A stretch of DNA of 63,646 nt, counting the filler, from Hausera hauseri (Eukaryota), in assembly GCA_046269625.1 (NCBI GenBank). It is 11 parts of 11 records of this genome, joined end to end, with 100 filler letters (N's around TTAATTAATTAA, not from the genome) between each part and the next. Parts side by side here need not be neighbours in the genome. Positions count along the whole stretch, not along the records: positions 52,968 to 59,207 come from JBJURY010121428.1; 10 more parts are not named here. One strand, given 5' to 3'. The position numbers and the translations under genes are program-made. The notes below the pieces were generated by a model. It was not told the origin of the DNA, did not search any database, and saw only the letters and a list, made by a program, of their open reading frames with translations. Of the stretch, positions 1 to 63,646 are shown one piece after another (the first letter of the stretch is position 1; every line of letters starts with the position of its first letter).

Positions 1-419
1 ATTAAACTATTTGCTGCTTCAAGAATTTCTACAGACTTTGAAGCATAATTGAGGGCGATCGTATTGAGATATCTTGAAAGTAACTTGGTAGGGAAACTTG
101 AGCAAATATACGAGATTATTCTCTGGCAAACTGGTAATTTATAAATGACCACTTTTGAATTGTTGTGGCTGAACAGATTAACAAACGTGTCCAAAAGTTT
201 GGTTACATTATTTTCGGAAAATTGAAAGCCAAGAGTTTCTATCCATTTTCTAACGCTTTTAAGCATTTAATATTCTCTGCTGTAGAGCATTAATTGAATA
301 CATTTTCCGCCATGTGTTTTACATTTAGCCAACAATTCATGTGACTTCCTGATTCTACTGAACCGACAAATGATTTATTGAAATGACTGAGAAACGTATT
401 AACGCAACTGGCTTTCTGT

Positions 420-557
420 TCACAATGTGGTGGAAATGGACAGATGAATATCCATTCTTGAATTAATCAATTCCTTAAACTGCAGAACTGTTGCATCGTC
501 TGAAACTGAAAATTCATGTGTTTCTCCATCCAGAGTCTTTATTTTCACGTCAAACAT
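420..557 (-). pseudogene. N-terminal ubiquitin-like domain fragment (BAG6-like), truncated
   Basis: Manual translation MFDVKIKTLDGETHEFSVSDDATVLQFKELINSRMDI resembles the first half of a UBL domain (VKTLD..T..F....TV..FKE.I); stop after 45 aa. Confidence 0.5.
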
Positions 558-607
558 AATTTGCTATTGATGAATAATATTGAAGAATTCAACAAATAAG
601 TTGATTT

Positions 608-1012
608 TGTAGTTTAGTTCACGGAGCGATGTAGAGATTTTCGTACCTTTCGATACAAATGACTCAGTTTCGCCGAGAGTAATTATTTTAGACAACTTGT
701 GACTTTCCACTGCCGCAATCTCTGATTGAGTCAACGGTTTCAGGTGAACGACTTTGTTTTGTCGGTTTGTTTATCCGTCTAAGAAATTGTACGTGTGCTA
801 AGTAGAATATTTAGATCTGTTTAAGGAGTGGTCGATGTTCACAGATTTTTTGCTTTAACAGCTTTTATCATGAAATTTTTTGAGTACGATAGAAATTGTG
901 AAATTTCGAGGCTGAGAATCGGGCCCGACTATGGACCCAACGCGGCGGCGACGGACGCCCGGCCGTGCCCGACCAAACTGGCTAAAGGGCACCGGCCGCT
1001 GTGAGCACCACA
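608..1012 (-). mobile_element. 3' LTR of Gypsy retrotransposon
   Basis: On the minus strand a purine tract GGGGGGTGA (1013-1021) is immediately followed by TGTGGT; the candidate end is ...ACTACA at 608 (imperfect terminal inverted repeat); the GC-rich 5' end recurs at 4565 and 50228. Confidence 0.7.
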
Positions 1013-4000
1013 TCACCCCCCGTGGTAGGGTGAAAACTATAAAGATTAACAAGCACTAAACGAAAAAGTGTATGTGTCAGTTGGTCTTAGTGTGAACAAG
1101 GCGTTGGGTGCCTTCTACTGATTTTTCCATGCTATACTTGCTAAATGTGATTCTGCGTGTTTTGTCTTTATGCGATGTGTTTGCTTGCAGAGTTTAAAGT
1201 TGGGGAAAAACATTGTCGGATTTTGTTGGAGTTATATGTCGTGGGAAGATGAGTCAGAATAAAGACAAGAAGAAAGTAAAGGAGGAAGAGAGGTTGTTGG
1301 AGACAGACGGTTGAAGGTGTTCAAGAGAGTTGTTGGAAGACAAAGGACTGGAAAGAGGGTAGTGGTGGATGAAGGAGAAGAGACGAAAGGTGGCGTAGAA
1401 ATTGAAATTGTATTAGGTGAAAGGGTAGAAGTAGAGAATGAAACAGAGGCAGTAGTAGAGAGAGGAAGAGAGATAGGGATAAGAGTAAAGAGAGAAGAAA
1501 GTTGCGAAGCGGAGATGAAAGGAGTAAAAGACGATGTGTGAGAAGAGAGGGAGGAAGCGAGCGCCGAAGATGAGAAAGTTGTGGAAGGGAAAAAAGAGAG
1601 AGAGAGAAAAAAGACGGCGAAGAGGGGCAAAACGGAAAAGAGCAAGAAGATGGAGAGATTGGTGAAGGCGATGTGGTGTTTTGCGGAGAAGATCTTGTAA
1701 AAGGAGAAAGCAGGTTGTCGCCAGGAGATGAAGGAGATGTGAAAAGGCTTGAAGATGCAAAATTGGATGGGGAAAATTGGCTGAACTGTCAGAAAAAATT
1801 GAATTAGAAGTCTTGGGAGAAAACGTAGGGGAAAGTGGGTTAAAGAATTGAGCAGAGATCGAAGGTGAATTGTTGGATTGATACGCGTCGTGTAAAAATG
1901 TTGGTGTAGAAGTGGTTTCGATGGCAGACGTATCATTAATAAAGAAAGCCTGTTTAGCGTTGTTAATGTGAACTGTTACTTCTTTGTCGTCCTTAAGAAT
2001 GATGATGTTGTGAGAGTGTAAATAAATTACTTTGTAAGGGCAAACATACTGAGGTTGAAAACCACACGGCGTCTGATTCTTTAACCAAACGAACTTGGCA
2101 GTATATAGATCGTCGGGTATGTAAGGTTTATTTCCGTATAATAATCTACAAAATGAGTCTTTGCTGATCTCAGCGAAGTGTCTCTGGGCCGCTCGTATGG
2201 TTTCGCCTGTAGGAATATTACCCAGCTGAGCCAGCTCGAATAATGGTCTAATAGATGTGCCAAATAATGCTTTTGCAGGTGAACAGCCTGTAGAGTAGAT
2301 GATGTGTTCCTCCAGCCAATGCAGAACATACGAAGGAGTGTGGTCCAACTGCGAATGGACTCAGCAAGGATTTTGACAGACGTTTTCATCGTTCGGTGAA
2401 AGCTTTCGAGAAAGCCATTCGATTGAAGATGATATGGTGACGTGTGAATGTGGTTAATTCCCAATCGATTGACAAGAGCTTTAGACAGGTTGGATTCGAA
2501 CTGTGGGCCTTGGTCCGAAATGATGTGGCGAGATGATCCAAACCTGCTGATCCAAGTGCGGATGAAAACGTCTGCGATTGTTTCTGTGTTGGTGCTCCGA
2601 AGCGGGACAGCTTCTAACCATCGCGAGTAACGGTCCATCATTGTGAGGATAAAATGATATCCTTTATCTAAGGGTAGTGGGCCTACAAGATTAATGTGAA
2701 CAGATTCAAAACGAGACGTGCAGGGAAAATGATATAGTGGTGGCTTTAAATGCTTAGTATCTTTGTATTTTTGGCATGACACACACTGCCTGACCCATGC
2801 CTGCACCTCAGAGCGCATCGACGGCCATACTACTTGGCGTTGTAAAAGTCGAAAAGTGGCTTTGGCACCGGGATGATGCAATGAATGAATGTTGTTAAAT
2901 GCTTCTTTTTGAAGCGATTCAGAAAGGATAACCTTAGGATTATTAGGTTTGGAAGTGTCAAAAACCACACCGTCAATGGTTTTGCACAATTTGAAAGATT
3001 TAAGGGCGTCAGGAGGTGGCTAGTTTTGTTGAAGTTTGGATTGAGGGAAAAATTGGTGTAAAATCAATCGAGCTGACCGATCGGGAAAAAAAGTCAACTA
3101 CTAAGTTGTCGACTCCGTTTAGGTGCTTAATTACAAAATTTAATTACAAAATTTAATTAAAAAAATTTAAATTACAAAATTTAATTACAAAAATATTTGC
3201 CTCTCCTGACATGGAGAAGGCGATTTTATGGTGAGAATTTGAAGCAATGGTTTGTGGTCCGTTTGTATTGTAAAAGTTTGTGCAGTTGGTAGATTTTAAA
3301 GTGTTTTATGGCAAGGACTATTGCGAGCAACCATCTGTCAAAGGTGGAATATCTTTGCTTTTGCGCCGTGAATTTTCGAGAAAAGAATTCTAATGGCCCG
3401 TGGGATCCATTTTTGACTTGATGGAAGACACCACCTGCAGCTGTTATGGGTGCATCCGTGGTTAAGAAGAGTACTACATGGGAGTCTGGATAGACCAGAA
3501 TTTCTACGGTTTTAAATTGTCTTTGAGGTGATCGAAAGCGTTGACTAGCTTGGCGGTCCATTGAATAGGCTGTTTTTTCTTGCCAGAGCTTAGTGAAGCA
3601 AATGGAGCGGTTAGAGTGGAGCAGTGTGGAACATACTTATGAATGAAGTGCAAGGTTCCGAGAAAATAACGCATCTCTGTTGATAAACGTGGTAGCTGTA
3701 TGTTTCTGAGCTGTGTGATGCGCTTTGGCTGAGGTGAATGTGCGGAGGAGCTAATAACATGTCCTAGGAAGTTGACTTTATGTTGATAAAAGGGGCATTT
3801 GACGAAATTAATTTGCAAACTGTTTGGTGCAAGAGCTGGAAGATTAGACGTAAGTGTTGGAAGTGTTGTTTCAAGGAGGAAGATGTAATTAAGATATCAT
3901 CGATATAGGGATAAGCAAAGTATAGACCTGATAGGACTGTATCATTGCGCCTTTGGAAGGTTTGGAAAGCGCTACAGAGTCCGAAAGGCATGAAAAGGTA

Positions 4001-4560
4001 CTAGAAAAGGCCGAAAGGTGTAATGACAGCCGTTTTTGGAATGTCTGCTGGGGCCACCGGAATTTGGTTGTATGCTTTGTGCAAATCAATGCAAGAAAAA
4101 TAGTGGAACTATGGAGCCTGTAAAGGATATAGTTGATTAATGGTAGAGAGTAAGCATCCATTATTGTTATAATGTTGAGTTGGCGGTAATAAACGCATGG
4201 GCGAAAGGTACCATCTTTTTTTGGAACCACATGCAGCGGTGAAGACCAGGGGGATTTGGATCTTCTAATTATTCCTGATTTTTCAAGTTCGAAAAACTAA
4301 GCATCCACTGCCTGTCTGCGACGTCGCGATAGCGGACGGAACTTTTGACGATTTGGTTTTTGATGTGCTGTTTCTATGTAATGGAAGGTGGATTAAGGTG
4401 GTACGAATGATTTGTCCTTTTGCAACAGACGCGCGCAAGAAGACGAAATGTATTGCTGCAGATCAGACGGCAACGATGAAAAATTATCAGGTGGTGTCGA
4501 TGCATCATGACTGGATGCAGTTGAGGTATAAGTTGTAGACGAGGTGTTTTGAATGGGTGG
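1013..4560 (-). mobile_element. Degenerate Ty3/Gypsy pol (RT-RNaseH-integrase)
   Basis: RT motifs VPKKDGTFRPC, MPFGL, YIDDILI; RNase H TDA...FFSRK; integrase H..HPG/C..CQ zinc motif and D,D35E-like core (SDQGPQFES, SNGFLESFHRTMK); order RT-RH-INT; many stops and frameshifts. Confidence 0.93.
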
Positions 4561-4564
4561 TATT

Positions 4565-4680
4565 TGTGGTGCCCGCGTCGATCGTTCGCCATCCGGCCCA
4601 TTTGGTTAGGCACGGCCGGGTTTTCCGCTGCCGACGGGTCGGGCACATAGTCGGGCTCCGGTTTTCCGCCTCGAAGCGGC
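4565..4680 (+). mobile_element. 5' end of related LTR inserted in opposite orientation (right boundary undetermined)
   Basis: Starts TGTGGTGC and aligns over about 110 nt with the reverse complement of 907-1012. Confidence 0.6.
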
Positions 4681-5157
4681 AATGGCGTTTTGAATCAAAA
4701 ACAATTGATCAATATAACATTGTTCAAAGTAGTAAAGTCGTTCCGTTAGATTTACCCTCGAAATTGTTAATTTCCCAAACTTCTATCATTCCGAAAAAGA
4801 ATGTGGAATCACTTTACATAAAGAAATGTCATAGGAAGGAGGAAAAAGTAACGTTTTTCCACCCAATGAAATAAAGAAACGTGAAAAGGCTGAAGATGTG
4901 AAAGATAATACCGAATGCATCAAAGATCACCGGTCTGATAACTATTATTTGTATGGGGCTTAATTTTGCCGAATATTATTGTTACGAAAATTCAATTCTG
5001 TTACTTTAAAACCAATCTTAATGTATCCGTTCTTTATTTTCAGACCATTGACACCGAATCCTTTGTTTTGAACCAATTAAACTTTGGTTGCAAGCTACGA
5101 TTTTCAAATTACTGCCAAGCTTACTACTGACCGGTTTAACAGTGAGTTTAATTGTGA

Positions 5158-5684
5158 ATGAAGAAAGCCGGACAGAAACATTCAGCACTAATAAATAACT
5201 CAAGAGCTCAGAAAAGGGCCAGACAAAGGGAACACCAAACGACGATAATGTTACTGGCAGTCGTTCTTCTATTTCTTCTAACCAAAGCTCCCAAAGGATT
5301 TCTCATCCTACTCAGTTATTTTGTCCATCAGCTTTATGAAAATGTCTACAAAAATCTTGGTGACTTGATAGACTTTCTCTAATCAATGAATCAACCAATT
5401 TCATACTTGACACGACAATGTCCAAACAATTCCGTAATACCTTCTACTCAGTGTTTTGCTTCTGTTTAAATTTCCACGAGAGTATTGAAATTACATATAC
5501 GTCAACGAAACATCAGAAACCTGATAAGTCACTTATACCGTTGTCAGAAAATACGAATAAAGATAGAAAATTATCCAAAGTGGCATCATATATTGTACCA
5601 AAGATTTTTTTATCCGATTCAACTTCTACAACCGGAACTCCAAGTAAAAAGCATCTTTTATCCAGGAAGTCTATCCTTGTCTGA
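5158..5684 (+). pseudogene. Class A peptide GPCR C-terminal fragment (TM6-TM7; DMSR/myosuppressin/sex-peptide-receptor-like)
   Basis: TTIMLLAVVLLFLLT..P.G, LGDLIDFL, NFIL, MSKQFRNTF; internal stop/frameshift; no upstream TM segments seen. Confidence 0.7.
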
Positions 5685-5830
5685 GGAAACCGGATCCGGT
5701 GACCTTGTGTGCGTTGTATGTAGAATTTGTTTTGTTTTAGTATTGTACAGAGCTTTTAGAAATTTTGTAAATAATTAAAATAAAAATCAATATTGTCAAC
5801 CATATTGCTTTTTAACTGTTTCAATTGAGA

Positions 5831-5930
5831 NNNNNNNNNNNNNNNNNNNNNNNNNNNNNNNNNNNNNNNNNNNNTTAATTAATTAANNNNNNNNNNNNNN
5901 NNNNNNNNNNNNNNNNNNNNNNNNNNNNNN
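5831..5930. other. Artificial contig linker (N-TTAATTAATTAA-N); also at 12268-12367, 19261-19360, 23629-23728, 32142-32241, 37613-37712, 42057-42156, 47632-47731, 52868-52967, 59208-59307
   Basis: Identical 100-nt gaps with a central six-frame stop 12-mer. Confidence 0.98.
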
Positions 5931-6293
5931 AAATTGGAGAGCTACAAAAGACGAAATTGCAGAGCTACAAAAGACGAAATTGCAGATCTACAAAAGACGA
6001 AATTGGAGAGCTACAAAAGACGAAATTGGACAGCTACAAAAGACGAAATTGGACAGCTACAAAAGACGAAATTGGACAGCTACAAAAGACGAAATTGGAG
6101 ATCTACGAAAGACGAAATTGGAGAGCTACAAAAGACGAAATTGGACAGCTACAAAAGACGAAATTGGAGATCTACGAAAGACGAAATTGGAGATATACAA
6201 AAGACGAAATTGGAGAGCTACAAAAGACGAAATTGCAGAGCTACAAAAGACGAAATTGCAGATCTACAAAAGACGAAATTGGACAGCTACAAA
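5931..6293 (+). repeat. 23-bp tandem minisatellite (about 16 units), consensus GAAATTGGAGAGCTACAAAAGAC
   Basis: Direct head-to-tail repeats with no spacers; the three overlapping repetitive ORFs start 23 nt apart. Confidence 0.95.
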
Positions 6294-6442
6294 ATCGGCA
6301 CTTCTTCCCTATGTGACCCCCCCACCGTATACGTTACTGATCAAGTTAGTTTCCATAATATATACAACATTTCTCAGTCAAAGGAAACTCCACTAATTGC
6401 CGTAACTATACCAAATGCAGCTCATCAATTTCCCTTTACTAA

Positions 6443-7701
6443 TTATTGGAAAAGGCCGTACCGTCGATATTCAATGGGAATAATATTTTTCCGAACATAG
6501 CTCTTCGTTGATCCACAAACGACGCAATGATTCTCTTTCTCCTGAACGTAATAATCATTCATTCCACTCGCTCGTCCAGACGGTTCAAAGAGCAATTGAA
6601 CAGTAAACGGTTCGTCCAATACTCGTTTGCCGAGATCTTTCCGAATATACCACTCGGCCTTTTTCCGGCTCAGCCGCGACAACATATCGCCTTCGGGAGT
6701 CAACAGAATACTGTTATCGTAAATTGGATTGACTCTTACGTAGTATTTCGACTGGGATTTGGAATTGTGTGACTTTCTGTTATCGGGGCTTTTCTTTTTT
6801 CGTTTGAAACGTAAGTCGATACATCCTTGACAATACTGTCTGATAGAAGGTAATTTCGTTGTTGCTAGTTCTTCAGAGATGCGCAATTTTCGGCATAGAA
6901 ATGCAATGGGACAAAGAGCGCCGACTAATCCATCCAACGCAGCATATTCCATCTAGAATTAGAATTGTATAACTATTCTTTTGCATCAAATAATAAAACT
7001 GAATAAAAAAACATCAGAACGAAAATGACAACCTGTTCCATTGTCAAATCGGCCTCCCAATTACTACACTGAATAATATCGTGCAATTTCGGATAATGCA
7101 CATTCAGCCAATTGCTAGCAAAATTCTTCAATCCCATCTTGTCCATTCCGTTGCAGCGCAGTCGAACTGCCAAATGACGAATATCAACACATCCTCGGAG
7201 ATCCATATTCCAGTCGCCGTGCAGCCGTCTGGAATCTTCCATAATGCCCACACCGAATTTTAATTTTGATGTATCCTGACAAGTAATTAATACGAAGTAT
7301 CAGAAATTATCACTTTCATCCAATTTAATATTTCCATTGAAATGTGTGCTGTTGACCCAAGAATTCTTATTAGGAAACAAACACCATTCGGAAAGGATAT
7401 CTGTAATAAAGATACTTTACCATTGGCTGCCCATTCACAGTCAAATCCGGAAACGCTGAACTGTTTGGAATTATTCTATAATGTCTGATAATCGAACACA
7501 ATTTATCTAAATTCTAAAACAAACTTTAAATGCAGAGTTGAAATGATGGGAATCAACACCAACCTCCAAAATATGAAGAATTTTTTCTTTGACAATTTTT
7601 CGATAAAATTTAGTGTGAAAGATATGTTTGAAATGTTGCAAAATTGTGAGTACAAAACATAGAATAATGGAAACACAAAAGGCTACTGATGAAAAAGTCA
7701 T
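6443..7701 (-). CDS. EXD2: Exonuclease 3'-5' domain-containing protein 2 (multi-exon, C-terminus apparently missing)
   Basis: N-terminal hydrophobic segment; ExoI motif GFDCEW, VSLLQI, GVGI.ED, SNWEA.L..EQ.EYAALD; EXD2-specific PIYDNSILLTPEG...KKAEWY...FEPSG...KENHCVVCG...RKNIIP.EYRR; short GT-AG introns. Confidence 0.88.
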
Positions 7702-8038
7702 TGCTACAAATCCAAAAAGCGCCAAAATATTTTATATACAAACAATTTTTTGAATAAAAATATGATGCGTGTAACTTTTATGGTTTAAATCTATATATTC
7801 TGCAGCATACATTCGATTGATTCAGTAATAATACTGTGGCTCTCATGACATCTTATGCAGTTATAAAATTAATTTATAACTTATAATTTATAAATCTTAA
7901 TAAATTACTTTACTTACAAAGTTTATCTGATTATCCAGGGTTTCAAGTCATTTTCAAACAGTTGTAAAGTTACGAAAGTTTTGTTTAAATAATCCATTCC
8001 GCTAAATTTTTTTTTCAATTTTTTGTCCATGCTCAGTG

Positions 8039-9289
8039 ATGATATCTTTTCCATTTTCTGACTTTTTCCATTTTTGTATCTTAACGATTTATTATTTAAT
8101 TGAAGGCATCTATTTATTTTTTCTACAATTTATCAGTCCAAAATATAAGTCTATTTGCGGGGAAATAGTTTTAATTACTGGTGCGGGCAACGGAATTGGT
8201 CGTGGTTTATGTCAGAAATTTTCTGAAGAAAATTGTCATGTTGTTGCAGTGGATATCGACAGAAAGCGTTTGTTAGAAACGAAAAATATTGTCAAAGAGC
8301 AAAATAATAAAGATATACATTGCATTATTTGTGATGTACGAAAGAAGGAAAATATTGTTAAACTTCGAATGATAATCGAGGAAAAAGTGGGAAATGTTAC
8401 AATATTAGTCAACAATGCTGGTATACTCAATGGGAAACCAATTTTGGATTTATCGGAAAAGGAAACTAAAGAGATATTCGACGTTAATATTTTATCGCAG
8501 TATTATGTAACTTTTGTAATAATGTTTGTGAAAATGAAATAAATTTACATAGACAGTTCAAGAATTTCTTCCATCGATGTTGATGAACAATCATGGGCAT
8601 TTGGTGTTCATGTCATCGGTAGCTGGTGTCATCACCGGTGCACGGTTATCCGATTATTGTCCGACAAAGGCCAGCGTGTTTTCTTTGAGTGAAGCAATTC
8701 TCTGTGACCTTCGTCACGTGTATAAAAGTGACAATATCAACGTAACCGTTGTTACTCCATTTGTTGTTAACACTGGTTTATTTCATGGTGGAAGTTGCAA
8801 GTAACATTTGCTGTTGTGTTTTTTTAATATCTCGACTATTTATTGCTTGACTTAATGGTGTTGAATGAATTAATTGTTCTTGTTTTCTTGTGCATTATCG
8901 TTTATTATAATTAGACTAATGTACTTTATCAATTGTCTACTAACACAACTTCCAGTGTTAAAATGCCGTTGTTCAGGTTTCCTACTCTGTTTCCTGGTTT
9001 ATCAACACCCTACGTTGCCGACAAGATCGTGAAGGCTGTACGAAAAAATCAGTTTCAAATCGCTATCGGCCGACTGGCCTATTTCATGATTATAGCCAAA
9101 TTGTATTGTTCATTTTAATTGGGTATTATTCACGTTGGTTTTTCCAGAATTCTTCCAGCAAATGCTTTGATGGAATTGTACAAATTCTCGGGCGGATTAT
9201 CGTTCATGGATAGTTATGTCGATTGTCGAAGTAATGATAGATATGAAAATTATTCATCTAGTCGTGATAATGTGATTTTGATAGAATAG
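8039..9289 (+). CDS. Short-chain dehydrogenase/reductase SDR16C family (RDH10/RDHE2/HSD17B11-like), 4 exons
   Basis: TGAGNGIG cofactor motif, LVNNAG, catalytic YCPTK; GT-AG introns at 8507-8552, 8801-8976 and 9103-9147 give a continuous frame to TAG at 9287-9289. Confidence 0.9.
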
Positions 9290-9789
9290 ATTTGTGTTTT
9301 TTAATGTGTCCAACACTAATTAATAATTCGGATATTTATGTGGTGTTATTATATACAGTTGAATTCGACTCACGAGAAAAGAATTATCCATGATCAGTTT
9401 CCTGCAAGACATGAGAAATACACTACAAATCGATTATTAGTAAAATATGTCCTATTTGTTTTCCAGTTCAATATTCCAATTGAAAGGTACAATCTACTTC
9501 GATACGGCTTATGTAAGTAACCAATCGATATTGATTGTTTCAAAATAAAGAATTTCCGCATTACCAGATCGAGTTTGCTTGATGGATTGGTCAGTCAACG
9601 ACATCGCCTTCAATATTCAGCAATTCAAGCATGCGAAGCATTAGTGACCAAGTATGACAAAAAAGATTTAGCAATGCACACAACCGGATTTTCCGATCGG
9701 GGTTCCTGACCCCTAGCATCTCTGCGTGGTCCCGTCTTCGGTTCCGTGCCCCGGGGTCGCCCACATCACAACATACTAGATGATCAATT

Positions 9790-11200
9790 ATACACTTCAA
9801 TTTCACGCGTCACCGAAATATCTGACTTCACTCTTCATTCAAACGACTGTCTATCGAACTTTCATTCACACTCCACCTCATCCCTTCATGTCACTCTACT
9901 CCATTCGGCTTACACAGTACATCCCGAACCTTTCAACGGCATATTGATACTGTTCTTTAGGGCCTTGTATTCGTTCATCCATACATCGATGATATATTAG
10001 TTGCTTCCATTTCCGTCGCACAGCATCATTAAAATCTTTAAATCCCTTTCCATAAGTTACACCAAAACAACTTACAAATTTATTTTCCAAGTGCCACTTC
10101 TTCCAAAAACGTGTAAACTTATTAGGCCACATTATCACTTTTCACTGTCATTCTCCACAGCCTGGTCGAGTACAGCAATTGAAAAATGTAACTCTACCAA
10201 CTACTATTACGGGCATGAGAAGTTTTTTAGGCACATTCCACTTCGTGCATAAATACGTGCCACACTGCTTCGAACTAATGGGACCTTTTGCACATCTCTC
10301 ATCTGGAATTTTACTCTCTCAAACGGACACCACAGGAAAGTCGCTTCTCAACTACTTACAGAGAGCTCCTGGCTATAGTATTAGCCTTAAAGCACTTCTC
10401 GCATCTACAAATTGCCAGGTTTTTCACCATCCAAACAAACTACAAACCCTTAATTTGTATGATGAACATGAAAACCCGTTCACATCGACAAGAAAGTCAT
10501 ATAATACTTGTGGGCATTCAATTTTAAAATAATTCAGATTTGTGCACAAATAACTTGGTTGCCGATTTCTTATCCAACTCAGTCAACATCTTTGGAATCA
10601 CACCCATATTTTCACAGACAATGCATCAACAAAATGTGCCAGCTCAGGACATTCTAAAAACCTTCAAATTTCATCAAATCATCTACAGAGTTGCTTACTA
10701 TAATTCTAAACCAGGTAACAACAAGCCAATGCTTTCTTCATCTTTGCAGAAACTGCATTTCACAACATCAACTCACTTCATCATACGGGTGTAAAAGCAA
10801 CTTTTGGCCTTCTTTAATGGCATGTAGTATGGTAGTCGATGAATTCAGACGTGCAGGTTTGTGTTAAGAAGTGCGTGACATGCAAAAAAATCAAAATTAA
10901 CTAGCATTTGAAGCCACCACTGTATCACTTCCTTGTACGTCACGCTTTGAGTCCGTGCACATAGATCTAGTCGGTCCTCTTCATCCAGATAACTGTAATC
11001 AGTTCATGCTCACCTTGATGGACCGCTCTTCTCGATGACCAAAAGCCATTCCATTACGCTTTACTAACACAGACACAATTGCTGAGGTCTTCATAAAAAC
11101 ATGGATTAGCAGGTTTGGATCAACTTACTTCATAATAACGGACCAAGGTCCAGAATTTGAGTAAAACCTGTTTAAATCCTCGGTCAATCGTTTGGGTATC
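9790..11200 (+). mobile_element. Second, more decayed Gypsy pol fragment
   Basis: PYIDDI, MRSFLGTFHFVHKYVPHC, FSTTYRELLAIVLALKHF, HIDLVGP, TDQGPEFE; collinear with 2000-4300. Confidence 0.88.
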
Positions 11201-12989
11201 ATACTGTTAGGGTGTGTTAATCATGAATCCAAAATATCCCAAACTATTACCACAGAGACAGACAGAAAACCAGGTCACATATTGTAACCAATTTAACTCA
11301 AAATATATGATTTTGAACATTAACAACTAATCGTGATTACAATAAAAAGACTACGATTAATCGTGATTCCAATAAAAAGACTACGACTTTATACAATTTT
11401 ATGATCAAACAAAAAGTTGAAACTATGAGTATGTGTATATAGTAGGTAGATAGGAGTGCATGAGATCAGACCCCCCCCCCCCCAGGGAAGGAAGGAAAAA
11501 AGTGGTTCGCGGGTGATTCATGGAGTAGAAAAAATGATACACACATACACGTTTAATATGGGGAGATAGGAGGCACACAGTGATAAAGTGGATGCACAAA
11601 GTGGATACACACAAGCATGTGTACTGTATGGATTTTGGCGGTATGAGAAAATTTGAATTTTGTGCCAAAAATTTTGTTTTAATTTTGTTTAAAATCTGAA
11701 CAAAGCATTTCTGTCCTGATCGTGGTTTTACTATTCCCACCCCTTTTCTTTAGATATAAATAAGGTGTGCATGGCGTTGTTTTAACAATTTCTGTGACAA
11801 ATGGTATGTATTTAATTATGTTTTCCTAAATTATCTATATACTTAAAAAATAGATTTAGAAGCTGAAATTAAACGGCTCACAAAGGAAATATAAAGTGGC
11901 AAAATTGATTGTGTGCAATTTCTTAATGAACTGGAGAATGGATACTTTCTGTCAAAGGAAGACTATGTTGAACTTGTTGTTCGATCAATACTAATGACAA
12001 ACATTAAAAAGAGTTTAAAAGAAGACAGAGAAATCTTTTACTTGTGTGTAATATACTTTCTGGTGCATTTGTAATATTGTTATTTGTTCATTAATAAATG
12101 TTTTACGTGTCAATTTTGTTCACAAACAGTATGAATAAAACATGAAGAATAACACGAAATGTTTATTTACATAACATTTACAATTTTTTGTTTACAAAAT
12201 CAGTGATTGTAGAAATAAGCTTATTCTGTTTTGTCGCAGTCGAAGACAATTCCTGTAACAAATACATNNNNNNNNNNNNNNNNNNNNNNNNNNNNNNNNN
12301 NNNNNNNNNNNTTAATTAATTAANNNNNNNNNNNNNNNNNNNNNNNNNNNNNNNNNNNNNNNNNNNNGATCCATTAATTTCCATAGATGGTTCGGTATTG
12401 GGTTTGAACGGTTTGGTAGGACAAGATACGAATGGTGAGTATTTAACAATGCCACAAGGTGGCTGGGCCATTTTATTAAATTCTATGTAGTCATCGTCGA
12501 GTTCATGAATTCCTACGAGTGTCAAATACTTTAAAACGTGAAAGCGTAGTTTACCAACTTTGCCCAATGAAGCTAATTTAAATTTCAATGTAGAATGAGT
12601 AACTTTGTCGACTGTAGAAAAATATCTCGAGAAGCAATGTCGTGGACAAAGGATAAAGTGAAGCAACGGTTAAATAAAATAGGCTAAATTTATCATCTGA
12701 GGACTAAAGAAGTGTTTTGTTGAAATGGCCTAGAATCGCAACGAAGGTAAAAGTCGTGTCAGAATAATTACAAAATGTATCAGCAGCAAACGCCTTCGCT
12801 GTATAACTGATGTGTTTCAAAAGTTCGAGACGACAGAAAACAAATGGAATCATAACAAATATAGAAAAAATGGTTCTGCCAGAGGGCTGGTAGCAAATTC
12901 AAAAAATCGAAGTAGTGCATAGAGACTGTGATAACCAAACTTTGGCTAACCCCAATCCTCTTAATACCTAGGTAATTGTTGATGGGTTT

Positions 12990-14430
12990 TGTATATTCAT
13001 CAAGGTAACTTAACCGGACTTCTCTTGCCCATAATTTGAGTTTCCGTGATTTTGTCCGGTTATCAACGTTACACAGCTGTTTATAATGAGGTGGCCGTTT
13101 GGCAGTGGAATTGATTCTGGACAATCCATGCTCGACTAACAATACACTCAAATTACGGTTGGCTCCGTTCTCAGTTGACTCCAGATAGACCCATCCAATG
13201 AAATTACCCGTTTTATCTATATTCTCGATTTCGGCCTCTACTTCATGTTGGTTACCAACATCTTTTGTGTATTGAAGAGCGTCATTTCCAAATACATTTG
13301 TAGGTTCTGCTTTACCGTTTGAAAACCATTTCAGCGGTCGAGGATGTCCAATTCTGGCACGGCGTACGGTCAAAATGCACGTCTCTTTCGGTATGTAAAT
13401 CTTGATTCGGCTACTACTGGCAACGAATTCAAAAACTCTACTTATGTGACCTTGTCGTTTCAAAGAATTAAAGAACTGTTTGGCTTTGCCAGAATCTCCG
13501 GATGGATCTGATACGCGGTGAGTTGGCGTTTCCTTTCTCGAAAAAATATTAACACATTTCTTCACAGCAGCACTTTCAGCAGCAATTAGCGTGTCGTAAT
13601 AAAGATATCTATTGTCATAAGAAGAGTGGTACCAGACAATCGAACCCTAACCTTTTACAACGACTGCTTCCGTTACCTTAATGTTACCCAATGTTATCGT
13701 TGCCATAATTCGTTCTTCTTCAGCTGGACATAATAGATGTGTACGTTGACTTTTTGTCGGTTAATTTCTTTCGTAAAATTTCTCTAACTTCAGACGTATA
13801 CGGGATATCGTAGAGTGGTCGGAATTTTTTGGTTGCGCTTGTTGGTTCTGTTTGAGTTAGTTTTGAGGATCTTATACTAGACAAGAAAATTTTGCGAATT
13901 GTTCCACTGGGACATTTGACTGCTGCATCGTCTCCATTGTCAACTTCGAAAATCGTTCCGATAATTTTTCTATCAGTAATTATTCCACAAGTCTTTTCAT
14001 TTCCATGGACTGCAGGTGATTCGGTTACTTTCTCCGGTGGTTCGGAGTTCTTCCTGATTTGCAAACGTTTTTCTTTAGTGTGTCGTTCTGCAAGACGATA
14101 TTCTGCGGCAATGTTTGGTTGCAACAATCCAATGCTCTACTCAACAACTCGATTGAATTCCTCATGCAAAACTAACTTCGAGATGTTTCTTTTCGGGTGT
14201 AAAACCGTTCCGACGATATTTTGATTATTTACGCTTTCCAAACTAAATTCAACCTTTCTTTGTAATATTTTTGATTCAACAAAGATTTTCGCTTTTTTTG
14301 TAAAATATTCTGGAGTATGTCTGTTATTTTCCATTTTGCATACTGGACTTTTAATTCCAGATAGTATAACAGTAATATGTTTGTAATTATATTTATTGTT
14401 GACGTCATTTGGGGAAAGAAATGTACAAAA
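12990..14430 (-). pseudogene. SND1: Tudor-SN / staphylococcal nuclease domain protein 1 pseudogene (SN2-SN4 region)
   Basis: AKIFVESKILQRKV...NIVGTVLHP..NIS; IFLSSIR; FRPLYDIPY..EVRE.LRKKL; HRVSD.SGD..KAKQF...LKR...YIPKETC; frameshifts and stops. Confidence 0.88.
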
Positions 14431-14483
14431 GTGCTAAGCAAACGACTGGACGTTGCAATTTTTATAAGTCTCTAAATATAAAA

Positions 14484-16450
14484 CTAAACTTGCCATTTGA
14501 TCAACGGACGCATTTTTTGTAACTGCTGTTTGTTAGTGACATACAGTCTAGTTAAAGATGGTTTCTTAACGTATTTTATGTCAACATCATCAAACATAGA
14601 CCGTTGCAACGGTGATTTCGGAACATTGAATGTACAAGATTCATCAATGAGATATGGAATGTCACATTTGACTTTTGGACGATGTATAATCAATAGAGGT
14701 GTATTATTTACTGATGCCCTCAAATTGACTAAACGGTAATCACATGACATGCCCGATCCCGTAAGCAAATTCTCCTCACCCATCAGATCAGAAATGGTGA
14801 ATTGTTTTGAATCTAGTTGCACGTGCAATTTCTGTGCAGGGTAGTTCAAATCGTTGAGTAAAGCGTAACTGGTCATTGTTAGATGACCCATTTTTGTACG
14901 ACAGGCGTATCCAGCCACTTTTCTAATAGTAATCGGTATTGTTTCGCTACCTGTAAATAACAGGTAGAGATTCAAATAAACTACGATTATCGTCGTTCAT
15001 CGATCGTCTATCTTGAAATATTTCCGAATGTTGCCTCGTGATATTCTCGTATGTCATCGATCCATCTCTTACGCCATTCGATTGTTTCGATAGTGATGTC
15101 ATTCGAATAGCGTCGCCCTCTTTATTCGACTTTACGAAAACTGCGCACATCATTGGATAGACATTTGAATTGAAAACGTAAATGAATCTGTCATATTGAT
15201 GAATCATGTCGATGAAAATCATTTGCAATTTCATTTTGCTGACAACTAAAATTTCATCAGCATCGAGAATCGACTCCGAATCGATGTCCGCCTTCTTTTT
15301 TATGAGAGTACTCTGTGTAGCGAAACGAAATATGAGAGGTGTCGAACCGATAGGACGTACCATTCGTTTCATGTAATCTTGAACGTGCTCCTTCGACGTG
15401 CCGACAGCAGCCTCATGATGTTGCATGTATGTTGATGTATTTCTGCCAACATGAATCCTGTTGAACAAATCACTCAAGAAGTATCCGTTCTGTGTCCGCT
15501 CTTTGTATTTCCTGTTGTATGCCGCAGGGAGTGACAACAAAATTTCTGCGGTCCTCAAATTATTAAGCAGTTGTCGTCCGGGTAACTTAACCTTAGGTCG
15601 ACTGGTGTGAAACCCCTTCCAGTAATGATCATTTCTATCAACGTACGTGAAGGAATTGCCGGTCAATTGGGGCCACTGTTGTATTTCGGCCTTACCGGCA
15701 TTAACAATTAGATCTGCTAGGTTATCCTTTTTCCCAGCTTGATTACTTATCTGAAAGTTTTGTCGAGGTCCAACGATAGAGTTCCCCAACTGTAACTTGA
15801 CTTCTAAGTTTTATTACACCTTACTCCGCCTTTAGCCGTATTTTGTCAGTTTTTTTTTCTTAACGCAGGAATTAAATGGCTATACTCGTAATATTTTGTT
15901 AAAATACATAAATTGAATTTTCCGTTTACACCATCGTCTGGAGTCAAATGATTGTAAGTCATAGTCACCTTTTTACAACTTGAAATTAGATTTTTCATAA
16001 GTCTCAATTTTAACCCAACAACCAAATCGCGACACAAAAAAGAGCCGCAGGGCACCCCACAAACAAAAACCGTACTCACCACACTGTTTCGAATTCCACG
16101 TGTGCAACTTTTTTTCAAAATAACTGGTGGAGATTTGTATTCCAAAGTATTGCAAACCCAATCATTTATTTCAACGTAATCTGAACAGTAAATGATCTGA
16201 CACCAATTGTTGTAGTTGGTCCTGAACGTATCCATTTTTTTAGGTTCCTTTTAACGTAAATAGAGATTATAATGCCTCAAACTAATAACCCGGTTTTGTT
16301 GGTACATAGAAATATGACACATTGGATTTTGCTGCACCAAAAACGTGTTTTTGTATTTTGATAATTCGAGGTGTTGGAAATACATCGTCAAAAAGAATAT
16401 GTTCTTTCCTTTATCCGTTCGCATTAAATTTTGAAATAAAACGTGATATA
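14484..16450 (-). pseudogene. Golgi alpha-mannosidase II (GH38) pseudogene with internal deletions
   Basis: WPQLTGNSFTYVDRNDHYWKGFHTSRP and QHHEAAVGTSK match degenerate GH38 motifs (FFTYADR..YWSGY.TSRP; QHHD.ITGT); C-terminal CDYRLVNLR; far too short and frameshifted. Confidence 0.8.
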
Positions 16451-16989
16451 GAACAACGAAATTTTTATTAAAAAACTTTCAAAATATTCTAAACTTTTTT
16501 TCTTTAGTTATCGCTCGTTTCTAACAAACAAAAATTTTTTACCACATACAATTACAATATTACAAAATTCAAAGTGACACAACATTTCGTTTAAAATGAA
16601 TTGTTTGACCGACTTTGTTTGTACATATCATTCCAATTACAGTCTAATAAAAAGGTTCAATTTGGTTTCCTTGAATTAAGACAAATGTATTGTTAACATC
16701 ATTAGAGAGATAAGTATGTGCGAACATCAACGTCCGACATGAAGTAATTGAAAAGTTTGAAAAATCCCGGTTGAATAGCAAATTGATATTGTCGACCAAA
16801 TCTTACGCATACATTGTAAAATATCTTGAAGCTGTTGATCACGAAACAAATGCCATCCAACCCGGCATCCGTTTATGAAACCCCCCACGGCCGCTCCATG
16901 TCGCGATTTTAGTCTGGTTATTTCATCATTTTAATTTTGTAAATTATTCATCATATGGCTATAAGAATTTTAATTTCTCAAAACCAGAT

Positions 16990-19260
16990 ATGTTGAATCC
17001 CTGTTTCTCACATAATCGTTTTATGCCAAATTTAAACAGCACTGCAAGCGATAACAATATTACCAGTAATCAAGATTCCAAGATGTATTCCATATCCAAA
17101 ATAGATACGTTGTTTCATTCCAGTAATATCAATTCAATATCGAATAATGATTATCGATTGAATCGTTTGGATTGGTGACCTACTAAAGATAACAACGATA
17201 TTGAATGTTTATCTGCCAAATTACAGTCATTCGGTATCCGATGTTCACAATTCGCCCCTTTGATAGTCGGGATACACCACGGCATTTTTCGCAGTCCACG
17301 TCGAATACTCCATTGCTCATAGTAGCACGGTTTGGTGTCACTACAGTGCCAGAAGTGGGATCTATTATTTCATGCAGGAATTTTACTGATGCAGATGTTT
17401 TCTCAAAATCTGATCCCATGGTCGTGTTATTTATTCGCCACGGTACTAATAAATTTGAAGAATTTGGCCGAACAGAAGTAATAAAGAATAACTTAAATCC
17501 CGATTTCAGCAAGTCTTTCATATTGGATTATTATTTTGAAGAAATCCAGCGACTGAAATTTCAAGTATACGACATTGATAGTACTAGTCGAAAATTAAGG
17601 GATCACGATTTTCTTGGTGAGTATGAATGAAATCTAGGCGAACTTGTAAGTCGTGCAATGTGAATGTCAAATTGACGGGAGTTATCAGGGGAAACATTCT
17701 AATACGTTGTGCAGAAATCGGTTCCTGTCTAGAACTATTCAATTTTAAATTTGCCGGCCATAATCTCGAGAAAAGGGATTTATTCGGCAAATCAGATCCG
17801 TTTTTGGAGATTATGAGATCCCAGCAAAATATACGGTTTACTGGAGAGAATAATGTGAATTATGGTAGTGTCGAGTTCTCTCTCGCTCATCGAACAGAAT
17901 ATATCAAATGTTATCTGAATCCAACTTGGCGGTTTTTCTAAGTCCGTGGTTTGCGATTATGTGGAGGTGAGAGATCGTCTATTGCGTATTGATTGTTACG
18001 ACTGGAATAAAAGTGTGAGTGACAGTAATGATTACTCTAGTAGCGACCTTATTGGAATCTTTTACACACCTGTCTGTGTACTGGAAACGAATGTTGGCTA
18101 TCAAGGTGCATTTAAACTCTAATCCGAAGAAGTTAAAAAATAAGAAGTATCAAGATTCTGGGCAAATTACTTTTCTAGACTTTTCTGTTGAAATGGACTA
18201 CATATTCGTCGGTTACACATCGTCGCATACCGAACTAAAATTCACCGTTGCAATTGACTTCATCGCATCGAACGGACCACAGAATGACCCGCGTTCATTG
18301 CGTCATACCAAACCGAGTTGGTATGGCCCTGATCGGGAGTTGAATAAGTACGAAATGGCCATTTCGGCTGTTGGTCGGATTATTCAAGATTACGATTCAG
18401 ACAAATTGTTCCCGGCACTCGGGTTCGGTGATCGTATTCCACGTCAAATGCACGTGTCCTATTGTTTCCCGTTGAGTCTTCAACAGGATAATCTGTACTG
18501 CTTTCAAGTTGATGGACTGTTGCAGGCGTATCAGCAAATGGTTCAGCAAGTTCAATTGTATAGGTCTACGAATTTTACTGCAGTTATTCAACATGTTCAG
18601 AGCTTTGTAAGAGCCATTAAAAATGGTTGGCTCTATTTAGTTTTGCTGATCATCACAGATGGTATAATGACAGACATTGAAAATACAGTCAATGCGAATG
18701 TCGATTGCTCATATTTACCCATGTCAATCATAATCGTAGGTGTAGGCAATGAGGATTTTTCCGGTAATAATTATTTATGGAAAATGTGCATCTGAACTGG
18801 TTTTGTCCCACTGCAGCAATGGACATGCTTGACTGTGACAACGGACTTTTGCGGTCCGGCTTAAAAGTAGCCGAAAGAGACATTGTTCAATTTGTGCCTA
18901 TGAGGGACTTCTTAAAAGATAAAAATACAGTTTCAAATCAAGCGTCGTTGGCGCGTGCTGTGTTGGCTGAACTACCCGATCAAGTGGTGCAATGGATGAA
19001 GAAACATAAAATCAAACCGAAACCTTCAAGTGAGAAAGTAAGAACTGTGCCCGTTGCGCCTGGTATTCAAACTGCTGAGCCATTTGTACCATCTAATATC
19101 GGTGCATGTTCGTTGCCGAGAAATCCTCCTATTCAGTCATACGTACATGAAATGACAAACTCAATGCCTCAGTCATCGCCTCATCGTTTTTCTGGATATC
19201 CACCATATGGTGCTTTTCAGGGACAACAAGAATATCCACTGCCATTTGGTGGTTTTCGTC
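16990..19260 (+). pseudogene. Copine (C2A-C2B-vWA) pseudogene
   Basis: DVFSKSDPM, GRTEVIKNNLNPDF, YYFEEIQRLKF.VYDID, DLFGKSDPFL, FTVAIDF, IQDYDSDKLFPALGFG, LLIITDG, LPMSIIIVGVG, AERDIVQFVP; several frameshifts and stops. Confidence 0.88.
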
Positions 19261-19360
19261 NNNNNNNNNNNNNNNNNNNNNNNNNNNNNNNNNNNNNNNN
19301 NNNNTTAATTAATTAANNNNNNNNNNNNNNNNNNNNNNNNNNNNNNNNNNNNNNNNNNNN

Positions 19361-22300
19361 CGTCTTTAAACTTCTCGAAGACCTTCTTGTTGACGATTGA
19401 GTAATTTGGATAATTTTGGGATAATCCGAGGTATCCATATACTGCGCCAATTTTGCAAACTTTTCAAAAACATCATCTGTATGGATCTGGTATAAGTGAT
19501 ATATTGAGCATATGAATGCTCACCAGGTTCTCCGTGTAGGTTGTGCTGCTGTAGAAGTTGAGCTTAGCGATAAGTTTCTTTGCCTTCTTCCAGTCACATA
19601 CCAGCTCGATTTATCCGGCTGAGGATGTACTTCATAGTTTTGCCAAAGACCGAGTTGTTATGCAGCTTGAATTGTTTCTTTTCAAACTCGTTCTTGGCAT
19701 AGGCCCTCTACTAGGTATGAAGGTCTATGTATTAATTCAGCCATTTGGACTGGTTCAACTGCAGGGCCCAATAAATCCTGATGACTCGGAGTCCATTTTG
19801 GATGGCCTGTTGGAGATTTATGTGTTGGGCTACATACCTCTTCCTGTTTTCGAAGTGAAAGAGCAGCTTCTTATGCTTACTATTTAACTAACTTTTGCTC
19901 TCTGGGAAAAAAGTTAGCTGCTCATGCCTTGTGTGGATGCTATGTGGGTATTCCACGTCCACCTCCGGTATGTAGTTTGTATCTCCATTGGGATCCATAC
20001 CTTCAATATCCAGGACTTTCGGCTGCTCTACCCACTGAAAGTTATCATAAGGCAATGGGTTGCTCATTGCTTATCCATACAGATTGTTGGCATCCAGGTA
20101 TGATATATGAGGATTCCTTGGATGGATCATAATCTGTTATGTATTTGTTGTTGGCCTTACTGTACCTGTGAATGGCCTGGCAGATTCCACCCCTGATGTC
20201 TCTCACAATCATGAGGACCATATTTTAATCCTTCAAGATCTGGAGCTTTATGCCGGTATAGCGCAGCATAGCTACCCAACTCATTCCTCGAGCTGTAAGA
20301 AATGGGCTGAATCTAACTTATGGCTCTTAAGGGTCACATACCGAAAGCTTTCGAAGACATCAGTAAGCAACATTACATCTGTGAGGAGATACATATCATT
20401 GTGTTCCCCTATTGTCCTGCACTGGAAGGTCTGCAATACTCTTTGGGCGTGCTCATAGTCAGCATTGCTAATATGACTGTATGACAACTGACTGTAGAAG
20501 TCCTCCTTGGACGGTAATGCATCTTCATCCAGAACTTTCCATGACGTTATGTAGTCATAGGGGAACAATCCTTTCCGCTTCATCACATCAAGTGTATCCG
20601 GGAAGAACCTCTTCGTCTCCTTGAGCTCATCAGCTGGAAGGCTTTTCACGAGGCTGTCCAGTGACGAGCTCATGAAGCGAAAGTATCAATGAAGCGAAAT
20701 CTGGTGCGTCCCACATGCTTCGTGAAGGTGATGTACTTCTCCTCACTATTTGGAATCACATCAATGTTCCCCTCAATATTACCCAATTGTCGAACAATGA
20801 AGTGGGAATAGTATCCACTAAGACTGTGGAAAACCACGGCAACATATGCACATGTCTTGCAGCGTAAGTTGCAACTGTTGCACGCTGCACTTCTGTATAT
20901 GCCTGTAAAATGGCAGTGATCCCTGACTTTGTGATTGTCCTAAGTGAATAGCTTTCTGCATAAGTAGCATGTTGATGCTTTGCGACATTCATATTTTTCT
21001 TGCTGCGACATCACCATGTAACCCTTATGCTTCTGCAATATGTCTTCAAGTTTGTGGGCATACTGTTCCAGACGCTGCATAAAATGTGCTGCTGCATTTA
21101 CACCCTGTGTAGGTAGGGTTCTTTGTCCAATCCTTTGACATACATGCAGTATGATGATAACTCAAGGTACTGGTATGTTGTAGTACTGCTTTGCTGTGGA
21201 CTGGGACTGCAGCTGTGAATTGGGCTGAGAATGGCCTCAAAGTCGCAATATATGACAAACGGCACCTTCTGAATCTTCTCGAACTCCTTGAATTCCAGGT
21301 AATTCTCCTAGGGGATTCTGCTCGAATGCAATAGTTTGTATTTCCGTAGGTCTTGTGCTCCTCCAGCTTTTCTGCGGCTGTGTCTCCATTAAAATGGGTA
21401 AAGCATCTTTTGCACATTTCCAGCCTTGATTTATGCTTGGATACTTCGGATCCTACCAAGCTCTCAAAATTCTTGATCTAGATGAAATGCCTCGTTTCTC
21501 CATCACCTATCAAGAGCAGATCTTTATGACTCTCCAATTTTTCCTTGCATACATGTAAGGGATAAAATTTGTCCTCCTCCAATCCGAAGATGTTGATGGA
21601 GATATTATTCACGCTTTCAAATTTCACGATTTTATCTAGGCTCGGCCGGAATGAAATACAGCTTAGGTCGTAAGTGTTCTGCACATTGTCATATATCCAA
21701 ACTGTGGAAGCATTATGTTGATCCTGGACTAGTTTTGACAAAATAGAATACATGAAGCGCATGCTGTCCTCATTATGGACATTGATGCATGCCTTTTTCT
21801 TAACTATCGATTTAGGAAGCGGTATATAAGATTTGCCTCTCATGGGAGAATACTTGTGCACATGCACAAGTAACCCCTTTTTTGTTGCTAAAGTCCAACC
21901 GCTTTTCTTGTCCTGTCTTTCTTTGGCTTTAAGGATAAGCCTAGCATAATCCTCTGTTATGAAATTCCTAATTTTAGAGGATTTCAACAGTGGCCTGTTC
22001 TTTGTCTTGAGGGCTCTACTATATAGTTCTCCTTTAACATTGGTGAAGGTGGCTTCCAATTTGAAGTTCACCTTAAGGGCCTTCAGCTCCAACAAGTTGT
22101 CCTGGAGAATTCCTCCTGCCTCCTCCCTTGAATATTCCAGGAAATCATGGAGCGATGTCTGCCCAACTGCTGCTATAATGTATTGCCGCACTTTGCTCTT
22201 CAGTGCAGCTGCATCAACTGGCCCCTGTCTTTGGCTTTTTGATGGAGCATCTGCTGCTACTTCTGATAGGCGTTTTGGTCCTGCATTAGGCCTTGATGCT

Positions 22301-22809
22301 AAAGCAGACTGTACAACTGGCTGTGCAGCCAAAGCAAGATGCTGCTCATTAAATATGACCTTCTTTGGCTTTGAATTGAAGTCTGTCAAATTGGCAATAT
22401 AATCGTTGTAAAACTGCATGTATTCTCTATCACATAGAGCCTCACATCCAGGGCAAATATAATAAATGACTCTATTGAATTTGTATCCATAATAGTCCCT
22501 CATGGCATTGTGGCAATTTTGAGGGTTGTGTATTACACATGTGCAATACACATATGAACTATTTTCCTTTGGCATGAAAGTCGTTATTGGCGTATTGGCA
22601 TATTTGATTTTCGACTTGGTGAATGAAATCAAGTGCTGCTTATGGACATTGTAAAAGTCTTCATAATTGATTTGACACACTACTTCACATTTAGGGCATA
22701 TAAAAGATTGAACTCTGTTGGACATATGGCCAAAGTACTTCTTCATAATATTGTGGCAATTTTTTGGCTCATGGATTTGAGCAAAACATTCGCTGTGAAG
22801 TTTGCACAT
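19361..22809 (-). mobile_element. Polinton family A protein-primed family B DNA polymerase, degenerate
   Basis: KSGW, RGKSYIPLP, INVHNED, endonuclease VII-like RDHCHFTG.YRSAACNSCN, VFHSLSGYYSHF, RKGLFPYDY, YLLTDVMLL.DVFESFR, IRGGIC, ANNKY; frameshifted. Confidence 0.9.
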
Positions 22810-22949
22810 CTAAAATCAACCAATTATTTTTAGGAGCACAATTAAAAAACTCACCATTCGTAGAAGTGATTTTGGAAATGATGAAAAATATAGTCATATC
22901 ACCATGTACTACGTCGCTTATTGATTGGTTTTAATGCACTTTTGTTTTA

Positions 22950-23628
22950 TTGCATCAATTAAGTTAAATACGTTGCGGCGCCAAATTTAAGGTTTTCATA
23001 TATGGTGAATCGAATTCCATCATTTGATTCTTCGAAAAATGCACGCTTGACCGAGTTTTCGAGTTTGAATAGCTAAGTATTCGACTTGTGAACTCGAATT
23101 CAAGTACCTGATGCTATATTCCGATTCAACATATATAACTTCCTATCCAGTCAAGCTCAAGGATTTATTGATTTCCGCTTCACTGGGCTTTAAATGCACA
23201 TTTTTCTTAATTCGAAATATTGATTTTGTATCTATATAGTACATTTTCATGATAATTTTTGTGTACATGGAGGTTTTCGAATATGAGGAATTGATTCCCG
23301 CTGTTATATTTTTCGAATAGTTCGATATTCGATATTCGGGCCAAAAGTATTCGATTTTCCAATATCTGACTCGAGATTCGAGATCGCCATAGTCGATTTC
23401 CTATCTGTCCCCACTAATTATAATATCAAATTTTGCTTCCTTAAGACCTAAAAAACCTATGAGGGGTCCCCTTCAGTTGCACTTTGGATCGATATTCAAA
23501 ATCGGCTCGATAAATTTAAATTCTAACTGCACATTAATATATTGCATCGTATTTCCAATCGATCCCACCCGGTCACATGTCCTAATCATCAATATTGGAA
23601 ATATCGGAAATCCGATATTATTGATTTT
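22950..23628. repeat. Polinton family A sub-terminal/TIR region upstream of pPolB
   Basis: 23505-23628 aligns with 37865-37987, which continues to an ACTACT terminus. Confidence 0.65.
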
Positions 23629-23729
23629 NNNNNNNNNNNNNNNNNNNNNNNNNNNNNNNNNNNNNNNNNNNNTTAATTAATTAANNNNNNNNNNNNNNNN
23701 NNNNNNNNNNNNNNNNNNNNNNNNNNNNA

Positions 23730-25370
23730 GCACACCGCAATGGCCCGGTATCACAGAAGAAGAATATCACAAGGCACAGTTGTTTGGGTCAGAGGTCGGC
23801 TGCAGAAACCTGTTGGAGTACATGTGTCACTATCTGAAATTGGATGTATACTTCTGAGCCAATGTGTTTCAGACATTTCGAGCTAAAGCGTTGGCAGAAG
23901 ATAGGCTAGAGCCAATCAACTTTTACTCAATACCCGGAATGAGTTGGGCATCAGCTCTGATGTCACGGGATCGGAATATCGAGCTATTGCAAAACCTAAA
24001 AATGCACCAAATGTTTCATATTGGTATTCGTGGAGGTATGACATTTGTCAATAATCACCATGTTAGTGCTGCTGCTGCTGCTATCAGTGATGATGCCACA
24101 TCAGTGTTGCATATCGACATTAATAACCTGTACGGCTGGGCGCTTTCACGGTTCATTCGAATAGATAGTAGACAAACAAGAGCTGGACGCAATAATAAAA
24201 AATCTGCCGAGAGCAGACAACAGAAAACAGCTCAATCGAATACCTGATGGAAGTCGATCTCGTGGTACTAGATGAGCTGCATGACTTTCTGAATGAACTA
24301 CCGGCAGAACTAATCAGCCAATGTCCGCCGGGCTCAAAGGTGAAGAAGCTGCTTATGACGCATGAACCTAAACAAAATTACATAATTCATTGGCGTCTGT
24401 TGCAATTTTACATTCAGCTCGGTGTACACGTCGCATAATTACATCGCGCAATCCGATTCGCACAGGCTCCGATATTCAAGGCATATATCAGTCGGAATTC
24501 GGAAAACCGAGCTGCAGCTTGTACGAATTTTGAAACAGACTATTGCAAAATGAAAAACAATTCTCTCTACGGTAAAACAGCAGAGAATCTGAGAAAGTGC
24601 TAAATGTATGCTTATGCAATAGCGAAAAGGGATTAGTCACGTACACGAGCAAGGCGCAGTTCAGGCTGTCAATGAACATTGCCTATGGATTGGTTGCTAT
24701 GCTTTTAAACAGGGAATAAATCGTACTGGACCGGTCAATTTATACAGGACAAGTGGTATTGGATATGAGCAAGTTGCGGATGTATGAGCTGCAGTATCGC
24801 AATTTGGCACGATATCGGCAAATGTTCGGCGGATGTAAGACCAAAATAATAGCCGGTGACACAGAGTTTTTTCTTGGAACTGAAAAACGTCCATCGCGAA
24901 TAACTACTGCGGCAAATTATGACAGACGGATTACTGGACACGTCAAATTACCAACAGTATCATCCATTGTACAGCAACGCCAGCATAAACAAAATCGGTT
25001 GTTTCAAGAATGAAAGTGAAGGTCGGCTTCAGTATCGGGAATGGGTACTTCTACGACCAAAATGTTATAGCCTTTTAACTGACTGTGGACCGAAGATGCG
25101 CTCAAAAGGAGTTCAGTTGGCTCGAACGGAAATAAACCACGGTGATTATCACCGTACGTATGAAGGAGGAACAGAAAACGGTGGAGAAGAAGGAGGAGGA
25201 GGACAATCAAAAAGGTTGTTGTGTCTCAAACGATCATCCGATCAATTGAGCACCAGCTTTATAGGGTGACCAATACAAAAGTCGCTTTATTATGTAATTA
25301 TGATAAACTTAAGTGGGTGGGGTGGAATAAGAGTTTGGCGTACGGACATTGGAGTTTGGAATAAAACATA
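23730..25370 (+). mobile_element. Polinton family B pPolB C-terminal part, degenerate
   Basis: GIRGGMTFVN, DINNLYGWALS, K.KNNSLYGK, AGDT(D), KIGCFK.ES, LRPKCYS. Confidence 0.9.
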
Positions 25371-25569
25371 AACACACATGAATTCAGTCCTGACGATGCA
25401 GATAGATCATTGTGACAATTCATTGCCATCTGTGTTTTGCATAAATAATGTATATTGTTCGTTGTTTTTGCCTTTTGTTTTATTATCATTTAATTTATCT
25501 CTATATATTTATATATTTAACTAAATGTGTCGAGAAACAACATCAAGAACAAAATAAATAAAATTTATT

Positions 25570-26070
25570 AATCATAAGCTGAAATCAAAAACGAAGTAAT
25601 TCAAATCAGCGTAAACTTTCCCACCTTCCGTATTGGCGATTTACCGCCGTGCATATCCTTGTTCTTTCAATTTCAATGTTAGATAGCCTTTAGCTCCTTC
25701 CGCTGGCAAAACGGCTGCTGCTGTTGCTGTTTCGCCGTCATGCCAACTGACAATTTTTGTCATATTTCCTTTGAGAAAAATCGACGATGTATCTTGGATA
25801 TCGTTACGCAATACCAAATCACTGTCAACTTTTCTCATTGTGTCATTCATTGTATCCAAATCATCTCCTCTGATCTTTTTAACCAATAGACCATATTTCA
25901 CCGGTTTGATTTTGACCGTTTGCGTCAATGGCAATTGAATAGCGTCGCGCAGATAATGTAAGTTTTATCCATTATACAACGGGGAATTTCTGAACGAATA
26001 TTCGCTGTACCTAGGTTTTTTGAGAGACTCGCAGAACTGTCATCTGAATTGTTTTCAAAAGGTGTTTTAA
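25570..26070 (-). pseudogene. Polinton accessory gene X1 (unknown function)
   Basis: Conserved copy at 45852-46299 in the same position after pPolB; LHYLR.AIQLPLTQT.KIKPVKYGLLV...YLTLKLK..KSPI. Confidence 0.6.
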
Positions 26071-26129
26071 AGACAAACGTGAAATGAAATTTCATCCATA
26101 TTTATATCAAATTTGTTCATACCGGTTTG

Positions 26130-26713
26130 TTTTCATTGTAAACAATATACATTTACTTTGTGAGTATTGTCTCATCACAATGATACATACCAGTTAAAAT
26201 TACCTTCACATCATTGAAGCCAATGACACTGTTTAGTTCCGTTATTGAAGTCATTTGTAATAAATGTGAACAATTTCCATTATAACACATTTACATTCTG
26301 GACATTGGGTTACTTTGGAACACATTTGACAAACAGCGAGATGGCTGCACATTAAGAATACCATATTCACTTTTCTTTGGTTACATAGTACACACAAACT
26401 GACAGTCTCGTACCTTGTCCATTATTTTCTCTTTCAAGTTATTTAATTCATCGCGTACTCTTTCAACAGTATTAAAGTAATTTGTATCATACAATCGGTG
26501 AATGTACACTTGATTTAACACAATAATTAGATTTTCTATAAAGCTGCAATCTGTTGTCATTATTGCTATTGACGCCAAATCTTCTTTAAATCCAAAATCA
26601 CATGCTGCTATCGCAACCAGCTCACCGTCAACTACTTACCATCATCGTACCAAGTCTGAAATTGATAATCCATCAAAATTTTGCAATTGCTTCAACTGAT
26701 CAACTATTTCCAT
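26130..26713 (-). pseudogene. Polinton accessory gene Y (unknown function)
   Basis: MEIVDQLKQLQ.FDGLSISDL...DFGFK.LASIA conserved at 58980-59207; internally deleted copy at about 46350-46475. Confidence 0.55.
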
Positions 26714-26840
26714 GATTATTATTATTATAACCTACACATATTTATAATTTTTGAACTATACAGCTGACCAATATGGTTAAACATGTTATGAATCTTATTT
26801 AAAGAAAGAAAGAAGCAGAGAAATACATATATACATTTAT

Positions 26841-27340
26841 TTATTTGCATGAAACATCGTCATTACAAAGCCGTAGACATTTTTTGTAAGCACAATGCGG
26901 TCCATGATCACGATACTGACATCCAATATTGTCAGGTACCATCTCCAGCGAGCTGTTCGATGTTGAATATGTCGTCATTTGCAACTCGGGAAAGTGTGAA
27001 TGTAGTTGTGTAAACTTCTGTCCGTCAATTTGATCTTTAATGTAAAATATTGTATTTTTAAAGTCAAAACGATCACAAATGTCTCCCGTAATACATGTTA
27101 CACAGAAAGTTGAATTGCCTTCATACCAATGACGTCCATAACGATGTCGAAAGAGAAATCCATTTGTAAATTTCGCCTTTTCCATCAGGTCATTCCACAC
27201 AACATCGGGCTGGAATACGTACACAAGCAGTTCGAAAATGTTACTGACGTCCAGAGTGCCTAATTCCTTTATTATTATTAATTCCTTTATTATTATTAAT
27301 TCCTTCATTATTATTAATTCCTACTATATCGCCTTTACTT
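26841..27340 (-). pseudogene. DEDD-like nuclease of Polinton, N-terminus replaced by 18-bp repeat (KELIII)
   Basis: Homologous to 58373-58863 (IDIEAF...IKEL...HGL.W.EG...HGPHCA). Confidence 0.6.
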
Positions 27341-27419
27341 GTCATGTACAAAATCATTTTTCTGTTTATAACGCAAATAAAACAACTAATTATTATTATT
27401 TATTATCCAAACAATCATT

Positions 27420-27855
27420 AAACATATGTGGTTTTGTCCATATCACCAAAGCCAAATTCTTTGCGTTCATTTCGTGTTCCTTCATTGACACAAAACAATC
27501 ACCATTGTTCCGGTGACATTACACTGAATTCCGCCTCTTCATATAGAAGAAATACGATTTGTGATATTGCATTGCCATTCGCAATATCATACAATAGCCC
27601 GGATTGGTTTTCTAGCAACACCTTAATTTCACCACGAAAGTTCGAATCAATGACACCACCCACAACCGTCAGTCTGAGTTTTCCAATCCGCTTTTCGATA
27701 ACAGTTGGCCGTAGAAACCGGGTGGAATCGTCAATCGAATCCCAGTCGTTATGGATTTGATTGTTCCGTCTGAAATTGTCGTATTGACATTAGAAAATAC
27801 GTCGTAGCCCGCACTGCTTGCCGTAACACGTCTCGGTACAGTAGCACTCTCATCC
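27420..27855 (-). pseudogene. dUTPase (Polinton-borne)
   Basis: SAGYDV, ITTGIRLTIPPGFYGQLLSKSGL, GGVIDS.FRGEIKV; frameshifted. Confidence 0.9.
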
Positions 27856-28004
27856 ATCAAAATAATCTTTACATCATCTATTATCACTATTCTTATTCCT
27901 ATACCAATATTAAAATTACACGTACATTTATACTCGTTAACTGGGTTAATGAACGAAGAACGTAAAACAAAACAAAACAATAACAACAACAACAACAACA
28001 ATAT

Positions 28005-28500
28005 TTATTGATAATTAAAATATGTTTCAGATACACGCCAAATTGGACTTTTGATACCGACATTTTCCTTGTATCCCTGCAATTCAGTGTTCAGTCGACA
28101 CTATAAATCATTATCGGGTACATTAGACATTTCGCGACCGATAAAATCAAACAATTTAGTTTTGTAAGTCGGTAAAACGACAGATTGCTGTTGCACGGTC
28201 GTATCGTTCAACTTTAAATCCACGTTTCATTGATGTAAAACATCAGAAAGTTTATCCAAATTTTCACCCAAAAGCAGTTTTACACGACAGCTGTATTTGG
28301 GTGTGCATAGAGACACGGGATCATTAAATGAAATAAGTACTGGCGTTTGCAGAAAATGCATTGTTTTTGGTAAAAATATCTGTTTTTGGCGCGACGGTTT
28401 TGATTTTCGTTTACGCATTCCAATCATTGCCATTTGCCTTTTTGGTGTCCGTTTTGCTGCTACTGCTGCTGGTGATAATGATGATTCCTGAACAAGTTCC
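28005..28500 (-). pseudogene. Polinton accessory gene X2 (unknown function, paralog of X1)
   Basis: Homologous to 57215-57739; ends ELQGYKENVGIKSPIWRVSETYFNYQ. Confidence 0.6.
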
Positions 28501-28779
28501 TTTTTCCTTTTCAGATAATCGACATTATAATCGTTTTCCAGACAATCGCCATTAGAATTATCACACGGTTTTTCTAATTGTTAGACAGGTTCCGTTTTCC
28601 TTTCCAGCAATTTGACATTAGAACTGTCCTTTTTGTAGCCAAACAACCACGACCAATCGGAATTTTCATCAGTGTCACCACCATCATCATTGAGTAGAAT
28701 CGTTTTATCGTATTCCATGGCAATAATGTCTGAATGAGCATGGGAATGGTGTTTATAGTTTGTTATTGTTGTGCAGAGT

Positions 28780-29248
28780 ACATTATTTTGATTCACTAAA
28801 GCATTTATGTGGTTTTTAATTTGATTAATAATCGGTTCATAGTCCAATGTCCGAAACCGAGTACAATAATTTTTCCACTGCTAAACACATTGACACGGAG
28901 TGGGCGAAACGATGTCAGTCTCAGTGCAGGAAACAGTTTGGGTTCGTACGTACATTCATTGGCCACTGTTAATTTGTACAGATTGATTGATGTGCAGTCT
29001 AACTGAGTCGCTACCGTTATTTATTGGATTTGGTCAATGACAATTCCAAATGGCAGTAGTTTATTGTTACTGTCAGCTGTAATTGGTTTGCGGCAATCTA
29101 TAATAAGACACATTCCCGATTGAAATGTGATGCATGTAAAATCCGGTGGACACTTGAAGACATACTGCCTCGGCTTCCATTGATTAAAAGGTAGTGTGTT
29201 AATGTTACACTCGGTAAAATGTCTGCGATAGTTGATATTAGCTAACAT
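28780..29248 (-). pseudogene. TATA-binding-protein-like gene carried by Polinton (copy 1)
   Basis: Manual translation: MLANINYR...CITFQSGMCLI...IDQIQ*ITVATQLDCTSINLYKL...YEPKLFPALRLTSFRPLRVNVFSSGKIIVLG; matches the two-repeat TBP pattern (IQN....YEPELFPGL...IF.SGK..LTG). Confidence 0.8.
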
Positions 29249-29344
29249 TATGGAAACAGTGTTTATACTATAGCTATTTATATGCGTTTAACACGATTAT
29301 AGACAAATCATGTGAGGAAAGATTGTATTATTATTATTATTTAG

Positions 29345-29903
29345 ACGAAGCTGCAGAATGATGCAATTTTCCAGATTGTAGGCCCCAATGGAAGTAGCCT
29401 ACAAAACACTAACGTGACATGATCTATTCTCCGCGGTACAACCACATTTACTGGCACCAGGATGTTGGTGATGATGGTGAGTTCGGTGTAACACATCAGG
29501 AATTTTGTAAATTAAAATCGATAACGCTAATTGATGGGTTTGATGAGAACTAGACTGAGAGATTACGAAACAGTAACGTTATTGTCATTGACAATTTATT
29601 TCAGGAAGCTGCGAAACAATCGGACTTCAACAACCTGTTCACGAGAAATCTAAACGTACACTATTTGGTGCTGTTCAAAAAATTCTCCGTGATCAGACTA
29701 TCATTGATTATGTTGCACGACAAGCATTTCCCCATAACCAAGCCTACTTGATAGATGCATATCATGATGCTATGAACAAACCGCATGGATATCTGTTTAT
29801 TGACTTTACCCAACAGTGCTCAGATGACATGCGTTTACGAACAGATATTTTCAATCCGAAAGGTGTATATGTCTATAAACGAATTCGAAAATCGACACGA
29901 TAG
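29345..29903 (+). pseudogene. A32-like DNA packaging ATPase (Polinton), degenerate
   Basis: FQIVGPNGS (decayed Walker A), VIVIDNLF (Walker B), YLVLFK..RDQT, PHGYLFIDFTQ. Confidence 0.85.
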
Positions 29904-30161
29904 TAGTAGTAGTAGTAAAATGAAGAATTTCCGAAAAACAATTATTAAACGTAAACCAACCAAACAGGTATCCAAGAAGAAACGTGCGTCAAATACATCA
30001 AAATGCTACGCTACAACTTAGCGAGTGATCAGTTCAGTGCTTCAAACAACAACAACAACATCAGCAGCGAAGCGCAGGTTACCGTCAAAGTGGCAACGAT
30101 TATAAACAACTACGATTCGATGCATCAATATTCGTACATTCATTCATTCATTCATTGAATC

Positions 30162-30472
30162 ATGCGTTTCAAACGTAGTCAACCGTACTTTATTGCTTTG
30201 CTTAAAGCACCGTCGAGTCAAAAACGGAACATGCGGAATTTGTAGCAGGCAATTTAATGGAAATTTTATACAATATCGTTGTGGGTCACGTTGACATTGG
30301 TTGTGGAGAGCGGAATTTACTAAAGTGTTGAAAACGACTCATTGACCTTGCCAACGCTCGTAGCAAACGACTGAAACGAAAGGGCATGTACCAGCAAGGT
30401 GGCAGATTCCTTGGTGCAATTCAACCGATTGTCACGTCATTATTGAGTGGTCTCATTGGTGGAACAGTTTAG
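30162..30472 (+). pseudogene. Polinton small core-protein-like gene with QxGG-FL amphipathic tail
   Basis: MRFKRSQPYF..LLKAP...LMEILYNIVVGHV; C-terminal QQGG.FLGAI.PI.TSLL.GLIGG; homologous to 55289-55603. Confidence 0.55.
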
Positions 30473-30625
30473 TATAAACAGTGACAGTAAGTATATGATG
30501 ATAAAGCGATATGGGTGCATGGTTTTCATCATTTTGTCCCAGTTTACCGAATCTTTCACGAAGGTTTTGTTATAATTGCTACACTTCTAACAAAAATAAT
30601 ATCATTGACAACACCGACGACAACG

Positions 30626-31647
30626 ATGGACGACGTGTGGTTCGATCCGCGTCATCCCGTCAAATATACTGACGTCGACAAACTGGCAAAACTGTCAAAC
30701 AGACTCGGCGACAAACCCAACGTTGGCTGGGGAAACAGTTAGCATACAGCATAAACAAACCGATAAAAAGACGGTTTCCATCTCGTGCATACCGCACTGC
30801 AAGTGTAAATAATGTATGGCAAATGAATCTGATGAAAATAATTCCATACGCCAGCATCAACGATGGGTATTGATATGTGCTGACATGTATTGATGTGTTT
30901 AGTCGTTTTGCACGTGCAGCTGCAGTCAAATCTAAATCCGATAAGGAGATTGCCTGTTCACACATTAATAGACCAATAGCCGCCGAAATGTACAAACGGA
31001 TTTGAGTAAAGAATTTTATAACTCCCATTTCACATTGGCTTTAGGGCGGTTCGGTGTAAATCACTACTAGGTGTTTTCACAATACAAGGCTGCACTCATT
31101 GAACGATTTAATCGAACCTTACGCGGCAGACTGAACAAATTCTTTATCAAGCAGGGCAATAAATGCTGGGTAGATGTATTACCGAATATTAAGCATGCAT
31201 ACAATCATTCGACACATCGTGGAATCAAGGGATTACGGTTGATGGATGTAATCAATGATTTGGACATGTAGCTTTACCAAAATCGAACACAACGACGACC
31301 AACTAAACGTCCCAAGTATAAAATAGGTGATTATATACGTATTTCAAATTTGAGTACGACACCATTCATTAGGAATTTCAATCGGAACAGGAGCGTTGAG
31401 GTTTTCCGAATTTCGGCAATCAACATAAGAAAACGCATGTTATGTAAGTTTTAGACGATGAAAATGGTGATAAAATACGTGGCAAATTTTATGAACAGGA
31501 ACTGCAAGTACTACAGGAAAGACCTGATGTGTATCGTATTCAAGAAATTCTACGTTCACTCGGCAAAGGTTCGAATAAACAGTATCTCGTCAAGTGGCAC
31601 GGATACACTACACCAAGATGGACATATGCATCGCAGATTGAGTGATG
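30626..31647 (+). mobile_element. Polinton RVE integrase with C-terminal chromodomain, degenerate
   Basis: VWQM.LM, LTCIDVFSRFA, KAALIERFNRTLR, YNHSTHR, KQYLVKWHGY. Confidence 0.9.
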
Positions 31648-31865
31648 AGTAATAGATTATCAGAACATGACACCAACAACAGTACCGCTGAACGGTTTAC
31701 CATGACGTTGGACCAGCCGCGCGACGTACGCCAGGGCGGCTGGAAAGTGGTTTTGGCGGAATTCACATTTACATTTTCACCAATAAAAATACATGAGAAT
31801 AGTGGAATATACTATGCTCTAGTAAGACAATCTCCTGCACCTAGTCGTTTGCAGTTAGTCCGAAG
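31642..31865 (+). pseudogene. Minor capsid (penton) protein N-terminal fragment
   Basis: NSTAERFTMTLDQPRDVRQGGWKVVLAEFTF resembles the Polinton penton N-terminal F...L..P......W.V.L.E motif; directly downstream of integrase. Confidence 0.55.
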
Positions 31866-31867
31866 CA

Positions 31868-32141
31868 TTTATAAACGGATTTGGGTAAGGAATCCTACAA
31901 CGCCCACGTTGCAGCGGTCTTGAAACGGTTCGGTGTAAACCACTACTCGGTGTTTTCACAATACAAGGCTGCACTCGTTGAACGATTTAATCGAACACTG
32001 CGCGGCCGCCTAAACAAATTCTTTACGAATCAAGGCAACAAGCGCTGGGTAGATGTACTGCCGGATATTATCCATGCATACAACCATTCGACACACCGTG
32101 GAATCAACGGAATGCGCCCCGTTGATGTAATCGATGATTTG
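31868..32141 (+). mobile_element. Second integrase fragment interrupting the penton gene
   Basis: TDLGKESYN...KAALVERFNRTLRGRL...YNHSTHRG. Confidence 0.85.
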
Positions 32142-32241
32142 NNNNNNNNNNNNNNNNNNNNNNNNNNNNNNNNNNNNNNNNNNNNTTAATTAATTAANNN
32201 NNNNNNNNNNNNNNNNNNNNNNNNNNNNNNNNNNNNNNNNN

Positions 32242-32795
32242 AATATACCAAGATGATAAGGACTTGTTAGGGAATATACCAGTATAATAAGGAATCATTA
32301 GGAATATATTAGTATTAGTCGGATTATATGAGGAATAGAGGGAAATGTATCAGAATAATTAGGGAATATATATGCAATTTAGAGAATGAATATCTGGATG
32401 ATATATGTGCTGTGTGTTTGTATCGGTAAAATTTAATAAGGGAAATGTATAGCTAAGATATGTGTGCTTGTATGTTTGTGTATGTAAGCAATCTAGGAAA
32501 GGAATGGCTATATGTTGTGTGCTTGTGAGTAACCTGAGAAATCAATTAATAAGAGTTCATCTGCATGTATGTGCTTGTAAATGACATGAGAAAATGTATA
32601 GCTGAGATATATGTATGTGCTTGTGTGAGTAAAGTGCTAATAACTTGATAAATTAATAGCTCAAATATATATTGTGTGTGCATGTATGGATCGATAGTGC
32701 ACAGTATGTACAATCGATCAGCACATGTGCAAAATCGATTTATCGATTACCCCTCCCCCCCGGAGGTGGGCCAAAACCGCCATTTTCACACTACT
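32242..32795. repeat. Polinton terminus (TIR end, ...CACTACT = reverse complement of 5'-AGTAGTG)
   Basis: The last ~90 nt align with 38188-38269 and similarity stops exactly at ACTACT in both. Confidence 0.7.
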
Positions 32796-33876
32796 TACCA
32801 AGCCTAAAGTAATACAACAGAGATACGGAAAGAGATTCATGGACTCATAAATGGAACCATAAGTATAATAATTTCCCTTATTTAATCTTAAATAACAAGG
32901 TACCAAATTCTTATAGTAAATTTGCATTCGTAAGCAACATTTATGCTGAACTAAAACATTTCTTAAAATGTGGATAATAATTTGTGATATTCGTACTTCC
33001 ATTATAAGCGAAATCAAAAAACGCACAAAATTTTCATTCATTTATAATAAACCGCTTTTGTTGAACGTGTTGTGATATTAAATAAATTATTTGCTTAATT
33101 ATCATCTGTTTATTTAAACAGCTACATATGTATTTTCTGGTTTCAAATGCAAGTACCAGAATATTGAGACTCTATTTTAAGCAAAATGAAGTACAATTGT
33201 AAATTGCTTACAATGAAACGAATTTACTGTTTTTATAACAAATAGTCAGAGAGGTGCAAAATATAATGCAGAATATTAATAAGAAAACATTTTCCCAAGA
33301 AAACCAAAATAACGCATTTGGAGCCTTCAAATGTTACAGCATTTCGCACTTGTTCAAATCTCCACACAGCTATGCTTAGAAATTTTGAACTTTGAGAACA
33401 TTTTCGTTTGTTTTCAATATTTGAATTATAATGTCAATATAAAATGTATTTGTTTAAATCACAATAGCATATTCTTTCGTGTAAATTTTGGTTATCACAC
33501 AACTGACTAAAGCCTATATTCGATTGTTATTTTTTATTTCGTCAGAATGTAAACAATACGATATAAATTGTACGAATCACGACACATTACGAGAGAAGTA
33601 CTTAGCGGATATTAATCAGTTCGGCAGAACATCAAGAAGACACAAAAAAGCAAAAATTTCCATAAATTTAAAATTTCTCTTCTGCATGTTAGGAGGGAAA
33701 CCAAAACGTGCGAAATGATGTACCATGTGAAAGCTTCATTACATTATTTAAGTTTTCACATTTTATAACACACTGTTCCAAACTCCAAAACTGCATTTAC
33801 ATAGGAAGAAAAGATTTTGTAATGACACTACACGGGTCTCAAATGAACTATTTAAAGAGCAATTTAACATTCAAAA

Positions 33877-34640
33877 TCAAATATACTTTTGCACGTCACT
33901 TAACCAAAGTCGATTTTCCATAATATGGTTCACAAATCGATTACCGAATGCCTTAAATACTTCCAGTTTCTCATTGGAAATATTATCTAAATATAGCGAG
34001 GAAACTCGGCTAACATCTACGCCAATTTTCCGATGGCTTCCCGAACACCTTAGACAAACGACAACGCCAATATTGTAACATAACCACACGGGTTTGTCGG
34101 CACCACATTCGGCACAAATGTCGTTACCCGGTTTATCAAGAATTTCTTTAATCAAGGGAGACACTTGCCCGCCGTGATCCCAGTATGATACCGATTTAGA
34201 AATAGCATTCAGCCATGAATCTCTTTCTTCTGCAGTATTTGCAATAAATTCATGAGTTTTAAGCGTATTGTTCTCATTTATGATAAGTAAAAATGATCCA
34301 TCTTGTTCACTTTCGACCACTAGCAAGTTTTAAATGAATTATAACCATTATTGCCGACAGAAATACTTTTCGATCTACTTTGACCAGAAATTGGACAGTC
34401 ATTTTTCTTAAATGAGCAGCTTGCAAGACAATATTCTTTAAATGAGCATCGGTTCTATTTAAACCAATAAATTGTTATTAAAGTTTAATCCAATACCTTT
34501 ACGTGAAACATATGACCATCTGTAGTGATCGTCACATGTAACTGGTTCTTAGACTTGGCCTTTCGTAACGAACCTGATTTGAGTACAGACTTTTTTATCA
34601 ATTCACAATATCTTGTATCTTTCATTAGTTGCTAATTAAT
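33877..34640 (-). CDS. PH domain + ArfGAP domain protein (partial model; further exons likely)
   Basis: PH C-terminal helix FIANTAEERDSWLNAI followed by ArfGAP zinc finger PGNDICAECG...W...NIGVVVCLRCSGSHRKIGVDVSRVSSL.LD. Confidence 0.85.
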
Positions 34641-36652
34641 ACAAAATATCAAAATACATTTGGTCATAAATCACATTAAGTAGATTTACTGGTATACATA
34701 TTTCATGCTTCTTATATACATTTTGTCAAATGAAACATCATAACCACAGTACGCGACAAACAAATAAGTTGGAGGAAAATTCTGTTTCATTTCCAACAAA
34801 AAAGGATATTTAAAGGTTATTAAAAATTATTCTTCCATAACATTTCACCTGTTGATGAGAAAGCTGTGTCTTCAGAATTTTCACGTTAATATGTGGACAG
34901 AACACCAATGATACATTACCAACTGAATATTAGTAGATTATTCGAAGAAGTTACAGGAATTTTATGAAATAATCGTATGCTAATTATGGGAATATTAAAC
35001 AAATGACGAAAACAGTTCATTTTCCAATTGAGTTACTTTGGCAAGGTTTGTAGAAGTTTTCAAATGACTAACTGATATACAGGTTTTAATTACTTTCCTA
35101 GTAAGAACGAGAAACGTAATATCTGGTGTGTTTCAAAATGATAACGCAACATTTACGTCGATTACGTCGTGTGTAAACAAAAAATACACAAATAGGTTAT
35201 CAAGAATATTATACATCATTTAAATTAGCCGAAAAAATAATTACCATTAATTGAGTGACGCCGATTTACAAACAAAAAATTGTAAATAATAATATTGTAA
35301 AATTAGTTAAATAAAATGCGTCAGAAAAGAAAAATGTATGATCACATCAATACTTTCTACAATTAAGGTGAAGCAGAAACGTTGAATGAGTTCCGAAACA
35401 GTTAGAAGTTCAGACAGAATGTGAGAATTTAATAAAGATTGATGTGAATCGTAAATTTTGGCTTTGAACCACGAAACACAACTTACTACGAGCCAAATAT
35501 TAAAAAATTCGACAGGACATCATGAAACCGCTGTAATCTAAAGGAGAATGATCAAAAAAGGGTGCAACTTTTGTCATCTCAAATACTTCTGCATTATGGA
35601 GGAGTAATTGAGAGAAATGACATAACATGTTAAGGTTCTGATTGCATAATTTTATCTTTACTTGCAAAACTTTTTTCAAATTATTATTCAGTATAAATTT
35701 GTGCACTTGTATACTTAAGTTGCATACAAAATCCTAACTAATAGCGAGGTAAGGTCCCTAGTCAGTTTGTTGAAGAAACTAAAAGTAAGCATACACTATC
35801 GCCTATTAAGTAAAGTTCGAATGATCCATATCTGCGATTATTTGACAAATTATACGACAACCGATAAATTCATAAAGTTATCGGTTAGTATAATTTAGTT
35901 AAAGATAATTTTATCATTTTTTGGCAAAAGCGTGTCTTAAGATTTTAATTCATTTCGACGTGTTACCGAGTTTCACCCCTATGATTAGTGTGAGAGTTAA
36001 GATATTAATGTTAAAGTAAAGGTTAGCATTTGAGTTAGGATTATGGCTAGTGTTAGAGTAAGGCTTAGTGTTAGGGTGAAATATACTTGAGTGAATTGCA
36101 ACTGGGGTAAATTATTCTGCGATGAATTGTGCTATGGTGTGAAATGTATCATAAGCTACAATGCACTTTAGAGTAGTGTGGTTGATGTGAAATGTTATTA
36201 AGGAATTCATTATGATCTTATGACCTTTTCATGAGCCTTCTTCAGGTGAATTATTAAGTTATTGACAAAATGAGGTTTCAAATAGCCAAACATATTGCAA
36301 TTTACACGCATGGCTATTGGACAGCCAGTTATGAGATATACTTCTAAATTTCAATCAGGAATCAAGGGTGCTGTGTATTATCCCACATTAAAACCGGAAT
36401 TATGTATGCAGTAAATATGTAATAAAAATTAAAAGAAATAATCACTCAAAGATTAAAGATATATATAATTACGGTCCTTTGTAATTAAAATTCTGAGGGT
36501 TCACCATAGTCAGCGAATGTTTAATTTTCAATTCAATTCAATTATTTTTAACCCTTGAAATTAAATTATTGTTTCATCGTTACAAAAAATCAATTTAACT
36601 TTGTCAAAAAAGACAAATAAAAGTTGACTTATTGAAAGTCATAAGAACGTAC

Positions 36653-36815
36653 TTTCCATTGAGCGCGGTGACTCCCATGGTGCTCCGTGGCGTGGACATG
36701 CTGGCCACGTAGTTCCACTGTCTGGCCTGGGGGTCCCAGCGCTCCACTGTGTTCAGGTAGCTCCAGCCATCGTGGCCCCCCACAGCATACATGGGACCCT
36801 CAAGCACAGCGATAC
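36653..36815 (-). CDS. Single internal exon of Kelch-like protein, KLHL1/4/5 group, vertebrate-like
   Basis: [53 protein letters not shown] between TTTTCTCAG acceptor and GTACGT donor; GC-rich. Confidence 0.9.
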
Positions 36816-37712
36816 CTGAGAAAACAAGACAAGTCCACGTTTTTATTTTTTTAAAATGACTTGTTCCATTATAGAATTTCTAACACACATTTGAGCTTGA
36901 CACATTTATTTTGTACTTGTGCCTGGCATCGAAATTAAATGGGTAGTTCTGCTTTTACCCTCTGTCTGTGTTTGACTGAAGTTAGGCTTTTCGGATTTTA
37001 CTCAAGTTCTCAGCAAGTAATCACTGGGTGTACATCTATATCGGGTTAATTTTTTAAGTTATTCCAATGGTTGCCATACTGTATTGACATTAGCAAAACA
37101 AAAATGGCTATAGCTAGGCTACGTACACTTGTATAGAGCTCAAATTGGATGTAGTAGCAGCAGAGTCAATCCCAACATGTATTCTGAGCTATAACACAGC
37201 TAATAATATCACACGAGGCTGTGTAAAAAGTTATTTATAAGCTATAACTCTGTGCCTTTTCACAATAAGATGATTTGTTTGGGTAAAACTCTGGCACGAA
37301 TTCCTTTTACAGATGCCAGGCCTTACATTAATTATTGATGAATTGAAACCTTATGGCCCTATGTTTTCAGCAGATAAGTAAAGCTAACCATGCAGTCAAT
37401 TCATTGATGTGTCAAAAAACTAAGCAGAGTTATGGTTCTCATTTTTGAGGAGTGTGAGGTATGCAGCAGACCAAATCTGTTCCTAAAACAGGAAGACTAT
37501 ACAGCAGCATTGTTATTTCTCATTTCCAAGTCTTAGAGGAAAGTAGTTTCCACCAGCAACAATGTCGGGGATTTCTAAACACAATGGATTTTTAGTTTAC
37601 AACCCTTATTTCNNNNNNNNNNNNNNNNNNNNNNNNNNNNNNNNNNNNNNNNNNNNTTAATTAATTAANNNNNNNNNNNNNNNNNNNNNNNNNNNNNNNN
37701 NNNNNNNNNNNN

Positions 37713-38269
37713 GATAATCAATACACACTTGAATTGTGCACTGATTAAAAGCGCATCGCCTATGCACATGCCGGTACATGTGCCATTTTAATATCATTGA
37801 TTTAAAATTTATACCCGAAAGGCCTATGGCGATTCTGCTTACTTGCGAATTATTCGGAAACCAATAGATCGATTTAAATTCTAACTGCACATTTACATAC
37901 AGCATCAAGTGCATTACCGATTGCTTCCGGTCCCAAACCCTAATGATCGATTTTTAAAATCTCGAAAATCCAATATTATTGATTTTTGCACATTTGCCCA
38001 TGCGCTGCACACTTGTAATCTGCACCAATCGATGCACCTTGGTGTGCTGTATCGATTAGCACTTTGCTCCGGTCGATTCGATAAATAGTGCACTGTGCAT
38101 CGATCGATATGTGAAAAGTGCCCCTAGCAACGGTCCCTCGCGGCACCCTTGTCAGGCACTTTTTGGGTGGATAGTGCTCCGGGTGCACTATCGATCAGCA
38201 CATGTGCAAAATTGGTTTATCGATAAACCCGTCCCCGAGGTGGGACGGAACGGCCATTTCTGCACTACT
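37713..38269. repeat. Polinton family A TIR end, inserted into family B pPolB
   Basis: Shares sequence with 23505-23628 and 32710-32795; ends ACTACT abutting pPolB codons. Confidence 0.72.
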
Positions 38270-41217
38270 TTGCGAAACTGTACCTCACATATGCTCAACT
38301 TCTTTCGGTCCAATACCACTTGTCCCATGTAACTTGGCCGGTCCAGAACGACTTCTTTTCTGTTTAATAGCACCGCAACCAATCTATCTTCAATGTGCAT
38401 CGACCACCGAAACTGCGCTTTACTCATATATGTGATCGACCGCTTTTCGCTATTGTATAGGCCTACATTGAGTCTCTTTTTCAGATTCTCCACTGTTTTT
38501 TAATACAGAAAATTGTTTTTCAGCTTGTAATAGTCCTTTTAGTACTTTGTACAAGTTGCGGCTCGTTTCTCCGAATTTCAATTTATATACTCCTTGAATA
38601 AAGGAGCCTAAGCAAATCGGATTGACGATGCAGCTGTGTGACGGGTACACCGAGCTGCATGTAGAACTGTAGCAGGCACAAATGGACCACGTAAATCAGC
38701 TTCAATTTATGAGTTATGAGCAGTTTTTTAACTATTGAGCCTGGTGGACATTGGTTAAATGGTGCGACCCTCAAATCGTTCAAAGCGTCATGCAGCTCAT
38801 CTGGTACCGCTAGGTCGACCTCCATCAGGTATCCGACTGAGCCTGCCATGTCTGCTCGTGGTAGATCGGCCATTATTTTGTCCAAATCTTGTCTGTCGAC
38901 AACCCATTCAAATGAACCGTACGGCAAGGGTTGAGAAAGCGCCCAGCCATACAGGTTATTAATATTGATATACAGCAGTGATGTGGTATCAGTAGCACGT
39001 ACTTGATGTTTGTTGACAAATGTCATGCAGCCGCGAATACCAACATCAAGCAGCCGGTATATTTCCGGGTCTTGCAGCAGCTCAATATCTTGATCCAGTG
39101 ACATTAGAGCTGACGCACAACTCATTCCCGGTATGGAAAAAACGTTGAGTGGCTCCAGCCTATCTTCAACCAACGCTTTCGCTCGAAACGCTTGGAACAC
39201 ATCGGCTAATAAGTATACGTCCAGTTTAAGATACTGGCGAATGTAATCCAACATGTTTCTACAGCCGAGTTTTGTCCAACACCTCCGTGCTTTCCAGTAT
39301 TCATCCTCTGCAATACCTGTCCATCGCGGCGGTAATTCCTCTGCTGTCCGGAATCGCTCATATTATCTTGCTAAGTCATGGAAATATGCCTTTACTGGGT
39401 GCAATATGTACAGAGAACTGTGTCAGTGCTATCGGCACATCTAGCAAGGCATTTACCAGCTTTGCCAATGGTTCATTGAGAAATTGCAATTAATCAAGGA
39501 AGCGCATCTGGAACCGGTTTGTATGAGCAGACAGTGACAGGTATTTCTCCATCGTAGTAGGAATTATGCATAGCTCCCAGTGTGGAAATCCGTTTATTGC
39601 CCATTTCAAAATATGGTGACAATCATAAGCCTGAAGTTATGAAATACCACCGGTAAGAATGGCCACACACGCCTTGCCAAATTGCATAAATTACATGCTG
39701 CTCCGAAATATTGACCAGTAAAATGAACGTGATCCGGTACAAGCCATTTCAGTGCATCAAAAGGTAATATTTTGTGGCACAGCTAACATTCATCTGTGAC
39801 TGCAAACGTCATGCGTTCACCTTCATCTGTTCATATCAAGGGTTTATTGCTATTTCTACTGTATCAGGGTACGATTTTGGTTTCTACTATGGTTTGCAAC
39901 TGCTGCAAAAAATCGCGTACACAATTCCATCCGTGGAAAACATAATATTGAGGTTGACTTGCGGCTTTTGTTGGGACAACCAACATACCGACGGCAATTG
40001 GAACATGCTTTTGGTCATATATGTTGTGCCGTAGTAAGATAGCTTCGATATCGGCTAATATTACTTATGCCGGACTGTCTGTTTTTGACCAATCAGTGAA
40101 CCTAAGTTCCTGTTTGACGGGTATGATATACATTGTGGTTCCTGACGAATTTTGTCTGTACAGAATCACATGCTTTTCCCATGTTGTTTCCAACCTGAAT
40201 CCATGAAGACATACAGGACACTATTTACATTGTATCACTTTTTGGAGGAAATGGTCATGCTCCATGTTCAGTAGTCTGTCCAGATTTGTCACTGCGACGT
40301 AATGGTACTTTTCTTTTTGTTCCAAAAGCAACAAATTTACTGAGCACTCATTTGGATTCAGACTGCGATAGATTATATCCATATGAGGACTTTTGCAAAT
40401 TTCTTCATCCACCGGTATTTCTACGATTGTGTTGTACCGGAACGCGTTGATTGACAGTGTGAGATTACGCCGTTCAAAAGCCGGAATGGATTTCAGTTTC
40501 ATCGGCATCCAGCTTTCATCGAAATCCAATTCGGAATAATATTTCTGATACTGATGTCTGTCCACTTCGTCATATTTCAATAACACCAGAATACTGTAAA
40601 GAAAACAGTATTTATCTTTAGTATTTTTTATATTCACTACCGGCAGACAATCTTCAGAGCTAAAAGTGTCGGTATAAATAATCGTCCAGATAAATATATT
40701 ATGTCACTCGACTTTGTTATGATAAAGGCGAGAATGACAATTCGTATAAATCGCCATCCACTACCCTTTTTCGTGTAGTTGGCGATTTTCCCGTCGAAAT
40801 TTTCACCTAAGTCGGCAATAAGATCATTGGCATATGGTACAGCTCGACGTGACAAATACTATTGTTTCCTGTCATCTTCAACGTTTTCAAATTCTGCAAG
40901 TGCATAATATTGCACTTTGCAATGTTGGTGTTGAAATTTCTCCACTTCTGATTTCAACCGGTTGCGCACATTTTGCTGAACATGTTTCAATGGCGTTTTG
41001 TTATTGTTGTTTTCGCCGACATGTTAGCTTTTATGTCCATATATGATCTGTTCCGATCGTACTTGATTGTAATAGTGGACAGATTTGCATTATGTTGCTC
41101 CTGTTGTTGTTGTTCTTCTTCTTCTTGTTGATGCTGTTGCTGGGTACTGCTTCTGATTAAATCGCACCTTATACCGCTCCTTCTTGTTGGTACTAGTGGT
41201 AGTTGCTGTGGTCTCAA
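38270..41217 (-). mobile_element. Polinton family B pPolB, degenerate
   Basis: KGSGWRF, NIKNTKDKYCFLYSIL, HYVAVTNL, YLKLDVYLLADVFQAFR, GIRGC, NNLYGWALSQPLPYG. Confidence 0.9.
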
Positions 41218-42156
41218 GGCTTAACTTTCTCAGCTATAAACATGTACCATTCTCAGCACTTAATTTGTATAAACTAAATGGAAGATTATATTGAAAGTGA
41301 AATTCAGAGATTGATCGATAGTATTTTGACCGGACATGTGTTTGATGTTGTTTTGTGATTCAATAACATTTTTTATGAAGTTGCGCTGGTGCAACTTTTC
41401 CGTGAGTTAATACGGTGGTTCAGCTACCATAAAGGCTAGCCTAAACCTTTATCATTTTACTTGTTTATTGTACCTCTACCATAATAGATAAAACGCACCA
41501 CAAAGTTGTAAATAAATATTAAAAGTCACCAAATTTACAAAAGAAAAACAAAATTTTATTGATACAATAAAAATAAATAACAAAATTAAGCGGCTGCTTT
41601 CAATTATTAATCAATACAAAAATCTCGTACCTGTAGCTATACTAGTCTTCGTCGACGACCGAACAATCAACCGGTCATCTAGTTCATTCGACATCTGTCC
41701 TTCGGCACCGTTTTCCAAACTGCCTTGTACATTCATCTTATGGTTAGGAATTGAAATTCTGTCGTAAAACTAAGAAAATTATTAAAATAATTTACAAGTT
41801 AATTGGATTACCAACAAAAGGTCTTCAGTAAGAATTCTTCTGCCACTGAATCAGCGCTGAGAAATCTTATTTGCACTGTGGCGAAATCCGCGTTCCTCGC
41901 AAAATCGTGTGATCGTCGCAAAATTTTGGTTGTCGCGAAAATAATGTGTTCTTCGTCAAGTCCGTCGCAGAACGTTGTCGCAAAAATATTGTCCGCAAGA
42001 TTTTTTATAAATTATGTTAAATTTGTGGTCATTTGGGCGTAGTTTATATAGTATTTNNNNNNNNNNNNNNNNNNNNNNNNNNNNNNNNNNNNNNNNNNNN
42101 TTAATTAATTAANNNNNNNNNNNNNNNNNNNNNNNNNNNNNNNNNNNNNNNNNNNN

Positions 42157-45100
42157 CAACAAGCAGAAAACGTCAAGCATCAAAAAGTCTTGACGAATAC
42201 CTGCAAAGCAGTAATACGGAGCGGCAGCAACAGCAGGTACCGCCCATTACTGTTAAGTATGATCTAAACATATCGTACGTGGACATAAAAGTAAACATGT
42301 CGGTGAGATCAACATCTCAACTGAGGCATGTGCCCTCTCATGTGCGTAACCGGTTAGAAACCGAAGTGAAGAAATTCAAAAACCAAAACTGCAAAGTACA
42401 ATATTACGCACTTGCATAATTTGAGAATCTGCAGAGTGACAGGAAACAGTGGTACCTGTCACATCGAGCAGTTCCATATCCCAAAGATTTCATTGCCGAT
42501 ATAGACGAAAAGCTGGACGAAAAAATTGCCAACTACACCGCAAATGGCAGTGGTTGGCGAATAATAAAAATCGTCACTCTTGGTTTTACTATAACAAAGT
42601 CGAGTGACATAATTTACCTGTACGGACGTTTATTCATACCGACACCTGAAGCTCTAAAGCACTCTTATGCGGTAGTGAATGTAAAAAATACGGACGATGA
42701 TTACTGTTTTATTTACAGTATTCTGGCGGTATTAAAATATGACGAAGTGGACAGGCATAGTGCATATCGTTCAAGTCAGTATCGGCAGTATTTCACGGAA
42801 TTGTAATTGAACGAAAATTGGATGCCGATGAAACTATAAACCATTCCAACATTTGAACGGCGTAATCTGAAGCTGTCAATCAACGTGTTCCGGTACAATG
42901 CAATAGTTGAAATACCGACAGACGAAGAAATTTACAAGAATCCACATGTGGATATAATCTATCGAAGTCGGAACCCGAATGGACGAACAGTAAATTTGTT
43001 ATTGTTGGAGCAGGCAGAAAAATTTTATTATGTGGCCGTAACAAATTTGTACCGACTGTTGAACATGGATTACCATCAGTTCATCGAAAAGCGTATACGT
43101 TGTAAATGGTGTCCTGCATGTCTGCATTGCTTCAGATCAGAAACCACGTGGGAAAAACATGTGACACTTTGCGGACAGAATGCATCAGAAACAACAATAT
43201 ACGTCATGCCAGTCAAAAAGGAGCTGCGATTTAGTTACCGGTCTAAAACGTACAGTCCAGCATATATGGTATATGCTGATATTGAGGCAATCCTACCACG
43301 ACACGACGTGTACAATCAAAAACATGTTCCAATTGCCGTCAGAATGTTGGTTGTTCCAAGGAAAGCTGCAGATCAACCGTAATATTGCATGTTTCACGGT
43401 TGGGACTGTGTGCGTAATTTCCTGCATCATTTGGAAACAATAGTTTAATCGGAAATCGCACCGTAGTATCGCAATAACAGCACAAAACCCCTGATTTGGA
43501 CAAATGAAGACGAACGCCTGACGTTTCCAGTCACAGAGAAATGTTATCAGTGCTACAAAATATTACCATTTGATGCACAGGAACGGCTCGTACCGGATTA
43601 TGATAATTTTACCGGTCGATTCCTAGGAGCAGCATGCAATTCATGCAATTTGGCAAGGCGTGTGCGGCCATTTCTACCGTGATCTTTCATAATTTCCGAG
43701 GTTATGATTGTCATCATATACTGAAATGGGCCATTAACGGATTTCCGCACTGGGAACTGTCCATAACCCCAACAACAATGGAGAAGTACCTGTCCCTGTC
43801 AGCACGCATAAACCGGTTCCAGGTGCGCTTCCTTCATTCATTGCAATCTCTCAATGAATCACCGGCGAAGCTAGTAAATGCCTTGCCGGATGTGCCAATA
43901 ACCTCAGCGCAGTTCCCCACACATATTGCACGCAGAAAAAGCATATAGCCATATGACTTTGCAACATCATATGAGCGACTCCGGATGACAGAGGAATTAC
44001 CGCTGCGATGGATAGGCATCACAGAAGCTGAATATCGAAGATCACAATAAACTTTGACAGAGTTGGGCTGTAAAAACATGTTGGATTACATACTCCAGTA
44101 TCTTAAAGTGGACGTGTACCTGTTAGCCGATGTGTTCCAAGCATTTCGGGCGAAAGCGTTTGCGGAAGATAGGCTGGAGCCACTCAATTTTTATCCCATA
44201 CTAGGAATGAGTTAAGCGTCAGCTCTAATATCGCTGCAAGACCCGGAAATGTACTGGCTGTTTCATGTTGGTATTCGCGGTGGCACGACTTTTGTCAACA
44301 AGCATCAGGTCAGTGCTACTGCCATTACCGATACCACATTACTGCTATATATTGATGTTAATAACCTGTACGGCTGGGCGCTTTCGCAACCTTGCTTACG
44401 GTTCATTTGAATGGGTAGTCGACAGACAAGATCTGAACGACATAATGGTCAACCTACCACAAGTAGACATGACAGGCTCAGTCGGATACCTGATGGAAGT
44501 CTATCTCGAGATATCGGATGAGCTGTATGACGCTCTGGATGATTTACCGGTCGCACAATTTAATCAATGTCCGCCAGGCTCAAAAGTGAAGAAACTGCTC
44601 ATGACGCATGAACCAAAGCTGAATTATGTGGTCCATTGGCGTTTGCTACATTTTTACATGCAGCTCGGTGTACGCGTCACACAGATGTACCGCGCATCAA
44701 ATTCAATCAGGCGCAGATATTCAAGCCGTATATTGACGGAAATTCAGAAAAACGAGCCGCAGCTTGTACAAAGTTCGAAAAGGACTACTACAAGCTGAAA
44801 AACAATTCCCTGTACGGGAAAACTGTGGACAATTTGAGAAAGCGGCTCAATGTGCGCCTGTGCAACAACGGAAAACGACTAGTTACGTACACTAGTAAGG
44901 CTTAGTTCAGGGGATCAATGCACATTGCCGATGGATTGGTCGCCGGCAAAGTCACATCGGACATGTGGTATTGGACCTGAGCAAGTTGTGAATGTACGAG
45001 CTCCAGTATTGCGACATGGCACGTTACCGGCAAATGTTTGAAAACGGCGGCTGCGAGATCAATATCGTTGCCAGTGACACAAACAGCTTTTTCCTTGAGC

Positions 45101-45560
45101 TGAAAAACATCAGTCAAGACCAGCTGCTCCGACAAATGATGTCAGATGGACTACTGGACACTTCCTACTATCCACCGGATCATCTGTTGTACAGCAGCGC
45201 AATCAATAACAAAATCGGTTGCTTCAAGGATGAAAGTGAATGTCGGATTTTGTATCGGGAATGGATATTCCTACGCCCAAAGTGCTACAGTCGTCTGATA
45301 GACTGTGGCCGAAAATGCGGGCAAAAGGGGTCCAGCTGAGACAGACGGAAATCGACCACGGTGATTATCGCTGTATCTAGGAAGAAGAAGAAGGCCAAGG
45401 ACAATCAAAGGTTGTTGTTTCTGAAACGATCATCCAATCGATTGAGCACCAGCTGTATACGGTAACAAATAAAAAAGTCGCTTTATGATGCAATGATGAT
45501 AAGCGTAAGTGCGTGGGGCAAAATAAGAGTTGGGCATATGGACATAGGAGGTTGAAATAA
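42157..45560 (+). mobile_element. Polinton family B pPolB, near full length, degenerate
   Basis: NGSGW, NVKNTDDYCF, VYADIEA, FTGRFLGAACNSCN, FHNFRGYD, YKLKNNSLYGKT, SDTNS, KIGCFKDE, LRPKCYS. Confidence 0.92.
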
Positions 45561-45851
45561 GACACATTCGGTGTTGTCAGATCAGATCAGATCAGATACA
45601 GACAATTTAATATTGTGATAATTATTGATAATTACCTTTTGTACATTATTTTATTTTAATATTAATAACGTACTTTGTTCGGTGTCTTTTGTGCCTTGTT
45701 TTTGGTTACTTACTTAACCTATTATTATTAAGTAAGATAGGGTAAAAGTATAACAATAACTTTGCATTAGTAAACAAAATATGTAACACAAATACATTTA
45801 CTTATTGATCGGAGAAAAACTAAAATTATAAAAACACACAAATTAAGTCAG

Positions 45852-46299
45852 TTAAATCATAGTAAACTTCCATATTGGGGATTTGACGCAGCTAATTTCT
45901 TTGAATCCTTTGAGCTTCAGTGTCAGGTAGCTTTTATCTCCTTCCGGTGGCAAAACCGCTGCTGCTGTTTCTCCACCGCCATGTGAACTGACTATTTTTG
46001 CCATACTTCCTTTGAGAAAAATCAACGATGTATCTCGGATATCGTTACTCAACGCCATATCACTGTCAACTTTTCTAATTGTATTCCATCGTATCCAAAT
46101 CATCTTCGCTGATCTTTTACACCAATAGGCCATATTTCACCGGTTTGATTTTGAGTGTTTGCGTCAATGGCAATTGAATAGCGTTGCGCAGATAATGTAA
46201 GTTGTATCCACTATACAACCGTGAATTTACTGGCGAATATTCGCTGTACCTTGGCTTTTTTGAGAGACAGTCACCTACTGAATTGTTTTTCAAAGCCAT
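45852..46299 (-). pseudogene. Polinton accessory gene X1, copy 2
   Basis: Homologous to 25570-26070. Confidence 0.6.
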
Positions 46300-46593
46300 T
46301 GTTTAAATAAGGCAAACGTGAACTGAAATTGCATCCATAATTATACCAAAGGTTTGTTTTTGTTGTAAGCAATAGACATTTACTTTGTGAGTATTGTCTC
46401 ATATCACAATGATACAAATTACCCCCATGTTACTGAAGTCATTTGTAATGTGTACAATTTCCATTATAGTCCATGATTACTTTTATTATAACCTACCAAT
46501 ATTTATGGTTTTTGAATTATACAACTGACCAATACTGCTAAACATGATATGAACATTATTTTCAGAAAGAAGGAAATACGTATATTCATTTAT

Positions 46594-47090
46594 TTATTTG
46601 CATGAAATATAGTTAATACAAAACAGTAGGCATTTTTTGTATGCATAATGCGGTCCATGATCACGATAAGAACATCTAATATTGTCAGGTACCATTGCCA
46701 GCGAGCTGTTCGATGTTGTTGAAAATGTCTTCATTCGCAACTCGGAAAACTGTGAATGAAGTTGTATAAACTTTTGTCCGTCAATTTGATCTTTAATGTG
46801 AAATATTGTATTTTCGATGTCACAACAATCATGAATCTCGCCCATAATACACGTCACACAGTAAACTGAATCACCTTCATACCAATGAAGTCCATGATGA
46901 TGTCAAAAGAGAAATCCATTTGTAAATTTCGCCTTTTCCCTAAGGTCTTTTCACACAATACCATGCTTGAATATGTACACAAGCAGTTCGAAAATGTTAC
47001 CGACGTCCATAATGCATAATTCCTTTATTATGTACCGGGAAATATTTATCTTGGAAAGCTTCAATATTTATAAATCCTGTCGCCATTACT
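46594..47090 (-). pseudogene. DEDD-like nuclease, copy 2
   Basis: Homologous to 58373-58863 and 26841-27340. Confidence 0.6.
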
Positions 47091-47164
47091 TATCTGATAC
47101 AAAATCACTTTTTGTTTTTAACACTTGTAAAACAACTAACTATTATTATTATCATTACAAATCA

Positions 47165-47631
47165 CTAAACATAGGTGGTTTTTTCCATATCCAAAGACAA
47201 ATTATTTGAGTTCATTTCGTGTTGTCGATTCATTGACGCAAAGCAGTCACCATTGTTCCGGTGACATTACATTGAATTCTGCTTCTTCACAGCAAAGAAA
47301 AACGATTTGTGTGATTGCACTACTTTTCGAAAAAGCATAGTTCCCCGGATTGGTTCTCCACCAACACCTTAATTTCACCACGAAAGTGTGAATTAGTGAC
47401 GCCGCTAACAACGGTCAGTCCGCACTTTGCCAATTCTCTTTTTGATAAAAGTTGGCCGTAGTAACCGAGTGGGATCGCCAATCAAATCCCAATCGTTAGA
47501 CATTTGATTGTGCTGTCCAGAATTGTCGCAATGACATAGGAAAACACATCGTAGCCTGCATTGTTTGCTGTTACAAGTCTCGGTACAAAGGCATTTTTGT
47601 CTGTTAAGATAATCTTTACATCATTCATTAT
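47165..47631 (-). pseudogene. dUTPase, copy 2
   Basis: NAGYDVF, AIPLGYYGQLLSK, FRGEIKV. Confidence 0.85.
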
Positions 47632-49204
47632 NNNNNNNNNNNNNNNNNNNNNNNNNNNNNNNNNNNNNNNNNNNNTTAATTAATTAANNNNNNNNNNNNN
47701 NNNNNNNNNNNNNNNNNNNNNNNNNNNNNNNCGCAGAATAGGTGCGGTTTTATAAAGATCACAAAGATCATTTAACAGACTTCAAGTCAAAGTGCAAGAA
47801 GACCATCTTCAGTGAGCAATCCAATCCTGACGCTACACAACCAGTTATAGATGCAGCACAACCGATTGCAGATGCAGCACTACCGGTTACAGATGCTGCA
47901 CAATCAGTTCCACAAACTTCAACGCAACACACCTTAACCTAGAACCCTGAATCAATGGCGCAGCAGCACACAGGATTAAAACGTGCCGAGACACATATTC
48001 CAAATGCTCCACCAAATAGTCAAAGGCAGCTAGCAATTGATATCGCAGCATTGAAGAGCAAAACCCGCAGATATGACATATCAGCAACTGACCAAACAAC
48101 GCTCAATGAGTTTATGGAATATACAAAGGATGAAACCATGGGGATTCTCAAAGATAACGTGGTGGAGCTCAAGGCCCTTAAAGTCAACTTAANNNNNNNN
48201 NNTTAATGGCCACATTCACAAATGTTGATGATGAAGAATCAAATCGGGCCTTCAAGACTAAAATAGGCCAATATTGGAAACCACCAATACTTCAGAATGG
48301 CTGCATTATGTATACGCGAAGCTGATACGTGAAGCTGAGGAGAGCTAGGACAAGAAGAGCGGATGGACTTTGCCAACCATAAAAAGATTGCTTATGTTCG
48401 TACACAAGTATTCCCCCATGCGGGGCAGCTCTTATATATAGTTTTCGGAATGGACTGTTAAGGAAAAAGCATGCATCAATGTCCTTAATGATGATGCAAT
48501 GTGTTTAAAACATTCCATTCCATCAAAACTCATAACGAATCAGAAACATGTATGTCGAGTTTGGTTATATAATTATCTACAGCACAATTATGACTTCAAA
48601 TGTATTATGTCCCCACCATCCTTAGATGAAGTCAAAAAATTTTGGCGACCCAACAATATATCCATCAATATATTTGGATTGGAGGTAGATAAATCCTATC
48701 CACTACAAATATGCGATGCTGAATTGGAAGACCATAGGGATCTGCTCCTGCTAAATGATGGAGAAAAGAAACATTTTGTTTGGATCAAAAACTTTGAGTG
48801 TCTAGTAAGATCCCAAATAACAGCAAATCATGCAAGAAATCAAATAATAAAAGATGTCTGTCTGATTTCGGTGGCTATGCAGCTGTGGAGAAGCTTGCGG
48901 AGCACAAGATGTACTGCAAGAACAATTATTGTATCAGGACAGAATTTCCCAAGGAGGACATATAGAATTTAAAGAGTTTGAAAAGAAGCTGAAGGTAACA
49001 ATAGTCATCTACTGCGACTTTGAAGCAATCTTGAGTCCACTTTAGAGTTGCAACCAAATCCGCAACAAAGCAGCATAACGGCATATCACAATCATACCAA
49101 TACCATTCATTATATTGTACGTATGTAAAAGGACTGGACAAGGACCCATTTCTATTCAGGAGTCCAAATACAGTAGCACATTTTATGAAGCGATTAACGT
49201 GACC

Positions 49205-51015
49205 TACATTGAAATTGAGACAGAAGTAAAAAGTCTACCTTCGTTTTTCAACACAAATAATATAAATTTGTTATATTTAAGAACATTATGAACACTTATT
49301 AATGCAAGAAAAGTTTACTCCTCTTCGTGCTGCCTTAGAGCAATTAGCTGGTACTTTCTTCAGTGCTGTTATGAAGGAAGATGTATGTATTTTGTTGAGG
49401 ACTGATCTTGCCTACCTTATCAGAGAATCTGCAATTTTGGCTTGAAAATTATTAGAGTAAACAAAAAGTTTGAAATGAGTTTATTATGCCTTTCGTATGA
49501 AACTTTCAATTGATTGAGATGATTAATTCTGGTAAGAAATAATACCTTAACGGACTTTCCACAACATCTTCACATTTATTTCTGCTAGACAACATGTCAT
49601 CTTCCACAATACTGTCAGTTAGACTGATGTAATTGTTCTTGATCAATTTACACAAATCCAGCAGTTGATCAGCATGCGGATACCGATTGAGTGATTTGGG
49701 AAAAGAACCATTGGATTACCAAAAAACGATAGTAAAATTGGTCTCCGAAATTCATATTGCAAAACTGGATTACAAGTTTGAATGATGGGATATTGCCCAT
49801 TCATCGAAATATTTCTCCAAGGATCGATTTTGAGTGGCTTTAACAATGTTATTATAGCATTTGGAGCCGCAACTGTACTTGCCATAAATTTTAATACCTG
49901 TACCACCAGCTCACTATCAATATCTTTCGCTTTGTTGTGGGCGGTATCAACTTGGTCGGATTTATTTTTCTTTAACCGAAGTGATAATAATCGGCTTTTC
50001 TGGCATTCAAATGATGTCGAATACTTAAATTAATTTACATAATGTGTAGCATTTATAATGAATTAATGTAACAATCATTTCCAGTATTATAAAGTGGTAA
50101 AGGTGTTTTGTAGATAGATTCATGAGGCGGGAGATCGGGTTCGACTATAGACCCGACGCGGTGGCCACGGACGCCCGGCCGTGCCAGACCAAATAGGCCA
50201 AAGGGCACCGACCGCCGTGGGCACCACAGAGTCCAAAAATCCTCAATTTGTCTAAGCTGAGGAACATTACGAGTTTCATATCTTTTGGGATATAATGAAT
50301 GCCCAGATAGGTCATTGTGTCTAAAGCACTTTAAGCGTAGTGTGCGGATGCTAACTCAAGTCAGAAGACAACCGCATTACCAGCATGTTTCTCCCGGGTG
50401 AATTTACCAATCTTAGGCAAGCATTTGGTATGATAAACATCTCATGTGATGGCCAAACCACCTTTGATAAACACTGGATCAGATATGGCACGCTCACTGA
50501 TAGCTAACCATAGCAACACCTTCTTTGGAAACTTTGCACGTGGTATATACTTTACAGTTTCACTTATTAGGGAAGCCTTTGACTGGTAGAAGTATTTTCC
50601 TTGCCAATCATTTCCAACAACCGTCAGATATATCACGTCATCCACCACACAAACTACATTTGACTTGGCAGGGAAAATTTTTGTCACTAACTTTTGCAAA
50701 CGGCTTCGTTAAGTTTTTACATGAAGTGGAGAAGCAGCTGGCTTGCTTTTGCGTGCTCTTCTGGCAATCCCCATATTCTTCAAAATGGATTTCCACAGTT
50801 CTATAATAACAAGTAAAACGTTTTGACAAAGATGTATATGACTTTGCCGCCTCCATAGCAGTAGCCATTTTGAGTAAACGCTTCACATTTGATTTACCTA
50901 AAGTAGTTTTTTTGCCCGAACCTGCTTTCCTTTCTAATGGTTTATTTGTCTCTAGCTATTAAAGAAGTCTGTACACTGTAGCATGTTACATAAGGATTTG
51001 GATAAAATGAGCATA
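49205..51015 (-). mobile_element. Tc1/mariner-like DNA transposon remnant
   Basis: ATVYR...LERKAGSG HTH region; VVDD.IY; KFPKKVLLWLAISE; LASAHYA; IEDFW joined across the insertion to HFKLFVYSNNF. Confidence 0.8.
49481..50228 (-). mobile_element. Solo LTR (Gypsy family of 608-1012) with 4-bp TSD GAGT
   Basis: Begins TGTGGTGC on the minus strand; GAGT at 49477-49480 and 50229-50232; removing it rejoins the transposase frame. Confidence 0.8.
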
Positions 51016-52967
51016 TAGAAGAAGGAACAAGAGGAATGACGCGAGGCAACAATATGCTACATGTGTTCCAAATCCTTCACTAAGAAGAATCATAAAATCA
51101 GGGATCTCTGCCATTTTACAGGCACATATCGGGGTGCAGCCTTCAATAATTGCAACCTACGTTGTAGAATAGTAACATTTGTGCCTGTAACAACCTCAGT
51201 GGATATGATTTCCATTTTATAGTCCAGAAATTTGGAAACATTGAAGGTAACATCGAGGTGATCCAAAAAAGCAAAGAAAAATATGTGACCCTTACGAAAC
51301 ATGTCGGAAAAGTCAGACTCACTTCGTAGACAGCTTTCGCTTCAAAAGAACCTCCAGCAGAATAACTGAAGGAGATGAAGCCGTTTTTTTCTACTACATT
51401 TGACTTGGTCAAAAGGAAAGGAGTGTTTCTCTATGATTACATCACATCATGAAAATATTTGATGAAACAGCTTTGTCGGCCAAGAATGACCTTTACAAGA
51501 AGCTTCCAGATAGTGATATTAGCGATGCGAATTATCAACACGCACGAAAGGTCTAGGAAGATGTAGACCTTTTCATATTCAAATGTAGAACAATAGGAGA
51601 ATATAGCAACATATATCTTCTTACAAATGTGCTGGTACTGACAGATGTCTCAGAAAGCTTCCGAGATGTCACACATGCAAGCCACAAGTTGGATCCAGCT
51701 CATTTCTTTGAGGTGCTCCAGGAATGTGTTGAGTAGCGATGCTGAGATATACCGGTATTATACTGCAGATCTTGAAGGATTATTGTATGATCTTCATAAT
51801 CGAGCGAAGCATTAGAGGTAAAATATGAAAGGCAATTCACCGGGATAGTGAGACCAATAACAAGTACACGGCCGAATATGATCCATCGAAGGCATCCTTG
51901 TACATTACGTACTTGGATGCAAATAACCTATATGGTTGGGCAATAAGTGCCCCATTGCCTTATGACAACTTTAAATAAGTAGATCATGGATCACACTTAG
52001 CAATACAAGATGTAGATCCCAATGGAGATAGGTCTACATACTGGAGGTGGATGTTGAATATCCACATAATATCCATAAAGGGCATGAACAGCTGCCTTTC
52101 CTCCCTGAGAGCAAGCAGATACCTCATGGTAAATATCGAAAGCTGTTCTGCCGTCTAGAAAATTGAGAGAGGAATGAAGCCCACTACATCAGTCTCCAAC
52201 AACCAATGAAGAACGGACTCTGCATCATGAGATCCATCGGGCCCTGCAGTTCAGGCAGTCCATCAGAAAGCCCAATTCAATCTGTATAAGAACAGCGTTT
52301 TTGGAAAAACGATGGAGAACATCGGAAACAGGATAAACATCGAACTGGTCTGTGAGTAGAAAAGGGCCAAGAAGCTGATCGCTAAGCCGAATTTTCACAA
52401 CAGCACCATACACACAGACAACCTGGTCAGTATTCATATGCTGAAAACAGCTTAAGTTCAACAAGCCAATTTATATGGGCATGTCAATACTGGACATATC
52501 AAAGAACTTGATGGATGACTTTCATGATAACATCACGGTCCCCGCATTCAAGGATCTACAGCTGATGTATATGGATTCTGATAGTTTCATATATAAGATC
52601 CATACAGTCGACATCTATTTGGACTTTGCTGAATTGGCACAGCATATAAATACGTCCAACTATCGTAATGACCATAGAAACTTCTCTGTAAAGAACAAAA
52701 GGCCCTTGGAAAATTCAAAGATGATATGAACGCGGCAATTATCTCAAGATTTGTAGCTCTTAGGTCCAAATGTACGCCATCGATGTCTGTGACCAAGTAA
52801 AGAAGTAGGCCGAGGGTTATGCAGGAGCAAACACGCATATTATCCGAAATACGAATGATCCAATATANNNNNNNNNNNNNNNNNNNNNNNNNNNNNNNNN
52901 NNNNNNNNNNNTTAATTAATTAANNNNNNNNNNNNNNNNNNNNNNNNNNNNNNNNNNNNNNNNNNNN

Positions 52968-53024
<57 letters not shown>
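52968..53024 (+). repeat. (ATG)n microsatellite
   Basis: Perfect ATG repeats at the contig start. Confidence 0.97.
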
Positions 53025-53025
<1 letters not shown>

Positions 53026-53100
53026 CGCAGTTTGTTTATTAATACCCATGTAAATACCCATATTCACAGTGATGTCAATGATGATTATGCAGTTTGTTTA

Positions 53101-54096
53101 TTATCGACCATGTCGAAAATGTAACGTCAAATGTGTTGTTGACCCAAACAAATTTAATGGGTTGCCAAAATTCATCAAACATATACACGGAAATACTGTG
53201 CACAATATTGTGAGACAATAAGTACATGGGTCAGAACATATTAACGCGAACAGTTTCACCCGATGTTCTGTACGTGTCATAATCCAGTTCGGTAGAGGCC
53301 AGTAGTTGTTTACGTTCTCCATCAACGAGTACGGATTCGGTTAAATCCGTTAAAATGTTGATTCTACGGAATGCTCCATAGAGTTGTGGTTTGTATTTGG
53401 CAACAATAGATCGTCCAACAATGGTTTGATAGAATTCTCGTTTTGATAAACCCAGATTCCGAGCCAATAATTCATCAAAGGCAAAATATGTAACATTATC
53501 ATGTAGTATAATCGAAATATGAACTTCTGCGTTTATTTCACATATCTTTACGGCTAATGTAGCTGTTTTCTTGACGTAATCAGACAATTCGAGTTCCGTT
53601 TTCATTAATAAATCATGTGGTATAATATGAGCGGAAGACTGATTCTGACTTAGTCCACTTTACTATATCAGATTCCGCATTGGATGAATTTTTCACCAAT
53701 TATAAAATGTCCACCTAGCCGTAGACGTTTTGAGTTTCTATTGGCTAATTGAAAACCCCATGCCTGAGCATCAGCTATAGATTTAAATTGCATTTCAATG
53801 TGACTTCGATGCATTAGTTTCATACGGTAGTTTACAAAAGAAGCATAAACCGAGAAATTTTGTCGCGAATAATTGCGAAGAGTTGAAAACGACTTGAAAT
53901 AGGGTTCGTTTCTTGTCGGGTAAAGTAAATACCACTGTTCTGACGTATTGTCATTGGTGAAAATGTAAAGGCTAATTCCGTCAAAGCCACTTCCTAGGCT
54001 CCATGGCCTAAATCGACCGGTTGATCCATGTGCATGGTAAACTGTTAAGGGTATTGTCTTTGTCGTCATGTTGTGATAATGATCTGTTACTATCAA
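53101..54096 (-). pseudogene. Polinton minor capsid (penton) protein
   Basis: C-terminal pattern INILTDLTESVLVDG..KQLL...PMY...ISVY.FD..GNPLNL...THLTLHFR; directly downstream of integrase. Confidence 0.7.
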
Positions 54097-54117
54097 GTAC
54101 CAAGTAAATGCTGCTGT

Positions 54118-55144
54118 TCATTGAATCTGTGATGCAAAAATCCAATTCGGTGCAGTGTATCCGTGCCACTTGACGAGATATTGTTTATTCGAATTTTTTG
54201 CCATGTGAACGTAGAATTTCCTGAATAAGATATACATCGGGTTTCTCGAGCAGTACCTGCAGTTCCTGTTCGTAGGATTTACCGCGTATTTCCTCACGGT
54301 TTCATCCTTTAAAACGTACATGACAGATGGTTGTTTTGTGTTGATTGCCGAAATGAGGAAAACCTCGTCGCTCCAGTTCTGATTGAAATGCTTAATGAAT
54401 GACATACTTATTTTCGAAATACGTACACAAGCACCGATTTTATATTTTGGGCGTTTAATTGCCTGTCGTTATGTTCAGTTTTGATAAAGCCACATGTCCA
54501 AATCATCGATTCCGTCAACCGGGAGCATTCCATTGATTCCACGGTGTCGAATGATTGTATGCATGAATAATATCCGGCAGTACATCTACCCAGCGTTTGT
54601 TGTCTTGCTTCGTAAAGAATTTGTTTAGGCGACCGCGCAATATTTGATTAAATCGTTCAACGAGTGCAGCCTTGTATTGGGAAAACACCGAGTTGTGGTT
54701 TACGCCCAACCGTTTCAAGACCGCTGCAACGTGGGCGTTGTAGAATTCATTACCCAAATCCGTTTGTAAGTTCTTCGGCTCTTGTTGTTGTTGCATCAGT
54801 GTCTGAACAGCGTCAGCAATCTCTTTACCGGATTTAGATTTCACGGCAATTGCTCATGCAAAACGAGTAAGCACATCAACACATGTCATCACGTACCAAT
54901 ACCCATCGTTGATGCTGGCATACCGAATCATTTCCATCAGATCCATTTGCCATACGTTATTTACACCGGCAACACAGTATGCACGAGTTGGAAACCGCCT
55001 TCTTATCTGTTTGTTTAGGCTGTATGCTATCTGTTTCCCCAGCCAACGTTTGGTATGTTGCCGAGTCTGTTTGACAGTCTTTGTCAGTTTGTCGACGCCA
55101 GTATACCCGACAGGATGACTCGGGTCGAACCACACATTGCCCAT
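54118..55144 (-). mobile_element. Polinton RVE integrase + chromodomain, copy 2
   Basis: VWQMDLM, CVDVLTRFA, LQTDLGNEFYN, VERFN, NWSDEVF, QYLVKWHGY. Confidence 0.92.
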
Positions 55145-55288
55145 CGTTGTCGTCGATGATGTCGTTTTTGTTAGCATTGTAGCAATTAGAACGAAACGTA
55201 AATGAAAGATTCGGTAAACTGACACAAAATGATGAAAACCATGCACACCTATCGCCGAATCATCATATACTTACTTTCATTGTTTATA

Positions 55289-55603
55289 CTATGCTGCAGA
55301 ACCAATGAGTCCACCCAGTAATGACGTGATAATCGGTAGAATTGCACCAAGGAATCCGCCATCTTGCTGTTACATGACCTCGCGTTTCAGTCGTTTACTA
55401 CGGGCGTTGGCAAGGCCAATGAGTCGTTTTAGATACTTTAGTAAATTCCGCTTTCCGCTACCAATGTCAACGTGACCCACAACGATATTGTATAAAATTT
55501 CCATCAAATCGTCTACTACAAATTGCGGGAATGATCGCAGCTTATGTCTCGTAGGTGCCTTGAGCAAAGTAATAAAGTACGGCTGACTACGTTTGAATCG
55601 CAT
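55289..55603 (-). pseudogene. Core-protein-like gene, copy 2
   Basis: MRFKRSQPYF...; read-through of one stop gives QQDGGFLGAILPIITSLLGGLIGSAA. Confidence 0.6.
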
Positions 55604-55789
55604 TTTTGGAAGTATTTATGCGGATGAGACGCAGTTGTTTATAACCGTTGCCAATGTGACAGTTGTTGCAGCTGTTCGACGAAACACAAAATTGATTAGT
55701 CGCTTGACTGTAGCGGTTCGTTTTGATGCACATTTCTTGACAGGCAGCCGCTTGGTAAATTTGCGTTTAACAATTGATTTTCGGAAATT

Positions 55790-56451
55790 CTTCGTTTTAT
55801 CACTAGCGTGTCGATTTTTGAATTTGTATATAGACACACACCTTTCTGATTGAAAATGTCTGTTCGTACACGCAGGTCATCGGAACACTGTTGTGTAAAG
55901 TCGATGAACACGTGTCCATGTGGCTCAGTTGTAGCATGATATGCATTTATCAAGTAAGTTCGGTTGTGAGGATATGCTTGTCGTGCAACATAATCAAAGA
56001 TAGTCTGATCACGGGGATTTTTGAACAACACCAAATAGTGTACCTTTAGATTTCTTGCTCGATGCTGTCCGCCCTGATGGAACATGTTTTGCGTAAGGAA
56101 AATAACCGTCACACCACGTGTCGTGCAAACTTCGTGAAAAGGTTGTTTAAGTAGGTTTATTTCGTTGCCTCTTGAAATAAATTTTCAATGACAATAACGT
56201 CACCATTGCGTAATCGTTCAGACCAGTTCTCATCAAACCCATCAATTACCGTTATCAATTTCATTTTACAAAATTATCTGTGTCCAACCGGACTCTCCAT
56301 CATCACCACTGCCCTGATGCCAGTAAATGTGATTGTACCGAGGCGAATGCAACATGTCACGGTAGTCCTGCAATAGTTTACACAAAAAGTGTGTTTTGCC
56401 ACTTCCACTGGGGCCTACAATCTGGAAAATGGCACCATTCTGCAGCTTCAT
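55790..56451 (-). pseudogene. A32-like packaging ATPase, copy 2
   Basis: Walker A IVGPSGSGKT; VIFLTQNMF; YLVLFKNPRD; PHGHVFIDF. Confidence 0.92.
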
Positions 56452-56510
56452 CTAATAATATACAAACTTTCCTCACATCACATCATTTGTTTATAATCAT
56501 ATTACACGCA

Positions 56511-56518
56511 TATAAATA
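56511..56518 (+). promoter_or_regulatory. TATA box upstream of TBP-like gene
   Basis: TATAAATA about 30 nt before ATG 56545; conserved in copy 1 (29275-29282, minus strand). Confidence 0.5.
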
Positions 56519-56544
56519 GCTATAGTATAAACACTGTTTCCATA

Positions 56545-57000
56545 ATGTTAGCTAACATTAACTATCGCGGACATGTTACCGAGTGTGACATTAACACACT
56601 ACCTTTAATCAATGGAAGCCGAGGCAGTATGTCCTCAAGTGTCCATCGGATTTTACATGCATCGTATTTCAATCGGGAAAGTGTTGTATTATGGGTTGTC
56701 GCAAACCAATCACAGCTTACAACAGTAACAGTAAATTACTACCATTCACAATTGTCATTGACTAAATCCAATCAATAACAGTAACGACTCAGACTACCAA
56801 ACAATCTGTACAAATTAGCAATGGCCGTTGCTGAATGTACGTATGAACCCGAACTGTTTCCTGCACTGAGACTGACATCGTTTCGCCCACTTTGTGTTAG
56901 TGTTTAGCAGTGGAAAAATTGTTGTATTCGGTATTCGGACAGTGGACTATGAACCGATTATTAATCACATTAAAAACCACCAACGTCTTAGTGATTAAAA
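56545..57000 (+). pseudogene. TATA-binding-protein-like gene carried by Polinton (copy 2)
   Basis: Across frameshifts: MLANINYRG...FTCIVFQSGKCCIMG...IQSITV...YEPELFPALRLTSFRPLCV...FSSGKIVVFG. Confidence 0.82.
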
Positions 57001-57214
57001 GTAATGTACATTGAACAACAAACTATAAATACCATTCCCATGGTTATTCAGACATTACTGCCATTGAAGACGACGATGAAACGATTCTAATCATTGATGC
57101 CAATGATGAAAGTTGAAATTGGTCGAGGTTGTTCGACTACAATAAGGACAATCCTACTGTCAAATTTCTGGAAACTAAAACAGAACCTGTCCAACATTTA
57201 TAAAAACCGTGTGA

Positions 57215-57739
57215 TTGTCTGAAGGGCGATTGTCTGGAAACGAAACAGGAACTTGCTCAGAAATCAGGAGCAGCAAAACCGACGTTAAAAAGGCAAAATG
57301 CAATTATTGGAATATGCAAACGAAAATGAAGACCGTCGTGCCAAACAGACATTTTTACCGAAAAGAATTTTTCGCAAGTATGGAATGCATTTTCTGCAAA
57401 TGCCCATACTGATTTCATTGAATGATCCCGTGTCTCTGTGCACCCAAGTACAGCTATCATGCGAAAAGGCTTTCGGGTGAAAATTTGGATAAACTTTCTG
57501 ATGCTTTACATCAATTAAACATGGATTTAAAGTTGAGTGAAACGACCTTGCAACAGCAATCTCTCGTTTTACCAGCCACAACAACTAAATTGTTTGATTT
57601 TATTGGTAGCGAAATGTCTAATAGACCCGATGATGATTTAGAGTGTCGACATAACATTGAATTGCAAGAATACAAGGCAAATGCCGGTATCAAAAGCCTG
57701 ATTTGTCGTATAGCCGAAGCACAATTTAGTTATCAATAA
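57215..57739 (+). pseudogene. Polinton accessory gene X2, copy 2
   Basis: Homologous to 28005-28500. Confidence 0.6.
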
Positions 57740-57840
57740 ATGTTGCTTATGTGTATTTTAACGTTTTTTTTTTCATGAACCCATTAGCGAGTATAAATAG
57801 ACATGCAATTTGTTTCTTTGGGAGTATAGTAGTAATAATA

Positions 57841-58302
57841 ATGAATGATGTAAAAATTATTCTGACGGATGAAAATGCTATGATACCGAGATGTGTTACG
57901 ACAAACAGTTCAGGCTACGATGTGTTTTCCAATGTCAATAAGATAATTGCCGATAGCACAATCAAATGTATAACGACCGGAATTCGATTGGCGATTCCGC
58001 CCGGTTACTACGGCCAACTTTCATCGAAAAGCGGATTGACAAAGATCAAACTGACAGTTGTCGGCGGCGTAACTGATTCTGACTATCGTGGTGAAATCAA
58101 AGGGTTGCTGGAAAATCAGTCCGGAGCCATGTACAATATTTCAAAAGCCAGTGCCGTGGCACAAATCGTTTTTCTTTGTTGTGAAGAGGCTGAATTCACT
58201 GTAATGTCATCAGAAAAGTGGGGATTGTTTTGTGTAAATGAAACGTTGAATGAACGCAAAGAACGCGGTTTCGATGATTCGGACAAAACCACTTGTGTTT
58301 AA
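57841..58302 (+). CDS. dut: dUTPase (Polinton-borne), uninterrupted ORF
   Basis: All five motifs recognisable: SGYDV, SKSGL, GGVTDSDYRGEIK, VAQIV, ERKERGFDDS. Confidence 0.92.
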   Translation: MNDVKIILTDENAMIPRCVTTNSSGYDVFSNVNKIIADSTIKCITTGIRLAIPPGYYGQLSSKSGLTKIKLTVVGGVTDSDYRGEIKGLLENQSGAMYNISKASAVAQIVFLCCEEAEFTVMSSEKWGLFCVNETLNERKERGFDDSDKTTCV

Positions 58303-58372
58303 TGATTTGTGATGATAATAATAATAGTTGTTTTGTCTTCTAAACAAAAAATGATTCTCTACATGATAAGTA

Positions 58373-58863
58373 ATGGCGACAACATTTATAGATATTGAAG
58401 CTTTCCTAGATAATAATGCCGAGTACCTGATAAAGGAATTATGCGTTATGGACGTCGGTAACATTTCCAAACCGCTTGTGTACGTATTCAAGACCCGTGT
58501 CGTGTGGAATGACCTGCGAGAAAAGGCGAAAATTACCCATGGATATCTCATACGACGTCATCATGGACTTTATTGGCACGAAGGCAATTCAACGTTTTGC
58601 GTATCATGTATCATGCGAGACATTTGTGATCGTTTTGACATTCGAAATACAATATTTTACATTAAAGATCAAATTGACTGACAAAAGTTTACGCAACTCC
58701 ATTCACAGTTTCCCGAGTTGCGAATGACAACGTATTCAACAACATGGAACAGCTTACTGGCGATGGTACCTGACAATATTAGATGTCCGTTTCGTGATCA
58801 TGGACCGCATTGTGCTTACTAAAAATGACTACGGCTTTGTATTGACTATATTTCATGCAAATA
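58373..58863 (+). pseudogene. DEDD-like nuclease, copy 3
   Basis: N-terminal FIDIEAF (DxE ExoI-like), IKELC, HHGLYWHEG, C-terminal CP..DHGPHCA; two in-frame stops. Confidence 0.65.
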
Positions 58864-58979
58864 AATGTATTTCTGTTTGTCTTTTTGTTTCCGTAAATAT
58901 GGCACGCAGTATTGCTCAGTTGAATAATTCAGAAACTATAAATACGAGTAAGTTATACTAATAATAATAATCATCATCA

Positions 58980-59207
58980 TCACGGAAATAGTTAATAAAC
59001 TGAAGCAATTGCAATATTTTGATGGATTATCAATTTCAGACTTGGCAAAATGGTGGAAAATACTTGATCGTGAGCTGTTTGCGAGAGCAGCAGGTGATTT
59101 TGGATTTAAAGATTTAGCGTCAATAGCACTGATGACAGCAACAGATTGTAGCTCTATAGGAAATCTAATTATTTTGTTAAATCAAATGTACATTCACCGA
59201 TTGTACG
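58980..59207 (+). pseudogene. Polinton accessory gene Y, copy 2 (partial)
   Basis: Homologous to 26490-26713. Confidence 0.55.
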
Positions 59208-59307
59208 NNNNNNNNNNNNNNNNNNNNNNNNNNNNNNNNNNNNNNNNNNNNTTAATTAATTAANNNNNNNNNNNNNNNNNNNNNNNNNNNNNNNNNNNNN
59301 NNNNNNN

Positions 59308-59870
59308 TTAAACTTTAATTTCTTAATTTTGACAAAGTTACAGCTTCTTCTAGAGGAAGGTTCCCATATTATAACCAAACTTCTAAAAGCACAGATTCCA
59401 TCTTGTAAGTGACATTTTTGATTCTCCATGTATAACTTGGTGACACTATGAAACATTACTTTCTGTGACCGCATCTCTGATTCATAAAAAACTACGACTA
59501 CCACATTCGATTGTAATCCTTTTCAGATGTCATATTCCTCTCCGTGACAATGTCTGCTATGCATATCTGGTTTTCCGGCCACTACCTTATATGCCCTAAT
59601 TATCTTTCCTGGTTGCATTTCTAACTGCATACTGTCCCATTGTACTCTTCCAGTCTCTTTAGCTTGTTTGCAGTGTGGGCGTTCTAAATTCATTGGAATT
59701 AGCGAAGTAGTTGGTTTGATTATGGAGGAATTACCGTGTACTAGTCCACAGTTNNNNNNNNNNTGTCTAACGATATCAATTCTTGTTGTTGATACAGGAA
59801 GTAACTTTTCTCTTTTGTTTTCAATTTGTGCGGTCTGGCATACTCGCATACTTCTAGGTCCATTAAAGAA
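59308..59870 (-). pseudogene. Possible viral/retroelement envelope glycoprotein fragment
   Basis: Spaced cysteines and CHLQDGIC....IIWEP....CNF motif reminiscent of class III fusion glycoproteins; frameshifted. Confidence 0.35.
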
Positions 59871-59950
59871 TACCTCTGTCCTAATTTAAACTTATCGCAA
59901 TAATAGACGGTAAGCAAACTAATTAACCAATTCGATTCGTTTTTAGGACC

Positions 59951-62679
59951 TCAAAGGTCTGACGTTGTCAGGTTGCGTAACATATCATTGAGTTTATTGT
60001 TGTTTCTTTTGTCTTCTTCCTTGTCAAATAGCTTTGCCAAATTTACTTCGCAAGGCATTCTTCTTGCTGCTTTTTGTGCTAAGCTTATAGCCCGATTGAA
60101 TTCATTTTCTCGGTTAGGATTTATTTTGATAGCTAAGTATAGTAATACTTTTCTCATTTCTTCATTCGTGTTTTCTACCATGATCTTTTCTATTACTGAC
60201 TCGTCGGTTAAGTTACTTTTTGATAGTTTGAAACGTGAACTTCTCATCATTTTGGCTGCATCGAAAATTATTTTTTCTTTACCATCTAACACATCTCCTC
60301 GAAAACTAAAATAATTTACAATTTGTATTAAATTTTTCATTAACTCGCTTAATTCCTCGTTACCTGGGCTAAGAGTCGGAATCGACATATGTCTCAATTC
60401 TCTAATTAATTCTCCGTTGTAATCCACTTCTTCTCGCATTTTTTTAGGTCTGCCTACTGGGTGTTTCGGTCTTGGACCCTTAGTGGTTGTTTTACTTAGT
60501 GGTACTAAATTTATGTCGTATTGTTCTTTATCCTCGTCCGTTTGTAAATACTTAAAATACAGTGCAGCGTCTCGAACTCCCATGATTTGTCCTACGCATT
60601 GTTCTGTTTTGGCTTTACGTGTAGCTTCTTTTGTCTGTTCGTTAGCTATTACTATCACTAGCCGATTTGTTTCGTCCGGAATAATACCGACGTCTTAGTT
60701 GTTCTAGGTCATCGAATATTCTACCTCTAAAATAAAATCTGTAGTTTAACTCGTTCGTTCCACCATTGTTTACTAGCCATTCTCGTACGTCCTTTACGTA
60801 GGAATATGTAGTCAACTCATTCTTTTTCGTCCATCCATTCGGATGACACCATAACCCTTATCGTCACCTCGGGTTTAGCCCTCAAGATTTTAGCGTACTT
60901 CCTTATCAAAAGTTTCAGCACCGTACTATAAATCGTGTTTTCGCTACATAATTTAGGTAAAGTTGGAATAAGTTGTCGTAATTTATTCTCAGTAATATTT
61001 ATGTTATTTAATTCAATCAAATCCTTTTCAGTTAGCGCTGAATCCAGTAGCATCTCCACATCGAATCTTCTGTTCTGCGGGCACGTTTCTATCTCATTCA
61101 ATTGTATTGGAGTAATGGGATATTCGGTCAGCATTGCATCGAAATATGCATCCCATTCTGGTTCATTACTGACCTCGGGGAGTCCAGCGTCTATCCTAAT
61201 TGTTTTTGCTCTCTGTACATTTTCCCTAATTTCTTTCAATTTTAGTTGTATTTCTTTCATCTGCGTAGTCCGAAAACCTACTCCATTTCCACAAGCATAT
61301 TGAATCATTTTCAGTCCCTTTTGGTGATAGTCTGTTAATTCGATGATTACATCTTTTTGCCATCTTTGTATAAATTCTAGCTTATTCTTAATTTCGGATT
61401 CGGTAAAAGCATACTTGTTTTGATAGATTTCAAGCTCTTTTGTTATTTCATCTAACCTTGTCGCTCTTTGTTTCGTCTTGATATATGTTTCTTCTACTTA
61501 TTGTATCTTAGGCATCAATTGCCTCATTTGCTCATCACTGACTTCTGCCATTTCCACCAACTCATACATCTCATTTATAACTTTTGAATCAGGGTCCATT
61601 GCATCCGACAATTTCTTCACGAATTTGTGTTCCTGAAAACTAAAATTTGGATCGTTCCCTATTTCTATCAACTTGGTATGGAAATTCTGGTCTGATCCGG
61701 CCATCCATTCTTGAGGTTTGTGCAAAAACTTTATTGCGTCCGTTAACGTATCTCGATGCCCTGGACAAATGTTCAGGATTTCAGTGTCTTGTGCAGAAAT
61801 TTCGTCGATTGGTTTTCCTGTTCAGTATTGTACTCCTTCGAGTCGAACAATCTTTAACTTTCAGTTCACATTGTAAGTCATATTCCGTTCTTCCGTAAAG
61901 TTCGTCTCTTCGATCGGCTTGTAGATTTCCTCCATCATCAATGCTTCTCGTTCCTTTTACATAAATTTTAGTCGTCGTAGCGCTTCGAATTGAGTAAGGA
62001 TGTTTATTTCTATCCGCATCGTGCCTAGGTCGTGCGCACTTTCTTCTAATTGTTTCTTTACCGTTGGCTCGCTTTGCGGAAATTCTGTTTTGCGATCTAC
62101 CAATTTGCTTAATCGCGTTACTAATTCGGACCATTCCGACAGTTGATTTGCGATTACAGGTTTCGCCATTATGGCTTTATCTAGCATCTCATAGGCATCT
62201 TCAAACTCATCGTCTGGTCCTTTTAGGAAATTCATGACTCGACCGACATAACTAAACTCGTCCCTGTACTCGTCCAATTCTACGATACAAGCCTTTACTG
62301 TATATTGAGTATCCTCGTAGTTTGGGAACATAATTCGATTTCTCAAACTATAAATCTGTGCTCGTGTTTCATTTTCTATTTTAATACGATTCTCTAAATT
62401 CGTATACCGTCTAGGTACAGTGAACGTGAGTTTAATCATCTCCATTAAGGGAGGAATATCTACTAGGTCTATACCCAATATTTTTAAGTCGATATTACTT
62501 CGATTACTGACCGGTTTTTCTCTGAGCCGGTGAATCATTACAAGGCGAATTTCATCCATCATACGTTCTTCAAAAAGGGCATAGGAAAATATGGACATGT
62601 GTCGACATTTTCCCTTGACCAACGGCACGTAATTGGGATATGTATTCATTATTATTCTAGGCGACCTATACTTTCCCAC
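59951..62679 (-). pseudogene. Long intronless unknown helical protein gene, interrupted by stops and a frameshift
   Basis: ORFs 62679-61957, 61725-61498 and 61308-60817 share one frame and the gaps translate as coding-like sequence; continues as 60658-59951. Confidence 0.55.
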
Positions 62680-62779
62680 GGAGCTACGACAGCATAGTGG
62701 TTAGTGGGCTATTTTTATCTTGTGGTCCCTGACGGGAGGAGTTGAATTTTACTGACCAAAACAGTTCAAGGGGTCAACC

Positions 62780-63646
62780 CATCCTCAAAAAAATGGGTAC
62801 TGGAGAAATTTTCAGTGAAAATAAAGGCAGGCTGGCATTTTGATGACCGCGTCCGAATTACGCACCGTTGGTTAATGTGAATCACAAAATTCCACGTTCG
62901 CTTATACACCGTTAGGCGTGCATAGGGTCCCTTTATTATACTTTTCCAAGACTTTTTCAATCCTAAGTAACTTGTAAAAGTGATAACGCTGGATGAAGAA
63001 CTCAAGAGTTTAGAACAACTCAAAGTGGTTGACCTGTGCAAATGGTATTCTTCGCAAGTATATGGCTACCAGTTCGCCATCAATATAGCTCCTTAAATTG
63101 GTATCCTTCATCGTAAAAGTGTATGCGCCATGCTGGTTCTACATTAAATGTTACCCATTAAGTACTGACTGTGCAAAGAACTTCTCCCACATTATAAAAC
63201 AAAGTAAAAAGTTAATATACACAGACAGTGATATGGGAGATTCAGTATAGTGCATACTTCGAAGAAATAGCTATTTCGTTCATCCTGGGAATATACTACT
63301 TGCAGCATTGTCAGATGAAGACAGATCTATTCGAATAAATGCACCAATCAAAATTGTCAATATATAACGAGCAAAAAATGCATTAGACGTTAGAAAATTC
63401 TTAAAGGTTGATGTGATAAATTTTTAAAGCGAACAGTTACAACAACATGATTGACTGGAACACTTATCATATTACACCACATCCTTTGGTCAGTGTCATG
63501 CCCGATGATACTTTGCTACAGGAAGCGGAATCAGCACAAGTGAACAGGGAGTGGAGCGTGAAATCAAAGTGGTAACTAGAGCATCCAAAAAGGTGTATCG
63601 ACAAGGTCTGATAGTGTCAGCAGTGGTATCACGAAAATCGAAGCAA
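62780..63646 (+). mobile_element. DNA transposase remnant (possibly Sola2-like)
   Basis: FVHPGNILLAALSDEDRSIR, NF.A.SY..MIDW, EQGVEREIKVVTRASKKV resemble an invertebrate DDE transposase C-terminus; superfamily assignment uncertain. Confidence 0.55.

Follow-up and report, generated by a model that had tools for sequence, protein, structure and literature searches.

The window analysed here, a stretch of 63,646 nucleotides of the Hausera hauseri assembly GCA_046269625.1, consists of 11 distinct contigs with N44-TTAATTAATTAA-N44 linkers between them, and two of these contigs carry the remains of a small gene for a TATA-binding protein (TBP), called mini-TBP below. On the contig at 52968-59207 (copy B), the pseudogene occupies 56545..56998 on the plus strand, with a start ATG at 56545, and has an internal stop; its reading frame is split into four pieces, all of which are recognised by a profile built from intact relatives (E between 7e-4 and 2e-15), and the intact natural protein P0002 aligns with it by tblastn in two pieces, at 70-73% identity. 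On the contig at 23729-32141 (copy A), it lies at 28752..29248 on the minus strand and starts at 29248. An earlier note made from this DNA had reported two decayed TBP-like copies and implied that both were scattered by frameshifts. Both copies are indeed present, and copy B is as fragmented as was thought, but copy A can be followed for about 130 codons in a single frame, interrupted by one stop, and only its tail shifts frame, near 28855, to end at about 28752. The assignment to TBP itself is confirmed by three lines of evidence, namely the Pfam match of copy A read with X at the stop (PF00352, E 5.4e-9, 36.2 bits versus a cut-off of 22.9), a PDB sequence search in which each of the 35 matches of copy A (E<=10) is TBP or contains it, and the fold of an intact relative described below. 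No third mini-TBP copy was found in the window.

The two copies, which had been taken as independent, belong instead to one family, being 77-78% identical by blastn across about 5.4 kb, 90% identical over the TBP gene and 79-87% over the neighbouring genes. Copy A is 74% identical to P0002 and retains 24 of the 30 columns conserved at >=90% in relatives, and dN/dS between copies A and B is 0.68 over 125 codons. This ratio, together with the near-invariant columns kept in copy A, indicates that the window copies decayed after insertion; both are dead genes. The TBP gene of the window is part of a much-amplified family, since 47,400 contigs of one public run, which may itself be the source of the window, align to the 6.2-kb contig of copy B. 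All 30 bins of that contig are covered in the three runs aligned, out of nine, where depth is not to be equated with copy number.

The surrounding genes are those of a Polinton, of which the contigs of copies A and B are internal fragments. In both copies, as previously described, the TBP gene is divergent from that of an A32-like packaging ATPase, decayed and arranged head-to-head with it (55828..56451, minus strand, in copy B; 29351..29900, plus strand, in copy A). A retroviral-type integrase gene is present at 54121..55138 (minus strand, decayed) in copy B and at 30632-31642 (plus strand) in copy A. On the other side, copy B carries a dUTPase gene downstream of TBP (57730..58299, plus strand) and a conserved Polinton gene of about 155 aa to which no function is assigned (58373..58855, plus strand), the latter also found in copy A (26850-27254, minus strand). 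The contig of copy A bears pPolB, integrase and ATPase genes as well as a further annotated feature at 23747..25400 (plus strand); the adenovirus-type protease was seen in related loci only.

Six contigs of the window have Polinton genes, with pPolB pieces on five and ATPase plus integrase on two, and others hold eukaryotic genes and retrotransposons. Host-type genes include those of a copine, an SNase-domain protein, an alpha-mannosidase, a short-chain dehydrogenase and an ArfGAP-PH protein, beside a gypsy-type integrase. With Polinton contigs and eukaryotic-gene contigs side by side, the window can be read as genomic DNA of a eukaryote, likely an animal, in which decayed Polintons abound; one Atlas cluster includes a single arthropod record. 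The pPolB fragments at 19361-23628 and 47732-52867, which share 68% DNA identity with each other, are only about 30% identical to the pPolB of the TBP-bearing lineage, so that a second Polinton family is present in the same window. On the contig at 12368-19260, genes for a copine, an SNase-domain (Tudor-SN-like) protein and an alpha-mannosidase adjoin, all decayed and seemingly poor in introns, a group that resembles a cluster of retrocopies. A 69-bp tandem repeat is located at the start of a contig (5931-6294).

Intact relatives of the mini-TBP were found in number. A search with P0001 gave four intact proteins among five candidates, the best being 72-74% identical, and of 6,596 candidates screened with a profile of those four, 2,251 matched, a set that probably includes cellular TBPs. 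The search covered proteins of 79-280 aa. The best 120 of the 2,251 matches measure 131-224 aa (median 149) and, the two nearest excepted, are 45-59% identical, so we count at least 120 intact relatives; among representatives at 50% identity there were 171 matches. Metagenome pattern matches included 59 relatives among 222 and a scan of prokaryotic genomes one among 30, the latter on a Polinton-like contig inside a bacterial metagenome-assembled genome (MAG). These 59 metagenome loci and the single MAG locus constitute the 60 TBP loci considered here, all partial. The MAG locus (L060, JANOGQ010000345.1) spans 12.7 kb and carries TBP together with nearly all of the Polinton genes, and its presence in a bacterial MAG is probably due to binning contamination. 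No TBP relative appeared among the 7 and 21 candidates from viral_contigs, and the phage collection gave no match for TBP or the putative capsid.

That the TBP gene belongs to the element, as the earlier note had argued from the window, is borne out by these loci. Polinton genes accompany it in 26 of the 60, and in 18 of the 24 that reach at least 3 kb, the others being mostly too short. Integrase (rve), A32-like ATPase, adenovirus-type protease and pPolB genes are all represented, together with a conserved gene of about 410 aa before the protease, which has no Pfam or PDB sequence match and which we call a putative capsid gene by its size and position only. Six long contigs matched by size between the TBP and putative-capsid match lists provide circumstantial support. 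The TBP gene is not always in the same place; it can precede the ATPase, face it head-to-head (L032, L025) or follow the protease. As further cargo, TBP-bearing Polintons carry genes for a ubiquitin-conjugating enzyme, a dual-specificity phosphatase, an LRR protein, and KilA-N, PLA2-like and RING proteins (L023:225-719, L006:4008-4316, L033:1918-3327, L053:7136-7993, L053:9080-9478, L039:1710-2168).

The TBP reading frame is uninterrupted in 47 of the 60 loci. Of 1081 pairs, 66 fall within 0.05<dS<1.5, and these, which are not independent of one another, give a median dN/dS of 0.21 and a maximum of 0.53. Intact relatives are thus under purifying selection. A tree was built from 55 rows that had been chosen and labelled by eye; in it, copy A joins P0002 and P0003 (100/98) on a long branch, the short TBPs form one side of a branch (99/97), and three longer Polinton TBPs plus five unplaced proteins adjoin the short forms, all of them split from eukaryotic-type TBPs (100/98). 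The root of this tree is arbitrary and the bootstrap not settled; for this reason no donor of the TBP gene is claimed. The five unplaced proteins (P0254, P0216, P0240, P0248, P0267) are core-only TBPs of 167-178 aa with both lobes intact, and branch between cellular-type TBPs and the Polinton group. The longer Polinton TBPs, of about 170 aa, form a sister clade (L053:9986-10492, L054:25-537, L055:595-1092, L058). Judged by sequence, its members retain N-lobe helix-like segments and share DNA-face residues and the promoter box described below; this clade is a possible intermediate in TBP reduction.

In view of all this, it is scarcely conceivable that the gene is a functionless passenger retrocopied from host TBP: it is intronless, both window copies are broken with dN/dS of 0.68, and intron-poor decayed host genes occur in the same window, but intact frames in 47 of 60 loci, dN/dS near 0.2, the conserved place in Polintons and a clade apart from eukaryotic-type TBPs refute this idea for the family.

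An AlphaFold2 model was built for intact P0002 with 120 relatives (pLDDT 96, pTM 0.86). Among the Foldseek PDB matches listed at E<=0.001, all 44 are TBP. VIA-align superimposed the model on TBP with Z 13.0 and an rmsd of 2.6 (146 of 160 residues aligned over 1-151), the next non-TBP structure reaching Z 6.6, and the Pfam TBP score of an intact relative is 63.1 bits. In the model, the mini-TBP adopts the two-lobed TBP saddle over its whole length, as do cellular TBPs (PF00352; 5fur_A, 7o4i_O, 1mp9_B; Z 12-13). With a median of 149 aa and no extra domain, it is nevertheless about 30 residues shorter than the cellular core. No helix of four or more residues is predicted before residue 85, so that the mini-TBP as modelled has neither of the N-lobe helices H1 and H2. 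The earlier note had found repeat 1 more diverged than repeat 2, which is correct, but in the model this repeat also lacks both helices. According to the text of Ravarani 2020 (PMC7221094), the patch of TBP contacted by TFIIA, Mot1, TAF1 and Brf lies largely on helix H2.

Alignment columns were mapped to yeast numbering via a plant-like TBP (offset 41, checked at P191, I194, V203 and L205). The mini-TBP keeps from cellular TBP the first Asn (N69, 96% of the 120 relatives), three of the four intercalating phenylalanines (F116, F190 and F207, 99-100%) and Pro191 (88%). The fourth, F99, falls in a gap and appears to be lost, the placement of F99 and I103 depending on the alignment of a shortened loop. 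An asparagine had been expected in both repeats; this holds for the first, while in the second the intact relatives have Ser (97%). Also kept are both glutamates of the C-lobe stirrup (95% E plus 4% D at one, 100% E at the other, n=120). In our reading, these glutamates, within the YEPE motif, would correspond to C.L3.2 and C.L3.4 of Ravarani 2020, where both are tied to TFIIB binding in TBP (text of PMC7221094).

The positions V71, I103, V122, T124, N159, V161, I194, V203 and L205 of cellular TBP are, on the other hand, replaced. In the N-lobe, we find N at V71 (95%), Q at I103 (87%), I or V at L114 (87%), R at V122 (99%) and M at T124 (100%); in the C-lobe, S at N159 (97%), T at V161 (86%), R at I194 (98%), C at V203 (100%) and N at L205 (100%). 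The DNA face is thus rewritten with near-invariant, mostly polar residues. Positions 194/203/205, which are R/C/N in 98-100% of mini-TBPs, are those that set specificity in yeast TBPm3, whose substitutions I194F/V203T/L205V let TBP accept G at position 2; the C-lobe of TBP touches the 5′ half of the box and the N-lobe its 3′ half (text of PMC1636458).

A second gene often accompanies that of the mini-TBP. It encodes a domain of about 115 aa belonging to no Pfam family, occurs in 31 of the 60 TBP loci and persists in decayed form downstream of TBP in both window copies (remains of the predicted gene at 57289..57736, plus strand, in copy B, and at 28230-28580, minus strand, in copy A, with a further piece at 25644-25964, minus strand). 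Its two subtypes align with each other (probability 79%, E 1.6e-5), and its model (pLDDT 93) matches the Enc34 single-stranded DNA-binding protein (SSB), DUF2815 and T7 gp2.5 with Z 8.0-8.4 over about 103 of 116 residues; the Atlas offered no lead. Because the model folds like T7 gp2.5, this neighbour probably serves as an SSB in replication and not as a partner of TBP, and the idea that it supplies the missing TBP helices was rejected on the same ground. Some TBP loci carry two SSB-like paralogues (example domain L012:1788-2135). In several loci the start of the gene follows a short GT..AG stretch, which suggests that an intron connects it to an exon further upstream with an acidic product.

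The TBP-bearing Polinton loci share a promoter-like box, first noticed by eye in 90-nt upstream listings and then counted in the same data, after de-duplication of the upstream windows, which come from related loci so that the counts are not independent. Upstream of virion-module genes, ATAAAC[AG] is present in 57 of 72 windows, compared with a mean of 3.9 and a maximum of 10 in 200 dinucleotide shuffles, and it is strictly oriented, with no reverse-strand occurrence in the 72. It precedes 14 of 15 ATPase genes, all 10 copies of PX, all nine putative capsid genes and 10 of 12 of the ~155-aa genes, and less regularly the protease (4/5), the integrase (4/6), PZ (5/8) and PW (1/7); PX, PZ and PW are names that we take to apply to these genes. 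The box is mostly 31-40 nt before the start of ATPase and PX genes, and the preceding base is T in 41 of 54 cases. It ranks first among hexamers overall and was counted in 24 of 25 loci; all eight windows of the longer-TBP sister clade contain it, and it precedes the LRR cargo gene in four cases out of four. When the box overlaps the end of the preceding gene, the Ile-Asn pair is encoded by ATA AAC in 25 of 38 tails versus 16 of 76 gene bodies (p 8e-6), and this preference at synonymous sites designates the box as a DNA-level signal.

TBP and SSB-like genes tend to be preceded by other signals. The box is found in only 2 of 45 of their windows, versus 25 with a canonical TATA (5.0 shuffled) and 25 with the initiator TCAYT (4.0 shuffled), and the TATA-initiator spacing is 30-32 nt in 12 of 23; a canonical TATA precedes only 19 of 38 TBP genes. 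Related elements therefore display two promoter classes, the box for the virion module and ordinary TATA plus initiator for TBP and SSB-like genes. From gene function, we infer that the virion-module genes are late.

Vestiges of this organisation survive in the window. A canonical TATAAATA, putatively an early promoter read by the host, is found upstream of the TBP gene at 56511..56518 (plus strand) in copy B, and the same word in copy A; its first base, 56511, is also where the interval of the earlier note begins. Boxes of the form TATAAACA persist before the ATPase gene in copy B (56488..56495, minus strand, 44 nt upstream of the start; one base differs in copy A), before PX, the small gene after the ATPase (copy B 55636..55643, minus strand; copy A 30101-30108, plus strand), before the integrase gene (copy B 55281..55288, minus strand; copy A 30473-30480, plus strand) and, in copy A, before the ~155-aa gene. 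One more TATAAACA box precedes the TBP gene itself (56526..56533, plus strand, 19 nt before the start in copy B; 29260-29267, minus strand, in copy A), which is unusual, only 2 of 38 related TBP genes having one. In both copies it sits between the canonical TATA and the start, near the expected transcription start, and is possibly a site of self-repression.

All box statistics come from TBP-bearing loci; a search for TBP-less Polintons to set beside them gave none in the capsid scan (0/82), in the integrase scan (0/126) or with a divergent pPolB piece (0/5). The ATPase scan returned 3 distant loci out of 174, two of them near-identical, with a box before 1 of 14, 1 of 19 and 2 of 16 ORFs; we read these three as virophage-like and too distant for a fair control. 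Two virophage-like loci, L061 and L062, repeat the word TATCCAGAG a short distance upstream of many of their start codons, which looks like a different private promoter-like motif.

Taken with the structural model, the two promoter classes lead us to favour, on balance, a role of the intact mini-TBP as a late-gene switch that would bind TATAAAC(A/G) and recruit host TFIIB and RNA polymerase II (Pol II). In this scheme, the early genes (mini-TBP, SSB and probably also dUTPase) would be transcribed by means of host TBP, at promoters of the common TATA-and-initiator type. Next, the mini-TBP would occupy the TATAAAC(A/G) box, oriented as TBP normally is on DNA, which would place the non-canonical C of position 7 beneath the N-lobe, where its DNA face has changed most. 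Position 7 mirrors position 2, and the N-lobe counterparts I103/T112/L114 are Q/T/I-V, with F99 apparently gone. Since N-lobe contacts are changed where wild-type TBP meets a leucine clash with a C-G pair, the leucine presumably being L114, a preference for C7 may, as our hypothesis goes, have a structural reason. Devoid of helix H2, the mini-TBP would escape Mot1/BTAF1, TAF1 and Brf1/2 and would need no TFIIA, whereas its conserved stirrup glutamates could recruit host TFIIB, then Pol II. ATPase, integrase, protease and putative capsid genes would be transcribed last. Of the two functions that the earlier note had proposed, the redirection of host Pol II to the promoters of the element is favoured by the non-canonical box, which precedes virion-module genes in one orientation only, and the alternative, a decoy, comes out weaker, as the regulator-binding helix is absent and the DNA face near-invariant.

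Alternatively, host TBP could read TATAAAC as a weak TATA common to Polintons, and the mini-TBP could act otherwise, for example by occupying or silencing host or early promoters. We regard this as unlikely, while granting it a real chance. A box 31-40 nt before ATPase and PX starts resembles a core promoter that any TBP could use, and a box near the likely start site of the window TBP gene could repress. Moreover, TATAAACG keeps 27% activity in plant protoplasts (text of PMC10005294), and wild-type TBP has been crystallised on the C(-25) variant (1qn3, among the Foldseek matches), which it binds with a Hoogsteen pair needed to avoid the clash with a leucine (text of PMC4402545). What speaks for a dedicated reader is that early-type genes use canonical TATA plus initiator and virion genes hold C7 even at synonymous cost; a near-invariant rewritten DNA face also asks for a specific target.

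An improbable variant is that of a decoy soaking up host TFIIB or TBP regulators with no action at viral promoters. The TFIIB stirrup is indeed the most host-like part of the mini-TBP, and one intercalating Phe appears lost. Yet a decoy for Mot1, TAF1 or Brf1 would need helix H2, absent in the model, and a TFIIB sponge would have no need of a near-invariant N-lobe DNA face and would leave the box unexplained; the element also needs working Pol II, because no polymerase of its own was seen in the ORFs scanned.

More doubtful still is the attribution of the box to another factor, such as a host forkhead protein, or to constraint at the protein level, with a TBP-like protein engaged in replication or packaging. 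The forkhead consensus is RYAAAYA, which ATAAACA fits; many boxes lie inside coding sequence, and the SSB-like replication gene is frequent in TBP loci. Forkhead sites are, however, expected in either orientation, and neither the reverse orientation nor GTAAACA occurs in any of the 72 virion-module windows. The box is also found in different reading frames with a bias among synonymous codons, against protein constraint, and the neighbour folds as a T7 gp2.5-like SSB and not as a TBP partner.

Returning to the late-gene switch, we incline to the view that the mini-TBP functions as a viral mimic of TBP at late promoters, distinct both from a canonical TBP and from a vTBP of the herpes type. With the vTBPs of beta- and gamma-herpesviruses it would share a polar DNA face, a non-canonical late TATA word and the use of host Pol II. 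According to the text of PMC12529657, KSHV ORF24 has polar residues at V122, T124, V161, L114 and L205; this protein of 752 aa uses an N-terminal domain to bind Pol II itself, together with viral partners, and is predicted not to be compatible with TFIIB. The Polinton protein differs by its 149 aa, by the TFIIB stirrup it has kept and by the fact that no partner was detected. Like the TBP-like proteins of nucleocytoviruses, it has a viral TBP fold in which the N-lobe regulator signature is not conserved. These proteins mostly pair with a viral TFIIB and their key glutamate is about 40% conserved (text of PMC7221094), in contrast to 95-100% here, where no TFIIB or RNA polymerase Pfam family matched among 85 ORFs of the partial TBP loci. 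The top 24 BFVD matches are proteins of 186-988 aa with 8-20% identity.

The elements resemble other Polintons/Mavericks (adintoviruses) by their pPolB, rve integrase, A32-like ATPase, adenovirus-type protease and putative capsid, and differ from them by the TBP gene and the shared TATAAAC box. The novelty attributed to a TBP in such an element was slightly overstated, as a 'TBP' gene is already labelled on the map of a MELD virus with adintovirus-like PolB (Starrett et al. 2021, Fig. 5 legend, PMC8502044). This single legend mention, in a section on non-animal datasets, comes with no analysis, family survey or promoter, and the likeness is by label alone. The text layer of the animal adintovirus maps in their Suppl. 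Fig. S2 has no TBP label, a word search of the main text of other Polinton-related papers gave neither TBP nor TATA, and 'Polinton' is absent from Ravarani 2020 (PMC7221094). In the literature covered, which leaves subscription papers, Repbase, figures and most supplements to one side, no analysis of the mini-TBP family or of its box was found. The window gene is thus apparently a decayed member of an undescribed family of Polinton mini-TBPs.

How the capsid and packaging genes of Polintons/Mavericks are expressed, and on what temporal programme in the absence of a helper virus, is to our knowledge an open question in the field. The window copies are fossils, and the interest lies in the mini-TBP family. 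We give about even chances to the broader proposal that these Polintons, as a widespread lineage, run an autonomous early-to-late cascade by means of a TBP of about 149 aa, among the smallest two-lobed ones, which would have shed the N-lobe helices and with them the control of host regulators, kept the TFIIB stirrup and been retuned to a private TATAAAC box. The family offers a natural experiment on which TBP helices are dispensable and on how specificity residues relate to the sequence read, and a TBP blind to Mot1 and TAF1, paired with a box that it alone prefers, could be made into an orthogonal tool for Pol II promoters. If the proposal is true, it would describe a natural altered-specificity TBP and a late transcription system made of one protein, and these 'transposons' would have a regulated viral cycle.
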